Source: an uncultured virus (IMG/VR IMGVR_UViG_3300007552_000001) (lineage: Duplodnaviria > Heunggongvirae > Uroviricota > Caudoviricetes). From it: a DNA stretch of 20,000 nt. A model generated the notes under the pieces. The model ran no database searches. It was not told where the DNA came from and saw nothing but the letters and a program-made list of their open reading frames with translations. This document shows, one piece after another, positions 1-20,000 of this stretch. The stretch lies in the IMG/VR virus record IMGVR_UViG_3300007552_000001; one strand, 5' to 3'. Position numbers and translations under genes: made by a program. The number at the start of each line of letters is the position of its first letter. Positions within the stretch are counted from its first letter, which is position 1.

Positions 1-87
1 ATAGAAGAAATGGATTTAAGATTAGATAAAATTATTGATAGTTTTAATCTTCAAAAATCCAAAGAAAAGGAAAACATTCCTAATTAA
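1..87 (+). CDS. 3' end of a hypothetical protein (partial)
   Basis: Open frame 1 IEEMDLDLDKIIDSFNLQKSKEKENIPN ending TAA at 85-87; start lies outside the window. Confidence 0.6.
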   Translation: MEEMDLRLDKIIDSFNLQKSKEKENIPN

Positions 88-127
88 TTTAAATAAATAA
101 ACATTAACCCATAGTTGTTAAAGAATA

Positions 128-212
128 GGAGAAGTGGCAGAGTGGTCGAATGCACTGGTCTTGAAAACCAGCGAACTTCACGGTTCCAGGGGTTCGAATC
201 CCTTCTTCTCCG
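128..212 (+). tRNA. tRNA-Ser(UGA)
   Basis: Acceptor GGAGAAG/CTTCTCC, anticodon arm CTGGT-CT TGA AA-ACCAG, long variable arm, GGTTCGAATCC T-arm, G73; no encoded CCA. Confidence 0.95.
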
Positions 213-218
213 CAAATT

Positions 219-295
219 GGCCTGGTAGTTCAGCTGGTTAGAATGCATGCCTGTCACGCATGAGGTCGCGAGTTCGAGTCTCGTCCAGGCCGCCA
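219..295 (+). tRNA. tRNA-Asp(GUC)
   Basis: Acceptor GGCCTGG/CCAGGCC, anticodon arm CATGC-CT GTC AC-GCATG, TTCGAGT T-loop, ends GCCA. Confidence 0.95.
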
Positions 296-306
296 CTCAA
301 AGCACA

Positions 307-334
307 TGAAACATTGTGCTTTTAGGGGGTATAA
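307..334 (+). promoter_or_regulatory. Putative class-2 (middle) promoter TGAAACA-N16-TATAA
   Basis: Same spacing as five other intergenic or gene-proximal copies; overlaps hairpin AAAGCACA/TGTGCTTT (299-322), which may terminate the tRNA transcript. Confidence 0.55.
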
Positions 335-354
335 CTAATAGAAAATAATTTAAA

Positions 355-591
355 ATGAGAAAAGTACACAGAGGTAGTAGAGGAAAGATTGCTGGAATAT
401 GTGACGGTTTCGGATATTATTTTGGAATTGATCCATTAATATTCAGACTTCTATTCATATTAGCTTTCTTTACACCCACAATCCCATCAATATTAATATA
501 CATTATATTTTGGTTAATATTGCCAGCAAATAAAAAAACAAAAACAAATGACAAGAGCGCAAATAGTTCAAAAACTACTAGACGAAAATAA
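355..591 (+). CDS. PspC domain membrane protein
   Basis: KIAGICDGFGYYFGIDPLIFRLLF...YIIFWLILP matches the PspC N-terminal and TM signature. Confidence 0.85.
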   Translation: MRKVHRGSRGKIAGICDGFGYYFGIDPLIFRLLFILAFFTPTIPSILIYIIFWLILPANKKTKTNDKSANSSKTTRRK

Positions 592-727
592 GATAACAAC
601 AGCAGAAGCTGTAGTTCTTCTTACACCGGAGGATTCATACACTCGTCCTACAACTTATTTACCTTACCAACCACAACGAGGAACAGATCCTTATTGGTTC
701 ACAACATCGACACATGATAACGCCTAA
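548..727 (+). CDS. Small hypothetical protein (59 aa, below ORF track cutoff)
   Basis: ATG 548 to TAA 727, MTRAQIVQKLLDENKITTAEAVVLL...; fills the gap and overlaps both neighbours in phage style. Confidence 0.65.
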   Translation: MTRAQIVQKLLDENKITTAEAVVLLTPEDSYTRPTTYLPYQPQRGTDPYWFTTSTHDNA

Positions 728-1112
728 CTATACATTTAACGCAAAACTAATTAGAGTAGTAGACGGAGATACTGTATGGGCACATGTAGATTTAGGATTT
801 GATATTTGGAAAAAGGTAAACGTTAGACTACATGGAATAGATACACCTGAAACTAGGACTAGAGATCTAGTAGAAAAAAGAGCAGGTCTTAAATCTAAAG
901 AAAGACTAGTGCAGTTACTAGAACAAGGAAACAATGAATTCGTATTGGTTTCTAAAGAAGTGGATAAATATGGAAGAGCGCTAGGAGAACTATATAATGG
1001 TTATCATGAAGTTCATGTCCATGAAGGTGAAACTAGACCTATATCAATTAGTATAAATCAAGTATTATTAAACGAAGGTTTAGCAAAACCTTATAATGGA
1101 GGAAAAAGATAA
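714..1112 (+). CDS. Thermonuclease (SNase-like)
   Basis: RVVDGDT, VRLHGIDTPE, DKYGRALG, INQVLLNEGLA are SNase motifs. Confidence 0.92.
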   Translation: MITPNYTFNAKLIRVVDGDTVWAHVDLGFDIWKKVNVRLHGIDTPETRTRDLVEKRAGLKSKERLVQLLEQGNNEFVLVSKEVDKYGRALGELYNGYHEVHVHEGETRPISISINQVLLNEGLAKPYNGGKR

Positions 1113-1115
1113 AAT

Positions 1116-1694
1116 ATGAAATCAAGAAAATTTAGCATTTCAGGATTATTAGAATTAAGACCTGGAAAATTTGAAGATGAAAGAGGAGAGTTTATAGAAA
1201 CATTCAAATCTTCAAAACTTAAAGAACTTGGAATTACAGAAGAATTTCTACAAGATAATCAATCTGTTTCTAAGAAAGGAGTATTTAGAGGAATACATTT
1301 ACAAACCGGAGATAGTGCTCAAGGAAAATTAGTAAGAGTTTCTAAAGGAGCTGTTGTAGATTTCGCAGTAGATCTTAGGCCTGGTTCCCCATCCTATGGA
1401 GAATGGACTTATGTATTATTAAGTGCGCACATAGGAAATCAATTTTGGATTCCAGCCGGATTTGGCCATGCGTTTCTTGCCCTTGAGGATGATACAATCT
1501 TTTCATATAAATGTACTAAAGAATATGATAAGAGTGCAGAGGAGTGTCTCCTATGGACCGACAAGGATATAGATCTGACTATAGATAAGAGTATACTTGC
1601 ACAATTCAATATATCAGACATCTTAGTCTCTGAAAAGGATAAAGAAGGTATTACGCTAAAGGAATATACTAAAAAATATGGCGTACTGGTTTAA
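1116..1694 (+). CDS. rfbC: dTDP-4-dehydrorhamnose 3,5-epimerase
   Basis: DERGEF, QDNQSVSKKGVFRGIHLQ, QGKLVRV, DLRPGSPSYG, WIPAGFGHAF, YKC, SEKD are RmlC motifs. Confidence 0.93.
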   Translation: MKSRKFSISGLLELRPGKFEDERGEFIETFKSSKLKELGITEEFLQDNQSVSKKGVFRGIHLQTGDSAQGKLVRVSKGAVVDFAVDLRPGSPSYGEWTYVLLSAHIGNQFWIPAGFGHAFLALEDDTIFSYKCTKEYDKSAEECLLWTDKDIDLTIDKSILAQFNISDILVSEKDKEGITLKEYTKKYGVLV

Positions 1695-2163
1695 AAGAAA
1701 ATACAGACAAGTTAAAAGAGTCTTAGATTACCTGCCAATCATTTGGAAAGGTTATGATTTTGATTATAGATACGCAATTGATTTATTTAAACACCAATTA
1801 ATACGTACTTCTAATTTTATGGAATCAGATAGAGCGTATGCCATCGATTCTGATATGAGAGCTAAGAGAATTAAAACCGCTATTGAACTTCTTGATAAAG
1901 TTTACGATGAAGAATATGGAATGGAATACATGGATCAGATAAAAGATATTTATGGTGATAATGTATTAGATCATTGGTTTGAAGATACTGGTAATAATGA
2001 TGGGAGTTCATTCTTAAGGTACGAATACGAGAAATGGGATAATTGTGAGGAAGTCGAACAAACTAAGAATAGGTTATTTAAACAGTCTAAAGAAAAGCAA
2101 ATTAGAGCAGAGAAATTAGTATGGAAATTTATATCCCATAACATCCGAGGATGGTGGGATTAA
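1678..2163 (+). CDS. Hypothetical phage protein (C-terminal WWD)
   Basis: 161-aa ORF overlapping rfbC; no recognisable catalytic motif. Confidence 0.75.
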   Translation: MAYWFKRKYRQVKRVLDYLPIIWKGYDFDYRYAIDLFKHQLIRTSNFMESDRAYAIDSDMRAKRIKTAIELLDKVYDEEYGMEYMDQIKDIYGDNVLDHWFEDTGNNDGSSFLRYEYEKWDNCEEVEQTKNRLFKQSKEKQIRAEKLVWKFISHNIRGWWD

Positions 2164-2170
2164 AATAATT

Positions 2171-2233
2171 TGAAAATAATTGCCTAAATATTTTTTTATC
2201 TCAGATATTTTGCTTATATTAGTATAGTAATAA
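2171..2233 (+). promoter_or_regulatory. ~60-bp conserved repeat copy 1, putative early promoter
   Basis: TTTTTTTATCTCAGATATTTTGCTTATATTAGTATAGTAAT core shared with five other copies; ATG at 2251. Confidence 0.8.
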
Positions 2234-2250
2234 TCAATAAAGCAAAAAAC

Positions 2251-2478
2251 ATGTCACTTAATTTAAACGTAGAAAAAGCTTGGGTAACCTTCTTAAATGA
2301 TGGTTGGGAAAGCGTTTGGCATCCAGTAACAGACGTTCTTGGAAACCATTTAGACTGGTCAGACGAAATCATGGACCATTGTAGAAAACAATTTAATGAC
2401 TCTGACAATTGGGTTAGTTTTGGAATCGCTCCTACTTCTCAAATGTTAATTAAAAACTCAGTAAGAGATAACCTTTAA
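2251..2478 (+). CDS. Hypothetical protein
   Basis: 75-aa ORF directly after repeat copy 1 with an A-rich start context. Confidence 0.75.
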   Translation: MSLNLNVEKAWVTFLNDGWESVWHPVTDVLGNHLDWSDEIMDHCRKQFNDSDNWVSFGIAPTSQMLIKNSVRDNL

Positions 2479-2488
2479 AAATATAAAA

Positions 2489-2947
2489 ATGAAAACAGTA
2501 ATTTTCGATTTAGATGGAACTCTCGCTCTTATCGACGATAGGAGAGCTATTTCCACAAAAGATAATGGTAAAATGGATTGGGACACTTTCTTCGATCCAG
2601 CAAACATTCAATTAGATAAACCGAATTGGCCAGTTATTCACATGGCACGACTTCTTAAAAAAGATGGACATCGTGTTGTAATTTTTAGTGGAAGATCTAA
2701 AGCTACTAAAGACGCAACGAAAGATTGGTTAAACGATCTTGATATTCCATTTGATGTTTTAAAGATGCGACCAACTGGTGGAGGTTTTAAGTTTATGAAA
2801 GATGATGTATTAAAGAAAAAGTGGCTTGATGATTTATTTCCAAATACAGACGATATTACATGTGTCTTTGACGATAGAGATAAAGTAGTTCAAATGTGGA
2901 GAGATAATGGTATCACTTGCTTTCAAGTTGCACCTGGTAATTTTTAA
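2489..2947 (+). CDS. HAD phosphatase, polynucleotide 3'-phosphatase type (PNKP/PseT C-terminal domain-like)
   Basis: FDLDGTLA motif I, FSGR motif II, LKMRP..D...K, FDDRDKVVQMWR..GITCFQVA as in T4 PseT phosphatase-like proteins. Confidence 0.85.
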   Translation: MKTVIFDLDGTLALIDDRRAISTKDNGKMDWDTFFDPANIQLDKPNWPVIHMARLLKKDGHRVVIFSGRSKATKDATKDWLNDLDIPFDVLKMRPTGGGFKFMKDDVLKKKWLDDLFPNTDDITCVFDDRDKVVQMWRDNGITCFQVAPGNF

Positions 2948-2957
2948 AATAAAAGAT

Positions 2958-3242
2958 ATGAAATTCAAAGATTTAACATTTAAGAAACAAACACACGGTG
3001 GTGTAGGCACCACTGCAAAATTCAAAGACGTTACAGTGAGTATTCAGGCTGGTAAGTTTGTTTACAGTAATCCTCGAGAGGATGGCTTAGACTCTACACA
3101 ATACTCTTCATTCGAAGTTGCTATATGGGAGAACTCTAAAGACGGAAGTTTTGTTACTTCTAAATTTATAGATACTGAAGATCAAGTTGCAGGATGGACT
3201 TCTAAAAAAGATATTGATAATCTTTTACAAAAATTGAAATAA
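2958..3242 (+). CDS. Hypothetical protein
   Basis: Start MKFKDL at 2958 preferred over 2907, which overlaps the upstream gene. Confidence 0.75.
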   Translation: MKFKDLTFKKQTHGGVGTTAKFKDVTVSIQAGKFVYSNPREDGLDSTQYSSFEVAIWENSKDGSFVTSKFIDTEDQVAGWTSKKDIDNLLQKLK

Positions 3243-3469
3243 TGGGAATAGAAGGATTATTTTTAACGATTTTCTTAGGAGCATTTGCATTCGTAATGGG
3301 ATGGATGAAAGGATGTGAAGACGAGCAATCGAGAATTAGAGAAGCTTTCAGGTCAGAAGAATATGACTATGAAGGCTTCTTTAATGTTCTTGAAAAATAT
3401 GAAGAAAGGAAGGAAGCCGATAAGCAATGGGCTAAGTTTAATAAAAAAAGAGAAAAAAATAAAAAATAA
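3242..3469 (+). CDS. Hypothetical membrane-anchored protein
   Basis: N-terminal hydrophobic helix LFLTIFLGAFAFVMGW; TAATG coupling to the upstream gene. Confidence 0.7.
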   Translation: MGIEGLFLTIFLGAFAFVMGWMKGCEDEQSRIREAFRSEEYDYEGFFNVLEKYEERKEADKQWAKFNKKREKNKK

Positions 3470-3523
3470 ACAGCTAAAAGTTTTTTTATCTCAGATTTTT
3501 TGCTTATATTAGTAGAGTAATAA
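3463..3523 (+). promoter_or_regulatory. ~60-bp conserved repeat copy 2, putative early promoter
   Basis: AAAATAAACAGCTAAAAGTTTTTTTATCTCAGATTTTTTGCTTATATTAGTAGAGTAAT; ATG at 3542. Confidence 0.8.
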
Positions 3524-3541
3524 TTAATAAAAGAAACCATT

Positions 3542-3742
3542 ATGGCAGAATTAAAAAACAAACAATATATGTTCACCTTTGAAGGTGGCGGTTGGAACAC
3601 AGTGTGGGCCAAAACTAAACGCGGTGCAATTAAAGCCGCTCTTAAAGAATACTCAGATTCAGATACTTTGAATCCACGTATTGATTCTTTTCATAAAGCT
3701 ACCGAAGAAGGTCTTCGAAATGCAATGTCTCTTTTCTACTAA
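3542..3742 (+). CDS. Hypothetical protein
   Basis: 66-aa ORF right after repeat copy 2. Confidence 0.75.
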   Translation: MAELKNKQYMFTFEGGGWNTVWAKTKRGAIKAALKEYSDSDTLNPRIDSFHKATEEGLRNAMSLFY

Positions 3743-3751
3743 AAAATAAAA

Positions 3752-4096
3752 ATGAATAAACTACAATCACTTAAATGCGTTGAAGTAACTTCACAGACGC
3801 AAGCCGACAATGGAACTATTTGTTACCATGACCCTATCACGAATACTGACTATCTTTCTTATGAAAGTGGATATATTCGTAGAGCATATACCCGTAATTA
3901 CGAAAATTACAAAGGATATGAATGGTCTCATCGAACGATCTATCAATTAAATCCTACTAAGAAATCAATGCATGAATGGAATGGAACCACATGGCCTTCA
4001 ACTGAAAGGATTATGATCGAAGATCCAAACGAGCGTTTAGACAGACTTGCAAAGGCTGTAGTTAATTATAGAAAAACCCTTAGCAAGAATGCGTAA
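3752..4096 (+). CDS. Hypothetical protein
   Basis: 114-aa ORF, A-rich start, in operon. Confidence 0.75.
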   Translation: MNKLQSLKCVEVTSQTQADNGTICYHDPITNTDYLSYESGYIRRAYTRNYENYKGYEWSHRTIYQLNPTKKSMHEWNGTTWPSTERIMIEDPNERLDRLAKAVVNYRKTLSKNA

Positions 4097-4205
4097 ACTA
4101 AAACACACACTTAAGCAGATTGATAGTGTAGACATCGTCCTAATTACTGCGTTTGGACTTTATATGATTCTACTTGTTTCTAACCTTTTAAAAATGGTAA
4201 ACTAA
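4089..4205 (+). CDS. Small membrane protein (38 aa)
   Basis: MRKLKHTLKQIDSVDIVLITAFGLYMILLVSNLLKMVN; overlaps the upstream stop and couples to the next ATG via TAATG. Confidence 0.6.
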   Translation: MRKLKHTLKQIDSVDIVLITAFGLYMILLVSNLLKMVN

Positions 4206-4438
4206 TGAGATATACAGTAACATTTGAAGTATACATTGATGCAGATGACGATAAACACGCTCTTTCAAAGGGTGAACTTATCGCCAACAATCAAGAAAAT
4301 AAATACGGCCAATCATGGGACGTAACACAATTACACCAAACTCCTTTCGCTTCCTTTAACACAAAGAAAGTAGATATTCAAAAACTTAGAACGGAGCAAA
4401 TGATTAAATCAATAGAAGAAGATCCATTACCATTTTAA
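4205..4438 (+). CDS. Hypothetical protein
   Basis: 77-aa ORF ending in acidic EEDPLPF. Confidence 0.7.
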   Translation: MRYTVTFEVYIDADDDKHALSKGELIANNQENKYGQSWDVTQLHQTPFASFNTKKVDIQKLRTEQMIKSIEEDPLPF

Positions 4439-4439
4439 T

Positions 4440-4619
4440 ATGATGACCTATTTGTACATTGGCGTTTTATTCTCTTTATTTTTACACATATCTCATGATA
4501 TTCAGTCGAAATATATTGAAGACTATGATGGAAAAAGATTTACCCTTTTAGAATCTATTTTCTTGACACTAGCATGGCCATTTTACTTATTTCATTTTAT
4601 CAAAGGATTTTTCGAATAA
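4440..4619 (+). CDS. Small two-TM membrane protein (59 aa)
   Basis: MMTYLYIGVLFSLFLH...IFLTLAWPFYLFHFIKGFFE; ATG 4440, TAA 4617-4619. Confidence 0.65.
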   Translation: MMTYLYIGVLFSLFLHISHDIQSKYIEDYDGKRFTLLESIFLTLAWPFYLFHFIKGFFE

Positions 4620-4643
4620 ACTTTTTGTAAAACCCATATATAA
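4616..4643 (+). promoter_or_regulatory. Putative class-2 promoter ATAAACT-N16-TATAA
   Basis: AAAC 4618-4621 and TATAA 4639-4643, same 17-nt gap as other copies; upstream of the glycosylase. Confidence 0.5.
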
Positions 4644-4648
4644 ACAAT

Positions 4649-5482
4649 ATGCCAGAATTAGCAGAATTAAAATTTACAGCAGACTACGTCAATCAAGTAT
4701 CAGAAGGTGCAAACTATGTTAATGTTTCTAAAAACCCAGAACATAAGTGCGAAGACCTCGATATTCCATTTAAATCTTTCAGAGTTAAGGCAGAATCTAA
4801 GGGAAAGGAAATGGTCCTTATGATTTTAGATAATAATTCAGATCAGATTATTCCTATTAGAATGACAATGGGAATGAGTGGATATTTTAAACTTACTAAT
4901 TCAGGACAAGAACCTAAGCACTCACATCTAAAATTTAATAGAAGGGATGGAACTACACTCTCATTTGTAGATGTTCGCCGATTTGGCAAGTGGAAACAAG
5001 GGTTATGGTGGAATGATACACGAGGAGAGGATCCAACGACCTCCTTTGATTCTTTTTGGAAAGATATAATGACTAATCTAACGTCACGCGCTTTCAAGAA
5101 ACCACTCTATGAAGTCCTGATGAACCAAAAATATTTTAATGGAATAGGCAATTACTTAAGAGCAGAGATAATTTTTAGAGCAGGTGACGTAGATCCTTTT
5201 TTACCAGCAGGAATGCAACTAGCTAAATATCCTAAAATACTAGAACTATGTAAAGATATCCCAATGTTAGCATACGCAAAAGGAGGAGGAAGCATTAGGG
5301 ATTGGGATAATCCTTTCGGAGAAAATGCAGTTCAAGAAAGATTTATGTTATGTTACGGTAATAGTGAAATGTCAAAAAGAAAAGATAGAAACGGAAGGAT
5401 GTTTTGGTATGATCCTAAATGGGACAATGTTCCTACAAGTAGAGACGATTTAAAAGAATATTTCCATGGCGATAGAAGCTAA
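4649..5482 (+). CDS. Fpg/Nei family DNA glycosylase/AP lyase, NEIL1-like (zincless finger)
   Basis: N-terminal MPELAE (catalytic Pro2/Glu3), KGKE, GMSG, FVDVRRFG, H2TH NQKYFNGIGNYLRAEI, C-terminal CYG...DRNGRMFW with no CxxC zinc finger. Confidence 0.92.
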   Translation: MPELAELKFTADYVNQVSEGANYVNVSKNPEHKCEDLDIPFKSFRVKAESKGKEMVLMILDNNSDQIIPIRMTMGMSGYFKLTNSGQEPKHSHLKFNRRDGTTLSFVDVRRFGKWKQGLWWNDTRGEDPTTSFDSFWKDIMTNLTSRAFKKPLYEVLMNQKYFNGIGNYLRAEIIFRAGDVDPFLPAGMQLAKYPKILELCKDIPMLAYAKGGGSIRDWDNPFGENAVQERFMLCYGNSEMSKRKDRNGRMFWYDPKWDNVPTSRDDLKEYFHGDRS

Positions 5483-5651
5483 GAAGTGGCTTAACGAAAA
5501 CGAATGGCCAGATAATAATATAGACAGTGATGCATTTTCTCATTACACTAAAATGAGCAGTATCATGGAACAATATGCCAGAGAATATCATGCTAAGAAA
5601 TTAGAAGAAGCTCGAAAAAAAGAAGTAACACAATTTAAAAAGTTCTTATGA
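5466..5651 (+). CDS. Hypothetical protein
   Basis: 61-aa ORF overlapping neighbours (ATGA with the next gene); contains MEQYAREYH. Confidence 0.7.
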   Translation: MAIEAKKWLNENEWPDNNIDSDAFSHYTKMSSIMEQYAREYHAKKLEEARKKEVTQFKKFL

Positions 5652-6280
5652 AGAAACTAGAACGCATGCAAAACCTAATCGTAGTTGGACATCCTGATAA
5701 AAAATCATTTTGTTATAACGGAATTTTTAAAACAATCCAAGAATCTCTATTAGATAGTGATTACCTAAATGAAATACAGGTAATAGATTTATATAGAGAT
5801 GATTTTTCTCAACCAAGAAAAGATCTTATTAAGGAATATCAAGATGCTGTAACATGGGCGGATAGAATTTACTTTGTATCTCCTGTTTGGTGGTTTAGAT
5901 TAACACCTAGAATGGAAATATTCTTTGACGAAGTATTTACCCCAGGTTTTGCGTATAAGTTTGTTCCCCTTTTCGGAGCATACGCATATCCAAAGCCATT
6001 CTTGAGTGACAAAAAGGTAAGGACATATATAACCCATGGAGCTCCTTCATTACCGGTAAGAACTCTATATTTAAACTCAGTTAAATTACGTTTAGTGATG
6101 GGAGTATTTACATTTGTATTTGGATGGAATATTTCAAGATGGTTAAAGACAAAACAATTTTGGTCAGTTCCCTTCGTGAGCGATGCAAAAAGAAAGAAAT
6201 ATTTAGACAGAGTTAAAAAAGATATTAAGAGAGATCTTAAAAAACATCAAACATTACCTATGCAACATGAAAACATATAG
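5648..6280 (+). CDS. NAD(P)H dehydrogenase (quinone), flavodoxin-like fold (MdaB/KefF-like)
   Basis: VVGHPDKKSF, IDLY, WADRIYFVSPVWWF, FFDEVFTPGFAY, ITHGAP. Confidence 0.88.
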   Translation: MKKLERMQNLIVVGHPDKKSFCYNGIFKTIQESLLDSDYLNEIQVIDLYRDDFSQPRKDLIKEYQDAVTWADRIYFVSPVWWFRLTPRMEIFFDEVFTPGFAYKFVPLFGAYAYPKPFLSDKKVRTYITHGAPSLPVRTLYLNSVKLRLVMGVFTFVFGWNISRWLKTKQFWSVPFVSDAKRKKYLDRVKKDIKRDLKKHQTLPMQHENI

Positions 6281-6518
6281 ACCCACAAAAGAAATGAGAA
6301 CTAATCCACTTTCCCTACAGGACGGAGGATCCATAGTAACAGTGATTTACGATGGTTACGTTGTTGAATTTACAAACATCAAATCTCCTTATTCGTATAT
6401 TTCTTCTATTCGCTTTCGGAAGCGCAATGATATTACTCTTAGAGGTTTTTTAATAAACGGTGAAGAATATGACATGTGTGGTGGTAATAAAGAAACAAAA
6501 ATAAATAAATCAGTATAA
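6267..6518 (+). CDS. Hypothetical protein
   Basis: 83-aa ORF in operon. Confidence 0.7.
   Translation: MKTYRPTKEMRTNPLSLQDGGSIVTVIYDGYVVEFTNIKSPYSYISSIRFRKRNDITLRGFLINGEEYDMCGGNKETKINKSV
6491..6518 (+). promoter_or_regulatory. Putative class-2 promoter AGAAACA-N16-TATAA
   Basis: AAAC 6493-6496, TATAA 6514-6518; ATG at 6525. Confidence 0.5.
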
Positions 6519-6524
6519 TAATAT

Positions 6525-7418
6525 ATGAAAAACGTATTAGTCACAGGTGGTGCAGGATTTGTTGGAAGCAACCTCATTAAACACCTACAGGAAACCTATC
6601 CAAAAATTAAAATAACTTCATTAGATAATTACTTTACAGGAAAAGAAGAAAATCATGTTCCAGGTGCAACTTATTATAGAGGACATACTTGGGAAGCAGA
6701 TACTATTTTTGAAAAATTAACAGAAGAAGAATATTTTGATACAGTATTCCACTTTGGAGAATATAGTAGGATTGTTCAATCGTTTGAAGATATTGATTTT
6801 GTTCATAGGTCTATTCTATCTGGAACACCTGTTATATTAGAACTATGTAGAAAATGGAATTCAAAGTTAATTTATTCTGCATCTAGTTCTAAATTCGGTA
6901 ACAACGGTGAAGATGAGAATCTTTCTCCTTATGCTTGGATGAAATCTAAGATGGTAGAATTAATCAAAAACTATAATACATGGTATGATCTTCAATATGA
7001 GATCTGTTATTTCTTTAATGTATATGGACCTGGTCAAATTACATCAGGTGATTATGCAACAGTTGTTGGCATTTTTGAAAGACAATTTAAGGCAGGTGAA
7101 AAATGTTCAGTAGTTTCTCCTGGAAATCAAAGTAGAGACTTCACACATGTTGAAGACGTAGTTACAGCGCTCGGATTAGCAGCACAGAGAAAGGACAATC
7201 ACGAATGGCACCTGAGAAGCGGAGTTAATACTACAATGATAGAATTAGCAGAAATGTATGGTGATTGGGTAATGATTCCTGAAAGAAGAGGCGAAAGGTT
7301 TACAAGCGAAGACTTCCCATCAGACACTGAAGAAAAATTAGGCTGGAAACCAACTTGGAAATTACAAGATTGGGTAAATTTAGTAACATCATCAAAACAA
7401 GAAAAAATTAATGCATAA
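6525..7418 (+). CDS. NAD-dependent epimerase/dehydratase (extended SDR)
   Basis: TGGAGFVG Rossmann motif, YSASSS, SPYAWMK (YxxxK), FFNVYGPGQ, RDFTHVED. Confidence 0.92.
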   Translation: MKNVLVTGGAGFVGSNLIKHLQETYPKIKITSLDNYFTGKEENHVPGATYYRGHTWEADTIFEKLTEEEYFDTVFHFGEYSRIVQSFEDIDFVHRSILSGTPVILELCRKWNSKLIYSASSSKFGNNGEDENLSPYAWMKSKMVELIKNYNTWYDLQYEICYFFNVYGPGQITSGDYATVVGIFERQFKAGEKCSVVSPGNQSRDFTHVEDVVTALGLAAQRKDNHEWHLRSGVNTTMIELAEMYGDWVMIPERRGERFTSEDFPSDTEEKLGWKPTWKLQDWVNLVTSSKQEKINA

Positions 7419-7902
7419 AAAAGGTAAAATAGTATTAGTAGGAAAGGCAGCCGCTGGAAAAGATTATTTAAGAACTAGATATGAAAATAGAGGTTTCGTT
7501 TTTGGAGTCTCTTATACTACTCGTCCTCCTCGTAAGAAGGCAAACGAACAAGAAGGAGTAGACTATTATTTTGTAAACGAAGATAGCTTTAAAAACATGA
7601 TCGATAATGATGAATTCGTTGAGTATCAAAAATTTAACGGATGGTATTACGGAATCACAAAGGAAGAATTTGAAAGATGTGACGTAATGATTTTAAATGC
7701 GGAAGCAGTCGATTTATTAAATGAAGAATATCGAGGTAGATGCTTTGTAACTTATATAGATATACCAATTGAAGTAAGAAGATCAAGAATTGTTGAAAGA
7801 AACGATCCAGACGACAATTTCGAAAGAAGAATACAGGCAGATGAAGATCAATTTAGAAACTTTTCTAATTTTGATTGTAGAATAACTAACCACAACTTTT
7901 AA
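7411..7902 (+). CDS. gmk: Guanylate kinase
   Basis: P-loop GKAAAGKD, SYTTRPPR, EGVDYYFV, EY..FNGWYYG. Confidence 0.9.
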   Translation: MHKKGKIVLVGKAAAGKDYLRTRYENRGFVFGVSYTTRPPRKKANEQEGVDYYFVNEDSFKNMIDNDEFVEYQKFNGWYYGITKEEFERCDVMILNAEAVDLLNEEYRGRCFVTYIDIPIEVRRSRIVERNDPDDNFERRIQADEDQFRNFSNFDCRITNHNF

Positions 7903-7924
7903 AACAACAATAAATAATAATAAG

Positions 7925-8437
7925 ATGGCAGATTTAAAGATGAACTTATCACAACTAGAAACAAAGAGAGACGAACTTATCAAAGAAATTGATGCGACTT
8001 CAAAGGATATGACTAATAAAACCTATGATGTTGATTTCGTAAGTAACTCTAATATTAACAAAACATTATCTCATCTAGATAAAAATTACAAATGGACAGT
8101 TAAGAATGCTGCTCTTTTAATTAATCTTCACGAAGCTCTAAAGGCTGAAAAAACTAGAATTTCAAAAGAAGGTGGCGATGCAATAGTAGCCCTAAAAACA
8201 GTTCCACTTAATACACTATATAGCGCTTTGACAACACTTGAAGGAACAGGTGTATCTCAGGCAAAAGCATTTACAACTCTTCTTACGCAAGTTGGTTTCA
8301 ATATTAGTGAAGCCATGAAAACTATGCAGGAATCAAATAAAGAAATACAAACTCTTCATGTTTCTTTAGCTGAAGTTGAAAAAGAAATAGAAGAGAATAA
8401 CGTAGAAACAGTAACACCGGATGAAGTTAGCAAGTAA
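7925..8437 (+). CDS. Hypothetical helical/coiled-coil protein
   Basis: 170 aa with heptad-like N- and C-termini. Confidence 0.75.
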   Translation: MADLKMNLSQLETKRDELIKEIDATSKDMTNKTYDVDFVSNSNINKTLSHLDKNYKWTVKNAALLINLHEALKAEKTRISKEGGDAIVALKTVPLNTLYSALTTLEGTGVSQAKAFTTLLTQVGFNISEAMKTMQESNKEIQTLHVSLAEVEKEIEENNVETVTPDEVSK

Positions 8438-8936
8438 ATCTAAAAACAGATTAGAACTCTTAGACGTAATTCAAGAAGGAATTACGGTCGAAGATACGAC
8501 TCTATCTGTTGAAAAGATTAAACAATTAGCCTATCCTAGCCTTTTAGAAAAGGTAAGTGGATGGGTTACTGAAAAGAAAGGTTTTAGTGGAGGTCTTGCA
8601 AAAGAGAAAGCTAAAACAATGATTAAATTTGATAGTAGTAAAACAACAGGTGCAAGGAGTATGCATTTTATGGGAACTACTAACAAGCCCACTCTTACCG
8701 TAGAGAGTGCTGGAATTAAGGTTGCTATAGAATTTATTAAAGGAGATAGAGGCTCAGATTTAAGAGAAGCTATCGGACAATCAATGATATACTCAACAGC
8801 GTATGATTTTGTAATGTGTGTATTTTTAGATTCAACCGATGATAAAAGAATTAAAGGAGGATCTTCTTCAATCACAGAGCATTATTTTTTAAACAACCTT
8901 TGGGATAATTTTAACGTAAAGTTTACATTAGTATAA
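8421..8936 (+). CDS. PD-(D/E)XK nuclease-like protein, degenerate active site
   Basis: KPTLTV...VAIEFIKG...LREAIGQSMIYS resembles PD...ExK...GQxxxY but reads PT and EFIK. Confidence 0.55.
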   Translation: MKLASKSKNRLELLDVIQEGITVEDTTLSVEKIKQLAYPSLLEKVSGWVTEKKGFSGGLAKEKAKTMIKFDSSKTTGARSMHFMGTTNKPTLTVESAGIKVAIEFIKGDRGSDLREAIGQSMIYSTAYDFVMCVFLDSTDDKRIKGGSSSITEHYFLNNLWDNFNVKFTLV

Positions 8937-8946
8937 CAAACCATAT

Positions 8947-9477
8947 ATGCAAATATTCGTAACATCAAACCAACAGTTTGGGAGACCTGGGGCTATCAAG
9001 AAGTATGATAGACCCTTTTCTTCGCTAGAAGAAATGAATGAAACATTAATAGAAAACTGGAACCTTACAGTTTCACCCGAAGACGTAGTATATGTTTTAG
9101 GTAATTTTGGATGGGATCCGACCACCGTAGAGAACTGTATTAATACACTAAATGGCCATATATATTTTATAGAAGGAGAATTTGATAAAGCGACTGTTGA
9201 CGTTTCTATGCTTCCTAACGCAGATAAGAAGATGGAAGAAATAGGACAAATAGACTTTTTACCAGAAATGGACGCATGTATGTCTTATTGGCCTCTTTCA
9301 ATTTGGCCTGGTAAATACTTATTAAGCGGCCATCCTTCTAAGAAAATTAAAACAAGTCCTTCTAAAAAGATAATTAACGTATCATGTGACCAATGGTCTT
9401 ATAAACCAGTTAACATAAAATCACTGATAGGGTTGTTCGAGGAAAATAATTTGAAAAAAAGTGAAAATAAACAGTAA
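8947..9477 (+). CDS. Calcineurin-like metallophosphoesterase homolog, metal ligands substituted
   Basis: Scaffold FVTS..FG...I...RPF..LEEMNETLIENWN..V...DVVYVLG.F, LNG, INVSCDQW.YKPV is intact, but DxH=NQQ, GD=GN, GNHD=GEFD, HGH=SGH. Confidence 0.8.
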   Translation: MQIFVTSNQQFGRPGAIKKYDRPFSSLEEMNETLIENWNLTVSPEDVVYVLGNFGWDPTTVENCINTLNGHIYFIEGEFDKATVDVSMLPNADKKMEEIGQIDFLPEMDACMSYWPLSIWPGKYLLSGHPSKKIKTSPSKKIINVSCDQWSYKPVNIKSLIGLFEENNLKKSENKQ

Positions 9478-9522
9478 AAAGTTTTTTTATCTCAGATATT
9501 TTGCTTATATTAGTATAGTAAT
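9462..9522 (+). promoter_or_regulatory. ~60-bp conserved repeat copy 3, putative early promoter of the sigma factor
   Basis: TGAAAATAAACAGTAAAAAGTTTTTTTATCTCAGATATTTTGCTTATATTAGTATAGTAAT; ATG at 9549. Confidence 0.8.
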
Positions 9523-9548
9523 TAATTAAAAACCAAAAAATATAACGT

Positions 9549-10148
9549 ATGGCTACCTACAAACAACTAACTCAAAACTTTCTAGAAACAGGATCAGATC
9601 AAGACTTCGCAGCTCTTTACAACAAGATAAAGCCAGGTCTAACTTCGTACATTTACAAAATAGTTAAAGATCGTGAAATGGCAGAAGACATTGCAGTAAA
9701 CACATTAACTAAGATGTGGACCAAAATCGAACAATATAACCCAAGTTACGGAATTACTACTTGGTTATATAGAATCGCATTTAACGACTCTTTAGGTTAT
9801 ATTAAAAAAAGAAATCAAACTACGTCTTTGAGTAAATTATCAGAATATGGCGTAGAAGTAAGTGGCACTGGATCGGTTTCAAATACTCTAAAAGATTTAG
9901 TCTTAGATCATGAAGAAAAAACTGAACAAGATTATCTAGAAGAAGATGACGCTCTTCAAGACAAATACATTAAAACTCTAGAAGCTATGCAAAATCTAAA
10001 AGAAATGTATAGAGATATTCTAGTAGACAGAATGGTAAATCATATGAAATATGACCAACTAGCAACTAAATATAAACTTCCACTACAGACTATTAAAAAT
10101 AGAATTCGTAGAGGTAAAGCTTTAATCGTTGAAGCTGTAGAAAAATAA
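9549..10148 (+). CDS. RNA polymerase sigma-70 family factor, ECF-like
   Basis: Region 2 AEDIAVNTLTKMWTKIEQY...ITTWLYRIAFN; region 4 HTH MKYDQLATKYKLPLQTIKNRIRRGK; 199 aa. Confidence 0.9.
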   Translation: MATYKQLTQNFLETGSDQDFAALYNKIKPGLTSYIYKIVKDREMAEDIAVNTLTKMWTKIEQYNPSYGITTWLYRIAFNDSLGYIKKRNQTTSLSKLSEYGVEVSGTGSVSNTLKDLVLDHEEKTEQDYLEEDDALQDKYIKTLEAMQNLKEMYRDILVDRMVNHMKYDQLATKYKLPLQTIKNRIRRGKALIVEAVEK

Positions 10149-10243
10149 ATATGAAAGGAAGCACAGCATGCAAGAAGGAAAGAAGAATGACCCAGAGTTT
10201 GTGTTCTGTTATTGGGACGAATTTAAACCTAACGTAGAAAAAG

Positions 10244-10456
10244 ATGATAGTAGTAGTTTACAAGAAGAGCAAGACGGCAAAGAAATTATACATGACAGTG
10301 TTCGAAAACGAAGCAACACCGGACAGGATAATAAATGCGAAAGCAAGAAAACCCCTGATTCCGAATGAATATGAAATCGTAGAATTAGGAATGGGTGCAG
10401 GTTTTATTGAAATGTATAAAGATAAGCATAAAATTAAAAAACATGAATTGGCGTAA
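10244..10456 (+). CDS. Hypothetical protein
   Basis: 70-aa ORF; the overlapping frame 10168..10368 is a competing candidate. Confidence 0.6.
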   Translation: MIVVVYKKSKTAKKLYMTVFENEATPDRIINAKARKPLIPNEYEIVELGMGAGFIEMYKDKHKIKKHELA

Positions 10457-10583
10457 TCAAATTGACGAATGGGACGAAGAACTTTACGAAGATCGTCCTA
10501 GGAAGGGTAAATTGCCTAAAATGAAAGACGTTGAAAAATCGCTAGCAAGCAAAAAAAGAAAAGATATTGAAAATAAACAGTAA
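10443..10583 (+). CDS. Small hypothetical protein (46 aa)
   Basis: MNWRNQIDEWDEELYEDRPRKGK...; internal ATG 10443 preferred over 10395. Confidence 0.55.
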   Translation: MNWRNQIDEWDEELYEDRPRKGKLPKMKDVEKSLASKKRKDIENKQ

Positions 10584-10628
10584 AAAGTTTTTTTATCTCA
10601 GAAATTTTGCTTATATTAGATAAGTAAT
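10568..10628 (+). promoter_or_regulatory. ~60-bp conserved repeat copy 4, putative early promoter
   Basis: TGAAAATAAACAGTAAAAAGTTTTTTTATCTCAGAAATTTTGCTTATATTAGATAAGTAAT; ATG at 10643. Confidence 0.8.
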
Positions 10629-10642
10629 TAATTAAACAAGTA

Positions 10643-11200
10643 ATGAATCATCAAGAAACATCAATAGAAAAATTAGAATCAGCTCCTCAAAGTACAACTG
10701 AGAAAGCAATCGATACTCTATTTTCTGTACTATGTTCTTCTTCTAAAAAAAGCAAGAAGATAGTTTATGTGGATATGGATGGCGTCTTAGTAGATTTACA
10801 TGCAAAACTCAGAGAATATCCTGAAGACGTTGTAAAATCTCTAGGAAACGATATTGATAAATTACCTGCTCTTTTCCTCGATCCTCCTCCAATGGAAGGT
10901 GCGATTGAAGCTTTTAACATTCTTTGTTCTTTATTCGATGTGTATATTTTATCAACTGCACCGTGGGATAATCCTGAAGCTTTAATGCACAAAAGACTAT
11001 GGGTTGAAAAGCATCTAGGAAAAAATGCATACAAAAGATTAATCCTTTCTCACAACAAACATTTAAATGTTGGAGACTTTTTAATCGATGATAGAACTGC
11101 AAACGGAGCTGGTCAATTTACAGGAGAACATATTCATTTTGGAACAGAAAAATGGCCAGATTGGAAGGCTACTTTAGACTATCTTATACCTCACGCTTAA
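10643..11200 (+). CDS. 5'(3')-deoxyribonucleotidase (NT5C family, HAD)
   Basis: YVDMDGVLVD, PPMEGAIEA, ILSTAPW, KRLWVEKHLG, K.L..GDFLIDDR. Confidence 0.9.
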   Translation: MNHQETSIEKLESAPQSTTEKAIDTLFSVLCSSSKKSKKIVYVDMDGVLVDLHAKLREYPEDVVKSLGNDIDKLPALFLDPPPMEGAIEAFNILCSLFDVYILSTAPWDNPEALMHKRLWVEKHLGKNAYKRLILSHNKHLNVGDFLIDDRTANGAGQFTGEHIHFGTEKWPDWKATLDYLIPHA

Positions 11201-11561
11201 ATATAAGCTTAATCCAGTTATATCTTTTTCTGGATTCTAGATATTTATAATTCTTTTCATTGGCATACGCTTCTCTTTCAAATGAGATGTTACGGTATGC
11301 TCCGGTTCCATAGATGAACAATTTTATAAACCATTCAGTAACATATAGAATATAGAAAGGAATCACTAGAAGTTCTTCCTGCTGCTTTATATGTATAGAT
11401 TCATGATTAATAATCCTCTTCGCTCTTCCTCTCCACCATTTACCAGAATCATACTTTTCTCTTAGAACGATAAAGGGCCAAAGGGTAATTCCTCCAATTG
11501 ACATAAACCAGCTTACTGCGTTTAAAAATCTGTCACTATATTTAATAATCGGTGTTTTCAT
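11184..11561 (-). CDS. Hypothetical membrane-associated protein with HExxH motif
   Basis: GITLWPFI, INHESIHIKQQ, YRNISFEREAY; start MKTPII at 11561 preferred; only convincing minus-strand gene. Confidence 0.8.
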   Translation of the reverse strand: MKTPIIKYSDRFLNAVSWFMSIGGITLWPFIVLREKYDSGKWWRGRAKRIINHESIHIKQQEELLVIPFYILYVTEWFIKLFIYGTGAYRNISFEREAYANEKNYKYLESRKRYNWIKLIFKREV

Positions 11562-11565
11562 ATAG

Positions 11566-11582
11566 TATATATCAGATATATA
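11566..11582. promoter_or_regulatory. Dyad TATATATC-A-GATATATA, putative back-to-back late promoters
   Basis: Perfect 8-bp inverted repeat at the only divergent gene junction; GATATATA is read toward each gene. Confidence 0.5.
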
Positions 11583-11653
11583 ACCTAAGCCCACGTCGGA
11601 ACGCTGACATTTAACTTCTCGGGCAGAAATCTATTAAACACTTATTTTTACAC

Positions 11654-13327
11654 ATGATGAAACGTATATTCATCGCATTACTCATATTTCATGGGTTCTT
11701 GACCTATGGTCAATGCGATCTTGCTATTACCGACTTTAATTCTACCACCGGAGATCTAGTGGTAGAAGTTATTAACTCAGAAAACTGTGGTTGTAATGAT
11801 TTTACAAACATAGAAACCACTTGCGAAGCATCTGTAAGTGGAGCCATACAAAATAATGAGACTATTAGTCATATTGTTTTAGGATTACACTTAGATGATT
11901 TTGATTATCAATGGACTGACTGTGTCAGTGGTAATAATCATCCCGGTTGGACTTTTAAAAACAAATCTTTTTTTGGTAATTCTGTTTTAGAAACAGGTGA
12001 TACATGGAATACTAACATCTATGATTTTTGGTCATCTAATAATGAATGCTGGGCAGAAATATTAGCAAATGATGCAGAATGTATTGAGTTAGCTATTTGG
12101 CAGATTAACTTATCTCAAACTGCAACTACAGACATGGGCGGTTGGGCTGTTAATCCTAATGTGGCTAATCAAACACAAAATTATCCAGATATTGATATTT
12201 TTAATAATAGCATAGTTTTATGTCCAATCATAGCAGTATTTCCAGGTTGCACAGATCCAGTTGCTCTAAACTATAATGATGAAGCAACTGAAGATGATGG
12301 CACTTGTGTGTACTCTATAGGACCAGATCCTATTATTATCGATCTAGTAGTTAACACTGAAGAATGCGAAGTATTTGAAGCTGGTATATTATCTACGTTT
12401 ACATATTCTGCAACCATTGTAAATATAGGTAATGAAGCTGTTACTAATTTTTGTTTAAATGATTTCTTAGGTATAACATTTAATTGTTTTAACGGAGTTT
12501 CCAATCTAGCAGTTTGGATTCAACCTGGAGATACTATTACTGTAAATGGATCTATTAACGTTAGTGGTACTTGGACTGCAGGGCAAGGTAATTATATGAC
12601 CATCACAAGTGTACCTGGTGAAATCATTACTGGCAATAACAATTTTGTTTTTAATATGCCAAGTGGTGTAGATTGTGAAGAGGTGGTTGATCCGGAACCA
12701 TGTGATACTGTTTATGTAGATAATTTTATTACCGATACTCTTTATATAGAAACGATCGATACTCTTTATGTAGATAATTTTATTACTGATACACTTTATA
12801 TAGAAACTATCGATACTCTTTATGTTGATGTTGAGGTTTATATTACTGACACATTATACATCACAGAAACTGAATATGTAACTGATACTCTTTTTATTAC
12901 CAATGTCGATACGGTTGAAGTTATCATATATGAATTCTTAACTGATACTATTTATGAGTATATTACTATTGATTGTGAAACTGGCTTAGAGTGTATTGAT
13001 GATCCTGGTTTAGTTTGCCCAGATTGGACATCAGTTTACATTCCAAATACATTTACACCAAATAATGATGGCTTAAACGACACATGGAAAATGGTTTATG
13101 ATTTAGACTGCTGGGTAGATGTAGAATTTAAAATATTTAATAGATGGGGAGATATGATTTATTCAGGTATGGGTGATTATTATGATTCATATCCATATTG
13201 GGATGGCAGTGTAAATGGAGGAGATCATTATGCATCTGACGGTGTTTACACATATACGTTCTACGCAAGAAAATTAAACTCAACCGAAATCTTCCAAAGA
13301 CACGGACATATAACAATATTTAGATAA
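11654..13327 (+). CDS. Secreted protein with gliding motility-associated (T9SS type B, CHU_C-like) C-terminal domain
   Basis: Signal peptide ending TYG-Q, GCTDPVALNYNDEATEDDGTC motif, DTLY repeats, C-terminal YIPNTFTPNNDGLND...IFNRWG...WDG...GVYTY...GHITIFR. Confidence 0.88.
   Translation: MMKRIFIALLIFHGFLTYGQCDLAITDFNSTTGDLVVEVINSENCGCNDFTNIETTCEASVSGAIQNNETISHIVLGLHLDDFDYQWTDCVSGNNHPGWTFKNKSFFGNSVLETGDTWNTNIYDFWSSNNECWAEILANDAECIELAIWQINLSQTATTDMGGWAVNPNVANQTQNYPDIDIFNNSIVLCPIIAVFPGCTDPVALNYNDEATEDDGTCVYSIGPDPIIIDLVVNTEECEVFEAGILSTFTYSATIVNIGNEAVTNFCLNDFLGITFNCFNGVSNLAVWIQPGDTITVNGSINVSGTWTAGQGNYMTITSVPGEIITGNNNFVFNMPSGVDCEEVVDPEPCDTVYVDNFITDTLYIETIDTLYVDNFITDTLYIETIDTLYVDVEVYITDTLYITETEYVTDTLFITNVDTVEVIIYEFLTDTIYEYITIDCETGLECIDDPGLVCPDWTSVYIPNTFTPNNDGLNDTWKMVYDLDCWVDVEFKIFNRWGDMIYSGMGDYYDSYPYWDGSVNGGDHYASDGVYTYTFYARKLNSTEIFQRHGHITIFR
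12704..12811 (+). repeat. Two near-identical 54-bp in-frame tandem repeats (DTxYVDNFITDTLYIETI), with decaying copies to ~12960
   Basis: Units 12704-12757 and 12758-12811 differ at a few positions. Confidence 0.9.
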
Positions 13328-13328
13328 C

Positions 13329-13694
13329 ATGAAATCATTACTTATTTCCTTATTATTTCTTTTACCATTTTACACAGTAGCACAATGCAATCAACATGTT
13401 TTTTCCTCAGTCGGAGCTGAGAAATGGACTAACTTCCAATATCAAGACTGCGATGGATGGAATCATTACTTTGGTCTTCCCGCTGGAGGATATACTATAA
13501 TCTTTTGTGCAGATATTGGCACCGCCTTTGTTTTAAATGGGGATGGATTTGTATTTCCTTTGGCGAATGAACACCCCAATTACGCTTCCTGTATTCAACC
13601 AGAAACTGAATGTGAAGGTGATTTTGATGGAGATGGAATAGTAGGAGCAGAGGATCTTCTTACCTTTTTATCAAACTACGGTATGTGTGAATAA
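13329..13694 (+). CDS. Secreted protein with C-terminal dockerin/EF-hand-like motif
   Basis: Signal peptide ending TVA-Q; CEGDFDGDGIVGAEDLLTFLSNYG Ca-binding-loop-like tail. Confidence 0.75.
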   Translation: MKSLLISLLFLLPFYTVAQCNQHVFSSVGAEKWTNFQYQDCDGWNHYFGLPAGGYTIIFCADIGTAFVLNGDGFVFPLANEHPNYASCIQPETECEGDFDGDGIVGAEDLLTFLSNYGMCE

Positions 13695-13707
13695 ATTTCA
13701 TTTTTTT

Positions 13708-13770
13708 TGAAAATAAACAGCTAAAAGTTTTTTTATCTCAGAATTTTTGCTTATATTAGTATAGTAATAA
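13708..13770 (+). promoter_or_regulatory. ~60-bp conserved repeat copy 5, putative early promoter
   Basis: TGAAAATAAACAGCTAAAAGTTTTTTTATCTCAGAATTTTTGCTTATATTAGTATAGTAATAA; ATG at 13790. Confidence 0.8.
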
Positions 13771-13789
13771 TTAATAAAAGAAACAAACC

Positions 13790-14077
13790 ATGTACAAAGA
13801 ACTTTCAAGCAGAAACAAAACATTACTTTTAAACGGAGCAAAAACAACAGGATCCTTTACGGAAGGATATTCCTACATCGAAGAAAGCCTATATAGTGAC
13901 GAAGCTAGTGAGCTTTATTCTTTTTGCGAATGGATCGACAATATTATTGGAGGTGCAGGCCCTGCAAACATTGAAACTCTATGGTTAGGATTTAAATATC
14001 CCGAAGTAGATGCATTTTCTGAATCTTGTGTCTATATAAAAAAGCAGATGGACAGAATTAAAGCATACTCTATATAA
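13790..14077 (+). CDS. Hypothetical protein
   Basis: 95-aa ORF after repeat copy 5. Confidence 0.75.
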   Translation: MYKELSSRNKTLLLNGAKTTGSFTEGYSYIEESLYSDEASELYSFCEWIDNIIGGAGPANIETLWLGFKYPEVDAFSESCVYIKKQMDRIKAYSI

Positions 14078-14436
14078 TGAAAACATATAAAATTCAAAGA
14101 CAACCTCCATTCCGAGATTTTGCGATAGTTAAAACCTTAAGTGGAACTTATGTGTGCCCTGGATGGCATCCCGTTGAACCTGGAACTACACGAGAGCAGA
14201 TAATCTTAGTAGAACCTGAAGACGCTCCAGTTATTAACAAACCTGTTAAAAAGTTAGTCACAAATCAAGTGAAACAAACTAAAACTTTCAAAGTATTATC
14301 TAGTAACGGTAAGTCATATTACAATGTTCAATTTAATGGTAAAGATTGGAGTTGTGATTGTCCCGCAAGTAATTTCTTTCGAGGTCCTTGTAAACACATT
14401 AAGGCAAAGAAAGAAGAATTAATAATTTCTAAATAA
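14077..14436 (+). CDS. SWIM zinc finger protein
   Basis: YNVQF...WSCDCPA.....PCKHI (CxC...CxH). Confidence 0.85.
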   Translation: MKTYKIQRQPPFRDFAIVKTLSGTYVCPGWHPVEPGTTREQIILVEPEDAPVINKPVKKLVTNQVKQTKTFKVLSSNGKSYYNVQFNGKDWSCDCPASNFFRGPCKHIKAKKEELIISK

Positions 14437-14441
14437 TTTAT

Positions 14442-14621
14442 ATGAAAAAAGTTTTAAGTATTTTAAAAAGCATTGTAAAAGGATTGTCTAACCAATATTT
14501 CAGATTAATGGGATTCTTATGGATTTTCGCTTCTTTTATGTATATTGGTGATCCTGAATTTTGGACCGTATTAGGATTTGGAACCGTATTTACGGGTATT
14601 CAAAGTATTATTGAAAAATAG
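14442..14621 (+). CDS. Small membrane protein (59 aa)
   Basis: MKKVLSILKSIVKGLSNQYFRLMGFLWIFASFMYIGDPEFWTVLGFGTVFTGIQSIIEK; TAG at 14619-14621. Confidence 0.65.
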   Translation: MKKVLSILKSIVKGLSNQYFRLMGFLWIFASFMYIGDPEFWTVLGFGTVFTGIQSIIEK

Positions 14622-14708
14622 TAAGATAATAATTAAAAAATGGTAATTATCCAAGAGTAAAACAGATAAATACTCTATAACAATTTTAAAAAAATCACAA
14701 ATTTTAAT

Positions 14709-15227
14709 ATGGCATTACAATTAGGTGGGCAAATTAGCCTTTCAAATATTACCGCAGAAATGGGACAAATTAATTCAAACGTTAGTTTGACTAGTTTATC
14801 AACTCATTCTACATTAAATGATTCGAGTCCAAGTAAACCAAATGAAACGCAGCCGCATGCTATGTCTGAGTTCTTCGCTTATGACCATTCCTATTCAAGT
14901 CTTAAAAATCTTATGGGAAGTAGCCAAGTTTCTACGCGTACTAAATGGTTTGACGTATGTGTAGAAGATATGAAATTCTTCTACTTCCATGATGGATCCG
15001 GTAAATTACCAGTAGTTGGAGATTATATTTACACAGATCAATCCGGATCATTGACCGGGACTGCTCACATTAAAATACAAGGTGCTGAAGATTTCGAAAA
15101 ATTAGAAACTGTTATAGCAACAGTTTCAGGTGGAAGAGTTGAATCTATTAATCCATGTGAAGGTCTTGAAGGACCTGGAGAACCAGGACCAAGTCCGGAC
15201 GAACCAGAAGATCCATTCAGAAGATAG
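14709..15227 (+). CDS. Putative virion-associated protein
   Basis: N-terminus MALQLGGQISLSNI...VSL...P..MSEFFAY resembles a recurrent phage structural/tail-associated module; preceded by GATAAATA (14665-14672). Confidence 0.55.
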   Translation: MALQLGGQISLSNITAEMGQINSNVSLTSLSTHSTLNDSSPSKPNETQPHAMSEFFAYDHSYSSLKNLMGSSQVSTRTKWFDVCVEDMKFFYFHDGSGKLPVVGDYIYTDQSGSLTGTAHIKIQGAEDFEKLETVIATVSGGRVESINPCEGLEGPGEPGPSPDEPEDPFRR

Positions 15228-15260
15228 GACAAATAATATAGCTATTATTTAACATTAAAG

Positions 15261-15289
15261 AAAGTGAGATTTATTCTCACTTTTTTTTT
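15261..15289 (+). terminator. Rho-independent terminator
   Basis: Stem AAAGTGAGA/TCTCACTTT, loop TTTAT, followed by a T-run. Confidence 0.85.
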
Positions 15290-15298
15290 GCTAAACAG

Positions 15299-15326
15299 TG
15301 AAACAAACACACCCTCCCTGATATAA
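15299..15326 (+). promoter_or_regulatory. Putative class-2 promoter TGAAACA-N16-TATAA driving the tRNA cluster
   Basis: Immediately after the terminator; TGAAACA 15299-15305, TATAA 15322-15326. Confidence 0.6.
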
Positions 15327-15336
15327 ATACAGTAAC

Positions 15337-15438
15337 ATGAACAAATTGAAAATCAAATTGAAAATGTGGATTATAGAAAAAACTATTCCAATTTGGTTTA
15401 GAGGTTTAAAGAAACCTCGTTTGTGGAACGTTCTTTGA
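15337..15438 (+). CDS. Possible small basic protein (33 aa)
   Basis: MNKLKIKLKMWIIEKTIPIWFRGLKKPRLWNVL, directly after the putative promoter. Confidence 0.4.
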   Translation: MNKLKIKLKMWIIEKTIPIWFRGLKKPRLWNVL

Positions 15439-15461
15439 ATTATAGGTTGTAAGTACTAAAT

Positions 15462-15547
15462 GCTCGAGTGGTGGAATTGGTAGACACGATGGACTTAAAA
15501 TCCATTGAGCAGTAATGTTCGTGCGGGTTCAAGTCCCGCCTCGAGTA
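15462..15547 (+). tRNA. tRNA-Leu(UAA)
   Basis: Acceptor GCTCGAG/CTCGAGT, anticodon arm ATGGA-CT TAA AA-TCCAT, long variable arm, A73; no CCA. Confidence 0.95.
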
Positions 15548-15553
15548 CAACAT

Positions 15554-15667
15554 AGAAAAGCAAGAGATAAAGGTAAACTCCATATACACTATGGTCCGGC
15601 CGAAACAGCGTATCAAATTCTAACAAGGAGACTGACGAGTCTCGCGCTTAAGGGTAGCTTCTTTTCT
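15554..15667 (+). ncRNA. Candidate structured RNA of unknown family in the tRNA cluster
   Basis: Closing helix AGAAAAG/CTTTTCT, inner stems CCATA/TATGG, AGCG/CGCT, GAGAC/GTCTC; GC-richer than the flanks; no ORF. Confidence 0.45.
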
Positions 15668-15702
15668 TTATAATTCACAAATCAAATTAAACTTTAACGA
15701 AT

Positions 15703-15776
15703 GGACTAGTAGCTCAGCTGGATAGAGCATCGCCCTTCTAAGGCGACGGTCGTAGGTTCGAATCCTACCTGGTTCA
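15703..15776 (+). tRNA. tRNA-Arg(UCU)
   Basis: Acceptor GGACTAG/CTGGTTC, anticodon arm TCGCC-CT TCT AA-GGCGA, GGTTCGAATCC; no CCA. Confidence 0.95.
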
Positions 15777-15780
15777 CAAT

Positions 15781-15853
15781 GATCTCTTAGCTCAGTTGGT
15801 AGAGCATCACACTTTTAATGTGAGGGTCCAGGGTTCGAGCCCCTGAGGGATCA
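15781..15853 (+). tRNA. tRNA-Lys(UUU)
   Basis: Acceptor GATCTCT/AGGGATC, anticodon arm TCACA-CT TTT AA-TGTGA; no CCA. Confidence 0.95.
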
Positions 15854-15862
15854 CGAATATAT

Positions 15863-15936
15863 ACTCTTGTAGCTCAATCGGTTAGAGCAGGATCCTTATA
15901 CGGTCAAGGTTACGGGTTCAAGTCCCGTCGAGAGTA
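15863..15936 (+). tRNA. tRNA-Ile(UAU)
   Basis: Acceptor ACTCTTG/CGAGAGT, D-arm GCTC/GAGC, anticodon loop CT TAT AC (TAT 15897-15899), T-arm ACGGG-TTCAAGT-CCCGT, A73. Confidence 0.85.
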
Positions 15937-15945
15937 CACTTTAAT

Positions 15946-16188
15946 ATGAAAGAATTTAACAAAGAAGAAATTAACAGAATAATAGAAATGGCATGGGAAG
16001 ACAGAACCCCGTTTAGTGCTATAGAATTCCAATTTGGTATTAAAGAAAATGATGTTAGGAAAATAATGAGATCTAACATGAAAGAATCTTCCTTTAAGAT
16101 GTGGAGAAAAAGAGTTAAGGGTAGAAAAACCAAACACACCTTCTCTCCTTCTGATTTTAGATTTAAATCAAGCAACCAAAAAAAGTAA
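15946..16188 (+). CDS. TIGR03643/DUF2805 family protein
   Basis: RIIEMAWEDRTPF.AIEFQFG..E..V..IMR..MK.SSFKMWRKRV.GRKTKH signature. Confidence 0.85.
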   Translation: MKEFNKEEINRIIEMAWEDRTPFSAIEFQFGIKENDVRKIMRSNMKESSFKMWRKRVKGRKTKHTFSPSDFRFKSSNQKK

Positions 16189-16196
16189 ATCTAAGA

Positions 16197-16529
16197 ATGT
16201 ACAAGAAGGAAATAATGAAAATATGGAATCAGTTTAAACGATGGTTCATCTCTAAAGTCTTAAAAAAGAAAATAACATTTACAAGTGACGATTGGACGGG
16301 AGAAGTAGAAGTGTACTATTATAAAGGTGAAACTAGAATGACATGGTCTAGGGGAAATAACGCAATGCCAGATGGTGTTAGAAATAGAGCGTTTATCTTT
16401 TGCCATTCAGATACTGCACGCCATATACCTGAAGGATATTGCAAGTTCTTATACACTATAATAATACCAGAAGGATGGACAAACTCTGGAGAACAGTTTA
16501 CGGTAACTAGGTATATTAAACATTCTTAA
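16197..16529 (+). CDS. Hypothetical protein
   Basis: 110-aa ORF; start may be the second ATG (MKIWNQ). Confidence 0.7.
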   Translation: MYKKEIMKIWNQFKRWFISKVLKKKITFTSDDWTGEVEVYYYKGETRMTWSRGNNAMPDGVRNRAFIFCHSDTARHIPEGYCKFLYTIIIPEGWTNSGEQFTVTRYIKHS

Positions 16530-16543
16530 AATTTGGAGTATAA
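16516..16543 (+). promoter_or_regulatory. Putative class-2 promoter TTAAACA-N16-TATAA
   Basis: AAAC 16518-16521, TATAA 16539-16543; ATG at 16549. Confidence 0.5.
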
Positions 16544-16548
16544 ATACC

Positions 16549-16773
16549 ATGACAGGAACAGAATACATGGATTTATCCATAGAAAATACATTTAACGTAC
16601 TAACAGGAGCTCAAACCTTCGAAGAGATATTACTCAACGCAACAGAACCACCTATATTCTTTATAGAACCAGGTGAAGGCCTAGATAACGATCAAATAGA
16701 CGTAATGATAGAACATTATGAATATTTTGAACAGTATGAGAAGTGTGGTCTTCTACTTAAAATGAAATCTTAA
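16549..16773 (+). CDS. Hypothetical acidic protein with UVR-like C-terminal helix
   Basis: MIEHYEYFEQYEKCGLL tail. Confidence 0.7.
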   Translation: MTGTEYMDLSIENTFNVLTGAQTFEEILLNATEPPIFFIEPGEGLDNDQIDVMIEHYEYFEQYEKCGLLLKMKS

Positions 16774-16881
16774 TACTATATCATTCTACTCTTTTACGTA
16801 AAATGACTCTTATGGAGCTATTTATGAATATATAAGTTATATGAATGCACAACGCGTTCATTCTTAAAAATAGTGAAAGTC

Positions 16882-17160
16882 ATGAAAAAACTTATAAGTT
16901 GGATTAGCCAAATCTTACGAGACGAAAGAGGCAATCCATCATCAAAAAGAGTTGTTGGCGTACTAGCTGGTCTTAGTTTATGTGTTACATTAATAATGAA
17001 CCAATTTACTGATATAGCAATAGCGCCCTCAGACACACTAGTTAATGCAGTTGCTGCCCTTGCTTTCGGAGCCTTGGGTTTATCTTCAGCTGATAAGATT
17101 TGGGGTAAACTCCAAGGAAAAGAAGAAGCTAAAGAAGAAGCTAAAGAGGAAGAACTTTAA
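16882..17160 (+). CDS. Two-TM membrane protein, holin-like
   Basis: DERGNPSSKRVVG followed by two hydrophobic helices and a charged tail; ATG 16882 (GTG 16873 alternative); AATATATA at 16827-16834 upstream. Confidence 0.6.
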   Translation: MKKLISWISQILRDERGNPSSKRVVGVLAGLSLCVTLIMNQFTDIAIAPSDTLVNAVAALAFGALGLSSADKIWGKLQGKEEAKEEAKEEEL

Positions 17161-17193
17161 GAAAGAAGCGTAAGCGATTAGCATAATCTAAAT

Positions 17194-17220
17194 AAAAGGA
17201 CAGAGAAATCTGTCCTTTTT
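17194..17220 (+). terminator. Rho-independent terminator
   Basis: Stem AAAAGGACAGA/TCTGTCCTTTT with GAAA tetraloop. Confidence 0.88.
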
Positions 17221-17254
17221 ACGTTATATTCATTAAGATATAATTAATCGTATA

Positions 17255-17282
17255 TGAAACATTTATATCCCGATGAATATAA
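17255..17282 (+). promoter_or_regulatory. Putative class-2 promoter TGAAACA-N16-TATAA
   Basis: After the terminator; TGAAACA 17255-17261, TATAA 17278-17282. Confidence 0.6.
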
Positions 17283-17302
17283 TTAGTAACAAAACTAATA
17301 AG

Positions 17303-18094
17303 ATGATAGCACACGTATTCGACGTAGATGGGACACTAACCCCAAGCAGGCTTTCAATGGATCCTAAATTTAAAAAATACTTTTTAAAATGGATGAAAGG
17401 TAAAACTGTAATATTCGTAACAGGATCAGATAAAGATAAAACAATCGAACAAATAGGATTAGATGTATGGAATGAAGCAACTGCATGCATGCAGTCTTGT
17501 GGAAATCATATATTTGTTAAAGGAGAAGAGGTTTCTAGAAATTCTTGGAAAGCCGATGAAGGATTGATTTCTTTACTTGAACAATTTTTGGTAATTTCTA
17601 AATATAGAAAAAGAACTTCAAACCATATTGAACACAGAATAGGACTTTGTAATTTTTCAGTAATTGGAAGAGATTGTTCTCAAAGAGAAAGAGAAGATTA
17701 TGCAGAATGGGATGATTTCAATAAGGAACGATTAGATATGGCACAGCTTATTAATGAAAACTTCCCTGAATTAGAGGCTTCGGTCGGTGGTCAAATCTCA
17801 ATAGACATACACCCTAAAGGAGCAAACAAGAGTCAAGCTAAGAAATGGATCTTAGAAAATATAGGAGAAGATACGGTTATTAGATTCTATGGAGATAAAA
17901 CTGAAAAAGGAGGAAATGACTATGACCTTGCTAATGTTTTAAAATTACCCCATGAAGTATTTCAGGTTAAAGATTGGGAACATACTTATAGAATATTAAA
18001 GGACAGTAAGAAAAGAGATAAATGGCTCGTAGACCAATATAATAGAAATAGATCTTCAGCAGATCAGATTAATAACATTGATGACATAAAATAA
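17303..18094 (+). CDS. Phosphomannomutase, eukaryote-type (HAD IIB, PMM2/Sec53-like)
   Basis: FDVDGTLT, TGSD, IEHRIGLCNFSVIGRDCS, VGGQISIDI.PKG..K, FYGDKTEKGGNDY; start MIAHVFD preferred because the promoter overlaps ATG 17273. Confidence 0.88.
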   Translation: MIAHVFDVDGTLTPSRLSMDPKFKKYFLKWMKGKTVIFVTGSDKDKTIEQIGLDVWNEATACMQSCGNHIFVKGEEVSRNSWKADEGLISLLEQFLVISKYRKRTSNHIEHRIGLCNFSVIGRDCSQREREDYAEWDDFNKERLDMAQLINENFPELEASVGGQISIDIHPKGANKSQAKKWILENIGEDTVIRFYGDKTEKGGNDYDLANVLKLPHEVFQVKDWEHTYRILKDSKKRDKWLVDQYNRNRSSADQINNIDDIK

Positions 18095-18213
18095 TGGTTA
18101 TAAAAATAATATTAGGTGCATTTGTAATATCATGGGTTGGAATAATCTATTCAATGATAACCGCCCCTCTAGTTGATGAGAACGGCAATATCATTAAAGA
18201 AGAGGATAAATAG
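18094..18213 (+). CDS. Small single-TM protein (39 aa)
   Basis: MVIKIILGAFVISWVGIIYSMITAPLVDENGNIIKEEDK; TAATG coupling. Confidence 0.6.
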   Translation: MVIKIILGAFVISWVGIIYSMITAPLVDENGNIIKEEDK

Positions 18214-18216
18214 AAT

Positions 18217-18810
18217 ATGAAAGCACATACCTTTAAAACCCCTGAAAATCATGCAACTGATTTCTATTATTTTGATAATGGATTCGATTCAGTAGAATTA
18301 GAGAAAATATCTAAAATGGTAGGAGAACTTCCGTTTTATAATGCAACTACAGCTGCTGGTGAAATAGACTCAAGAAAATCTAAATTAAAATGGATTCCAC
18401 AAACTAAAGAGTGGGATTGGCTTTATGAAAAATTAATGATGTTTGCAGAAACAGCAAATAATGAAATGTGGAATTTTGATTTAATATCTGCACCTGAAAA
18501 TATACAATACACAGAATATCATGGAACTAATATGGGTGAATACGGATGGCATCAAGATATTGGACCAAATGAATTATCTGCTAGAAAAGTTTCTATAACA
18601 GTTCAATTGTCAGACGATACTGAATATGAAGGAGGAGAACTATTATTTTGGATGGGTGGAAACAGCCTTGAAAATAATAATTTAATAGCACCGAGAGGAA
18701 AGGGAACCGTTGTCCTATTTCCAAGTTATATGGTCCATGCAGTTAAGCCAGTAACTAAAGGAATAAGAAAGTCATTCGTCCTGTGGTTAGGAGGAGGACA
18801 TTATAAATAA
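18217..18810 (+). CDS. 2OG-Fe(II) oxygenase (prolyl hydroxylase-like/PKHD type)
   Basis: QYTEY, WHQD (HxD), RKVSITVQLS, YEGGEL, FPSYMVHAVKPVTKGIRKS. Confidence 0.92.
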   Translation: MKAHTFKTPENHATDFYYFDNGFDSVELEKISKMVGELPFYNATTAAGEIDSRKSKLKWIPQTKEWDWLYEKLMMFAETANNEMWNFDLISAPENIQYTEYHGTNMGEYGWHQDIGPNELSARKVSITVQLSDDTEYEGGELLFWMGGNSLENNNLIAPRGKGTVVLFPSYMVHAVKPVTKGIRKSFVLWLGGGHYK

Positions 18811-18814
18811 ACAA

Positions 18815-18919
18815 ATGACAGATCCAGAAGACGAATACGACGACATTGAAAATACCGAATATGATGGTATATCAATAAACAAACCCACTGAATATAACGA
18901 TGACGATTATGACTACTGA
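18815..18919 (+). CDS. Tiny highly acidic protein (34 aa)
   Basis: MTDPEDEYDDIENTEYDGISINKPTEYNDDDYDY; fills the gap exactly. Confidence 0.55.
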   Translation: MTDPEDEYDDIENTEYDGISINKPTEYNDDDYDY

Positions 18920-18920
18920 T

Positions 18921-19319
18921 ATGGAATTAATATCAACACATCCAGTAAAAAAATCAGACCTGGGTTTTCACGGAAATCTTTTTGGAGGTAAATTATTAGC
19001 ATGGGTAGATGCTGCTGGAGCTTCTTATGCTTCACAGGTATGTGATACTCCTCGAATGGTAACCGTTCTTATAGATGAATGTGTTTTTAAAAAACCAGCA
19101 AAGGAAGGACATCTACTAAAAATATATGGAGATGTAAAGAGCATAGGAAGAACGTCAGTCACTCTTTCTATTGAAGCAAGATCACATAATGTATATGACG
19201 GAAGACAAGCTATTATTCTAGCAACCAATATTAAATTTGTTAGAATAGATGAACAAGGAGAAGCTATTCCAGTAGGTCAAAAAGTTAAAGATAAATTTAA
19301 AAAATCAGAACAAAATTAA
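18921..19319 (+). CDS. Acyl-CoA thioesterase (HotDog fold, YciA-like)
   Basis: HGNLFGGKLLAWVDAAG, MVTV, F.KP, GRTSVT, FVRIDEQG; start MELIST at 18921. Confidence 0.9.
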   Translation: MELISTHPVKKSDLGFHGNLFGGKLLAWVDAAGASYASQVCDTPRMVTVLIDECVFKKPAKEGHLLKIYGDVKSIGRTSVTLSIEARSHNVYDGRQAIILATNIKFVRIDEQGEAIPVGQKVKDKFKKSEQN

Positions 19320-19361
19320 AGACACTCTGATATATACCCTAAACAAAATTATAACCAAAGA

Positions 19362-19850
19362 ATGAGAGCACTTATCGTAATTGCACAACCAAATATGAAT
19401 AGTTTCGAACAGACTACAATGTTAAGAACTATTGCAAGAGTATTTGACGTATTAGAAATAAAACATGAAGTATTAGATCTTTATGTAAACGGAAAAGTAG
19501 GTCCTGAGGCTAAGCCAAAAAACTTTAATTTAAGAGTTAAAAATGCAACACACGTGTATATCATCGCAAATTCTGCATGGTTACCTTTAGTTGATTTATT
19601 CTTAGAACCATTTGATTTTGAAGGAAAGCATATTGAAGCTATGATTTCTCATAACAGATCTAAAAGTATTTGGAGATGGTTAAGTTCAGAATCTAGATTA
19701 GCACAATCTGCGTTTGGTTCTTCTATTAAAAAATTATTTAAGATTAAGGCAAGTCACCTATGGGATGTAGATGAACTTACTAGACTTGAAAAGACAAATT
19801 ATATTAAACAGATTAGAGAAGAAATCTTAAATGATTTCGATGCAAAGTAA
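19362..19850 (+). CDS. Divergent flavodoxin-like (MdaB/KefF-related) protein
   Basis: LIVIAQPNMNSF...VLDLY...ATHVYIIA parallels 5648..6280 but lacks the P-x-W-W motif; GATATATA at 19329-19336 upstream. Confidence 0.55.
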   Translation: MRALIVIAQPNMNSFEQTTMLRTIARVFDVLEIKHEVLDLYVNGKVGPEAKPKNFNLRVKNATHVYIIANSAWLPLVDLFLEPFDFEGKHIEAMISHNRSKSIWRWLSSESRLAQSAFGSSIKKLFKIKASHLWDVDELTRLEKTNYIKQIREEILNDFDAK

Positions 19851-19870
19851 TCTATTTTATAGTATACCAG

Positions 19871-19898
19871 AAGGGAATAAAGCAATTTATTCCTTTTT
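19871..19898 (+). terminator. Rho-independent terminator
   Basis: Stem AAGGGAATAAA/TTTATTCCTTT with GCAA tetraloop, then T-run. Confidence 0.8.
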
Positions 19899-19920
19899 GG
19901 GGACTAAATTGAAAATAAAT

Positions 19921-19983
19921 TGAAAATAAACAGCTAAAAGTTTTTTTATCTCAGATTTTTTGCTTATATTAGTATAGTAATAA
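19921..19983 (+). promoter_or_regulatory. ~60-bp conserved repeat copy 6, putative early promoter
   Basis: TGAAAATAAACAGCTAAAAGTTTTTTTATCTCAGATTTTTTGCTTATATTAGTATAGTAATAA; directly after a terminator; downstream gene is outside the window. Confidence 0.8.
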
Positions 19984-20000
19984 TCAAACAAACAAAATAT

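What the first reader, a model, noticed from the sequence alone, without database searches (positions are those of the whole stretch)
4649..5482. Phage-encoded DNA glycosylase that looks like animal NEIL1 rather than bacterial Fpg/Nei
Seen: motifs FVDVRRFGKW, AFKKPLYEVLMNQKYFNGIGNYLRAEI, ILELC, CYG and DRNGRMFW, with no Cys4 zinc finger. Established (recalled from human NEIL1): FVDIRRFGRW, AFDRPICEALLDQRFFNGIGNYLRAEI, LLELC, CYG, DRHGRTIW. The zincless finger, the Met/Arg/Phe void-filling triad and the catalytic Pro/Glu/Lys are all matched. The lesion-recognition loop (GGGSIRDW) instead resembles Fpg GGTTxxDF, not NEIL1 GGKGYG. Inference: a bacteriophage NEIL1-lineage enzyme, possibly intermediate between Fpg and NEIL1 and relevant to NEIL1's origin.
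Basis: partly seen in the sequence, partly recalled or inferred. Interest (0 to 1): 0.85.

Follow-up and report, generated by a model that had tools for sequence, protein, structure and literature searches.

The report
NEIL1-type repair glycosylase in a phage
A large uncultured marine T4-like phage carries an intact DNA-repair enzyme that is far closer to the NEIL1 enzyme of animals and amoebae than to bacterial Fpg or Nei, and it belongs to a big, largely phage-borne family that is the nearest known kin of NEIL1.

Summary
ORF 4649-5482 (+, 277 aa) is an intact Fpg/Nei-superfamily glycosylase. Its best matches by sequence (human NEIL1 E 2e-38; E. coli Fpg 2.6e-9) and by predicted structure (NEIL1 Z 31; MutM Z 25; mimivirus Nei1 Z 23) are NEIL1. 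It has Pro2, Glu3, Lys53, the Met76/Arg110/Phe112 triad, a finger without Cys4 and Arg250.

The carrier is a phage. Identical IMG/VR contigs and 12 of 13 related contigs tested encode a T4 Gp23 capsid. The gene's GC matches its surroundings, and dN/dS is 0.07-0.12.

The family is large, with 387 IMG/VR stretches. In a careful tree the phage-type proteins form one clade (96/97) inside a NEIL1-like clade (100/99).

The origin claim is not settled. Three trees place the eukaryotes differently, and AU tests reject neither a sister position nor nesting.

The Fpg-like loop (GGGSIRDW) is real and family-wide. The phage form lacks the eukaryotic insertion and tail.

The most likely function is base-excision repair of oxidised bases in phage DNA. 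A stand-alone PNKP-type 3'-phosphatase lies 1.7 kb upstream and is a possible partner, but that link is weak.

This scan noted the same family before on other DNA. My five literature searches found no paper on it.

The parts
4649..5482 (+). Complete gene for a 277-aa NEIL1-type (phage-type) DNA glycosylase/AP lyase
   Evidence: ORF and translation. PDB sequence search: NEIL1 E 2e-38. AF2 model pLDDT 92.5. NEIL1 Z 31, rmsd 1.8-2.2 over 251-258 residues.
4649..4993 (+). N-terminal beta-sandwich domain (aa 1-115) with catalytic Pro2 and Glu3, Lys53, and the void-filling Met76, Arg110 and Phe112
   Evidence: Pfam PF01149 at aa 1-115, 47.6 bits against a cut-off of 25.5. P2, E3 and K53 are invariant, and M76, R110 and F112 are at least 90% conserved, in 92 family members. 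Residue pairing with human NEIL1.
5060..5275 (+). Helix-two-turn-helix DNA-binding domain (aa 138-209), core motif NQKYFNGIGNYLRAEI
   Evidence: Pfam PF06831 at aa 138-209, 24.4 bits, below the cut-off of 34.7. Helices at 133-210 in the model. Q160, G167 and Y169 are invariant.
5282..5305 (+). Loop motif GGGSIRDW (aa 212-219), which resembles Fpg and not NEIL1
   Evidence: In the alignment, phage-type rows read GGGxLxDWxNP, E. coli Fpg reads GGTTLKDF, and eukaryotic NEIL1 rows read GGKGY or are unalike. In the model, residues 211-230 are coil with pLDDT 71-78.
5351..5413 (+). Zincless finger (aa 235-255: CYG...DRNGRMFWYD), two strands, with Arg250 aligned to human Arg277
   Evidence: Pfam PF09292 (Neil1-DNA_bind) at aa 231-255, 21.4 bits, below the cut-off of 25. 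Strands at 242-245 and 251-254. Only one Cys in this stretch. Y236 is invariant, and D246, R250 and W253 are at least 90% conserved.
2489..2947 (+). Stand-alone PNKP-type HAD 3'-phosphatase (152 aa, no kinase domain). It is a possible downstream partner; this is inferred, not shown.
   Evidence: Pfam PF25109 2.2e-31. PHROG 505/415 'polynucleotide kinase', C-terminal part only. Found over cut-off in 11 of 28 NEIL1-bearing records. Lies upstream within about 4 kb in only 3 of 51 distinct distant loci.
7411..10148 (+). Block that often follows the glycosylase gene in related phages: guanylate kinase, two unknown ORFs, a PHROG-547 phosphoesterase and a sigma-70-like factor. It is genomic context and is not shown to be functionally tied.
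   Evidence: Among 50 distinct distant loci with at least 3 kb held downstream: guanylate kinase in 17 (14 of them within 300 nt), phosphoesterase in 20, sigma factor in 19.

Best explanation
The gene encodes a working bifunctional DNA glycosylase/AP lyase of the NEIL1 branch of the Fpg/Nei superfamily. It is carried as a long-resident gene by marine T4-like phages with genomes of roughly 250-320 kb.

Mechanism, inferred from conserved residues and from what is established for Fpg/Nei/NEIL1 enzymes:
1. After removal of Met1, the Pro2 amine attacks C1' of a flipped-out damaged base and forms a Schiff base. Glu3 and Lys53 assist.
2. Met76, Arg110 and Phe112 fill the gap in the helix. The H2TH motif and Arg250 of the zincless finger hold the phosphates.
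3. Beta,delta-elimination then leaves a one-nucleotide gap with 3'- and 5'-phosphates.
4. The 3'-phosphate would be removed by the phage's own kinase-less PNKP-type phosphatase (2489-2947) where it is present, or by host enzymes. Phage polymerase and ligase would close the gap.

The likely substrates are oxidised pyrimidines, Fapy lesions and hydantoins in phage DNA in sunlit sea water. The Fpg-like loop leaves the exact substrate range open.

In evolutionary terms it is a member of a distinct, monophyletic 'phage-type' clade. That clade is the nearest kin of eukaryotic NEIL1.
For: - **Shown, sequence:** NEIL1 is the best match by sequence (BLASTP 34% identity and 157 bits to tuatara NEIL1, against 143 bits for an amoeba NEIL1 to the same protein and 58.5 bits for E. 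coli Fpg to the phage protein).
- **Shown, structure:** NEIL1 is the best match by structure (pLDDT 92.5; Foldseek top 50 all NEIL1; VIA Z 31 against 25 and 23).
- **Shown, conservation:** Catalytic and DNA-binding residues are invariant or at least 90% conserved in 92 relatives. In 215 of 217 viral loci the reading frame is intact from MPE. dN/dS is 0.07-0.12 against 7 relatives.
- **Shown, phage carrier:** Gp23 capsid on 12 of 13 IMG/VR records tested and on the MAG contig that holds the gene. The gene's GC of 0.33-0.36 matches its flanks. Synteny is partly conserved. ESM Atlas neighbour clusters are 78-95% 'Viruses', mostly Uroviricota, in six of the eight rows shown; a seventh is 63% Viruses and the eighth is Nucleocytoviricota.
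- **Shown, not an ordinary bacterial gene:** Among 401 genomes of one phylum, only the phage contig scores high, at 296 bits; the other 7 hits score 33.5 bits or less.
- **Shown, phylogeny:** NEIL1-like clade 100/99 and phage-type clade 96/97.
- **Weak:** Contigs from marine metatranscriptome libraries of several studies span the gene.
- **Inferred:** The chemistry, the substrates and the hand-over to a 3'-phosphatase.
Against: - No activity was measured.
- This protein scores below Pfam's cut-offs for H2TH (24.4 against 34.7) and Neil1-DNA_bind (21.4 against 25).
- The loop that helps lesion recognition is Fpg-like and of lower model confidence, so NEIL1-like substrate preference is not assured.
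- The PNKP phosphatase link is weak. It is over cut-off in only 11 of 28 records. The two near-complete genomes have none (G406) or an 18.6-bit match (G004). It is a neighbour in 3 of 51 distinct distant loci.
- RNA-library contigs cannot exclude carried-over DNA and show no strand.
- 'Phage-borne' is shown only for part of the family. In the 95-row tree, viral-labelled rows lie in 2 of 5 main subclades. The distant representatives P0142, P0139 and P0150 had no close IMG/VR match (best 42%, 49% and none).
- One of 13 records (G414) gave no Gp23 match.
- The NCLDV-capsid search was empty, but its controls rang nowhere either, so it is uninformative.
Confidence: 0.85

Rival explanations
1. The phage-type clade keeps the ancestral form, and eukaryotic NEIL1 arose from it by transfer from a phage or its bacterial host. 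After that transfer the Fpg-like loop was lost, and the insertion and disordered tail were gained.
For: The first tree, rooted on 4 Fpg/Nei rows, nests the 42 eukaryote-type rows (SH-aLRT 100) among the short forms. The loop motif GGxxLxD[WF] is shared by the phage-type proteins and the Fpg outgroup and is absent from all eukaryote rows shown, which by parsimony makes it ancestral. The short forms are as long as Fpg and lack the eukaryotic insertion. Holding the eukaryotes together with the window's subclade is not rejected (p-AU 0.276).
Against: With 12 outgroups the eukaryotes and the short forms are sisters. In the careful tree the phage-type rows are one clade (96/97) and the eukaryotes are basal and unresolved. 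The nested arrangement costs 7.9 log-likelihood units. The backbone support is only 81-94 SH-aLRT from a quick search.
Confidence: 0.3
2. The gene moved the other way. An early eukaryotic NEIL1 was captured by a marine bacterium or phage and then radiated among T4-like phages.
For: The careful tree shows a monophyletic phage-type clade (96/97) beside an unresolved eukaryotic grade that includes Amoebozoa. The eukaryotes are monophyletic in only 18% of bootstrap trees.
Against: Eukaryote monophyly is not rejected (p-AU 0.476, log-likelihood difference 0.39). It would require the Fpg-like loop to have survived in the donor and then been lost in every sampled eukaryote line, or to have been regained. 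The composition is fully phage-like, and the clade is deep (19 clusters at 62% identity among viral copies alone), so any capture would be ancient.
Confidence: 0.25
3. The enzyme is not mainly a repair enzyme. It would act in phage-host or phage-phage conflict, for example by cutting DNA that carries particular modified or damaged bases, or by processing the phage's own modified bases.
For: The window holds nucleotide-sugar and nucleotide-metabolism genes: dTDP-sugar epimerase, NAD-dependent epimerase, guanylate kinase, a 5'-nucleotidase and a 2OG-Fe(II) oxygenase. These could serve DNA modification. The glycosylase gene is often directly followed by guanylate kinase (14 of 50 loci). Glycosylases are known to act in defence against phages (title and abstract of PMC11078745 as listed).
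Against: There is no match to any PADLOC defence model. The whole repair-type active site is conserved. No test here points to a non-repair substrate.
Confidence: 0.1
4. The finding is an artefact: an ordinary bacterial Fpg/Nei misread as NEIL1-like, or eukaryotic or giant-virus sequence joined to a phage contig by mis-assembly.
For: None beyond the prior surprise. The H2TH and Neil1-DNA_bind Pfam scores are sub-threshold.
Against: The Fpg and Nei equivalog models score 74.7 against 203.3 and 35.6 against 252. NEIL1 outranks Fpg by 29 orders of magnitude in E-value. The gene recurs on at least 67 distinct viral stretches with partly conserved neighbours. Gp23 lies on the same contigs. GC is uniform. 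Sea-water runs of 19 studies hold it.
Confidence: 0.02

Closest known systems
Eukaryotic NEIL1 (endonuclease VIII-like 1; human structures 1TDH, 5ITQ-5ITY, 6LWA-6LWR, 8FTJ)
   Same: - Best match by sequence (E 2e-38) and by fold (Z 31, rmsd 1.8-2.2 A over 251-258 residues, 32-33% identity).
- Shares Pro2/Glu3/Lys, the Met/Arg/Phe triad, the H2TH motif FNGIGNYLRAEI, and a zincless finger with CYG and the Arg.
- Joins NEIL1 in one clade against Fpg and Nei (100/99).
   Different: - Only 277 aa.
- Lacks the insertion between the H2TH and the following helix, and lacks the C-terminal disordered tail.
- The loop reads GGGSIRDW, like Fpg, where NEIL1 has GGKGY.
- Sits in a separate, largely phage-borne clade (96/97).
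- The carrier is a bacteriophage.
Bacterial Fpg/MutM (E. coli 1K82, G. stearothermophilus 1R2Y)
   Same: Same superfamily fold (Z 23-25), the same N-terminal PE start, a similar length, and a shared loop motif GG-x-x-L-x-D-[FW].
   Different: Only 25% identity over 175 residues. The TIGR00577 score of 74.7 is far below the cut-off of 203.3. There is no Cys4 zinc finger. It is the outgroup in all three trees.
Mimivirus Nei1 (MvNei1; 3A42, 3A45, 3VK7, 4NRW), the known 'viral NEIL1 ortholog'
   Same: A virus-encoded Fpg/Nei enzyme with a zincless finger (passages of PMC3188539). Same fold (Z 23.0-23.2).
   Different: Much more distant from the phage protein than human NEIL1 is (E 1.7e-6 against 2e-38). 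It belongs to a giant virus of amoebae, not a tailed phage. I had no MvNei1 sequence to put in the trees.
Ordinary Fpg genes in cultured phages (e.g. Bacillus phage Nachito, annotated 'formamidopyrimidine DNA glycosylase')
   Same: A phage-borne member of the same superfamily.
   Different: These keep the Cys-rich finger and group with bacterial Fpg. They are at most 32% identical to the window protein.

Membership tests
Fpg/Nei (H2TH) DNA glycosylase superfamily | N-terminal Pro2-Glu3 catalytic pair and the conserved Lys | tested here: met
   The protein starts MPE and has K53. All three are invariant in 92 relatives.
Fpg/Nei (H2TH) DNA glycosylase superfamily | N-terminal beta-sandwich domain (PF01149) | tested here: met
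   47.6 bits against a cut-off of 25.5, covering aa 1-115.
Fpg/Nei (H2TH) DNA glycosylase superfamily | Helix-two-turn-helix domain | tested here: met
   The Pfam score is below cut-off (24.4 against 34.7). The model nevertheless superposes on NEIL1 and MutM over residues 2-264 (Z 31 and 25), and the motif FNGIGNYLRAEI is conserved.
Eukaryotic NEIL1 | Closer to NEIL1 than to Fpg, Nei, NEIL2 or MvNei1 | tested here: met
   Sequence E-values: NEIL1 2e-38, Fpg 2.6e-9, MvNei1 1.7e-6, Nei 2.5e-3, NEIL2 0.77. Structure: Z 31 against 25 and 23. NEIL1-like clade 100/99.
Eukaryotic NEIL1 | Zincless finger in place of the Cys4 zinc finger, with the DNA-binding Arg | tested here: met
   There is a single Cys in aa 231-277. 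The model has two strands at 242-254. R250 aligns with human R277. PF09292 is sub-threshold for this protein (21.4 against 25) but is precomputed on many close relatives.
Eukaryotic NEIL1 | Branches inside the eukaryotic NEIL1 clade (orthology) | tested here: inconclusive
   The phage-type rows form their own clade (96/97). Whether it is sister to, nested in, or contains the eukaryotes differs between trees. AU tests do not decide.
Eukaryotic NEIL1 | NEIL1-type lesion loop (GGKGY, with the edited Lys/Arg242 and Tyr244; the numbering is read from the PDB titles and the alignment) | tested here: not met
   The window protein reads GGGSIRDW. All phage-type rows read GGGxLxDW, as in Fpg.
Eukaryotic NEIL1 | Insertion after the H2TH and a long C-terminal tail | tested here: not met
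   Both are absent. The protein is 277 aa, against 289-686 aa for the eukaryote-type rows.
Eukaryotic NEIL1 | Excision of Tg, 5-OHU, Fapy and Sp/Gh with beta,delta-elimination | not testable with these tools
   This needs enzyme assays.
Bacterial Fpg (MutM) equivalog | Score over the NCBIfam TIGR00577 / NF002211 cut-off | tested here: not met
   74.7 against 203.3 bits, and 74.8 against 212 bits.
Bacterial Fpg (MutM) equivalog | C-terminal Cys4 zinc finger | tested here: not met
   The only Cys residues are at 34, 201 and 235. The E. coli Fpg row shows C..C...C..C.
Bacterial endonuclease VIII (Nei) equivalog | Score over the NCBIfam NF007763 cut-off | tested here: not met
   35.6 against 252 bits.
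Anti-phage defence glycosylases (PADLOC models) | Match to any PADLOC-DB model | tested here: not met
   0 families at E up to 1.

The most novel reading that the evidence does not exclude
Eukaryotic NEIL1 descends from this phage-type lineage. On this reading a short, Fpg-length, zincless-finger glycosylase that circulated in marine bacteria and their T4-like phages entered an early eukaryote. There it lost the Fpg-like lesion loop and gained the insertion and the regulatory tail. The phage proteins would then be living models of the pre-eukaryotic NEIL1.
Probability: 0.3. Interest if true: 0.8.

Novelty: new variant of a known kind. Interest (0 to 1): 0.62.

Why it matters
- **Textbook view:** NEIL1 is treated as an animal enzyme, with a mimivirus relative as the only viral case I know of. 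Here its nearest kin turn out to be hundreds of genes in ocean phages.
- **Origin of NEIL1:** The question becomes a concrete, testable phylogenetic problem.
- **A minimal enzyme:** The phage form is a natural 277-aa NEIL1-type enzyme without the disordered tail, suited to structural and mechanistic work.
- **A natural experiment:** It combines an Fpg-type lesion loop with a NEIL1-type finger, which bears directly on how these enzymes choose substrates.
- **Phage biology:** Large marine phages appear to carry their own oxidative-damage repair, possibly with their own 3'-phosphatase.

Tried and rejected
- **Whole genome of the window:** none is held.
- **GenBank phages:** megablast of the whole window found no match. 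tblastn found only 16 records at or below 32% identity, all ordinary Fpg.
- **NCLDV capsid family:** searched on 3 contigs with 0 of 3 hits, but the controls rang nowhere, so this is uninformative.
- **Origin of distant short representatives:** P0142 (best 42%), P0139 (best 49%) and P0150 (no relative) had no close IMG/VR counterpart. Cluster look-ups gave only metagenome contigs of up to 139 kb and the JGI name 'endonuclease VIII-like 1'.
- **AU test on the 95-row set:** it did not finish in three runs. I replaced it with a 49-row set.
- **PNKP phosphatase as a conserved neighbour:** rejected as a family-wide rule.
- **Pfam at E up to 1 on the unknown neighbours:** 7925-8437, 8421-8936, 8947-9477, 5466-5651, 4440-4619 and 4205-4438 gave nothing credible.
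- **Transcription:** RNA-library contigs cover the gene, but DNA carry-over cannot be excluded, and contigs give no strand or level.
- **Literature:** five searches found no paper on a phage NEIL1-type enzyme. The glycosylases in the S-CREM1 and S-CREM2 cyanophage papers are pyrimidine-dimer glycosylases and are unrelated (passages). One search term was malformed and was re-sent without the slash.
- **MvNei1, plant/fungal Fpg, NEIL2 and NEIL3:** none could be put in the trees because no tool gave me their sequences.
Full report
**1. The observation**

The ORF at 4649-5482 on the + strand is open and gives 277 residues beginning MPELAEL. The reverse strand is closed by many stops.

| Motif | Residues |
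|---|---|
| FVDVRRFGKW | 106-115 |
| AFKKPLYEVLMNQKYFNGIGNYLRAEI | 148-174 |
| ILELC | 197-201 |
| GGGSIRDW | 212-219 |
| CYG | 235-237 |
| DRNGRMFW | 246-253 |

The protein has three cysteines in all (34, 201, 235), so a Cys4 zinc finger is impossible.

Family-library results:
- Pfam finds the Fpg/Nei N-terminal domain above threshold (47.6 bits). The H2TH (24.4 against 34.7) and Neil1-DNA_bind (21.4 against 25) domains fall below threshold.
- PHROGs knows the protein only as family 21295, 'unknown function'.
- NCBIfam's Fpg and Nei equivalog models score far below their cut-offs (74.7 against 203.3; 35.6 against 252).
- No PADLOC defence model matches.

**2. It is NEIL1-like**

By sequence, against all PDB sequences, the 15 best distinct sequences are human NEIL1 (E 2e-38 to 1.2e-36). 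Next come E. coli Fpg (2.6e-9), mimivirus Nei1 (1.7e-6), E. coli Nei (2.5e-3) and NEIL2 (0.77).

The printed alignment pairs K53, M76, R110, F112, Y236 and R250 with human K54, M81, R118, F120, Y263 and R277.

By structure, an AlphaFold2 model built on 92 relatives has mean pLDDT 92.5 and pTM 0.87. Confidence is lower only in the loop 211-230 and in the last 17 residues. Foldseek's top 50 PDB chains are all human NEIL1 (E about 1e-26, TM 0.74-0.89). VIA-align ranks the matches as follows:

| Match | Z | Notes |
|---|---|---|
| Human NEIL1 | 30.6-31.6 (full-length chains) | rmsd 1.8-2.2 A, 248-258 residues aligned, 31-33% identity |
| MutM | 25.0 | |
| Other Fpg and MvNei1 | 23.0-23.3 | |

By BLASTP the phage protein is as close to a tuatara NEIL1 (34% identity, 157 bits) as an amoebozoan NEIL1 is (35%, 143 bits). 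E. coli Fpg reaches only 58.5 bits against the phage protein.

**3. The carrier is a phage**

- The window has 33% GC and nearly all its genes on one strand.
- Its genes are phage-style: SNase-like nuclease, PNKP-type phosphatase, guanylate kinase, a sigma-70-like factor, 2OG-Fe(II) oxygenase and sugar-nucleotide enzymes. It also has six tRNA genes.
- Two IMG/VR contigs (49 kb and 124 kb) carry the identical gene.
- The T4 major-capsid family Gp23 is found on 12 of 13 IMG/VR records tested that carry a relative (3 of 3, 5 of 5, 4 of 5; the miss is G414).
- These records include a 256-kb genome with terminal repeats rated 100% complete and a 318-kb one rated 96%.
- The single hit in 185,579 species genomes is a 'Saprospirales' MAG. 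It lies on a 70-kb contig that also encodes Gp23, so it is a binned phage contig.
- Among 401 genomes of that MAG's phylum, only that contig scores high (296 bits). The other seven hits score 33.5 bits or less and look like ordinary Fpg/Nei.
- The gene's GC (0.33-0.36) is the same as its flanks.
- ESM Atlas neighbour clusters are labelled 78-95% Viruses, mostly Uroviricota, in six of the eight rows shown. A seventh is 63% Viruses, and the eighth is Nucleocytoviricota.
- The NCLDV-capsid search was empty, but its controls did not ring either, so I draw nothing from it.

**4. The family**

- The word-indexed search found 1252 proteins at E of 1e-5 or better among 1406 candidates. Some are named 'endonuclease VIII-like 1' by JGI.
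- The exhaustive search over 50% representatives found 1967 at E of 1e-3 or better and 134 at 1e-30 or better.
- IMG/VR holds 116 stretches by the window's own peptides and 387 of 392 by the pattern G[IV]GNYLR[AS][ET].
- In 215 of 217 fetched viral loci the frame is intact from MPE; the other two are cut by contig ends. They give 103 distinct proteins in 19 clusters at 62% identity.
- In a 92-row alignment, M1, P2, E3, K53, G75, Q160, G167, Y169 and Y236 are invariant. M76, R110, F112, N164, N168, R171, D246, R250 and W253 are at least 90% conserved.
- dN/dS against seven relatives is 0.07-0.12.

The long representatives (289-686 aa) are eukaryotic where they carry names:
- Animals: Bulinus, Nucella, Crassostrea, Sphenodon, Hydra, Mnemiopsis.
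- Amoebozoa: Planoprotostelium, Vermistella, Mastigella.
- A euglenid transcriptome: Ploeotia.

**5. What differs from NEIL1**

In the alignment every phage-type row reads GGGxLxDWxNP after the helix that follows the H2TH. E. coli and Acinetobacter Fpg read GGTTLKDF and GGSTLRDY there. Eukaryotic rows read GGKGY or something unalike.

The phage-type rows also lack the 20-60-residue insertion that eukaryotic NEIL1 carries between the H2TH and the LELC helix, and they lack the C-terminal tail. The finger (CYG...D..GR.FW) is shared with eukaryotic NEIL1, not with Fpg's C..C...C..C.

**6. Phylogeny**

I built three trees with IQ-TREE under LG+C20 PMSF.

| Tree | Call | Rows | Outgroups | Result |
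|---|---|---|---|---|
| 1 | 31 (quick) | 125 | 4 | The 42 eukaryote-type rows form a clade (SH-aLRT 100) nested among the short forms. Backbone support is 81-94. |
| 2 | 55 (quick) | 95, including 19 viral-labelled rows | 12 | NEIL1-like rows against Fpg/Nei: 100. Short plus viral rows form a clade (91). The eukaryotes lie on the other side (72). |
| 3 | 80 (careful) | 49 | 9 | NEIL1-like 100/99. Phage-type 27 rows monophyletic 96/97. Eukaryotes unresolved at the base, monophyletic in 18% of bootstrap trees. The bootstrap had not fully settled. |

AU tests on the 49-row set reject neither alternative:
- Eukaryote monophyly: p 0.476, log-likelihood difference 0.39.
- Eukaryotes held together with the window's 8-row subclade: p 0.276, difference 7.9.

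The robust results are the NEIL1-like clade and the monophyly of the phage-type proteins. The direction of transfer is open.

The shared Fpg-type loop argues by parsimony that the phage-type form keeps an ancestral trait. That fits a sister position or a phage-type origin better than descent from a crown eukaryote, but it is one character.

Rows left out of the trees:
- Fragments and rows not starting MPE or shorter than 245 aa: 30 of the 150 representatives.
- In later sets, further rows dropped to save time, including the longest-branched ones.
- MvNei1, plant/fungal Fpg and NEIL2/3, which were not available to me.

**7. Context and mechanism**

After removing duplicate loci, 67 distinct gene stretches remain. 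Of 50 distant ones with at least 3 kb held downstream:
- guanylate kinase follows in 17, and within 300 nt in 14;
- a PHROG-547 phosphoesterase follows in 20;
- the sigma-like factor follows in 19.

This fits long vertical residence at one locus of these phages. In the window's lineage, four extra genes are inserted between the glycosylase and the kinase.

A kinase-less PNKP-type phosphatase lies 1.7 kb upstream. NEIL1-type beta,delta-elimination leaves a 3'-phosphate and a 5'-phosphate (established knowledge for NEIL1/Nei; recalled). A phosphatase without a kinase is therefore just what a self-contained repair route would need.

That link is inference, and the evidence for it is weak:
- The family is over cut-off in only 11 of 28 NEIL1-bearing records, always as a 151-180-aa stand-alone frame.
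- It is absent or weak in the two near-complete genomes.
- It is a near neighbour in 3 of 51 distinct distant loci.

The gene occurs in sea-water metagenomes of 19 studies. It is also spanned by contigs from metatranscriptome libraries, for example an 1886-nt contig with no differences. Carried-over DNA cannot be excluded.

**8. What is known**

Five full-text searches found no paper on a phage NEIL1-type enzyme. Passages of PMC3188539 treat the NEIL1 clade as metazoan and mention zincless fingers in NEIL1, plant/fungal enzymes and mimivirus. Two cyanophage papers concern pyrimidine-dimer glycosylases and are unrelated (passages).

Databases already label some members 'endonuclease VIII-like 1'.

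This scan has noted the same family before in four other phage windows and once in a bacterial chromosome. My results agree with those notes. I did not test the bacterial copy.

**9. Verdict**

The gene is a real, conserved, phage-borne NEIL1-type glycosylase. It belongs to a distinct clade that is NEIL1's nearest kin. It is a new variant of a known enzyme kind, and it is interesting for the origin and mechanism of NEIL1. The claim that it is ancestral or intermediate is unproven.

Noticed in passing
window 128-295 and 15462-15937: Six tRNA genes in two clusters: Ser-TGA, Asp-GTC, Leu-TAA, Arg-TCT, Lys-TTT and Ile-TAT. All read A/U-ending codons, which fits a 33% GC phage. A tRNA-Ile with anticodon TAT is unusual for bacteria.
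   Followed up: no
window 11654-13327 (+): A 557-aa protein with a C-terminal CHU_C type IX secretion sorting domain (1e-13). T9SS is a Bacteroidota feature (recalled), so this hints at the host phylum. The only genome-collection hit was a phage contig binned with a Saprospirales MAG.
   Followed up: partly
window 9549-10148 (+): A 199-aa sigma-70-like factor with regions 2 and 4. It is conserved a few kb downstream of the glycosylase in 19 of 50 distinct distant loci.
   Followed up: partly
window 2489-2947 (+): A PNKP-type HAD phosphatase without a kinase domain. Related phages carry it as a stand-alone 151-180-aa frame.
   Followed up: partly
window 1116-1694, 6525-7418, 17273-18094: Sugar-nucleotide genes in a phage: dTDP-4-dehydrorhamnose 3,5-epimerase, an NAD-dependent epimerase/dehydratase and a eukaryote-type phosphomannomutase. 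They may serve DNA or surface glycan modification.
   Followed up: no
L169 and L173 (genomes G120, G280 of the sampled phylum): Two 260-aa Fpg-like proteins whose C-terminal finger has lost most cysteines. They form a very long branch among the Fpg outgroups. This may be an independent zincless finger in bacteria.
   Followed up: no
window 4620-4651: No Shine-Dalgarno-like purine run lies before the start codon. An A/T-rich stretch containing TATAAA lies about 6-11 nt (0.5-1 helical turn) upstream of the ATG. This may be a late-promoter-like element.
   Followed up: no
G406 (318-kb contig of L177): This near-complete phage genome gives four Gp23-family matches at two places, 11.3-11.7 kb and 142.5-144.0 kb. 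It may have a second, partial capsid-like gene.
   Followed up: no
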